DNA from: a virus
Lineage: Duplodnaviria > Caudoviricetes
Length of the DNA stretch: 32,587 nt
IMG/VR virus record: IMGVR_UViG_3300038520_002558
Span: 1-32,587 of that record
Reading direction: 5' to 3' (one strand)
Part shown: piece after piece, positions 1-32,587 of the stretch
How the letters are laid out: each line of letters opens with the position of its first letter
Position numbering within the stretch: the first letter of the stretch is position 1
Position numbers and translations under genes: made by a program
Notes under the pieces: generated by a model
What the model saw: the letters and a program-made list of their open reading frames with translations, nothing else
Told to the model about the DNA's origin: nothing
Database searches by the model: none

Positions 1-13
1 GGTCGTTCGTGCG
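1..13 (+). repeat. Left copy of 13-nt terminal direct repeat GGTCGTTCGTGCG (candidate cohesive end/cosN)
   Basis: Identical to 32575-32587. Followed by CGCGTTTTTT, then an AT-rich stretch and TerS. Confidence 0.85.
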
Positions 14-131
14 CGCGTTTTTTATCTAGGCACGACGGCCAACATTTCTAAACGGCTTAGCAGGCACTATGGCCTCAAGCTTTTAAGTGTTTTAGTCTTA
101 TTTTACTTAAGTTAAAAGCCGCTAAAGCGGA

Positions 132-635
132 ATGCTGATCAGTAAAAGCGAAGCAGCAACAGTGTTAGGGGTTAGTCCAGCTGCTATCACTCACGCGATC
201 AAGAAAGGGCGCGTTGTTCCAGTAGAGCGTGACGGAAAGCAATGGATTGACGGCGAGACGCTGAGAGAACAGTGGGGCAATGCGCGAAGTCGGATGCGCA
301 ATGTGAACTCACGGGTTCCAAGGCCTGGGGGTGTTGGGGATGTAGGAAAAGTCTCTAGAGCTGCGGAAGATCTGCCGGATTACAACGAAAGCCGCGCACG
401 GACTGAGTGGCTGAAGGCTGAGCTAATGGAGCTTGAGAGAGCAGAGAAGGAAGGCGAGCTGGTGCGTGCTGATGAGGTGTCGAAGGCGTGGGGTGACTTA
501 GTTGCGATAACGCGGACCAAGATGATGGCGGTTCCGTCGAAGGCTAAACAGCGCATACCGGAGATCCCGGCGGATGCGTTCGTGGCGCTTGAACAAATTG
601 TGCGTGAAGCTTTGGAGGATCTGGCTAATGGCTGA
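132..635 (+). CDS. terS: Terminase small subunit (lambda gpNu1-like)
   Basis: N-terminal HTH-like segment (SEAATVLGVSPAAITHAIKKGR), helical ESRARTEWLKAELMELE...EGELV segment, directly upstream of TerL. Confidence 0.85.
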   Translation: MLISKSEAATVLGVSPAAITHAIKKGRVVPVERDGKQWIDGETLREQWGNARSRMRNVNSRVPRPGGVGDVGKVSRAAEDLPDYNESRARTEWLKAELMELERAEKEGELVRADEVSKAWGDLVAITRTKMMAVPSKAKQRIPEIPADAFVALEQIVREALEDLANG

Positions 636-2493
636 CATTGCTGAGCTGATGCGTGGAGCTTTAGAGGCGTTCCGTCCGCCGGAGAAGCTGACGCTTAGTG
701 AGTGGGCTGATCGTTATGCGTTCTTGTCTGCTGAATCGAGCGCGGAAGCTGGCCGATGGCACACGCTGCCGTATCAGAAAGGAATGATGGACGCAGTGAC
801 TGATCCGGCTGTGGAGCAGATCACGGTGATGAAGTCAGCGCGTGTGGGTTACACCAAGATGGTCAACCACGCGATTGGTTATCACGTCCATCAGGACGCT
901 TGCCCAATCATGGTTGTGCAGCCGACTGTGGAGGACGCGCAGGGTTACTCGAAAGAAGAGATCGCCCCGATGTTGAGGGACACGCCTTGTCTAGCTGGCT
1001 TGGTGAGTGAGTCGAAAGCAAAGGACGGGAACAACACGATTCTGCAGAAAAATTTCCCCGGCGGCACGTTGTCGCTGGTGGGGGCGAACTCACCGCGTGG
1101 CTTCAGGCGTGTGAGTAGGCGTGTTGTTTTGTTTGATGAGGTTGACGGTTATCCGGCATCAGCAGGATCTGAGGGTGATCAAATCAAGCTGGGCATTAAG
1201 CGGACTGAGTATTACTGGAACCGCAAGATCATTGCCGGCAGCACACCAACGGTCAAGGACTTCAGCCGCATCGAGCGGATGTTTGAGGAGTCAGATCAGC
1301 GCCGTTACTACTGCCCTTGTCCAGATTGTGGCCACATGCAATATCTGAAGTGGGCAAATATCCGGTGGACTGACAACGATCCTGAGACTGCGGCTTATGC
1401 GTGCGAGAGCTGCGGCACGTTGATCCCCCACAGCAAAAAACGGTGGATGGTTGAGCGCGGTGAGTGGCGCGCTACTGCGCCGGGCAACGGCAAGCACGCA
1501 GGGTTCCACATCTGGGCGGCGTACAGCTACAGCCCGAACGCGCGCTGGGCTGATCTAGTCGCTGAGTTTTTAGAGGCCAAGTCAAACCCTGAGCAGCTGC
1601 GAGTGTGGATCAACACGACGCTCGGTCAAACGTGGTCAGACGATTACAGCAGCGCGATGAGTGCTGAGGTTTTACTTGAGCGCTGTGAGGATTATCAGGA
1701 GGGAATTTTGCCGGCTGGGGTGCTGGCGGTCACGATCGGCGTTGACGTGCAGGGTGGTGGCGGAACGCTTGGGGAAAGATTGGCAATCAGCGTGTGGGGC
1801 TGGGGTCGGAAGGAAGAAGGCTGGCTGATTCAGTACGTCGAGATTGCAGGAGACCCGACGCGGTCTGAGGTTTGGAAGCGGCTCGATGAGTTTGTGATGC
1901 GCCGTTGGCCGCATGAGCTAGGCGGCAGCTTGAAGGCTGACTTCACTGCTGTTGACTCAGGTGGTTTAGCTACCTCCGAGGTTTATCAGTACGCCAGGGA
2001 GCGAAAGGCGCATGGTGTCATTGCGATCAAAGGTCAGAGTCAGCGGGACAAGCCGCCTATCGGCAAGGCGACAAGGGTGGACATAAATGCAAAAGGCAAG
2101 ACGTTAAAGAAAGGGGCGAGCTTGTTCCCTGTTGGCGTTCACAACATTAAAAACACAATGGCGGGCCGGCTGAAATACACAGAGCCAGGGGAAGGTTATT
2201 TGCATTTCCACGCGACAACTGGAGAGGAGTTTTTCAAGATGCTTACGGCTGAGGCGCAGAAGATTAAATTTGTCAACGGATTCCCGCAGCGGATCTGGGT
2301 AAAGAAAGGCGGTGCTCGGAATGAATCATGGGATGGCTTGATTTATTGCTACGCCTGTTTGCAGTTGCTTTACCGCAAATACGATCGACGAACGATTTGG
2401 GATCAGTTGGAAAAGCGCCTTGAACAGCCGCTAAGATCGAAGGAAGTAAAGGCGAAGCCGGCTGCCTCGTCGTCGTTCGTAAGCAACTGGTGA
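628..2493 (+). CDS. terL: Terminase large subunit (lambda gpA family)
   Basis: Motifs LSEWAD, MKSARVGYT (Walker A), VLFDEVD (Walker B), GSTPT, CPDCG/CESCG, GVDVQ. Start moved to ATG 628 (GGAGG at 614-618). Confidence 0.96.
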   Translation: MADIAELMRGALEAFRPPEKLTLSEWADRYAFLSAESSAEAGRWHTLPYQKGMMDAVTDPAVEQITVMKSARVGYTKMVNHAIGYHVHQDACPIMVVQPTVEDAQGYSKEEIAPMLRDTPCLAGLVSESKAKDGNNTILQKNFPGGTLSLVGANSPRGFRRVSRRVVLFDEVDGYPASAGSEGDQIKLGIKRTEYYWNRKIIAGSTPTVKDFSRIERMFEESDQRRYYCPCPDCGHMQYLKWANIRWTDNDPETAAYACESCGTLIPHSKKRWMVERGEWRATAPGNGKHAGFHIWAAYSYSPNARWADLVAEFLEAKSNPEQLRVWINTTLGQTWSDDYSSAMSAEVLLERCEDYQEGILPAGVLAVTIGVDVQGGGGTLGERLAISVWGWGRKEEGWLIQYVEIAGDPTRSEVWKRLDEFVMRRWPHELGGSLKADFTAVDSGGLATSEVYQYARERKAHGVIAIKGQSQRDKPPIGKATRVDINAKGKTLKKGASLFPVGVHNIKNTMAGRLKYTEPGEGYLHFHATTGEEFFKMLTAEAQKIKFVNGFPQRIWVKKGGARNESWDGLIYCYACLQLLYRKYDRRTIWDQLEKRLEQPLRSKEVKAKPAASSSFVSNW

Positions 2494-2497
2494 AGCC

Positions 2498-3070
2498 GTG
2501 ACGCAACTACCGGACAAAATCAGGGCAGGCGACACGATCAAATGGCGTCACGATGCCAGCAGAGACAACCTCGGCAACTCGATCACTAGCAGTGATTACA
2601 CGCTGAAGTATTACTTCCGCACAAATACAAACAACGAAGGGCACACAGCCACAGGCACAGCCTTTGGCACGGGCTGGGAGTTCACCATTAGCGCATCTGA
2701 TTCTGATGGGTTTGATGCTGGTGACTGGTTTTTCCAAGCGGTTGCAACTAAAAACAGCGAGTCAGTAACCCTGACCACTGGCCGGCTCGAAGTGCTGGCT
2801 GGTTTGGATTACACCGGAACGCCAGCTGCACTCGATGACCGCACACAGGCAGAAAAAGATCTAGCCGCTGTTCAAAAGGCAATCAGAGATATTGCTAACG
2901 GCAACACCGTCAAGAGTTACAGCGTTGCAGGTCGCAGTCTGACTCGATATGAAATGTCAGATTTGATTGCTTTAGAAAGTAAGCTCAAGTTCGAGGTGCA
3001 GCGTGAGCGCCGCGCCGCGCTGATTGCTAATGGCAAAGGCGATCCATTTAACCTCTTTGTTCGTTTCTGA
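2498..3070 (+). CDS. Head completion/head-tail joining protein, gpW-like C-terminus with an N-terminal beta-rich domain
   Basis: Lies between TerL and portal. C-terminal VKSYSVAGRSLTRYEMSDLIAL resembles gpW-like proteins. Confidence 0.65.
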   Translation: MTQLPDKIRAGDTIKWRHDASRDNLGNSITSSDYTLKYYFRTNTNNEGHTATGTAFGTGWEFTISASDSDGFDAGDWFFQAVATKNSESVTLTTGRLEVLAGLDYTGTPAALDDRTQAEKDLAAVQKAIRDIANGNTVKSYSVAGRSLTRYEMSDLIALESKLKFEVQRERRAALIANGKGDPFNLFVRF

Positions 3071-4686
3071 TGAGCCTCGCAACTCGACTCTTTCGGGCTC
3101 TTGGTTATGAGCCACGACGTCCGAGGCGGCGTCAGTATGAAGGCGCGACGATGAGTCGGCTGACGTCTAGCTGGGTGACTAGCGGGACAAGTGCCGATGC
3201 CGAGGTGCATGGCAGCCTTGCCAGGCTGCGCAACCGCGCACGTCAACTTGTGCGGGACTCTGACTATGCACGGCAGGCTAAGCGCGCCGTTATGAACAAC
3301 GTCATCGGGACCGGGATCAAGCTGCAGGCGCAGGTCATGATGCAGCGCGGTGGTCGGCTTGACGAAGAGCTAAACAAGCGCATTGAAAAGGCTTGGAAAT
3401 ATTGGGGATATAAGAGCTATTGCGACGTTGCAGGTCGTCTGTGCTTTGCCGACATTGAGCGCATGATCGTTGGCGCTATGTGTGAGTCTGGCGAGGTATT
3501 CGTCAGAATTATTCGGCGCTCTTTTGGAGGCAGCAAGATTCCCTTTGCGCTGCAAATTTTTGAGAGCGATCAATTAGATGAGACCTACACAGGCAAAGCC
3601 AGCGTTGATGGCAATGAATGGCGCATGGGCGTTGAGGTCGACAAGTTTGGCCGCGCTGTGCGCTATGCGTTTTTGCAGAAGCATCCTGGGGATGCCCCGT
3701 TTAGCGGCACTGCAGCAAAGCGACACCTGATGTTGTCAGCTGACGAGGTGCTGCATCTATATGTTCAGGAACGGCCTGGTCAGACTCGTGGCGTGACTTG
3801 GTTTGCATCAGCAATCAAACGGCTGCATCACTTGGCTGGATATGAGGAAGCTGAGGTCATTCGCGCTCGCGCATCGTCCAGCCTGATGGGCTTCATCACC
3901 ACAACTGAGGGTGAGCTTGGCACTGCCGAGGAGGTCTATGACGGCGACCGCGTTGATTCGTTTGCCCCTGGCGTCTTTAAGTATTTGCAGCCCGGTGAGT
4001 CTGTAACTGTGCCCCAGCTGGACGCACCTGACGGGCAGTTTGAGCCGTTCACGCGCGGGATGCTCCGTGCTGTCGCTGCTGGCATTGGCACGAGTTACGA
4101 GAGCGTGAGCCGTGACTACAGCCAATCGAACTACAGCAGCAGCCGCCTGGCGATGCTGGAAGACCGCGACAACTGGCGATCAATTCAACGTTTTTTGATT
4201 GAAAACTTCCATCAGCCAGTGTTCAATATGTGGCTTGAGATGGCGGTGATGGGCGGTGCTCTTGATCTGCCTGCTTATGAGGCAAACCCTGACCGCTTCC
4301 GGATGGTCAAATGGTGTCCGCGAGCTTATGGCTACGTAGATCCGCAGAAAGAGGTTGCCGCTTACAAGGCAGCAGTGCGGTGCGGATTCAAAACGCTGGC
4401 TGATGTTGTCGCTGAGCAGGGCGGCGACCTAGATGATCTCCTCAAGCAACGTCAGGCAGAGCTTGCGATGCTCGATGAGATGAACATTGTTCTTGATACT
4501 GATCCCAGCGAGGTCAATGGTGGTGGCGGTGTTCAGCCTGGCTTAGGCATGGGCGCTATTCCAGCTTTTGACGACACTGAGCGACCGGGAGAGCAAGAGC
4601 AGCAAGAGCCTGAGGTTGAGGAGATTCCTGTGGAACAGGTTGAGCCTGTAGCTGAGCAGGAGGTGCCAGAAGATGGCGACGATTGA
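3070..4686 (+). CDS. Portal protein, lambda family
   Basis: Motifs LRNRARQLVR, VIGTGIK, RPGQTRGV, DYSQSNYSSSR, VDPQKEV. Acidic C-terminal tail. Confidence 0.95.
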   Translation: MSLATRLFRALGYEPRRPRRRQYEGATMSRLTSSWVTSGTSADAEVHGSLARLRNRARQLVRDSDYARQAKRAVMNNVIGTGIKLQAQVMMQRGGRLDEELNKRIEKAWKYWGYKSYCDVAGRLCFADIERMIVGAMCESGEVFVRIIRRSFGGSKIPFALQIFESDQLDETYTGKASVDGNEWRMGVEVDKFGRAVRYAFLQKHPGDAPFSGTAAKRHLMLSADEVLHLYVQERPGQTRGVTWFASAIKRLHHLAGYEEAEVIRARASSSLMGFITTTEGELGTAEEVYDGDRVDSFAPGVFKYLQPGESVTVPQLDAPDGQFEPFTRGMLRAVAAGIGTSYESVSRDYSQSNYSSSRLAMLEDRDNWRSIQRFLIENFHQPVFNMWLEMAVMGGALDLPAYEANPDRFRMVKWCPRAYGYVDPQKEVAAYKAAVRCGFKTLADVVAEQGGDLDDLLKQRQAELAMLDEMNIVLDTDPSEVNGGGGVQPGLGMGAIPAFDDTERPGEQEQQEPEVEEIPVEQVEPVAEQEVPEDGDD

Positions 4687-7147
4687 AGGGGTTGAGATCG
4701 ATTTGATGCCCACAAAGGGCATGAAGGAAGAAGCGCAGCGTTATCGCGACTGGAAAGCTGATGGCGAGGCGGGCGGCACTGAAGTTGCAGCCCGCAGGGC
4801 CACGCAGATTTTGAGCGGTGATGAGTTAAGCGCCGACACTGTGATTGCCATGAACGCTTGGTTCGCTCGCCACGAAGTGGACAAACAAGGTGAAGGTTTT
4901 AGCCAAGGGGAGGACGGCTATCCTTCGCCCGGCAGAGTTGCATGGGCAGCATGGGGTGGTGACGCTGGAATGAGGTGGAGTGCCGGCAAAGCAGATAGAA
5001 TCAAGGCAATTCGTGATAGGAGCATGGACACGAATCGGGCTGAACCTGGCGAATTATCTGTTGGCGATTTTGTTCAATGGAATTCATCAGGCGGCCAAGC
5101 AAAAGGCAAGATTGACCGCATTGAGCGTGATGGCTCAATCAACGTCCCGGATTCAGAATTCACCATCAACGGTGACGAGGACGACCCCGCTGCCTTGATC
5201 ACTGTTTACCGCGAAGGCGACGAAGGCTGGGAGGAGACTGATGTGCAGGTTGGCCATCGGTTCTCAGCGTTGACCAAGATTCCGGCATTGCGCTGGCTTG
5301 AGGGCAAGACCTACAAGCGCAGCGAGACCACGACCTTTGATGAGGTTGAGGATCGGACTTATCAGTTTCCGTTTTCCTCTGAGTTTCCGGTTGAGCGCTA
5401 TTTCGGCAGCGAAATTCTTAGTCACGACGAAGGCGCAGCTGATCTCGACCGTCTGAATGACAGCGCACCGCTGTTGTTCAATCACGACCCTGATCGTGTG
5501 ATTGGGGTTGTTGAGCGTGCCTACATCGACAAGAAAAAACGTCGCGGATACACGCAAGTGCGGTTCAGCCGCAATGAATTCGCTCAGGAAGTTCTGAGCG
5601 ATGTGAAAGATGGCATCCTTAGAAATGTCTCTTTCGGCTACTCCATTGACAAAATGGAGGAGCGAGAAGGTGGCGACTTTGTTGCCACATCTTGGAGACC
5701 CTATGAGGTTTCGGTTGTTTCGATCCCCGCTGATCCGGGGGTCGGGATCGGCCGTTCCTTAGTGGACTCCGAACCTGCAAAAGCTGCTCCGGCAGCACCT
5801 ACCCAAACTGTTCCTGAAATGGAAAACACTGCACCTGATCTGCAGCAGGTGCGGGCCGAAGCCGCTGAGGCTGAGCGTTCCCGCATCGCTGGTATTTCTG
5901 CCCTTTGCTCTAAGCACAACTTTGAAGACTTGGGCCGCCAGCTCATCGAGTCTGGCCGTTCCATCGATGAAGCCCGCGCTGCCGTACTGGAAAAGCTCGG
6001 CGCTAAGCCTGTTGAAACTGTCAAGCCTGTTGAGCTTGAGCAGCGTGATCACAGCAACTACCAGATTGCTGACGGTCTCCGTGCAATGCTGACCGGCGAC
6101 TGGTCTTCACGCGGTGCCGGACTGGTTCGCGAACTAAGCCAGGAAGTCATGCGCAGTTCTGGCGTTTCTGCCAGCTCTGAGCGTTCTTTCTACGTTCCGT
6201 TCAGCGCACTGACTCGCGCCACCTATGTCACCAGCGGTGCCACCACTGGCGGCAATTTGGTGCAAACCGATCTCCTGGCTGACGACTTCATCGAGGCTCT
6301 GCGTAATGCATCCCCGGTGATGGGCCTGGGCGTGCGCAGCATGACTGGCTTGGTCGGTGATGTAGCAATTCCTCGCCGCTCTGGTGTTGCTTCCACCTAC
6401 TACCTGAGCAGTGAGACAACTGCTATCACGCAGTCTGAGTCCACTTTCGATCAGGTGACGATGTCACCTAAGAATCTGGCAGCACTGTCTAAGTACAGCC
6501 GCCAAACTCTGATCCAGGCCACTCCTGGTATTGAGAGTCTGGTGCGTACTGACCTGACCGATGGCATCCTTGCTTCTTTGGATTCCGCGATTATTAACGG
6601 CTCAGGTTCCTCCGGTCAGCCCACTGGCATCCGGAACGTGTCGGGCATCGGCTCCGTCGCTATGGGCACTAACGGTGCTGCTTTGACGATGGAAAAGGTC
6701 GTTGACCTTGAAACTGAGATCTTGCAGGACAACGCATTGGTGGGTAACGCCATGGCGTATGTGACCAACGCCAAGGTGGTTGCTGGCTTGAAGAAACTGC
6801 GCGCTGGCGGTTCTTCTTCCACTGACGGTTCTTTCCTGTTCAACTCTGACCTGCAGGCCATCGGTCGCGGACCTACTCCGCTGACGCTTAACGGCTACCC
6901 CATCGCCACCACTAACGCCATTCCTTCAAACCTGACTAAGGGTTCCGGATCGAATCTCTCTGCTCTGGTTGCTGGTGACTTCAGCCAGGCAATGGTTGGC
7001 TTCTACGGCAACGGTCTTGAGATCGTTGTTGGTGAAGACAGCGATGACTTCGCCAAGGCTCTCAGCTCTGTTCGCGGCATCATTTCATTTGATGTTGCTG
7101 TCAGGCACGCTCAGTCCTTCGCGAGCATTGAAGACATCGTTGCTTGA
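4673..7147 (+). CDS. Fused head protein: accessory N-terminal domains + HK97-type prohead protease + scaffold + major capsid protein
   Basis: Protease motifs PLLFNHD, VSFGY, YEVSVVSIPAD. Scaffold-like AERSRIAGI...SIDEARAAVL. HK97-fold capsid motifs GGNLV, IINGSG..GQPTGI, LNGYP, GDFSQ. Confidence 0.92.
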   Translation: MATIEGVEIDLMPTKGMKEEAQRYRDWKADGEAGGTEVAARRATQILSGDELSADTVIAMNAWFARHEVDKQGEGFSQGEDGYPSPGRVAWAAWGGDAGMRWSAGKADRIKAIRDRSMDTNRAEPGELSVGDFVQWNSSGGQAKGKIDRIERDGSINVPDSEFTINGDEDDPAALITVYREGDEGWEETDVQVGHRFSALTKIPALRWLEGKTYKRSETTTFDEVEDRTYQFPFSSEFPVERYFGSEILSHDEGAADLDRLNDSAPLLFNHDPDRVIGVVERAYIDKKKRRGYTQVRFSRNEFAQEVLSDVKDGILRNVSFGYSIDKMEEREGGDFVATSWRPYEVSVVSIPADPGVGIGRSLVDSEPAKAAPAAPTQTVPEMENTAPDLQQVRAEAAEAERSRIAGISALCSKHNFEDLGRQLIESGRSIDEARAAVLEKLGAKPVETVKPVELEQRDHSNYQIADGLRAMLTGDWSSRGAGLVRELSQEVMRSSGVSASSERSFYVPFSALTRATYVTSGATTGGNLVQTDLLADDFIEALRNASPVMGLGVRSMTGLVGDVAIPRRSGVASTYYLSSETTAITQSESTFDQVTMSPKNLAALSKYSRQTLIQATPGIESLVRTDLTDGILASLDSAIINGSGSSGQPTGIRNVSGIGSVAMGTNGAALTMEKVVDLETEILQDNALVGNAMAYVTNAKVVAGLKKLRAGGSSSTDGSFLFNSDLQAIGRGPTPLTLNGYPIATTNAIPSNLTKGSGSNLSALVAGDFSQAMVGFYGNGLEIVVGEDSDDFAKALSSVRGIISFDVAVRHAQSFASIEDIVA

Positions 7148-7156
7148 TTCTGAGGA

Positions 7157-7183
7157 GGGGGCCGGCAACGGCCCCTTTTTTTT
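7157..7183 (+). terminator. Intrinsic terminator after capsid gene
   Basis: GGGGCCG-GCAA-CGGCCCC followed by T8. Confidence 0.9.
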
Positions 7184-7186
7184 CTT

Positions 7187-7369
7187 ATGAAAATCACCTG
7201 CACGAGAGGCGTCATGGCATCTGGCAAAGCCCTTGAGGCTGGCCAGACTTATGACGTGTCTGACAAAGACGGCGCTTTGCTGATCACAATGGGCAAAGCT
7301 GTCGAAGCAAAGGCCGTGGAGGCCAAGCCAAAACGCACCCGCAAACCTAAGGCTGATGGCGCTAGCTGA
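7187..7369 (+). CDS. Small basic head-associated protein (gpFI-like position)
   Basis: 60 aa, directly after the capsid gene, with a K/R-rich C-terminal tail. Confidence 0.6.
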   Translation: MKITCTRGVMASGKALEAGQTYDVSDKDGALLITMGKAVEAKAVEAKPKRTRKPKADGAS

Positions 7370-7649
7370 ATTTTTAAGCAACGACCTAGACGTTTTTTTC
7401 GACGATCCTTTCGGCGTGTCTGCAACAGCAGGTGCAACGACGGGAAAGGTTTTGTTTGATCAGCCTGATCAAGTCTTAGCCGGTGGCATGGTCCTCTCTA
7501 CGGATTATCAGGTCACGGCTAAGGCTTCTGAATTTGGATCACTGACAGCAGATGATGCAATTACTGTTGATTCAGTCAATTACACGGTGAGAGAGACGCG
7601 CTTACTAGGGGACGGGCTGCTCTGTGAAATTACGCTCCAGAAGACATGA
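7356..7649 (+). CDS. Head-tail joining protein (gpFII-like)
   Basis: Size and position. Beta-rich, with a DAITVDSVNYTVRE...DG...ITL pattern. Confidence 0.7.
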   Translation: MALAEFLSNDLDVFFDDPFGVSATAGATTGKVLFDQPDQVLAGGMVLSTDYQVTAKASEFGSLTADDAITVDSVNYTVRETRLLGDGLLCEITLQKT

Positions 7650-8074
7650 CGACTAAGCGCGAATCAATTCTGGCTGATATTGCCTCAAGTCTTGCAGGCA
7701 CAGTTCAAGTCAGTACGCGCATATATCGCAGCCGTGTTGTGCCGCTGAGTCGCGGTGAGTCGCCAGCGATTGTGATCGAACCCACCAGTGATACGCCTGA
7801 ATACAGCCTGAGGTTAGACCGTCTCGATTGGAGCCTAGGTGTTCGTATCTCGATCATTGTGCGTTCATCTGTTCCTGACCAAGCGGCTGATCCGATTGTT
7901 GAGGACGTTCACAGCAAGATGATGAATGACCTGACCGCAGGCGGTTACGCAATCGATGTTGAGCCAGGATCAACGAGTTTTGAGCAGATTGATGCTGATC
8001 AACCTGCTGGCGTTATTGGCATGGATTTTGTTGTGAAATACCGGACTCTGTTAACAGATCTCAGCTCTGGTTGA
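7646..8074 (+). CDS. Tail terminator (gpU-like)
   Basis: MTTKRESI start, RIYRSRVVPL...PAIVI motif, lies just before the tail tube gene. Confidence 0.65.
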   Translation: MTTKRESILADIASSLAGTVQVSTRIYRSRVVPLSRGESPAIVIEPTSDTPEYSLRLDRLDWSLGVRISIIVRSSVPDQAADPIVEDVHSKMMNDLTAGGYAIDVEPGSTSFEQIDADQPAGVIGMDFVVKYRTLLTDLSSG

Positions 8075-8113
8075 CCTTGCTAAGATCGACCTAGGACACC
8101 CTGCTGGCTAGTC

Positions 8114-9052
8114 ATGCCACTGCTATCGCGTAAGAAGCTGCTGCTAGCCAAGCTCGAGTCAACTTATGGAACTGACCCGACGCCAACTGTTGGTAATGAT
8201 GCTATTGAGGTCCGCAATGTTGAGGTGACACCTCTTGAGGTCGAAACAGTCAATCGCGAACTGATTCGGCCGTTCTTGGGTCATCCTGATCAGTTATTGG
8301 CACAGCAACGAGTGCTGATCAACTTTGAGGTTGAGTTAGCCGGCTCCGGCTCTGCTGGCACTGCGCCGGCTTATGGGCCTTTACTCCAAGCTTGCCGCTG
8401 TACGGAAACTGTCGTTAGTTCGACAAGCGTCACTTATGCGCCAAACAGCGACGCTACGCCAAAGTCTGCGACCGTTTATTTCAACAATGACGGTGTTTTG
8501 CATAAAGCGACGGGCTGTCGCGGAACCTTTACCCTGAACGCAGAGGTTGGAGCTATCCCGTTCATCTCTTTTGAAATGACTGGTGTGTTCGTTGCGCCGA
8601 CTGACGTTGCAATCAGTGCGCCGACCTATGCAGATCAAGCGGATCCGCTTGTTTTTAAGAATGGCAACTCTTCAAGCTTCCAAGTGTTCAGCTATAGCGG
8701 CGCTTTACAGTCTTTGAGCTTTGAGCTGTCTAATGAGGTGATCTATCGCGAGCTTGTTGGAGGGTCAAAGAGCATTGATGTTGTCGATCGCGCTCCATCT
8801 GGCGACTGTGTGATTGAGGCGACAACCATCGCACAGAAGGATTTCTTCACTGCAGCCACAAGTAGCAGCACAGGAAACCTTACATTCCAGCATGGGACCA
8901 CTGCTGGCAACATTGCCACATTTACCGCTTCACAAATTGACCTTGGCGGTCCTACTTATACCGATCAAGACGGCATTCAGATGCTAAATTTGCCATACAT
9001 TGCCACGCCTACATCGGCGGGCAATAATGAATTCAGTTTGGTCTACACCTGA
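8114..9052 (+). CDS. Major tail tube protein
   Basis: 312 aa, S/T-rich, LLAKLESTYGTD start, precedes chaperone and tape measure. Confidence 0.8.
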   Translation: MPLLSRKKLLLAKLESTYGTDPTPTVGNDAIEVRNVEVTPLEVETVNRELIRPFLGHPDQLLAQQRVLINFEVELAGSGSAGTAPAYGPLLQACRCTETVVSSTSVTYAPNSDATPKSATVYFNNDGVLHKATGCRGTFTLNAEVGAIPFISFEMTGVFVAPTDVAISAPTYADQADPLVFKNGNSSSFQVFSYSGALQSLSFELSNEVIYRELVGGSKSIDVVDRAPSGDCVIEATTIAQKDFFTAATSSSTGNLTFQHGTTAGNIATFTASQIDLGGPTYTDQDGIQMLNLPYIATPTSAGNNEFSLVYT

Positions 9053-9414
9053 TGGCGCTTGTCCTCAAGGACTCTGATTCGTACAGCTGGCCGATTACTT
9101 ATCGGCAGCCTGTCTCTGGAGGTCGAAGGGAAAAGCAAGAGTTCGAGGCAGAGTTTAAGCGCTTGCCTCAATCTCGCATTACTGAGATTCAAGAGCTAGC
9201 TCAGCAGCGCATTGATGGCGTTGAGGTTGAGATCTCTGACGTCAGTATCGCTGATGAAATTGTTGTCGGATGGGAAGGAATCGTAGACGGTGAAGGTGAG
9301 CCTATCCCTTTTACGCGCCGCACAAAAGAGCAGTTGCTTGATCTGCCAATGATGGCAGGCACGTTAATCGAGGCTTATTTCAATTCTCTCGTGGAGGAAA
9401 AGCGGGGAAACTGA
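9052..9414 (+). CDS. Tail assembly chaperone (gpG-like)
   Basis: Position, VGWEGI.D..GEPIPF motif, ends in slippery G GGA AAC TGA. Confidence 0.85.
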   Translation: MALVLKDSDSYSWPITYRQPVSGGRREKQEFEAEFKRLPQSRITEIQELAQQRIDGVEVEISDVSIADEIVVGWEGIVDGEGEPIPFTRRTKEQLLDLPMMAGTLIEAYFNSLVEEKRGN

Positions 9415-9734
9415 TCGGCGCCGCTAAGTATTGGGCTAGCGGCGTTGAAATTGATGACACAGAAGAAGACGCAAAGGTGTTCGGCCTTGAGATGCCAGAT
9501 AAAAAGCGCGTAAGTGACTTCGAGGTTGTGCCTTCTGCATGGCCTGCTGTGTTGTTGTTTTTGACGTTGCAGACCCAGTGGCGTGTTGGTTCTGCTGGGA
9601 TTGTGGGGTTGGACTACAACGCTGTGCGCTGGGTGTTTGAGTTGTACGAGGTCGCTGAGCCGCGAAAAATGCTCGATGATTTGCAGATCATCGAAGCTAC
9701 AGTGGTTGAGACACTAAATGAGCGCGAGAAATAG
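9405..9734 (+). CDS. -1 frameshift extension of tail chaperone (gpT part of gpGT), slippery site GGGAAAC at 9405-9411
   Basis: The -1 frame from 9405 is open (KLIGAAKYWASG...) and is the same frame as ORF 9477-9734 (TQWR...GLDY motif). Confidence 0.85.
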   Translation, partial: GKLIGAAKYWASGVEIDDTEEDAKVFGLEMPDKKRVSDFEVVPSAWPAVLLFLTLQTQWRVGSAGIVGLDYNAVRWVFELYEVAEPRKMLDDLQIIEATVVETLNEREK

Positions 9735-9736
9735 CC

Positions 9737-11506
9737 ATGGCTATGGACATGACCACCGCGCTGACTATCAAGGCAAATGTTGTTGGTCAGAGTCAGATTG
9801 GCGGATTAGAGACAGGGCTCAAGAAGGTCACGGGTCAGACCAATAAGGCAACGACGGCAATGGGCCGATTGCGTGGTGCTGCTTCTGGCGCGCTAGGTGC
9901 TATGCGCAGTTTTTTGCCTGTTCTTGGCGTTGCAGGGATTGCAGCATTCGCGACGCGCAATTTGAACGCGGCTGACTCAATGTCTAAGTTGTCGCAGAGG
10001 ACTGGCATTGCGGCTCCAATGCTAGACAAATTTCGCAAGGTTGCTGAATTAAGCGACACAAGCATTGGTAGCCTTGAGCGTGCTTTCCCTGCACTGACAA
10101 AGAACATTGACGACGCTGCACAGAAAGGCAAGGGACCGGCTTTCGATGCATTCACACGCCTAGGTGTTGCGATTACTGACTCCAGTGGAAAAGTTCGTAG
10201 CGCTGATCAGGTGATGCTGGATATATCAGACCGTTTTGCCAAAATGGCTGACGGCACTGAAAAAGCAGCCCTTGCATCTGCTGTGTTTGGCACTCGTATT
10301 GGTTCCGAGCTAATCCCATTGCTAAATAGCGGAGGCGATGCTGTCAGGAACATGGGCACAGCATTGACTCAAGAGTTTGCAGACAAAGCGGCAGCCTTCA
10401 ACGATCGCTTAGAAAATATGCAAGAAAAGCTTGGCGATCTTGGGCTGCGACTAACTGAGGCTTTACTGCCTGCTTTAGAAGGGTTAGTTAGTGTTGTTGA
10501 GAAAGCGGCGACTGTATTCAATTCATTGCCTGGGCCACTTCAAACCATTGTCGGCACAATCGGTGGCATTAGTGCGGCATTGCTTGTTTTGAGCCCTGTT
10601 TTATCAGCCGTAACTGCCGCTTTTGGTGCGCTTGCTAGCTTAAAAATCGGTGCAACGATTGCAGGTTGGACGACGGTGATAGTTAAGATTGGCGCTTCGC
10701 TTGGGGGTTTGCTTAAGATCCTTGCGGCTGTATTCACCGGGCCTGTTGGCTGGGTTGCATTGCTTGTAGGGGCTGGCGTTGCTATTTACAATTTTAGAGA
10801 TGAAATTGGTGATGCTTTAGGCTCTGTAGGCGATTTTTTCAAAGACTCCTTTAGGTATATTGTAGACACTTTTGTTGATCCAGTCAGCGACACCATGTCG
10901 CGGCTTGTTGAAAGCTTCAGGTCAATCTTTGCAAATGTTGGACAATACATAAGAGCGCCTTTTGTGACTGCCTTCACCTTTGTCAGGCAAGTTGTGAACA
11001 ACATGCTTAAAGGTGTTGTTAAGGCTATTAACTCAGTCGTGAAAGCCGTCAACGTAGTAATCAGAGGCGCAAACAGCGCGCTTGCAAAGCTCGACTTGCC
11101 TCGTGTGCCTCTTGTCCCTGGAGTAACCCTGCCTGAATTTGCTGAGGGTGGTGTAGTCAATAGGCCAACTGTTGCGATGGTTGGCGAAGGCGGTGAGCCT
11201 GAATACATCATCCCATCTTCAAAGATGGCGCGTGCTTCTGCGAATTACCTAGGAGGCATGCGCGGCAAGTCGGTCATCCCTGCGTTTGCTGATGGTGGCG
11301 TGGTTGGCCCAGGCGCAAGCTCAGGTGGCATGGGCGGAGGGGCCGCTAACACTACTGTGCAAATAACCACAGGGCCTGTGTTGCAGCAAGATGGGCAAAA
11401 CTATGTGACCGTTGGAGATCTTGAACGAGCGTTGCAAGATTTCAGTTCTCAAGTTTTTCGAAATAGCAGAAGCTATGGCGGCAGGCGTTATCAGGGGGTT
11501 CTCTAA
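9737..11506 (+). CDS. Tape measure protein
   Basis: Ala/Gly/Leu-rich helical protein after the chaperone, with a C-terminal FAEGGVV..PT..VGEGGEPEYIIP motif. Confidence 0.9.
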   Translation: MAMDMTTALTIKANVVGQSQIGGLETGLKKVTGQTNKATTAMGRLRGAASGALGAMRSFLPVLGVAGIAAFATRNLNAADSMSKLSQRTGIAAPMLDKFRKVAELSDTSIGSLERAFPALTKNIDDAAQKGKGPAFDAFTRLGVAITDSSGKVRSADQVMLDISDRFAKMADGTEKAALASAVFGTRIGSELIPLLNSGGDAVRNMGTALTQEFADKAAAFNDRLENMQEKLGDLGLRLTEALLPALEGLVSVVEKAATVFNSLPGPLQTIVGTIGGISAALLVLSPVLSAVTAAFGALASLKIGATIAGWTTVIVKIGASLGGLLKILAAVFTGPVGWVALLVGAGVAIYNFRDEIGDALGSVGDFFKDSFRYIVDTFVDPVSDTMSRLVESFRSIFANVGQYIRAPFVTAFTFVRQVVNNMLKGVVKAINSVVKAVNVVIRGANSALAKLDLPRVPLVPGVTLPEFAEGGVVNRPTVAMVGEGGEPEYIIPSSKMARASANYLGGMRGKSVIPAFADGGVVGPGASSGGMGGGAANTTVQITTGPVLQQDGQNYVTVGDLERALQDFSSQVFRNSRSYGGRRYQGVL

Positions 11507-11967
11507 TGGGAAGGGCACAGGCACAGTATTTGCGCATCTACAGCGGCAGCACTACCTATGAGCGCTGGCAATCTTATTACGTCAACCAAGCCGTCACACT
11601 CAGCGGTTCTAGCTTTGAATATCTTCCATTTAATGCAGGCGGGATTGTTGAATCAGGTGCTAGCGGTGGCAAATTTGTGTCAATAAAAGTGCCAGCAACC
11701 AACAGCGTTGTTGAGGCATTTAATCTTGCGCTTAGTTATGGTCGGTTGTGTGAGCTCAAGATATATGAGTTCGACAGCAGGTTTGATCAGACAGCGCCTC
11801 AGTCTGGTCAAAATTTAATTGCTAGCTATACAGCAGAAGTCGTGAACGTCTCTGGGACGTTTACTAGGCTCAACATTGAACTTGGGTCTAGCTTGTCACC
11901 AGTGGGCGCGCAGGCACCTCCTCGTAAATTCACCAGCTACCTGATCGGAGCACCTTTGAGAACATGA
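11506..11967 (+). CDS. Minor tail protein (tail tip component)
   Basis: Coupled to the TMP stop, beta-rich. Position only. Confidence 0.55.
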   Translation: MGRAQAQYLRIYSGSTTYERWQSYYVNQAVTLSGSSFEYLPFNAGGIVESGASGGKFVSIKVPATNSVVEAFNLALSYGRLCELKIYEFDSRFDQTAPQSGQNLIASYTAEVVNVSGTFTRLNIELGSSLSPVGAQAPPRKFTSYLIGAPLRT

Positions 11968-14216
11968 GCCTTAACATCTCAGATCCGCTCTCATTGCTGC
12001 CTTATCAAAGCGGCTTAGCCGATCCCGTGTTGCTTGAAGCGGCAGCCGTAGCGGCTGAAGAGTTAACTGCACAACAGCAGGCTTACAAAATTGGCGATCC
12101 AGTGCCGATCGTTTTTTGTCGGCGTGTGAGCAATAACGGTGGTGTGATGGTTAGCCCTAAAGCAACTGAGGGCAGGTATGAGAACGACAGCACGACAAAT
12201 GAATTGACTGTTAGCTTGCATTTAGTGCTTAGCGAAGGACAGCTCCCAACTATTCCAGTAAAAGATGTTTTTGCTGGTCAGTGTCGGCAAGGCACTTGGA
12301 ACCAAAACTACAACCGTCGATCTGGGTTGTGGCAGCCTGGAAATTTTGTAACAACAGTGAGCGGCAAACAGCCTTGGTCTTGTCCTTTTTATTGCGGGAC
12401 TTCAGGGCGTTATGAAGACATGACCACTTTGAGCTATGTCAACACATTCCCAGACGGTAGTGAGCGCTGGGAACAACAAGTGCATGTTTTTGTGCGTGAA
12501 GGCATTCAAGTCACGCGGATTATTGACAGCACCTTAGGCCCAAGCAATAACGTCGTTGATTTAGCAATTTATTTGTTGAATCAATCAGCCAGGGTTCCGA
12601 GCACTATGATTGACAACACTCAAATGCTTGCTGGCGCAAATTTTTGCAACACAAATGGCTTGCTTTATAACGGTGTTTTCAAAGAAAGCTTAAATCTTGA
12701 CGAATGGCTGGAAAGTATTGGGAATGACTTTCTGCTTCGTTTGATTGAAACTGATGGCAAATTTGGCTTTCGGCCAAGGCTGCCAGTCAACACAAATCAT
12801 ACGATAAAAACAACAGTAATTGATTGGATGTTTACTTTTACTGAAGATCATCTTTTGCCTAATGGTTTTCAAATTGAATACATCGCTCTTGAGGATCGTT
12901 TGCCAGTTTGCTTGCAAATGATATGGCGACAGCAACTGGATTCTGACATCGGTTTTCCCAGGACAACTGAAGTTCGGTATACGGGTGAGGCTGCATCTGG
13001 TCCGTTTGTGCAACATGATTTGAGTCAGTATTGCACTAGCGAAACTCATGCTGTAAAGGTTGCTGCATATCGTTTAGCTCTGCGCAAATACGTCACCCAC
13101 ACATTGCGCATAAAAGTAAGGCCAAGCAGTTACAACAGCACGCTGACGCTTGGTGATGTGGTGCGCGTAAGATTGCGCCGTGAGACTGCGACTGTTGCCC
13201 TTAATTATCATGACTTTCTATACGAAATCAACCGTATTGAAAAAACAGCAAGCGGTGCTTGCGTTTTTGATTTAACGCACTTCCCTATCGATAGCCAAGG
13301 CAGAAGTTTACTGGCTCTAGATGTCGCTGGAGCCACTGCGGCAGGTTTTTCACTTTCAGTTGGGCGCAGTGATTTTACCTGCGATGAAAACTCTGCGTCT
13401 GACGAGACTAATTTAGGGACCGATGGGATCGACTATCCACCGACCGGTGGCAGTGGCGGTGGCGGTTTTGATCCGCCAACCCCAGGGGAAACAACTGTTG
13501 AATTGGATGAGCCAGCAGAGACAACCTGGCCTACTGGCGGTTCACCTCCAATAGGTCCAGACGTAACCGTGCCACCTGTTCCCGTTGGGCAAACACAGTC
13601 TTTTGGTTCACTTGATAATCCTGCTGATCCATTAGAGGAAAGCCTCGACGAAGACGGTGTCGGTGACATTTCTGGCGGCAGTGGCACGAACAATGCGCCA
13701 GTTGTCGGCGACACTTTGAGCGTCTCTGAGTCTGACCTCGGCTGCGATGGTCAGGTCGTTTGGATAAAAGTGGATAAAACGACTGGCGAGGAGACAATTC
13801 GCTCGACTCAAAACCAAGCAATCTCTGGGAATTACTCTTTGTCAATTACCAGTTCAGATGTTGACTATATTATCAAGGCAATAGGTCGTTGTAAGGATCC
13901 ATCAACGCCAAGCGGTTATGGAGAGCCCAGGACGCTTGGGACCACAGACGATGTTGAGTCAGGCATTACTGCGCAATTTTTGTTTGTTTATGACAGAGGC
14001 GATGGGGGTACTAATCAACATAATAGTTGCTTAACGCCAACTTTTTCCCTTAGATCTTTTTCGCCTCCCGATACCTTTGCTTACTACAATGTTACTCTTA
14101 CCCAATGTGATGGGACAACAGTTACACAGCCAACAATATTCAGAGGCGGTGACGGCGTAACTGCTCCACCAGTAGGATCACTTTTAAGCACTACATTTGT
14201 CGCGAATTGTCCATAG
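11964..14216 (+). CDS. Tail tip/central hub (gpJ/Tal-like) protein with Pro/Gly linker and C-terminal Ig-like domain
   Basis: GDPVPIVF motif near the N-terminus, LTLGDVVRV motif, position in the tail operon. Confidence 0.7.
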   Translation: MSLNISDPLSLLPYQSGLADPVLLEAAAVAAEELTAQQQAYKIGDPVPIVFCRRVSNNGGVMVSPKATEGRYENDSTTNELTVSLHLVLSEGQLPTIPVKDVFAGQCRQGTWNQNYNRRSGLWQPGNFVTTVSGKQPWSCPFYCGTSGRYEDMTTLSYVNTFPDGSERWEQQVHVFVREGIQVTRIIDSTLGPSNNVVDLAIYLLNQSARVPSTMIDNTQMLAGANFCNTNGLLYNGVFKESLNLDEWLESIGNDFLLRLIETDGKFGFRPRLPVNTNHTIKTTVIDWMFTFTEDHLLPNGFQIEYIALEDRLPVCLQMIWRQQLDSDIGFPRTTEVRYTGEAASGPFVQHDLSQYCTSETHAVKVAAYRLALRKYVTHTLRIKVRPSSYNSTLTLGDVVRVRLRRETATVALNYHDFLYEINRIEKTASGACVFDLTHFPIDSQGRSLLALDVAGATAAGFSLSVGRSDFTCDENSASDETNLGTDGIDYPPTGGSGGGGFDPPTPGETTVELDEPAETTWPTGGSPPIGPDVTVPPVPVGQTQSFGSLDNPADPLEESLDEDGVGDISGGSGTNNAPVVGDTLSVSESDLGCDGQVVWIKVDKTTGEETIRSTQNQAISGNYSLSITSSDVDYIIKAIGRCKDPSTPSGYGEPRTLGTTDDVESGITAQFLFVYDRGDGGTNQHNSCLTPTFSLRSFSPPDTFAYYNVTLTQCDGTTVTQPTIFRGGDGVTAPPVGSLLSTTFVANCP

Positions 14217-14218
14217 TA

Positions 14219-14587
14219 ATGGCAACTTTCCCAGCGCTACAACCTTCTACCCGTCTCTATACGCCGGGCATTAGCTCATCGACTCAGCTTGCTGTTCTCG
14301 ACGGCGATGAAACCAGCGTGCGTCACAGCAACTCATCTGTAGGGCATTTGTTGCGCATGACTTTTGCGAGGCTAAGCAGCAATGAGACTTTCGATCTCAT
14401 AAGCCACTATTCATTGCACGGGACTTTCGAGACTTTTGATTTAGGCACTACAACTCTGATTGCAACAAATCTGACATTTCCTGCAAACTATCTCTGGCGC
14501 TATTTGTCGCCGCCTGTGATTGATCAGTCTTTTGGCGTAACTAACGCTACAGTTGAATTGCAGCTTTTGCCTCCTTATTTGATATGA
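14219..14587 (+). CDS. Minor tail protein, gpM/Dit-like paralog 1
   Basis: MATFPALQPS..RHS..LRMTF..L..HY..G..F.L..WRY pattern shared with the next gene. Confidence 0.55.
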   Translation: MATFPALQPSTRLYTPGISSSTQLAVLDGDETSVRHSNSSVGHLLRMTFARLSSNETFDLISHYSLHGTFETFDLGTTTLIATNLTFPANYLWRYLSPPVIDQSFGVTNATVELQLLPPYLI

Positions 14588-15108
14588 CTGCTTTTCCTGA
14601 GTTACTTCCTTCTCGATTTCAGTATGATCTTGGAGGCTTGAATGTTAGCACTGAGCGGACTTTAGTTGGCGCACCAGTGCTGTTCCGCCATAGCCTAAGG
14701 CAAAGCAACTACAGACTAACGCTCACTTATGAAAATTTGCTTGAGTCAGAAGCTACGTTGATTCGCAACCATTACGTCAATTCTGCAGGCAGTCATGCAA
14801 CATTCACTTTGCCAATCGCTTTCTGGGGAGGCGCTGATGTGATCCCTGCAAGCTCTTTGCTGCGTTACGAATCGGAGCCGAGAGAGACACAGCGTGGCGT
14901 TTATACGGACATAACTGTTGATCTCGTAGTAGTGATTGGCAACTTTTTACGGTTCAGCCTGCTAGGCGAAACTGCAGAGGTCGGCTCAGAAGAGACTGTG
15001 ACTTCATATCCGATGTCTGGCACAGGTCCATTCATCCTTGAGGGTGGTGATGCTGATCTGTCTGTTGCGGCAACGCTTATCATTCAAGGAGGTGGCGCAG
15101 AATCATGA
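14584..15108 (+). CDS. Minor tail protein, gpM/Dit-like paralog 2
   Basis: MTAFPELLPS..RHS..LTLTY..L..HY..G..F.L..LRY pattern. Confidence 0.55.
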   Translation: MTAFPELLPSRFQYDLGGLNVSTERTLVGAPVLFRHSLRQSNYRLTLTYENLLESEATLIRNHYVNSAGSHATFTLPIAFWGGADVIPASSLLRYESEPRETQRGVYTDITVDLVVVIGNFLRFSLLGETAEVGSEETVTSYPMSGTGPFILEGGDADLSVAATLIIQGGGAES

Positions 15109-15497
15109 CCGCAACAACTATCCGCGTTCAGATTGCTCAGCGCAAAGACAGTGCCAGCAACTGGACTTCAGCAAATCCCATTTTGCTGTCTGGGGAATTT
15201 GGCTATGAGTCTGATACTAAAAAATTCAAGATTGGGGACGGGACTACTAGCTGGAACTCTTTGGCGTATTTATATGACGCAAAATTAGTCGCAGGCAATA
15301 CTGAAGCAGAGGTTGTCGACACAGGGACAGACGGGCATTTCAAAGTTACAACTGAAGGCACTGAGAGGATCAGGGTGGGACCGGCTGGGCAAATTGGAAT
15401 TGCTGGTGCTAACTATGGGTCTAGCGGCCAATTCCTAACAAGTGGCGGAGCTTCAGGTGCTGTTGCTTGGACTTCAACTGATGACGGAACCTACTGA
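15105..15497 (+). CDS. Short tail fibre/adaptor protein with Mtd-N-like N-terminal domain
   Basis: RVQIAQRKD...W...NPILLSGEFGYESDTKKFKIGDG.T.W..L.Y motif, C-terminal DDGTY. Confidence 0.7.
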   Translation: MTATTIRVQIAQRKDSASNWTSANPILLSGEFGYESDTKKFKIGDGTTSWNSLAYLYDAKLVAGNTEAEVVDTGTDGHFKVTTEGTERIRVGPAGQIGIAGANYGSSGQFLTSGGASGAVAWTSTDDGTY

Positions 15498-15544
15498 TCA
15501 CTAAAATGCAAGGGTTACTTCCGGCCTAGCGATAGGCGTTAAGG

Positions 15545-17632
15545 ATGCCCCTCCAGAATCTGCGCAGCTCAACAGCGAGCAAAAGGCCTGATGCTAGCTC
15601 GATGTCAGATGGGCAAATCGCGCTTAATACAGCAGCAGCTAGTGCCGGTCTCTTTTTCAAGGATTCCAACGGCGATTTAGTCAAAACCGGCCCAGTTCAC
15701 GTCGGCACGACCGCACCAAACTCAACCCCTGCTACTGGCGGCTCAACCGGCAATTCAAAGGGCGAAGCATGGCTTGATACGTCAAACAATAATTATGTGC
15801 TAAAAATTTTCGACGGATCGGCTTTTCGGTCTGTTGAAATTGCGCCAGGAAGTGCGCGTCAACTGCTGCAAACCAACACAGCTGGGACTGATGTTGAGTT
15901 TACAAGCAATGTTGATGTCCCTGGGACGCTGGATGTCACTGGTGTGGCAACGTTTGACGACAATGTAACGATTAGCGGTAACTTAACTGTAAACGGGACG
16001 ACAACAACAATCGATTCAGAAACGCTGGTCGTGGAGGATAAGAATATTGAGATGGGAGCTGTAACGACTCCCAGCGATACAACTGCTGACGGTGGTGGTA
16101 TTACTCTAAAAGGTGCAACAGACAAAACCCTGACGTGGGTCAACAGCACTAACTGCTGGACTTTTAATCAAGCTTTGAATTTGACAGCAGGCACGGAAAG
16201 TGCGCCTGCGCTTGTTTTTGATGCTGATGTAAATAGTGGTATTTATCACCCAGCTGCTGACGAGCTAGCAATCTCTACCGCAGGTAGTGAGAGAGTCCGG
16301 CTTTCCTCCAATGGAAATTTGGGTATCGGGAATAGCAATCCCCAAGACTACGATTCTACAGCAAATGATTTAGTTGTTGGAGAAGCTGGTCAAGGTGATC
16401 GTGGGATCACTATTGCTTCAGGCACTAGCCATCGCGGCACCGTTATGTTTGCTGATGGCACCAGTGGATTGGGTGAATACGCTGGCTATCTTCAATACAA
16501 CCATAACGGAGATTACCTAGCAATCGCTACCAATAACTCTGAAGCCATGCGCATCACGAGTACGTCTAGCGTTGGTATTGGCACGAGTTCTCCCTTAGCA
16601 AAATTGAATGTTTCTTCTGGGGATGTAACCTTTACCCCAAGCGCAGACGCTGATGAATTATTTCTTGAACATACAGATAACTGCGGTATGACGATCGGCT
16701 GCGGTCCTAATAAGACAGGCAATATTTACTTCGGAGAGCAGGGAGTAGGAACTAGCCGTGGCGCGATTGTATACAACACAAATGGCGATTCTATGGTCTT
16801 CAGCACTGCTGGGCTTACAAATGAAAAATTGTACATTACAAGTGCGGGTCGGCTAGGGATTGGGGTTGCTACTCCTCAAAGTATTCTTCATGTTGGTGCT
16901 GGAGGTGCAAACTCGGATAGCTATATTACCTTTGGCAAGAGAGTTACTTCTAGTCAATCAAACTTGCCAGTCATTGGTCATACTTCTGACGGTACAAATT
17001 CCGACCTTGGAATCTGTGCAACCAGTAGTGGCGGCGCTATCCGCTTCTTTACAGGAAACGACGCTAGCGGTTTTGGAGCTGGATCAAACGAGGAGCGAGC
17101 GCGAATTTTGTCTAATGGCAGGATATGCGTAAACCGCACAACATCTCAAAGCGGTGGACAGCTGTCTCTCGATTACACCAACGGAGTCACTGCTGGTCTT
17201 GCAATCAAAGATACACAGACAAGCGGAACTGGCATCGTCCTGCACGTTGTAAATGGATCAGGATCAATTATTGGCGGAATCTCACAGAACCAGTCATCCA
17301 CTTCTTTTAATACCTCTTCCGACTATCGACTAAAAGAAAACATTGTTGATCTTGACGGTGCTATTGATCGAGTCAAGCAACTTTTGCCAAAACGCTTTAA
17401 TTTTATTAATGATGCCGATACAACAGTTGATGGCTTCCTTGCCCATGAAGCACAAACCGTTGTACCTGAAGCAGTAACTGGAACACATAATCAAGTCGAT
17501 GATGAAGGCAATGCTGTGATGCAAGGCATTGACCAAGCCAAGCTTGTTCCATTGCTGACTGCTGCATTGCAAGAGGCAATCGCAAAAATCGAAACCCTAG
17601 AAACCAAAGTTGCAGCCCTTGAAGCGCAATAG
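15545..17632 (+). CDS. Tail fibre with C-terminal intramolecular chaperone (peptidase S74)
   Basis: Repeated ER.R...G..GIG..P units. SDYRLKENI...P.RFNF...GFLAHE.Q.VVPEAV motif and a terminal coiled coil. Confidence 0.9.
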   Translation: MPLQNLRSSTASKRPDASSMSDGQIALNTAAASAGLFFKDSNGDLVKTGPVHVGTTAPNSTPATGGSTGNSKGEAWLDTSNNNYVLKIFDGSAFRSVEIAPGSARQLLQTNTAGTDVEFTSNVDVPGTLDVTGVATFDDNVTISGNLTVNGTTTTIDSETLVVEDKNIEMGAVTTPSDTTADGGGITLKGATDKTLTWVNSTNCWTFNQALNLTAGTESAPALVFDADVNSGIYHPAADELAISTAGSERVRLSSNGNLGIGNSNPQDYDSTANDLVVGEAGQGDRGITIASGTSHRGTVMFADGTSGLGEYAGYLQYNHNGDYLAIATNNSEAMRITSTSSVGIGTSSPLAKLNVSSGDVTFTPSADADELFLEHTDNCGMTIGCGPNKTGNIYFGEQGVGTSRGAIVYNTNGDSMVFSTAGLTNEKLYITSAGRLGIGVATPQSILHVGAGGANSDSYITFGKRVTSSQSNLPVIGHTSDGTNSDLGICATSSGGAIRFFTGNDASGFGAGSNEERARILSNGRICVNRTTSQSGGQLSLDYTNGVTAGLAIKDTQTSGTGIVLHVVNGSGSIIGGISQNQSSTSFNTSSDYRLKENIVDLDGAIDRVKQLLPKRFNFINDADTTVDGFLAHEAQTVVPEAVTGTHNQVDDEGNAVMQGIDQAKLVPLLTAALQEAIAKIETLETKVAALEAQ

Positions 17633-17665
17633 GTAAACTTCAGCTGTGCCTTTTAGCTGGTTTTG

Positions 17666-17845
17666 ATGGAACGCCCTGACCCAATGATTCCGAGCAAGCC
17701 TGGCGCGGAGGATGTTGAGGCTATGGCGAATCGCCAAGCTTGGCTCAATGAGCTTTATGCTTTTGACCGTCGGGATAGCCCTGATCACCCAAAGCATGGG
17801 TTTTTTACTGGGCTAGCTGAGAAGTACCAGCAGTTCCGTGGGTGA
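17666..17845 (+). CDS. Hypothetical small protein
   Basis: ORF track. WL..LY..D.R..P.HP.HG..TGL pattern recalled from marine phages. Confidence 0.6.
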   Translation: MERPDPMIPSKPGAEDVEAMANRQAWLNELYAFDRRDSPDHPKHGFFTGLAEKYQQFRG

Positions 17846-17970
17846 TGGCTAAGTCTTTGAATGGGGAAAATTTTGTTCCTAGCAAACCAAAGCGCACAAA
17901 ACAGGGCAATGGAACACATTCAAAACCGTCCCATGGACGGAAGAAGTATCGTGGGCAGGGAAAACGTTAA
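17845..17970 (+). CDS. 41-aa basic peptide MAKSLNGENFVPSKPKRTKQGNGTHSKPSHGRKKYRGQGKR (below the ORF track cut-off)
   Basis: Translated by hand. TGATG overlap with the upstream gene. KKYRGQG ending recalled from small marine-phage proteins. Confidence 0.7.
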   Translation: MAKSLNGENFVPSKPKRTKQGNGTHSKPSHGRKKYRGQGKR

Positions 17971-17981
17971 CCCTCTTTCCA

Positions 17982-18374
17982 ATGCTCAAAACTCTTCTTG
18001 CGAGTGGTGTCGCCGTTTCAGCAGTTGTGCTGGGATCTCCTGCGATCGCCGGTCCTTATGTGAACGTCGAGAATAACGCTGGCTTTGCTGGCGGTGATGG
18101 TCTCGACATGGATTTTGTAGGATCAACTACAGATTTCCATGTGGGGATTGAAGGCGGTGGTGATAACACCTCCTGGTACATGCAAGCCGGACCTGCTTTG
18201 ATCAGCCCGCAGGGAGGCGAGGCCGATGTTGAGTTCTCCGGCAAGATTGGTGGCTCTGTGGTCGTGACTGCAGATGAAAAGCTGAGCCTTTACGGCGAAA
18301 TCAGTTTTATCACTGTTGACGACTTCGACGCTGCCAATGTCGGCACCAAGATTGGCGCCAAATACAACTTCTGA
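17982..18374 (+). CDS. Small outer-membrane beta-barrel protein
   Basis: Sec signal peptide (...SPAIA/G), alternating amphipathic strands, C-terminal GAKYNF beta-signal ending in Phe. Confidence 0.8.
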   Translation: MLKTLLASGVAVSAVVLGSPAIAGPYVNVENNAGFAGGDGLDMDFVGSTTDFHVGIEGGGDNTSWYMQAGPALISPQGGEADVEFSGKIGGSVVVTADEKLSLYGEISFITVDDFDAANVGTKIGAKYNF

Positions 18375-18405
18375 GCTAGTTTTAATTAAGACCTCACACG
18401 TCCCT

Positions 18406-18429
18406 GGCCCCTTTATCGGGGCCTTTTTT
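18406..18429 (+). terminator. Intrinsic terminator
   Basis: GGCCCC-TTTATC-GGGGCC followed by T6. Confidence 0.8.
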
Positions 18430-18431
18430 AT

Positions 18432-18662
18432 ATGCAAAAGATCTACAACCTACTTGCCGTCTTGGCATTCGTGATGTCCGGAACAATGGCTGTCGGTGGC
18501 GTGTTGTTTTACACACGAATCCCATCGCTGACTAAGCACTACATGAATGAGTTGCAGGGCGAGTTGACCAAGATGGTCACAGAGATGGTGAACGGTCAGA
18601 TCGACAAGGCTTTGCCAGAACTGCCTGAACAAACCGGCTTGCCAATCAAGCCGCCTTTTTAG
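18432..18662 (+). CDS. Small membrane protein (N-terminal TM helix, Pro-rich tail)
   Basis: Hydrophobic LLAVLAFVMSGTMAVGGVLFY segment. Confidence 0.7.
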   Translation: MQKIYNLLAVLAFVMSGTMAVGGVLFYTRIPSLTKHYMNELQGELTKMVTEMVNGQIDKALPELPEQTGLPIKPPF

Positions 18663-18991
18663 GCTTGCAAGTATCGGTCAAAAACCATTTTTGTGTTTTC
18701 GATTGCATCGTCGCTGTGAGCCTCAGGCTCGAAGCCTTCCGCGTTGAGTTTTGCCGTGTCAAGTTCTGGCGAGGGTGCTTCTGGTTTCTGCTCAAACGAA
18801 GCTAGCCATTCCCGCAGGGCTTGGCCTGTGGGTGTTGATTTAGGCCATCGGACAAATTTCAGCAATGCTGCTGGCTCAGTAAACAGCATTGATGTTCCGC
18901 CAGACTTGCAGACATAGACAAGCGGCGGACCTTCGCGGTGTTTTGTGGCTTCAATCCACAGCTGACCTGCTGTAAACCGATCTAATTTCAT
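18659..18991 (-). CDS. Hypothetical protein
   Basis: Fills the gap between two + genes exactly. Start taken at MKLDRF (alternative 18997). Confidence 0.6.
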   Translation of the reverse strand: MKLDRFTAGQLWIEATKHREGPPLVYVCKSGGTSMLFTEPAALLKFVRWPKSTPTGQALREWLASFEQKPEAPSPELDTAKLNAEGFEPEAHSDDAIENTKMVFDRYLQA

Positions 18992-19667
18992 GCCCAAGAT
19001 TCAGAGGATTGGTGTTGGAACGGTAGGCGTGCCAAGCGTTGAAGCAAGGCAGATGATTCCACCGCCAAGATTGCCAGCCGAGCCACCTGTCACATTGATG
19101 CTGGGTTTTCCAGTAGCAGACATGCCAGGCGGTGAAATCCCACATTATGAGCCGCTGAACTTCACGCCAGGTCAGCACACGCACCAAGCCGCACCAACAC
19201 CAGAACCCTACACAGAGGAAAAACCGGCTGATCGCTCGAAACAGCCGGCTTTAGCACCCCCGCCAGCTGCACCGTCAACAGCTGACATTCCAAAGGTAGC
19301 CACTGAGCTGCCTTGTCCTGCACCTGATGCAATCCCTTTAGGTGCAAAAAATAAATCGCAAACAGCGGTCATCATTGGATACGAAGTTGTTAACGGAAAG
19401 TGCGAGGCGATGTATGAGCAGCTAGACGTGCCAACGATTATTGGAAATTATCTGCCAGGCGCGCCTGTTGTTTCGACGACTGCGAGTGTTGCTGTGGTTG
19501 CGACAACATCAGCGATCATCGCAAGGCCTTTAGGCGACATTTTGTTGAAGGTCATTAAACCGATCGTCAAGAAGACGATTAAAAAGATCAAGGAGAAGCT
19601 GGGGAAGAAAGTTGCTGTTGAGTCTGTGTTCCAGCGTCAAAAGTTTCAGCGGTCTTTGCGGAAGTAG
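18990..19667 (+). CDS. Pro-rich protein with a Cys pair, C-terminal TM helix and basic tail
   Basis: PPVTL.LG.PV.DMPG motif, CP...KCE, hydrophobic TTASVAVVATTSAIIA, then KVIKPIVKKTIKKIK. Confidence 0.75.
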   Translation: MPKIQRIGVGTVGVPSVEARQMIPPPRLPAEPPVTLMLGFPVADMPGGEIPHYEPLNFTPGQHTHQAAPTPEPYTEEKPADRSKQPALAPPPAAPSTADIPKVATELPCPAPDAIPLGAKNKSQTAVIIGYEVVNGKCEAMYEQLDVPTIIGNYLPGAPVVSTTASVAVVATTSAIIARPLGDILLKVIKPIVKKTIKKIKEKLGKKVAVESVFQRQKFQRSLRK

Positions 19668-20319
19668 GAATTGAATGTATGTGGGGCAGCAGTGTGCCTG
19701 GCGGGTTAGTCAAGACCACATCAGCGCAGATGCCGCGATATGGACTCTTGGGATGGAAGCTTATGCCTTTGCGTAGCATCTCTCCGCAGTTTTTGAGCCT
19801 AGCGATCTCGTAATTCAACCTCTTGTCAGCAAGCTGTTGCTCTAAAAGCGCCACTTGCTTTTCCGCCGCTCGATGACAGCTCTTGATATGAGAGCGATCT
19901 AACGGTATCGAAATTGTGGCAGTGATTCCGCCGTTGATCGAGTAGTTGTTTTTTTGCCCTGTACGAATTGGACGATAAAAAAGGACATTCCCCGGATTAT
20001 CGGGGACGCCATCTGGGATGGCATTGCCTTCCTCGTCAAACGCGCCAACCAAATCGAGAGTGTCATAAACAGGCTCGTTGTAGTAGGACTCATAAGGCTG
20101 TGACCAGCCAACAGTTGTGCTTAGGAAAGGACTGATGGTGAGGCTTGTTCCTTGACAACTGAAGTTGCCATATTGATAGACAAAATTTTTGCCAGGCACA
20201 ACCTGTACTGCTTGATTGGTCACTGATCCAGAACTATTTGCGACTGGAGCGGCGGTGCTTGAGACCTGCGCCTGAACCGGAGCGGAAAGCAGCAAAAGTG
20301 TTGCTAAGACTCGCTTCAT
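19588..20319 (-). CDS. Secreted protein with four Cys, putative beta-hairpin and coiled coil (candidate oligomeric outer-membrane pore)
   Basis: Signal peptide (...APVQA/Q), strands TSLTISPF and YSINGGITATISIPLD, then long helices. Confidence 0.75.
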   Translation of the reverse strand: MKRVLATLLLLSAPVQAQVSSTAAPVANSSGSVTNQAVQVVPGKNFVYQYGNFSCQGTSLTISPFLSTTVGWSQPYESYYNEPVYDTLDLVGAFDEEGNAIPDGVPDNPGNVLFYRPIRTGQKNNYSINGGITATISIPLDRSHIKSCHRAAEKQVALLEQQLADKRLNYEIARLKNCGEMLRKGISFHPKSPYRGICADVVLTNPPGTLLPHIHSIPTSAKTAETFDAGTQTQQQLSSPASP

Positions 20320-20765
20320 TGCGTGAAGGTGCTGAGCGTCTCCGTTAAAGATTCAATGTCAGTTGTTTTGTTGATTACCGTGTGCTGTGTCAGCCCTGGT
20401 CCGCTGTAAGTTTCGATGAACTGAAATGATGCGCCAGCTTCAACGATTTGCCATTCTGGCTTGCTAGCAGGATTAAGTCCTTTCCAATGGCTCGTCACGC
20501 CGTTGAGGTTGTTAGTTGTAGTGATCAGTTTGTCTGTAGCGACAGCACCGCCAACTGGCGCAACATTTGTTCCGCTGACGGTTAGCTCATAGCCAGTCCG
20601 ATACTGATACGAGTTGATCACCTCAGTAATTTTCTGCGTTGTCTTCGTAGTTGAGCTGAGATTCCCCTGCTGAAAGTTTGGCACCACCGGGATTGACTTT
20701 GCTCTTGGAGCGGCAAGAGCAATGGCGCAAAAAACACCCCAAGCAACCCAAATGCCAGTCCACAT
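20316..20765 (-). CDS. Secreted beta-rich protein (paralog of 20765-21259)
   Basis: Hydrophobic N-terminal signal, IPVVPNF, T-rich strands, VSGTNV and AGASFQFIETY motifs. Confidence 0.75.
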   Translation of the reverse strand: MWTGIWVAWGVFCAIALAAPRAKSIPVVPNFQQGNLSSTTKTTQKITEVINSYQYRTGYELTVSGTNVAPVGGAVATDKLITTTNNLNGVTSHWKGLNPASKPEWQIVEAGASFQFIETYSGPGLTQHTVINKTTDIESLTETLSTFTQ

Positions 20766-21259
20766 CACTTAATGGTCAGCTCTTGAATAACTTGTCCAAC
20801 TGCGGATGTGCCAGCGCCACCAGCAGTGATTGAAAGAGCCCCGCCAGAATCAATAGTTCCAGCTAGGTCGCTCGACACACCGCCAGAAGTTGTGGTCACA
20901 GAGCCAAAAACCGGCAGGGCTGGAACTACTCCGTTTGTGACTGTTGTTGATAAGACGCTTGGGACGTCATCGCCTTCAATATATGACTCTGAATACGAAA
21001 AGCTGTCACCAGCAGTAGTGACACTGAACTCGCCAGGAGTGTAGCCCAGAGCAGTACCGGAAGTAAGTGTCCCCAGAGCAGGAGCAGTGTCCAGAGTGAC
21101 GTTAGAGCCAGATACTGCCAGCGAACTCGGGACGCGATTTGCGACTGATCCTGCGCCATCCACTTGGAGCTGTACGCTTGATTGAATTCTATGAGTGATG
21201 TCTGCCTGGGCAGGCAATCCCAGAAGCGTCACACCCAATACAAAAGCAATGCGTTTCAT
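20765..21259 (-). CDS. Secreted S/T/G-rich beta protein (candidate filament subunit)
   Basis: Signal peptide (...LPAQA/D), VSGSNV and AGDSFSYSESY motifs, terminal strand QELTIK. Confidence 0.8.
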   Translation of the reverse strand: MKRIAFVLGVTLLGLPAQADITHRIQSSVQLQVDGAGSVANRVPSSLAVSGSNVTLDTAPALGTLTSGTALGYTPGEFSVTTAGDSFSYSESYIEGDDVPSVLSTTVTNGVVPALPVFGSVTTTSGGVSSDLAGTIDSGGALSITAGGAGTSAVGQVIQELTIK

Positions 21260-21516
21260 TTGGGCTTTGCGGTGGTGGGTTCTTGCTTGATTGTAGGTTC
21301 TTCTTTTTTCTTTCTATTGGCACCAACGGACAACCCAAATGACGCGGCAGTTCCTGACAGGATTGAAGCTGGATAGGTGGGATCAAGCGATTGCTGGAAC
21401 ACCCCAAGATAATTAGCCGTCAGGATCACCATTGCCCATCCGAGCAACACAACCTTGACAACATCGCCAAGACGGGAGTTTCCATCGTCCTGTTGCTTGT
21501 CCGTTGACTCTGCCAT
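21256..21516 (-). CDS. Two-TM membrane protein
   Basis: Two hydrophobic segments and a basic C-terminus. First gene of the minus-strand operon. Confidence 0.7.
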   Translation of the reverse strand: MAESTDKQQDDGNSRLGDVVKVVLLGWAMVILTANYLGVFQQSLDPTYPASILSGTAASFGLSVGANRKKKEEPTIKQEPTTAKPK

Positions 21517-21540
21517 GATTAAAGGAGCGTGAGGCGGGGC

Positions 21541-21792
21541 ATGGTCGAAGTCTGGGCGGCTGTGGCTGGAGCGTCAATAACCACTGCGGCACTAGGGGTT
21601 TCTGGCATCAACCGTCAGAGCCGTCAAGGACAAGACTCGCTAATTCGTCTGACTACCGCTGTCGATAACCTGTCCAGCCGGCTCGATATTTTGCATCAAG
21701 ACATCAAGAGCAAAGACGTTGAGGTGTTTGGGCGACTTTCTGAGCTTGAACGTGCGGTAGCGCGATTGGAAGGCCACAGCGATCGGCACTAA
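21541..21792 (+). CDS. TM + coiled-coil protein (holin/lysis-associated candidate)
   Basis: N-terminal hydrophobic helix, heptad C-terminus (RLSELERAVARLEG), upstream of the peptidase. Confidence 0.55.
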   Translation: MVEVWAAVAGASITTAALGVSGINRQSRQGQDSLIRLTTAVDNLSSRLDILHQDIKSKDVEVFGRLSELERAVARLEGHSDRH

Positions 21793-21819
21793 CGTATTGA
21801 TGTTGTTCAAGGCAAGGCA

Positions 21820-21990
21820 ATGGTTCTGATCATCAAGCCAATCCTGATGGCATTTCTAAAATCTGATGCTGTGAAGCGTTTGGTTTTAGATTTGCTTCGG
21901 GCTTACGCGGAAACCACAGACAACACAATCGACGATCAGGTTTGCGATTATGTGGAGAAGAACTTGATTGGACCACGTGTGGAAAAGTGA
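21820..21990 (+). CDS. 56-aa protein MVLIIKPILMAFLKSDAVKRLVLDLLRAYAETTDNTIDDQVCDYVEKNLIGPRVEK (not in ORF track)
   Basis: Translated by hand, fills an intergenic gap. TDN..DD motif recalled from small phage lysis-region proteins. Confidence 0.7.
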   Translation: MVLIIKPILMAFLKSDAVKRLVLDLLRAYAETTDNTIDDQVCDYVEKNLIGPRVEK

Positions 21991-22133
21991 AACCATCGGT
22001 TCTGTTTGCAGCTGGTTGGTTCGTCGCCGGAGGCGCTGTCATGCTTTTGCTCTACAGCAGCGTTATCATTTTTATAGGCGGATACAACGTTGGCGAAAGC
22101 AGCTGTCGCCCGGCATTATTAGAGCGACGTTGA
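21987..22133 (+). CDS. Small hydrophobic membrane peptide
   Basis: GTGA overlap with the previous stop, long hydrophobic stretch. Confidence 0.5.
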   Translation: MKPSVLFAAGWFVAGGAVMLLLYSSVIIFIGGYNVGESSCRPALLERR

Positions 22134-22144
22134 TCGGCATAGCA

Positions 22145-22846
22145 GTGACTCTTTCACTACTGCCGTTTTTCGAGTTTTTTAAGCGAGATGTGCCTCATCG
22201 CGCAGCTGCTGTGAAGCTGCTAGAGGATTCGCTGCCGCGTGAGTTGCTAGAGGAAGATGCCCTCTGGGTTCAAGCATGGAAGGCAAGCGGCATAGATCAA
22301 GAGGTGTTCTTGCCTCGCTATTTTCGACAACAAGAGCTAAGCAGGGGGGAGCGTAAATGTTTTACGTCAGCAGCTGCCATGGTTGCTGCGCACGCGCACC
22401 GCGTGAACACACAAGAACAGTATGAGTCAGTTCTCAGGCAGTATGGCGACACAACTTCTGTCGGGGCTCACGTCAAAGCACTGAGAAGCCTTGGGTTGAC
22501 AGTTACGTTTACACAGTCAGCAGACGCGGAAGACGTAATGGAAGCAATCGACAGTGGCATCCCTGTGTTGGTGGGGTGGTTGCATCAGGGCGACTTATTG
22601 CAGGGTGAACCGCCGATGTGCGACAAGAACGCTTGTGGGCATTGGTCGGTCATCCATGGCTATAGCGGCAGGTACACCAACGACGCAAGCTGGCTGATGT
22701 CTGATCCTGCAGGGATGCCAAGCATTGAGCACGGCTCACACAATTTGGCTCTCTCTGGCCATCGTGTAAGCGTGCGTCAAGCTGCGTTTCATCAACGCTG
22801 GCAAGTTGATGGCCCGAAATCTGGCTGGGCGATATTCGCCGAATGA
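22145..22846 (+). CDS. C39-like cysteine peptidase (putative endolysin)
   Basis: YFRQ...RKCFTSAAAM (Q, C), GHWSVIHGY (H), SDPAG (D). Start uncertain (GTG 22145 or TTG 22130). Confidence 0.75.
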   Translation: MTLSLLPFFEFFKRDVPHRAAAVKLLEDSLPRELLEEDALWVQAWKASGIDQEVFLPRYFRQQELSRGERKCFTSAAAMVAAHAHRVNTQEQYESVLRQYGDTTSVGAHVKALRSLGLTVTFTQSADAEDVMEAIDSGIPVLVGWLHQGDLLQGEPPMCDKNACGHWSVIHGYSGRYTNDASWLMSDPAGMPSIEHGSHNLALSGHRVSVRQAAFHQRWQVDGPKSGWAIFAE

Positions 22847-23040
22847 GCCAGTTCTATTGGGTTTGGGCATACATCAGCGCGTTTTGGACGACTGTTGTTG
22901 TGCAGTGCGCAAAACCTGTCAACTGGGATCAGTGCTCACGAGTTAATGACTGGCTTGTGCCATGGGTTCGAGACGTGACGGAGATGCACAAAAAGGGTGC
23001 GTATGCGTCTGAAAAGGAAATCCTGAGCCAGGCTAAGTAG
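22843..23040 (+). CDS. Small Trp-rich membrane protein with a Cys pair
   Basis: ATGA overlap, hydrophobic N-terminus, C..PVNW.QC motif. Confidence 0.6.
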   Translation: MSQFYWVWAYISAFWTTVVVQCAKPVNWDQCSRVNDWLVPWVRDVTEMHKKGAYASEKEILSQAK

Positions 23041-23062
23041 GATTGCTTTTTGCGCTTACGGG

Positions 23063-23581
23063 ATGGCGGTTCTGTGTGATTGGGAGATTAAGGCCAGATG
23101 CGAGAAGGGCAAAATGATCCAGCCATTCGATGAAAGCCTTTTGAATCCGGCAAGCCTTGATATGCGCTTGGGTTCTTACCTGATGATTGAGAGCATTTAC
23201 AGCCCTGAGCTGATCCGAATCGACATTTCAGACAGGACAAAGGATGAGCCGTTCATGCTGCAGTCCGGTGAGTTTTGCTTGGCTGAGACACTTGAGGTCT
23301 TTAACGTCCCCGACGACATCAGTTGTCAGTTTGTACTCAAGTCAAGCCGAGCCCGCGAAGGTTACAATCATCTGCTTGCTGGCTGGGTTGATCCTGCGTT
23401 CAACTCGAGCAGATTGACGCTTGAGTTGAAGAATGAGCGCCTACACCATGCTTTGCCGTTGTATCCAGGTTTGAAAATTGGCCAAATAGTGTTTCACTCA
23501 ATGTCAAACGTCCCGATGCGCAGCTATCGCGAGACAGGCCATTACAACAATCACTTGACAGTCATGCCTTCTGTGGCATGA
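23063..23581 (+). CDS. dcd: dCTP deaminase
   Basis: NPASLDMRLG, KSSRAREG, GWVDP.F, TLELKN, LYPGLKIGQIVF motifs. Confidence 0.92.
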   Translation: MAVLCDWEIKARCEKGKMIQPFDESLLNPASLDMRLGSYLMIESIYSPELIRIDISDRTKDEPFMLQSGEFCLAETLEVFNVPDDISCQFVLKSSRAREGYNHLLAGWVDPAFNSSRLTLELKNERLHHALPLYPGLKIGQIVFHSMSNVPMRSYRETGHYNNHLTVMPSVA

Positions 23582-23603
23582 CTTGACAAGAATCTTCAGA
23601 GCG

Positions 23604-23819
23604 ATGGGCTGGGCTGACTGGTTAGTTGTCCATCAAAGCCTTGAAGAGGAGTTAGAGGTTGAACGCAGTATCAGAGAGGTTTACAGCTGCGAAGACGAGA
23701 GAGAGTTAAAACAGTTGTGCGCTGGTTTAGTCAGACAGAGCTGGCATCAAAGCAAGCTGCTGAGCCAGGCCGTCACCCGTATTGGCGAGCTTGACGCAAA
23801 GCTGGCTTGCTGGGATTAA
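23604..23819 (+). CDS. Hypothetical helical protein
   Basis: ORF track. Start refined to MGWADW. Confidence 0.6.
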   Translation: MGWADWLVVHQSLEEELEVERSIREVYSCEDERELKQLCAGLVRQSWHQSKLLSQAVTRIGELDAKLACWD

Positions 23820-23839
23820 AAAAGCCCCCTTGCGGGGGC
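23818..23839 (-). terminator. Intrinsic terminator for the leftward gene
   Basis: Minus strand GCCCCC-GCAA-GGGGGC-TTTTTT. Confidence 0.85.
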
Positions 23840-23845
23840 GGTGGA

Positions 23846-24013
23846 TCAGCAGCCAAGGGGCGCAGTTTCAAAGACTTGGAACTGCTCGCCGGTGAAGTTG
23901 TCGGCGTGGAACTGATCGGCTTCGGCCTTGGTGAAAAACGCGGGGCCGTGGGGCATCCAAAAGTCTTCGCGGCCGTCGATCTTGATCAGCTTGTGAGTCT
24001 GGAAGAGGGTCAT
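23846..24013 (-). CDS. 55-aa early protein in a self-contained promoter-terminator cassette
   Basis: ATG 24013 follows the repeated leader element, and a terminator follows the stop. Confidence 0.7.
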   Translation of the reverse strand: MTLFQTHKLIKIDGREDFWMPHGPAFFTKAEADQFHADNFTGEQFQVFETAPLGC

Positions 24014-24080
24014 GATGCTGAGGTGTGTGGGGTCTCCCCCTGAACAAACCCAATATACACACATGGCATACCATGCGCAA
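24014..24080 (-). promoter_or_regulatory. Early expression module C: TTGCGC-17-TATATT, palindromic site 24064-24073, GGG-GGAGAC-CCC hairpin, ACACCTC
   Basis: Read directly. Matches the modules at 30655 and 31023. Confidence 0.75.
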
Positions 24081-24084
24081 GTGG

Positions 24085-24246
24085 TTAGCCGTGCTTGCCT
24101 GTGATCCTTGACCTGTAGAGCCTGACTGCGGCCTCGTAGTGAAAGTTGGCCTGCCAGTCATATTTGAAATAGCGAGCCATTCCGCCGTGGCTTACTTCCC
24201 ACAACAGCGTTCCGTCTTTTTCGACCTGCTTGATTGTTGGCCTCAT
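24085..24246 (-). CDS. 53-aa hypothetical protein
   Basis: Distal part of ORF 24085-24471, taken from MRPTIKQ. Confidence 0.55.
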   Translation of the reverse strand: MRPTIKQVEKDGTLLWEVSHGGMARYFKYDWQANFHYEAAVRLYRSRITGKHG

Positions 24247-24272
24247 AAAAAAGGAGCGCATAGGCGCTCCTT
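24247..24272 (-). terminator. Intrinsic terminator after SSB
   Basis: AAGGAGCGC-4-GCGCTCCTT stem with a T-run on the minus strand. Confidence 0.8.
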
Positions 24273-24292
24273 GTCTCTCGTTCATCACAAGC

Positions 24293-24607
24293 TTAGAAGT
24301 CAATGACGGGCTTAGCAGCTGCAGGCTTGTCATGAGGGACGTAAGGCGCAGACAACTTGCCAGATATAAAGGGCTTGCCCTTGTTCTCACCTTGCTTAAT
24401 TTCGCGATTCCAGCCAGCAAGGCTGATCTTGACAACTTCCTTGTCTTGCCAATCGAGCACGCGCTCAGCATTTTGCAGGTAAGAGATCAAAGCGTTGATT
24501 TCCTCAGCCGGAACCTCAATGTTTCCAGTAACATCAGGCCATGTGTCCTTTTTCTTGTTTTCCTCTCTAGTGGTGAACTGAACAAAATTAACACTAAAAT
24601 CAGACAT
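24293..24607 (-). CDS. Putative single-stranded DNA-binding protein
   Basis: PDVTG...LAGW...GKPFISG pattern, ends in DF, downstream of ERF. Confidence 0.55.
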   Translation of the reverse strand: MSDFSVNFVQFTTREENKKKDTWPDVTGNIEVPAEEINALISYLQNAERVLDWQDKEVVKISLAGWNREIKQGENKGKPFISGKLSAPYVPHDKPAAAKPVIDF

Positions 24608-24609
24608 GA

Positions 24610-24792
24610 TCAGTTGAAGAATCTGGAGATGATGGTTTGTAGGGCAGAGTTCACAACGCCATGGTGACGTTGCTCTGCGTAATGACGCAGCTGGGCAGCT
24701 AACTGCCTATCCAACCGAACTTGAAAATGACGGTTTCGGCGTTCGTCGTCTGCTCTAGCGCGTTGTTCGCGCTTTTTGTCTTCATTAAGCAT
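24610..24792 (-). CDS. Ribbon-helix-helix-like regulator
   Basis: HFQVRLD strand followed by two helices. Confidence 0.6.
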   Translation of the reverse strand: MLNEDKKREQRARADDERRNRHFQVRLDRQLAAQLRHYAEQRHHGVVNSALQTIISRFFN

Positions 24793-25450
24793 GAGCCTTT
24801 AACCAGCCTTGAATCCAGGTTTGATGCTTGCGCTTGCTGATTCTGGCTCTCGTTAACTTGACTTCGCTGTGTTTGAAAGCAAAGCAAAAAGCCGTTGTGA
24901 TGTCTTGTTTTCTGCCATCGTTCAGAGCCTTTATCTGTAAGATCAATTCATCGACTTCGTCCCTGGAAAGCTTGTTCTCTTCTGGAGGTATTCCTGGGAT
25001 AGCTGTGCTCTGTTGATGCTCGACCTTTGCCGCAGGCTTCTCATCATCTGCATCACCATCATTGTCAACAACGCCAATGCACAGATTCAAAACTGATAAA
25101 AGCGCATACCGTCGAGCATAGGTGACAGCTTTGCCCCATTCGTGGGTGTAGTTCTTGCCATTGTTAATTGGCAACAACATGACAGCAGAAACGTGTTCGC
25201 CGCTTAAGTGAAGCAGGGTTGTCCTGAGGCCAGGCTGCCCGTTGATGTCTTCTGGCAGCTGTGTAACCACAAGACCGCTAGATCTCAAGGCTGGGCCAAT
25301 GTTTGACAGCACACCAGATAAGTTGGCAAAACCGCCGAAATGGCTTTCAGCGTTGTCATGAATGGTAGGCACTGCCTCATGGAATTTGATCAGCGCGGCT
25401 GCCAAATTACTCAAGGGCTGTGACGGTGATGATGGCTCCGAGGAAGTCAT
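24785..25450 (-). CDS. erf: ERF-family ssDNA annealing protein
   Basis: LAAALIKF, GLVVTQ, LRTTLLH.SGE, GKAVTYARRYAL, DNDG motifs. Confidence 0.88.
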   Translation of the reverse strand: MTSSEPSSPSQPLSNLAAALIKFHEAVPTIHDNAESHFGGFANLSGVLSNIGPALRSSGLVVTQLPEDINGQPGLRTTLLHLSGEHVSAVMLLPINNGKNYTHEWGKAVTYARRYALLSVLNLCIGVVDNDGDADDEKPAAKVEHQQSTAIPGIPPEENKLSRDEVDELILQIKALNDGRKQDITTAFCFAFKHSEVKLTRARISKRKHQTWIQGWLKAHA

Positions 25451-25883
25451 CTGTTTGATACCTCTTTGTAGCGTAAAGGGAAACGATCTGTGAATCGTTT
25501 TTAAGCAGGACCTGGGCGACTGCGTCACCAATGGAATCTGCCACACCTCGACAAAGTTTGTCGATGTCAGGTGTTTTTGTGTGATGCTGCGGTGCTGAGG
25601 CTTTTAGCTTGCCAGCGTTTTTGCCTGTGCCGTAATGGCACAGAGAACGCGGGAAGACAAACTCACACCTCAGAGAAACTGCAGCGGCAATGTCCCATCC
25701 CTCAGGCTTGTGACGATGTGCAGCGGCTGCAACATCGCTGCGCCAACTGGCAAGAGCCTCAGCATTGTTAGCAACAACCCTGCTGTTGTAGGCACGCATA
25801 GACCCTTGCGGGACAGGCGTGCCAAGAACAGCAAAAGTGACGCTACTGGCCGAGTTGGGCGTGGGCGTTGTCGATGGCTGCAT
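25407..25883 (-). CDS. rusA: RusA-family Holliday junction resolvase
   Basis: F.V.G.PVPQG, F.FPR, PDIDKL.R...D, NDSQIV motifs. Start uncertain. Confidence 0.88.
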   Translation of the reverse strand: MQPSTTPTPNSASSVTFAVLGTPVPQGSMRAYNSRVVANNAEALASWRSDVAAAAHRHKPEGWDIAAAVSLRCEFVFPRSLCHYGTGKNAGKLKASAPQHHTKTPDIDKLCRGVADSIGDAVAQVLLKNDSQIVSLYATKRYQTDDFLGAIITVTALE

Positions 25884-26046
25884 TGAGTAGGCCAATGGCA
25901 ATAGCTGATGCTGAGATTTTGCGCTGTTCAACGCTAAATGTCTGCCCAGCAACTTCAACCAGACTTTGTCGGCCTGCTGTCGCTTGCGAGATCTGCGTGA
26001 GTTTAGATGAACGCTCAGGGTCGAGATTGATTGAAATGGATTTCAT
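25843..26046 (-). CDS. Small putative DNA-binding protein (RHH-like N-terminus)
   Basis: MKSISINLD strand then helix. Confidence 0.5.
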   Translation of the reverse strand: MKSISINLDPERSSKLTQISQATAGRQSLVEVAGQTFSVEQRKISASAIAIGLLNAAIDNAHAQLGQ

Positions 26047-26091
26047 GTTGTTTGGGGTGAAAGGATGGGACTTACGCCAAGGCCGCCCAGG

Positions 26092-26238
26092 TCAAGATTC
26101 TTTTTTGAGCGCCTCGTAAAAAGCACGCTCTAATGCAGTGAGCTTGGGTTTTTTTTCTTTGAGCGCAGCTTTGGCCCGGGCCTTGGCAGCCTTAACGGTG
26201 TCCTCAGGCCGGGTGTTCCAGTAAATCCCGCGGCCCAT
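26092..26238 (-). CDS. 48-aa basic protein MGRGIYWNTRPEDTVKAAKARAKAALKEKKPKLTALERAFYEALKKES (not in ORF track)
   Basis: Translated by hand. ATG directly after the upstream TAA, fills the gap. Confidence 0.65.
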   Translation of the reverse strand: MGRGIYWNTRPEDTVKAAKARAKAALKEKKPKLTALERAFYEALKKES

Positions 26239-26490
26239 TTAACTACTACGTCTCTGCAACCACCTCTTTCGCCCTTGCTCAGCTGCTGCTTGTATTGGGC
26301 CAGGCGCAACCACAGAATTGAATAGCTCGTGCGCCTTTTCATTTGGCAAACCTTGTTGAGCAATCCAAGCAGCAAAAATTTTTAGGGCTGCGCTGTTAAT
26401 CGCTTCTGCTTCTTCTTTTGACGGCAAGCTAGAGACATAAGCAGATAGCTCGAAAACTGCATTGGCTAAATCGCGTTCAGTAACGGTCAT
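26239..26490 (-). CDS. Hypothetical protein
   Basis: ATGA coupling within the operon. Confidence 0.6.
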   Translation of the reverse strand: MTVTERDLANAVFELSAYVSSLPSKEEAEAINSAALKIFAAWIAQQGLPNEKAHELFNSVVAPGPIQAAAEQGRKRWLQRRSS

Positions 26491-26759
26491 TTGAGAGCCT
26501 CACAATCGAAGCTGTCGGCGCGAATGTCCCAAGTCGCTAAGCAATCAAGCATTTGATCTGTTGTTTGATCAAATTCATATAACTCTTTCTTGTAGTCTGC
26601 AAGACCCTCGTGATCGTAAGGAAGGCCAGACTTTTCAATCATTATGCAATGAGCAAACATTCTGTTCATTGCTTTTTGCAAGGCGTTTTGCAGCCTATGT
26701 TCCTTGTCTTTGAATGTGAGACGCCAAACCTCAGCGTAGTCTTTTGGTGTAGCTTTCAT
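26487..26759 (-). CDS. Hypothetical protein
   Basis: ATGA coupling at both ends. Confidence 0.6.
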   Translation of the reverse strand: MKATPKDYAEVWRLTFKDKEHRLQNALQKAMNRMFAHCIMIEKSGLPYDHEGLADYKKELYEFDQTTDQMLDCLATWDIRADSFDCEALK

Positions 26760-26959
26760 TTTAAGGCCTCACACGCTGGCTGCCAGCCCTGCTCACAGTG
26801 CAATTTTTGCTGCTGGTACAAAGTGTCAGTGAGACTGATCCACAGAGCACTGCCAAACAAGACGCAGAAAACTGCAACAATGATGGTGTTGGTCTTGGGG
26901 CTGCGGTGTTCCGGGTCGTAGAAACCTGGACTGCGATAGTTGATGTCTTTGCGGTTCAT
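26756..26959 (-). CDS. Small membrane protein with C-terminal C..GW..AC
   Basis: One TM helix, ATGA overlap with the pentapeptide gene. Confidence 0.65.
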   Translation of the reverse strand: MNRKDINYRSPGFYDPEHRSPKTNTIIVAVFCVLFGSALWISLTDTLYQQQKLHCEQGWQPACEALK

Positions 26960-27339
26960 AGCTCTTTCTTTGTGGTTTTGATGCGGCCAATGCCTGGCGG
27001 CCAAATTGTGGTTTCATCCCATCTGGCTTTTGACAAATCTGCGCCAACAAAGCTTGCGTGTTGCAAGTTAGCGTCATTAAAAAGTGCCCAGCGGAGATTT
27101 GCTCCCTTGAAAATTGCTGATTTCAAAAGAGCGGCATTGAAATTTGCATATTTAGCTGCGCAGTAGCGAAAGTCAGCACTGCGCAAATTTGCTTGCCTGA
27201 AATTAGCGCCGATTAAATTCGCTTCTCGAAAATTTGATCCACGCAAATTGTATGAGTGAAAAGAAACTTTGAAGACGTCGCCAAATTCAGATTCTGGGAT
27301 TTCTTTGGCTTGCATAGGCAGAGAGGCAAAAGGGCTCAT
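26956..27339 (-). CDS. Pentapeptide repeat protein
   Basis: Tandem A(N/D)(L/F)xx repeats (ANLIG ANFRQ ANLRS ADFRY...) ending in TIWPPG. Start at 27339 or 27315. Confidence 0.9.
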   Translation of the reverse strand: MSPFASLPMQAKEIPESEFGDVFKVSFHSYNLRGSNFREANLIGANFRQANLRSADFRYCAAKYANFNAALLKSAIFKGANLRWALFNDANLQHASFVGADLSKARWDETTIWPPGIGRIKTTKKEL

Positions 27340-27346
27340 GTGCAGC

Positions 27347-27375
27347 AGTATGCCGTCAGTGGTATTCCATGTCAA
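27347..27375 (-). promoter_or_regulatory. Sigma70-like promoter TTGACA-17-CATACT containing the variant site TGGAATACCA (27360-27369)
   Basis: Consensus -35, 17-nt spacer, ATG 7 nt after the -10. Confidence 0.75.
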
Positions 27376-27500
27376 CGCTTTCTTTTCGACTTTGCTTTTT
27401 TCTTGTTACGTTTTGGCTTGCTTCTGACCTTTGCCACTGTCTCTTGGTAGCCAGGAGGCTCAGGCACCCCGCCTTGTTTCAAGATCTTCGTCCAGTCCAA
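27372..27500 (-). CDS. 42-aa basic peptide MDWTKILKQGGVPEPPGYQETVAKVRSKPKRNKKKAKSKRKR (not in ORF track)
   Basis: Translated by hand from TTG, with AAGGA upstream. Fills the gap. Confidence 0.55.
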   Translation of the reverse strand: MDWTKILKQGGVPEPPGYQETVAKVRSKPKRNKKKAKSKRKR

Positions 27501-27550
27501 CAGTCCTTGTTTTTGCCTTTAGTATCTGGCTTCCCATCCTTTGATAAAGG

Positions 27551-27619
27551 GCGGGGACAAGTGACCTGCAGCGGATCAGGTGCGAGGAGCGTAAGGCGCG
27601 CGAGCCTGTTCTAGTCCGC
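27551..27619. ncRNA. Possible small structured RNA element
   Basis: Non-coding GC-rich stretch closed by GCGG/CCGC with an internal ACCTG/CAGGT hairpin. Confidence 0.25.
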
Positions 27620-27625
27620 AATTAT

Positions 27626-28261
27626 TCACAGCACAGGCAGCTGCGCCTCAAACTCGCCCCAGCATTTCTCCCAGGCAGGAATGCAGTCATCCTCTGGGCT
27701 GTGCATCCGCACCTTGCACTTGTCAGGGCCTGAAATCACGGTGACGCATCCAGTGATTTTGATGTGTGGATGCCATTGCTGGAACATCCGCGCATAGGCA
27801 CCGAGCTGAGCCAGCGGTGATTTGCGGCTTGTAACTGCTTTAGTGGATGAGACTGTTTTTAAGTCTCCAAGCAAGACGAAGCTTGGATCGTCCTTGTATC
27901 TGACAATAAAGTCAGTGCTTCCAGCAACCGGCCGATAGCGGTCAACCAGCAAATACTCCGTAGCCAGTGTCTCGATGCCTTGAAACAACGGCTCGGCAAA
28001 CAGAGGATCTAGCCAAGCGTCCCACCTATCTTCTGCTGCAGAAGGCTGTCCGCAGAGATGTGCTTGCAGTTGACGGTGCAGCACCCGACCCCGCAGCTCC
28101 CAGCCATCAGGACCGTGCCTGTGCTTCTCCATGGCGTCCTTAGCAAAGGGCGACATGCCATAGCTGACAACTTCTGAAACATTGTGCATGACCCAGTCGT
28201 CGCGCCACATGTAGCAGTGAGCGGACGGGTAAAACACCAGATCTGCTATGGGGTCCAGCAC
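27626..28261 (-). CDS. PD-(D/E)xK exonuclease (RecB/Cas4-like)
   Basis: G..LH, ATE, AGSTD, GDLKT, QLGAY motifs. Start refined to GTG 28261. Confidence 0.82.
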   Translation of the reverse strand: MLDPIADLVFYPSAHCYMWRDDWVMHNVSEVVSYGMSPFAKDAMEKHRHGPDGWELRGRVLHRQLQAHLCGQPSAAEDRWDAWLDPLFAEPLFQGIETLATEYLLVDRYRPVAGSTDFIVRYKDDPSFVLLGDLKTVSSTKAVTSRKSPLAQLGAYARMFQQWHPHIKITGCVTVISGPDKCKVRMHSPEDDCIPAWEKCWGEFEAQLPVL

Positions 28262-28268
28262 AAAAGCG

Positions 28269-28313
28269 TTGCAAAACACGGCTGAGTATGGGCATACTCG
28301 GCCCGCAACGCAA
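28269..28313. promoter_or_regulatory. Overlapping divergent promoters centred on a palindrome
   Basis: Plus strand: TTGCAA-18-CATACT. Minus strand: TTGCGT-17-CATACT. Central GCTGAGTATG-GG-CATACTCGGC. Confidence 0.7.
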
Positions 28314-28320
28314 CCACCCC

Positions 28321-28485
28321 TTGGACGAATCCACCCATTACACGAACACTCGCGTCCTGATTGATCCACGGGTCATTGCCGAGGTCGAGCGTAAAAAACC
28401 GATTGGAGTTAATCGCACTAGCTGGGTCAACTTGCTTTTGCAAAGGGCTATTGCTTCAGAGCCCGAACCGCTTGCGCGTGACTAA
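28321..28485 (+). CDS. Ribbon-helix-helix-like regulator
   Basis: TRVLIDP strand, helix, then NRTSWVNLLLQRAI helix. First rightward gene. Confidence 0.6.
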   Translation: MDESTHYTNTRVLIDPRVIAEVERKKPIGVNRTSWVNLLLQRAIASEPEPLARD

Positions 28486-28849
28486 TCAAGACCCCGAGGA
28501 GCGTGCTTTCGACTTGCTCCAATGGATTCCATATTCACTCCCCGCTGGATACAACGACGAGCAAGCTCTGTTGGGCCTATACAGCAAATTGCAGAAAGAG
28601 CGATCTGATCGCGCACTGGATGCTTGGGATGAAAAACACCCCTACAAATGCAGCGATGAGTTAGCGGCTTTTCGCGAACTTGAAAGGCTTGGGGTCTACA
28701 CACCCGCTGATCTTTTCTCTCCAAGCAAGGCCAAGGATGGTCACTACACCAAACGACTCAAACAGCTCAGGGATAGTTCCCGAAAGCCTCAGGGATCACA
28801 AAGAGCTTCTCAGCAAGCTCGACGAATACGCAAACACCGTCCTCTGTAA
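28478..28849 (+). CDS. Hypothetical protein upstream of and overlapping the helicase
   Basis: GTG start overlapping the end of the RHH gene. Confidence 0.55.
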   Translation: MTNQDPEERAFDLLQWIPYSLPAGYNDEQALLGLYSKLQKERSDRALDAWDEKHPYKCSDELAAFRELERLGVYTPADLFSPSKAKDGHYTKRLKQLRDSSRKPQGSQRASQQARRIRKHRPL

Positions 28850-30350
28850 CGAGGAGGACCCTCTCAAGCGTTCGCAGCTGCTGCGCCTTTATGCCGATGA
28901 GGTTGGCTTTCCGCTAAACGAGCGCACTGCTGCTGTTCTTTTGAGCAAGGCTGCAGGCTCAATCGCTGGTGTTGCAGAACCACGGCGGCGTGGTCAAAAG
29001 CTCGACACTTCTGTCGTCCCATGGGCATGGGAGGGCGTAATCATGTCTGGCACGTTCAACCTGCTGGTGGCCCCGCCAAAGGTTGGCAAGTCAGCGTTGA
29101 TGGTTGGGATGATCAGCGCTTGGTTTCACGGCGAGGACTCATATCTAGGTCAGCGCCTTCATGGCGTTTGCCCCAAGGTCTACATCGTTGGAACTGACCA
29201 GCCTGAAAGTGATTGGTTCACATTGTTCAAGAGAGAAGGGCTTGTCACCAGCGATGGGGAACTGGCTGGCCCTGTGGAGATGCTTTGGCATACGGGAGCA
29301 CCCCTGCACCTCACGGACGAAGGTATCTCACACCTCGGGGAAATCGCTAGAGAAAACCCTGGGTCACTCTTTTTGCTCGACAGCTACCACGCGTGCTGTG
29401 CCGTTCTCGGCCTAGAGGAAGCCGCTAGCAGCTTTGACGGTCCAGCACGCAAGCTTGCTGAGGCCTTGGCCCCGCATAAGTCCACGCTGGCGATGATCCA
29501 TCACACGAACAAAAGCGTGAGCGGTGGCAATGCAACGCAAGCCAGCAGGGGCAGCAATGCACTGCCGGCCGCGGCCAGCCTTACAATTTTGATGAACTGG
29601 TTCAAGCAGCCAACTGAGGGACAGACGCAGAACGATCACCGCGTTGTCGTAAAGACGCAGGGCCGGGCTAAAGGTACAACGCTGTTAATTGAGCTACAGG
29701 ACGATGGCTGGATCCATCACGGTGACGGCGAGAGCGTCCTGGCTGCTGAGGCAATGCAAGAGGCCGCTGACGAGCTGCAGGGTCGCCAGGCTGACGTGTT
29801 TGATTACATCAAAGACCGCTGGATCATTGGGGAGTTCACTGTGGCTGGCACCGAGCTGTCATCGCACTTCAACCTTGAGCGCAACAAGACCAGCAGGTGC
29901 TTGCGCAGTCTTGTTCGCAAAGGGTTGATTGAGGAGGCTGGCACAACCGACCCTGGCCCCACAGGCGGTCGTCCCTCACCTTTGTATCGCCCAGCAAGGG
30001 GATCCTCCCTAGACGGCTGGCAAACGTCCCAAACGTGCCAAACCTCGCGCGCGTACATGGAGAGAAGTAGTTTGCCACCTTTGACACCTTTGACACGTAG
30101 TGACGGGGGATGCTCTGTTGAGGGGGGTTTGGCACCTACCCCTGGCACTCCTGTCGAGCTGCATCGCAACGGCAGCTGGAACAACGGCTGGGTTGTTTCA
30201 GATGCTTCTGATCTGCACGCTGTGCGGGTCGCCAAGCTCGGCAGCCCTAACGTCACCGTGAGCAGCCTGCGTTGGGAGCTAGACGTGAGGCCCTGTGAAA
30301 TCAGCCCGTACAAGGCTGACCCTGTTGAATCTGACCTTCTTGATTTCTGA
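28737..30350 (+). CDS. RepA/AAA_25-like SF4 replicative helicase/ATPase with C-terminal winged helix
   Basis: Walker A APPKVGKS, Walker B LFLLDS, IHHTNK, SRGSNAL, wHTH ELSSHFNL...CLRSLVRKGLIE. Confidence 0.85.
   Translation: MVTTPNDSNSSGIVPESLRDHKELLSKLDEYANTVLCNEEDPLKRSQLLRLYADEVGFPLNERTAAVLLSKAAGSIAGVAEPRRRGQKLDTSVVPWAWEGVIMSGTFNLLVAPPKVGKSALMVGMISAWFHGEDSYLGQRLHGVCPKVYIVGTDQPESDWFTLFKREGLVTSDGELAGPVEMLWHTGAPLHLTDEGISHLGEIARENPGSLFLLDSYHACCAVLGLEEAASSFDGPARKLAEALAPHKSTLAMIHHTNKSVSGGNATQASRGSNALPAAASLTILMNWFKQPTEGQTQNDHRVVVKTQGRAKGTTLLIELQDDGWIHHGDGESVLAAEAMQEAADELQGRQADVFDYIKDRWIIGEFTVAGTELSSHFNLERNKTSRCLRSLVRKGLIEEAGTTDPGPTGGRPSPLYRPARGSSLDGWQTSQTCQTSRAYMERSSLPPLTPLTRSDGGCSVEGGLAPTPGTPVELHRNGSWNNGWVVSDASDLHAVRVAKLGSPNVTVSSLRWELDVRPCEISPYKADPVESDLLDF
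30016..30136. repeat. Iteron-like 9-bp repeats (3 direct, 3 inverted, 1 more inverted), candidate origin
   Basis: GCTGGCAAA CGTCCCAAA CGTGCCAAA ... TTTGCCACC TTTGACACC TTTGACACG ... TTTGGCACC. Confidence 0.6.
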
Positions 30351-30658
30351 TGCCTGAAGCAACACGATCTCTGCCCGTGCGCGTTGATGTGCGCATGACC
30401 GAGCCTGAACGTGAATACTTGACGCAGGAGGCGCTAAGGCGCGATATCAGCCGCCAAGACCTGATGCGCAAGCTGCTTCTGTCTGAGCTGGACTCTGTCG
30501 AGCCTGTGAAGGACTACAGACCTGTTGTTGTCTCTCGCGGGCGTGATGCCATCGACCGCGCTATGACAGCCGTGATGCGGCAGTACAGCTGTGTTCCTGC
30601 CAGCAAGCTTGAGGGCATCATCTGCACGGTGATCTGTGCGCTGGCTGCTGATGGTTAA
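30350..30658 (+). CDS. Ribbon-helix-helix (CopG/MobC-like) protein
   Basis: VRVDVRMTEPEREYL..EA...ISRQDLMR motif. Confidence 0.7.
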   Translation: MPEATRSLPVRVDVRMTEPEREYLTQEALRRDISRQDLMRKLLLSELDSVEPVKDYRPVVVSRGRDAIDRAMTAVMRQYSCVPASKLEGIICTVICALAADG

Positions 30659-30723
30659 CGTTCTGCAAATGGTATGCCATAATTAAAGGGCAGGCGGAGA
30701 CGCCTTACACCTCCAAGCAACTT
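30655..30723 (+). promoter_or_regulatory. Early expression module A: TTAACG-17-CATAAT, TGGTATGCCA (30670-30679), GGC-GGAGAC-GCC hairpin, ACACCTC
   Basis: Read directly. Confidence 0.75.
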
Positions 30724-31026
30724 ATGTCCATGTTTGGCTACCGCTTCCCGCGCACTTACGCCGACCTCAAGGCTGCGCCCTGGTGCTACGACTTCGAGCG
30801 CCCTGATTTGCCACCCGAAAGTGGCGACCCATGCTTCATCCACGTCCACACAGAGTGGTTTCCTGACGACTATGGCGAGCGGTACAGCGCCTGCGGGTAC
30901 ACGCTCAAGGACGCTCTGCTTGATCTACGGGAACTTTGGGACAACTACATGCGCCCACCTAGCAAGGCAATGGGTGAGGGCGTGCTTCGGATCGCTCGCG
31001 AGATGATGCCTGCGCCGGAGGATTGA
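30724..31026 (+). CDS. Hypothetical early protein
   Basis: Follows module A. Confidence 0.7.
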   Translation: MSMFGYRFPRTYADLKAAPWCYDFERPDLPPESGDPCFIHVHTEWFPDDYGERYSACGYTLKDALLDLRELWDNYMRPPSKAMGEGVLRIAREMMPAPED

Positions 31027-31089
31027 CGCCCTCTACTTGGTATGCCATACTTATTGCATCAGCCGGAGACGGCACAACACCTCAACACA
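31023..31089 (+). promoter_or_regulatory. Early expression module B: TTGACG-17-CATACT, TGGTATGCCA (31038-31047), GCC-GGAGAC-GGC hairpin, ACACCTC
   Basis: Read directly. Confidence 0.8.
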
Positions 31090-31278
31090 ATGATCACTTT
31101 TACCTCTCAGTCCACCTTCCACTCCGTTACCAGCAACGGCATCACTCTCGGCAAGCTTTATGTCACCCGCGAAGCCGCCGAAAAAGCTGCTGCAGCTCTG
31201 AACCGTGAATGGCAGGGACAGCGCACCTTCGGGGTCAAGTCCTGGCAGCAGGAAGTCTTCACTGCACACCAAGCCTGA
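31090..31278 (+). CDS. 62-aa early protein
   Basis: ATG 31090 follows module B. Confidence 0.7.
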   Translation: MITFTSQSTFHSVTSNGITLGKLYVTREAAEKAAAALNREWQGQRTFGVKSWQQEVFTAHQA

Positions 31279-31288
31279 TCACACCCAC

Positions 31289-31313
31289 GGCCCTGGAGAC
31301 AGGGCCTCTCTTT
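31289..31313 (+). terminator. Hairpin GGCCCT-GGAGAC-AGGGCC with a weak U-tract (terminator/attenuator candidate)
   Basis: Perfect stem followed by TCTCTTT. Confidence 0.5.
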
Positions 31314-31421
31314 GTCGGGGAGCCTGATGCCTGTTTCGACCAGGTTGAGAGCTATACAACACCCTGAGTGGGCTCAGGGAAAGGCAGGGCGGCTCGGTGT
31401 TGCCGATCCATCCCCCGACAA
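31312..31421 (+). ncRNA. Candidate structured RNA (multi-stem) upstream of the gene at 31444
   Basis: 9-bp closing stem TTGTCGGGG/CCCCGACAA enclosing three hairpins. Confidence 0.5.
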
Positions 31422-31443
31422 CAACATTCCTGCACCTCAGCCG

Positions 31444-31617
31444 ATGAAACTTGCTGACAGCTACATCGACCCTCAAGAGGGCGCTTTGCTTGCTCAAGAC
31501 GCCATTGGTAAGTGGCTTGACCGCTATCGCCTAGAGCTTGACTCTCAAACAGAGCAGGTCATCTATGAAAGCATCATCGAAGCTTTGAAACGTGGAAACC
31601 TATGCCAACTCAAATGA
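31444..31617 (+). CDS. 57-aa hypothetical protein
   Basis: ATG 31444, preceded by CACCTCAG. Confidence 0.6.
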   Translation: MKLADSYIDPQEGALLAQDAIGKWLDRYRLELDSQTEQVIYESIIEALKRGNLCQLK

Positions 31618-31757
31618 CTGACGATCAACTACGAGAGCAACAGCGCCAAAATGAACTCGAAGCTTTCCTTCGACATGAGCGAGCCCTCAGAGACGCTTAC
31701 ACCCGTTTGCAAAATCCGGACGCTTCAGGACGGCTGCGTTCGGATCCAATGTGGTGA
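31614..31757 (+). CDS. 47-aa helical peptide MTDDQLREQQRQNELEAFLRHERALRDAYTRLQNPDASGRLRSDPMW (not in ORF track)
   Basis: ATGA coupling to the previous stop, overlaps the next ORF. Confidence 0.45.
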   Translation: MTDDQLREQQRQNELEAFLRHERALRDAYTRLQNPDASGRLRSDPMW

Positions 31758-31878
31758 GCCGCCTTTAGCGTTTGTTGGCATTGTCAGCTCACATCATTTG
31801 ATTGAGCCTAAATGCCACCAGTTGCAGCAATACTGGGTAAAAGCTCAGGCAGCTCATGCCATTAAGCCTGACCATTGA
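31675..31878 (+). CDS. Hypothetical protein
   Basis: ORF track. Start refined to ATG 31675. Confidence 0.5.
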   Translation: MSEPSETLTPVCKIRTLQDGCVRIQCGEPPLAFVGIVSSHHLIEPKCHQLQQYWVKAQAAHAIKPDH

Positions 31879-32542
31879 CCAAGACCTAAGCAAGGCCACG
31901 GCATGGACTAAAGCTGTTCAAAAGCAGCTGCCGTTCGCCACCTCAGTCGCTATCAACAACGCGGCGTTCGATGCGCGCAAGGCAATTAACGCAGGGACAA
32001 AAAGCGCGTTTCATGTCCCGGTTAAGTTCACTCAGTCAGCCTTCTTGGTGCAGAAGTCTAAGAAGCGTGAGCTGACCGCATTTGTCTACGCGCAGGACAA
32101 GAAGGGCAAAGACCGCGCCCGCTACTTACGGTTCGGCATTGCAGGCGGCACACGTCCGCAGAAGGGCATGGATGCTTACTTTGAAAATGCAGTACCCAAT
32201 GACGGCACCATTCCCGCCGGGGCCTACTTTATGCCAACGTCCCTGGTTAAGACCAACGCATCAGGCAACGTCACCCAAGCCACACTGCGCCGCATCAGCA
32301 AGGGCATCAATGGTGACGCACGCGGTGGGTTCTTTATTGGTACGCCACGCGGTGGCAACAGGCCGCCTGGTATATATCGTCGCTCGCGCCAACAGCTACA
32401 GCCATACTTCATCGCAACAACTGACCGACCGGATTACACAGGGCGATTCAATATTGAGTCAATAGGCGCCAAGGTCATTCAACGTCGTTTCGGTTTCCAT
32501 TTCAACGCAGCGCTCAGCAAAGCTGTTAGCACTGCCAAATGA
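31856..32542 (+). CDS. Putative tail completion protein (gpZ-like)
   Basis: KQLPFATSVAINNAA motif, basic protein. No gpZ-like gene is present in the head-tail block. Confidence 0.55.
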   Translation: MPLSLTIDQDLSKATAWTKAVQKQLPFATSVAINNAAFDARKAINAGTKSAFHVPVKFTQSAFLVQKSKKRELTAFVYAQDKKGKDRARYLRFGIAGGTRPQKGMDAYFENAVPNDGTIPAGAYFMPTSLVKTNASGNVTQATLRRISKGINGDARGGFFIGTPRGGNRPPGIYRRSRQQLQPYFIATTDRPDYTGRFNIESIGAKVIQRRFGFHFNAALSKAVSTAK

Positions 32543-32548
32543 TTTTTT

Positions 32549-32555
32549 GGGTCCT
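32549..32555 (+). promoter_or_regulatory. cosQ-like packaging termination element GGGTCCT
   Basis: Identical to lambda cosQ, 19 nt before the terminal repeat. Confidence 0.65.
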
Positions 32556-32574
32556 TCCTGTCGCATCGTTTGTG

Positions 32575-32587
32575 GGTCGTTCGTGCG
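32575..32587 (+). repeat. Right copy of the 13-nt terminal direct repeat
   Basis: Identical to 1-13. Confidence 0.85.

Follow-up and report, generated by a model that had tools for sequence, protein, structure and literature searches.

Unrelated viruses of picocyanobacteria share six late genes whose products are exported or reside in membranes; what do these genes accomplish in the infected cell? The question is raised by a block in IMGVR_UViG_3300038520_002558, a marine, lambda-like siphovirus in which this cassette is compact. The window that was analysed is the whole stretch of 32,587 nucleotides. The block (17982..21516) takes up 3535/32587 bases (10.8%), in agreement with the share of about 11% given in an earlier note on this DNA. 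The features of the region are the following.

17982..18374, plus strand: OMP-like gene (PF24653, phrog_417, DUF680); adjoins the cassette in this lineage, not core
18406..18430, plus strand: terminator-like hairpin and T run, separating the OMP gene from S76; consensus match only
18432..18662, plus strand: S76 (phrog_568, labelled 'plasmid stability'; T4-GC414)
18659..18997, minus strand: 112-aa ORF, soluble (phrog_37139), between S76 and D; optional insert, outside the cassette
18990..19667, plus strand: D, Pro-rich (14%), with a Cys pair, C-terminal membrane helix and basic tail (phrog_570, T4-GC234)
19588..20319, minus strand: A, secreted four-Cys protein (phrog_848/1755, T4-GC235, 'gp165')
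20316..20768, minus strand: B, secreted protein (DUF6322, phrog_650, T4-GC236); start at GTG 20768 or ATG 20765
20765..21259, minus strand: C, secreted beta protein, B paralog (phrog_564, T4-GC237; 'OMP1' in some records)
21256..21516, minus strand: E, small inner-membrane protein with basic tail (DUF6450, phrog_721, T4-GC218)
21529..22846, plus strand: probable lysis module, with small proteins of 87, 56 and 48 aa and a C39-peptidase endolysin (22130-22846)

All seven ORFs were located where the earlier note had placed them; its gene list was incomplete, as the 112-aa minus-strand ORF had been overlooked. The minus-strand genes proved to be as tightly coupled as claimed, with ATGA overlaps at E/C and at B/A and a TGATG overlap at C/B. 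A and D are convergent, and their 3' ends share 80 bases. The lysis module lies head-to-head with E at a distance of 12 bases, and its endolysin matches phrog_10051 (E 4.9e-40). For the cassette parts, Pfam, PHROGs and NCBIfam return families of unknown function only, and in the ESM Atlas the proteins matched only their own viral clusters, with no models. Signal peptides were scored by rule, namely a hydrophobic core followed by a small residue at -3 and A, G or S at -1. The rule is satisfied by 153/154 distinct B and 50/50 distinct C sequences, and the same pattern can be recognised by eye in A and in the OMP gene. This rule agrees with the signal peptides previously assigned to the beta-rich proteins.

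The cassette genes are real and are inherited together. In four lineages of myo-, podo- and siphoviruses, A adjoins B in 289/289 eligible loci. The homologues do co-occur across unrelated cyanophages, a check that had been proposed for this locus. The cassette is present in 443 to 455 GenBank phage records. D is found with A in 65/65, 76/76 and 76/76 eligible loci of three lineages and in 61/68 podovirus loci. S76 accompanies the cassette in 56/56, 68/70 and 71/71 eligible loci and in 0/58 podovirus loci, while C was not found in P-SSP7-like podoviruses (0/69 eligible podovirus loci). E usually travels with the cassette and is separable from it, lying far from A in S-TIM5 and occurring without A in S-N03. 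A is absent from 11/20 hand-picked phages, including the fast-lysing Syn5 and P60; S-TIP37 carries it. The 112-aa ORF is present in 35/59 eligible close relatives and in none of the three other lineages, and the cassette-less S-CBS3 carries a homologue. As a side observation, the podovirus version of the cassette comprises four genes.

The OMP-like gene is not core to the cassette. Its match to PF24653 (cyanophage OMP-like) reaches 120.3 bits (Pfam cut-off 27), and it was found in 48/48 close relatives, in 12/65 myovirus loci and in 0/50 and 0/63 loci of the other lineages. The earlier note had taken it for the outer-membrane channel of the system. This role is not supported by its separate distribution: it is present in ACG-2014f, where A is absent, is missing from P-SSP7 and P-HS2, and is located elsewhere in other genomes. 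In the window, the terminator-like hairpin (18406-18423, consensus match only) divides it from the rest. A preprint describes the PF24653 protein as an incomplete six-stranded barrel and predicted dimer (bioRxiv 10.64898/2026.10.24.761521).

Judged from its predicted structure, A is a candidate outer-membrane ring subunit and a better channel candidate than the OMP gene. As described earlier, it is a four-Cys protein, and the four Cys of the mature chain are invariant in 138/138 aligned sequences. The AF2 model (pLDDT 70.9, pTM 0.35) predicts one membrane-type beta-hairpin and a 43-residue helix, and hydrophobic columns of the alignment alternate in the membrane-type manner at 43-55 and 109-123. 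The span between the strands is 28, 53, 63, 73 or 123 residues depending on the lineage, as expected of a variable outer extension, and most lineages have a long, acidic hairpin tip. With one hairpin (approximately 10 angstrom wide) per helix, n copies of A could assemble a 2n-stranded barrel above one of n helices. A has no match in Pfam (E 0.01). The fold search (Foldseek, VIA-align), in which the helix filled the list and the hairpin was barely tested, gave no significant match and listed no TolC/OEP or CsgG members.

In the AF2 model of B (pLDDT 85.4), the N- and C-terminal strands (mature-chain positions 9-32 and 100-124, 24 residues each) are predicted to form a long two-stranded ribbon with a small insert, and the middle of this ribbon (residues 13-21) is polar on both faces. 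Since a bare polar ribbon of 24 residues cannot be stable singly, B would have to polymerise, and the model is in this respect consistent with the polymerising subunits suggested before. The fold search with B (Foldseek, VIA-align) yielded no significant match. Its top Foldseek row, weak at E 6e-3, is the tail stem of phage Andhra, and weak structural matches were obtained to the lysenin pore (Z 4.5, rmsd 5.4, 52 aligned, covering the ribbon alone) and to the phi29 collar (Z 3.0). All of these best matches, weak as they are, fall on stems of oligomeric beta-barrel tubes. Profile comparison (hhalign 93.8%, E 1.7e-7) marks C as a paralog of B, and the Atlas clusters matching C carry DUF6322. A PDB sequence search with the A, B and C profiles gave nothing below E 0.02. 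A class III signal with the N-methyl motif of type IV pilins (PF07963) was found in none of the three, while the control pilin of S-CAM7 matched.

Of the membrane proteins, D carries a C-terminal membrane helix from residue 160 and neither a signal peptide nor a lipobox; it is a candidate inner-membrane tether. E had been described as a two-TM protein. One clear helix passes the hydropathy cut-off and the second, weak one does not, although the P-SSP7 record gives two membrane helices for the E orthologue. S76 consists of an N-terminal membrane helix, an amphipathic helix and a Pro-rich end. It resembles an i-spanin in topology only and matches no spanin family.

Sequence profiles further indicate that some cyanobacterial chromosomes carry an undescribed relative of the phage cassette. 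A virus-only distribution of A was overturned by a wider profile, with which distant homologues were found in 11/400 sampled cyanobacterial genomes; a look at cyanobacterial neighbourhoods, as the earlier note had advised, thus did reveal a related cluster. The profile comparison of the chromosomal homologues with phage A gave 98%. The flanks of chromosomal A are mostly housekeeping genes (clpB, queA, glyS, uvrC, nusB, cysK), phage genes were not seen among the 63 of 117 neighbouring ORFs that were scanned, and no matches to D, E or S76 occur at the 10/10 loci examined. Tandem secreted Ser/Thr-rich ORFs adjoin chromosomal A in 8/8 full-context loci (by eye), and in 4/6 loci of the picocyanobacterial family the secreted neighbours match the B or C profile. 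B/C are weakly linked to these host proteins (hhalign probability 41%, E 2.8e-4). In cyanobacteria with larger genomes the secreted neighbours mostly scored like shuffles against the B/C profiles, and for these neighbours, S-CAM7 and Vibrio phage pir03 a control ORF equalled the best score. Beyond cyanobacteria, an A-like gene adjoins a secreted beta-rich gene in Vibrio jumbo phages, and the wide-profile scan of Pseudomonadota matched 1/401 genomes, on a phage-like contig of 423 bases. A close-pattern scan of 185,579 genomes returned 23 loci; 22 contain further cassette genes and are read as phage DNA.

The best explanation, a tentative one, assumes a ring in the outer membrane and a tube on the cell surface, derived from the host and linked to the inner membrane. 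The phage would export A, B and C late in infection, and A would form a ring in the outer membrane of the host. On this ring, B and C would pack laterally to give a tube walled by beta-strands, and D probably anchors the assembly to the inner membrane. The infected cell would so gain a surface-exposed tube taken from a host appendage system. Its purpose can be guessed as shielding or positioning the cell during virion maturation, with regard to grazers, other phages or sticking to new hosts. The chromosomal relatives count in favour of this ring and tube, since one would not look for a lysis tool on a chromosome, and so do the separate endolysin module of this phage and the lack of A in 11/20 hand-picked phages, the fast-lysing ones included. 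Against it stand the modest model of A, the fold matches, which are all insignificant, and the weak tie of B/C to host proteins. The late expression, the position beside or in the lysis slot and the gained inner-membrane partners moreover all fit lysis. By ordinary topology the termini of A face the periplasm, so that the tube could also be periplasmic.

A broader and somewhat less likely proposal is that A and the B/C family represent an undescribed class of bacterial surface tube, in which a single-hairpin ring nucleates a hollow, beta-walled, multi-paralog filament. Such tubes would be encoded in some cyanobacterial surface islands (perhaps as spinae or fibres), and would have been captured by most oceanic cyanophages, provided with inner-membrane tethers and grown on infected cells.

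A close rival, and a quite possible one, is a spanin-like role in lysis. Here, the ring and tube together with D, S76 and E would join the membranes or perforate the outer membrane once the wall has been cut, thereby freeing the progeny. The timing fits: the late promoter motif TAAATA lies upstream of C in 60/61 myovirus loci compared to 762/6100 shuffles (the strict pattern in 13/66 loci), and genes 29-51 of P-SSP7 are late (PMC7885011). So does the position, the cassette being head-to-head with the endolysin module, with the C39 gene beside it, in 47/47 eligible close relatives, and near or in the lysis-gene slot in sipho- and podoviruses. In S-SBP1 it sits between the small genes found on either side of the lysozyme in S-CBP1, and small genes like those of the lysis module flank lysozymes in cassette-less phages (by eye, own HMMs). 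Marine cyanophages lack recognisable spanins (PMC6139136), the C39 endolysin family is absent from 7/8 cassette-bearing records, and D, E and S76 are phage-only additions. However, none of the parts has a lipobox, Syn5, P60 and S-PM2 lyse with neither spanins nor the cassette, and the chromosomal relatives are not accompanied by lysis genes. B is kept in all lineages, yet its rigid polar ribbon is unlike a fusogen, and the place behind the tail fibre more generally serves as a plug-in site. Cassette and endolysin coexist in this lineage and in DSL-LC03. The idea that the cassette strictly replaces the endolysin was likewise rejected, as these carry both and Syn5, S-TIP28 and WH11-B carry neither.

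An improbable alternative is a closed, periplasm-spanning conduit on a TolC-like plan, for late nutrient import or the export of phage products. The predicted hairpin-plus-helix subunit would suit it, a helix of approximately 65 angstrom and a ribbon of approximately 80 angstrom could sum to the width of the periplasm, and in some myoviruses the cassette adjoins pstS, talC or psbA. There is, however, no linked ATPase, transporter or cargo gene, and the host versions lack inner-membrane parts.

It is still less probable that the proteins perforate virion-enclosing thylakoid layers from the lumen, or that A is a pore-forming toxin against a neighbour or grazer. Sec signals can direct proteins to the lumen in cyanobacteria, the genes are nearly restricted to cyanobacteria and their phages, and B weakly resembles pore stems. 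Conversely, the Vibrio jumbo phages with an A-like gene and secreted beta-rich partner have hosts without thylakoids, the ribbon of B is not amphipathic, and in most lineages A has a long, acidic hairpin tip. The weakest reading, already disfavoured and very improbable, is that of tail, collar or ejection parts of the virion with uncleaved N-termini: the genes are late, follow the tail fibre and include B with its tail-stem top row, but the same cassette is shared by myo-, podo- and siphoviruses, whose tails are unrelated, signal-peptidase sites are conserved, T4-GC218 and 234-237 have no entry in the proteomics column that marks structural genes with YES (PMC3037559 supplement), and the proteins are unreported in virion proteomes (those covered are published myovirus ones, none from this phage), all in favour of the host-envelope location claimed before.

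The cassette spans three virion types, and the hosts of these phages are the most abundant phototrophs of the sea. Either leading reading would have consequences, explaining spanin-less passage of the outer membrane or a surface remodelling of infected cells; a surface-tube class, if true, would alter their grazing, sinking, sticking or reinfection. The chromosomal relatives offer a further, phage-free way into the system, and engineerable phages carry the four-gene version found in podoviruses.

Compared with known systems, the closest is a hypothetical cluster of cyanomyoviruses (T4-GC218/219/234/235/237, with the 'plasmid stability' T4-GC414), reported in 15/16 T4-like cyanophages and not in S-PM2 (Sullivan et al. 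2010, PMC3037559). The genes are the same (E=218, D=234, A=235, B=236, C=237, S76=414), and were there described as an unexplained, possibly mobile myovirus cluster; here, GC219 is not adjacent, and the set extends to podo- and siphoviruses and has relatives on host chromosomes. A functional study of the cassette was not found in the literature covered, which leaves out most subscription journals, and DUF6322, DUF6450, PF24653 and the PHROG numbers returned 0 papers in the literature searched.

The spanins (lambda Rz/Rz1, T1 gp11; PMC6139136) are likewise late, non-virion proteins with inner-membrane anchors, an outer-membrane part, disulfides and a position among lysis genes. S76, with an N-terminal inner-membrane helix and a predicted periplasmic helical domain, has the topology of an i-spanin, and D shares the C-terminal membrane helix of gp11, but neither its signal nor its lipobox. 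In contrast to spanins, the cassette lacks a lipoprotein (A, B, C and the OMP protein all lack a lipobox Cys where cleavage is predicted), comprises 4-6 genes instead of 1-2, and has secreted beta subunits and chromosomal relatives.

In TolC/OEP and CsgG-type pores, a membrane beta-hairpin is followed by a long periplasmic helix, and several chains build one barrel. The predicted hairpin and long helix of A, and the multi-chain barrel proposed for it, resemble this plan. TolC/OEP proteins (PF02321) contain two internal repeats and four membrane strands per chain, whereas A has one predicted hairpin, one predicted long helix and four conserved Cys. The stems of oligomeric beta-barrels (lysenin, anthrax PA, the phi29/Andhra lower collar, FliF, SpoIIIAG) are built from one two-stranded ribbon per subunit, as predicted for B. 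The ribbon of B, however, is formed by its own termini and is polar on both faces, with a Z of at most 4.5, and lacks (polar at 13-21) the amphipathic hairpin found on the stem subunit of beta pore-forming toxins such as aerolysin, lysenin and PA. Spinae and fibres are, like the proposed tube, surface structures of unicellular cyanobacteria; their genes are described as largely uncharacterised in a review (PMC4390875), and the likeness is a lead only. The proposed apparatus fits no tested family and is in this sense new, while its gene cluster has been in print since 2010. New here are the chromosomal relatives of A, which stand beside tandem secreted proteins and without the inner-membrane genes of the phages.

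The phage cassette analyzed here consists of late genes for exported and membrane proteins. Its 32.6-kb virus record (CheckV completeness 97%) carries a lambda-type terminase, portal, capsid and non-contractile tail gene set. A picocyanobacterial host is inferred: among the 443 phage records that encode an A homologue, 430 bear the name Synechococcus, Prochlorococcus or cyanophage, and the others are marine or uncultured viruses. Elsewhere in the window, a single 824-aa ORF (4673-7147) fuses a TUDOR-like domain, prohead protease and major capsid protein. A dCTP deaminase gene lies at 23063-23581 and, by eye, a pentapeptide-repeat-like protein in the early region (26956-27375, -). The ORFs, strands and overlaps of the earlier note were confirmed in the window sequence, and one ORF that it had overlooked is added to its gene list:

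17982-18374, +: OMP, which the earlier note took for a barrel (PF24653)
18432-18662, +: S76, N-terminal membrane helix
18659-18997, -: optional 112-aa ORF, present in 35/59 eligible relatives
18990-19667, +: D, Pro-rich, C-terminal membrane helix
19588-20319, -: A, secreted four-Cys protein
20316-20768, -: B, secreted DUF6322 protein
20765-21259, -: C, secreted beta protein
21256-21516, -: E, small inner-membrane protein

Gene linkage was counted for four seeds (window phage, P-SSP7, S-H68 and P-HS2), using the 80 top-ranking viral loci of each and among them solely the eligible ones, where enough flank is present. The loci within one seed set are related, so that the counts represent four lineages and not 320 events. 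B adjoins A in 79/79, 72/72, 65/65 and 73/73 eligible loci. C is found in 74/74, 59/59 and 64/64 loci of three seed sets and in 0/69 eligible podovirus loci. D occurs in 65/65, 76/76 and 76/76 loci and E in 70/70, 66/66 and 55/55; the remaining values, at least 61/68 for D in podoviruses and at least 36/53 for E in myoviruses, are undercounts, as the flank rule faced the wrong side. Whole-record searches of 20 hand-picked phages detected A in 8 and a distant A in S-CAM7; the other 11 gave no match. E is present in the same 8 phages and in S-N03. As judged from this linkage, the minimal cassette unit is D-E-B-A. The co-occurrence across cyanophages expected in the earlier note thus holds for B beside A (289/289 across four lineages) and fails for OMP, which is adjacent in 48/48 close relatives and in only 12/65, 0/50 and 0/63 loci elsewhere. 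As OMP does not track A in the whole-record searches either, its proposed role as membrane channel is not supported. Myovirus cassettes also hold T4-GC219 (L008:9653-10273), which has a membrane helix at its N terminus and a glycine-rich hydrophobic hairpin at its C terminus; in the window phage this gene is not adjacent to the cassette. The full cassette was also seen on 188-194 kb contigs within bacterial assemblies (L331, L334 and L335, one labelled Nonlabens), which are probably complete genomes of cyanomyoviruses that were binned together with cells.

The signal peptides that had been noticed on B and C are borne out by a rule (hydrophobic core, small residue at -3, A/G/S at -1) satisfied by 153/154 distinct B and 50/50 distinct C sequences. 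The four Cys of A are invariant in 138/138 aligned sequences. Among loci L089-L328, the window-like ones have B and A joined by a simple ATGA overlap (64/64; 20316-20319, -, in the window). Beyond this lineage the start codon of A, an ATG at -54/-56 or -45 codons, falls within B in the -1 frame, which accounts for truncated public A annotations. This frame is open for at least 40 codons in 66/67 myovirus and 65/65 P-HS2-like loci (codon shuffles: 18% and 8%).

The model of B (110-sequence alignment; pLDDT 85.4, pTM 0.49) contains strands 9-32 and 100-124 plus a small insert. Every column of residues 13-21 is polar, and the ribbon is therefore not a membrane hairpin. The fold search gave no significant match for B (Z <=4.5; best E 6e-3), the top non-significant matches being stems of oligomeric beta tubes. 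C is, judging from sequence, a paralog of B. The model of A (138 sequences; pLDDT 70.9, pTM 0.35) shows a long hairpin and a helix (125-167) and found no match in the fold search. Hydrophobic and polar residues alternate in columns 43-55 and 109-123, resembling outer-membrane strands, and the span between the two strands is 28, 53, 63, 73 or 123 residues, depending on lineage. From these shapes we infer that A would form a ring in the outer membrane, and B and C a tube. The general idea of an envelope structure built by the phage is upheld, A being favoured over OMP as the membrane ring. The leading, still tentative reading is that the cassette may build a surface tube that acts on the living infected cell.

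Relatives of A were also found outside the cassettes. The weak S-CAM7 match is a short, host-type A with the four Cys, preceded by a secreted strand-rich ORF (pair at L366:2334-3206), with no D or E close by. A phage-encoded type IV pilin (PF07963, L366:5016-5399) lies about 1.8 kb from this pair. The Vibrio jumbo phage vB_pir03 contains a similar pair, an A-like gene after a secreted beta-rich gene (L368:2908-4417), with six close homologues, other Vibrio phages among them. An A profile widened with the S-CAM7 family matched 12/401 cyanobacterial genomes, one match being a phage-type cassette in the genome around which the sample was drawn (hence 11/400). Context was taken from the 10 strongest chromosomal loci, leaving out a match at E 8e-4. 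The chromosomal proteins match phage A over its C-terminal half (profile match probability 98%), and their four Cys are invariant. A Pfam run on 63 of the 117 ORFs identified housekeeping neighbours (ClpB, QueA, GlyS, UvrC, NusB, PhoH, CysK) and assigned neither A nor the genes beside it to a family.

By eye, A is flanked by 1-5 secreted-looking Ser/Thr-rich ORFs in 8/8 loci with two-sided context, among which two pairs are closely related; two further loci are cut off by the ends of their contigs. Homologues of one such ORF occur in 6/301 genomes of its family, in tandem arrays, and ORFs in 4/6 of these loci match the B or C profile (E 4e-5 to 3e-3, per-locus search). The tandem-array profile, of which 2/6 rows are wrongly chosen opposite-strand ORFs, scores 30.2 against B (probability 41%; 30 column shuffles score <=12.4). 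Profile comparison did not establish B/C homology for the remaining secreted neighbours, three of which weakly match the OMP profile. The D, E and S76 profiles had no match in 10/10 loci. Chromosomal loci with A and secreted ORFs and without D, E and S76 thus make up a patchy chromosomal system of A and secreted paralogs, devoid of inner-membrane or lysis genes; a literature search found no paper on it. In three loci A is followed by a secreted Cys-rich, Pro-tailed ORF (L381:4541-5041, L382:749-1267, L386:5804-6250), without Pfam family or D match, whose composition resembles D. The five loci that the tandem-array search added are too short to reveal any A. The arrays in L392-L396 adjoin, by eye, methyltransferase-like and TPR-like genes, as in cell-surface islands.

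Alternatively, and with only slightly lower probability, the cassette could perform a spanin-like job at lysis. Its late timing would fit. The T4 late promoter core, TAAATA, is present no more than 60 bases upstream of C in 60/61 myovirus loci (762/6100 shuffles); in the window itself no promoter stood out. The P-SSP7 cassette comprises genes 42-45, within the late genes 29-51 (PMC7885011, citing Lindell 2007). E and the start of a module of small genes and a C39 endolysin (47/47 eligible relatives) are 12 bases apart, and the S-SBP1 cassette sits between small genes resembling those around the S-CBP1 lysozyme. Marine cyanophages are listed as spanin-less in PMC6139136, cassette-bearing and cassette-less alike, and the C39 family is missing from 7/8 cassette records. 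However, the cassette includes no lipoprotein, B is never lost, and cassette and endolysin coexist in the window phage and in DSL-LC03. Moreover, Syn5 and P60 achieve lysis within 1 to 1.5 h without a cassette, and the chromosomal relatives suggest a different ancestral role. In DSL-LC03 an annotated autotransporter beta-barrel gene (L365:9544-11193) has two endolysin genes on one side and the cassette on the other.

Compared with a surface tube, a transport conduit is unlikely, thylakoid or toxin roles are more improbable still, and virion parts are the least credible; the proteomics column of the PMC3037559 supplement is blank for the cassette rows and reads YES for structural genes. Of these genes, a preprint (bioRxiv 10.64898/2026.10.24.761521) covers the OMP family only. 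The cassette corresponds to a cluster described by Sullivan et al. 2010 (PMC3037559) as hypothetical T4-GC218, 219, 234, 235 and 237 plus a 'plasmid stability' gene, and reported there in all of 16 cyanomyoviruses except S-PM2. By orthology E is T4-GC218, D is T4-GC234, A is T4-GC235, B is T4-GC236 and C is T4-GC237, while S76 is the 'plasmid stability' gene.
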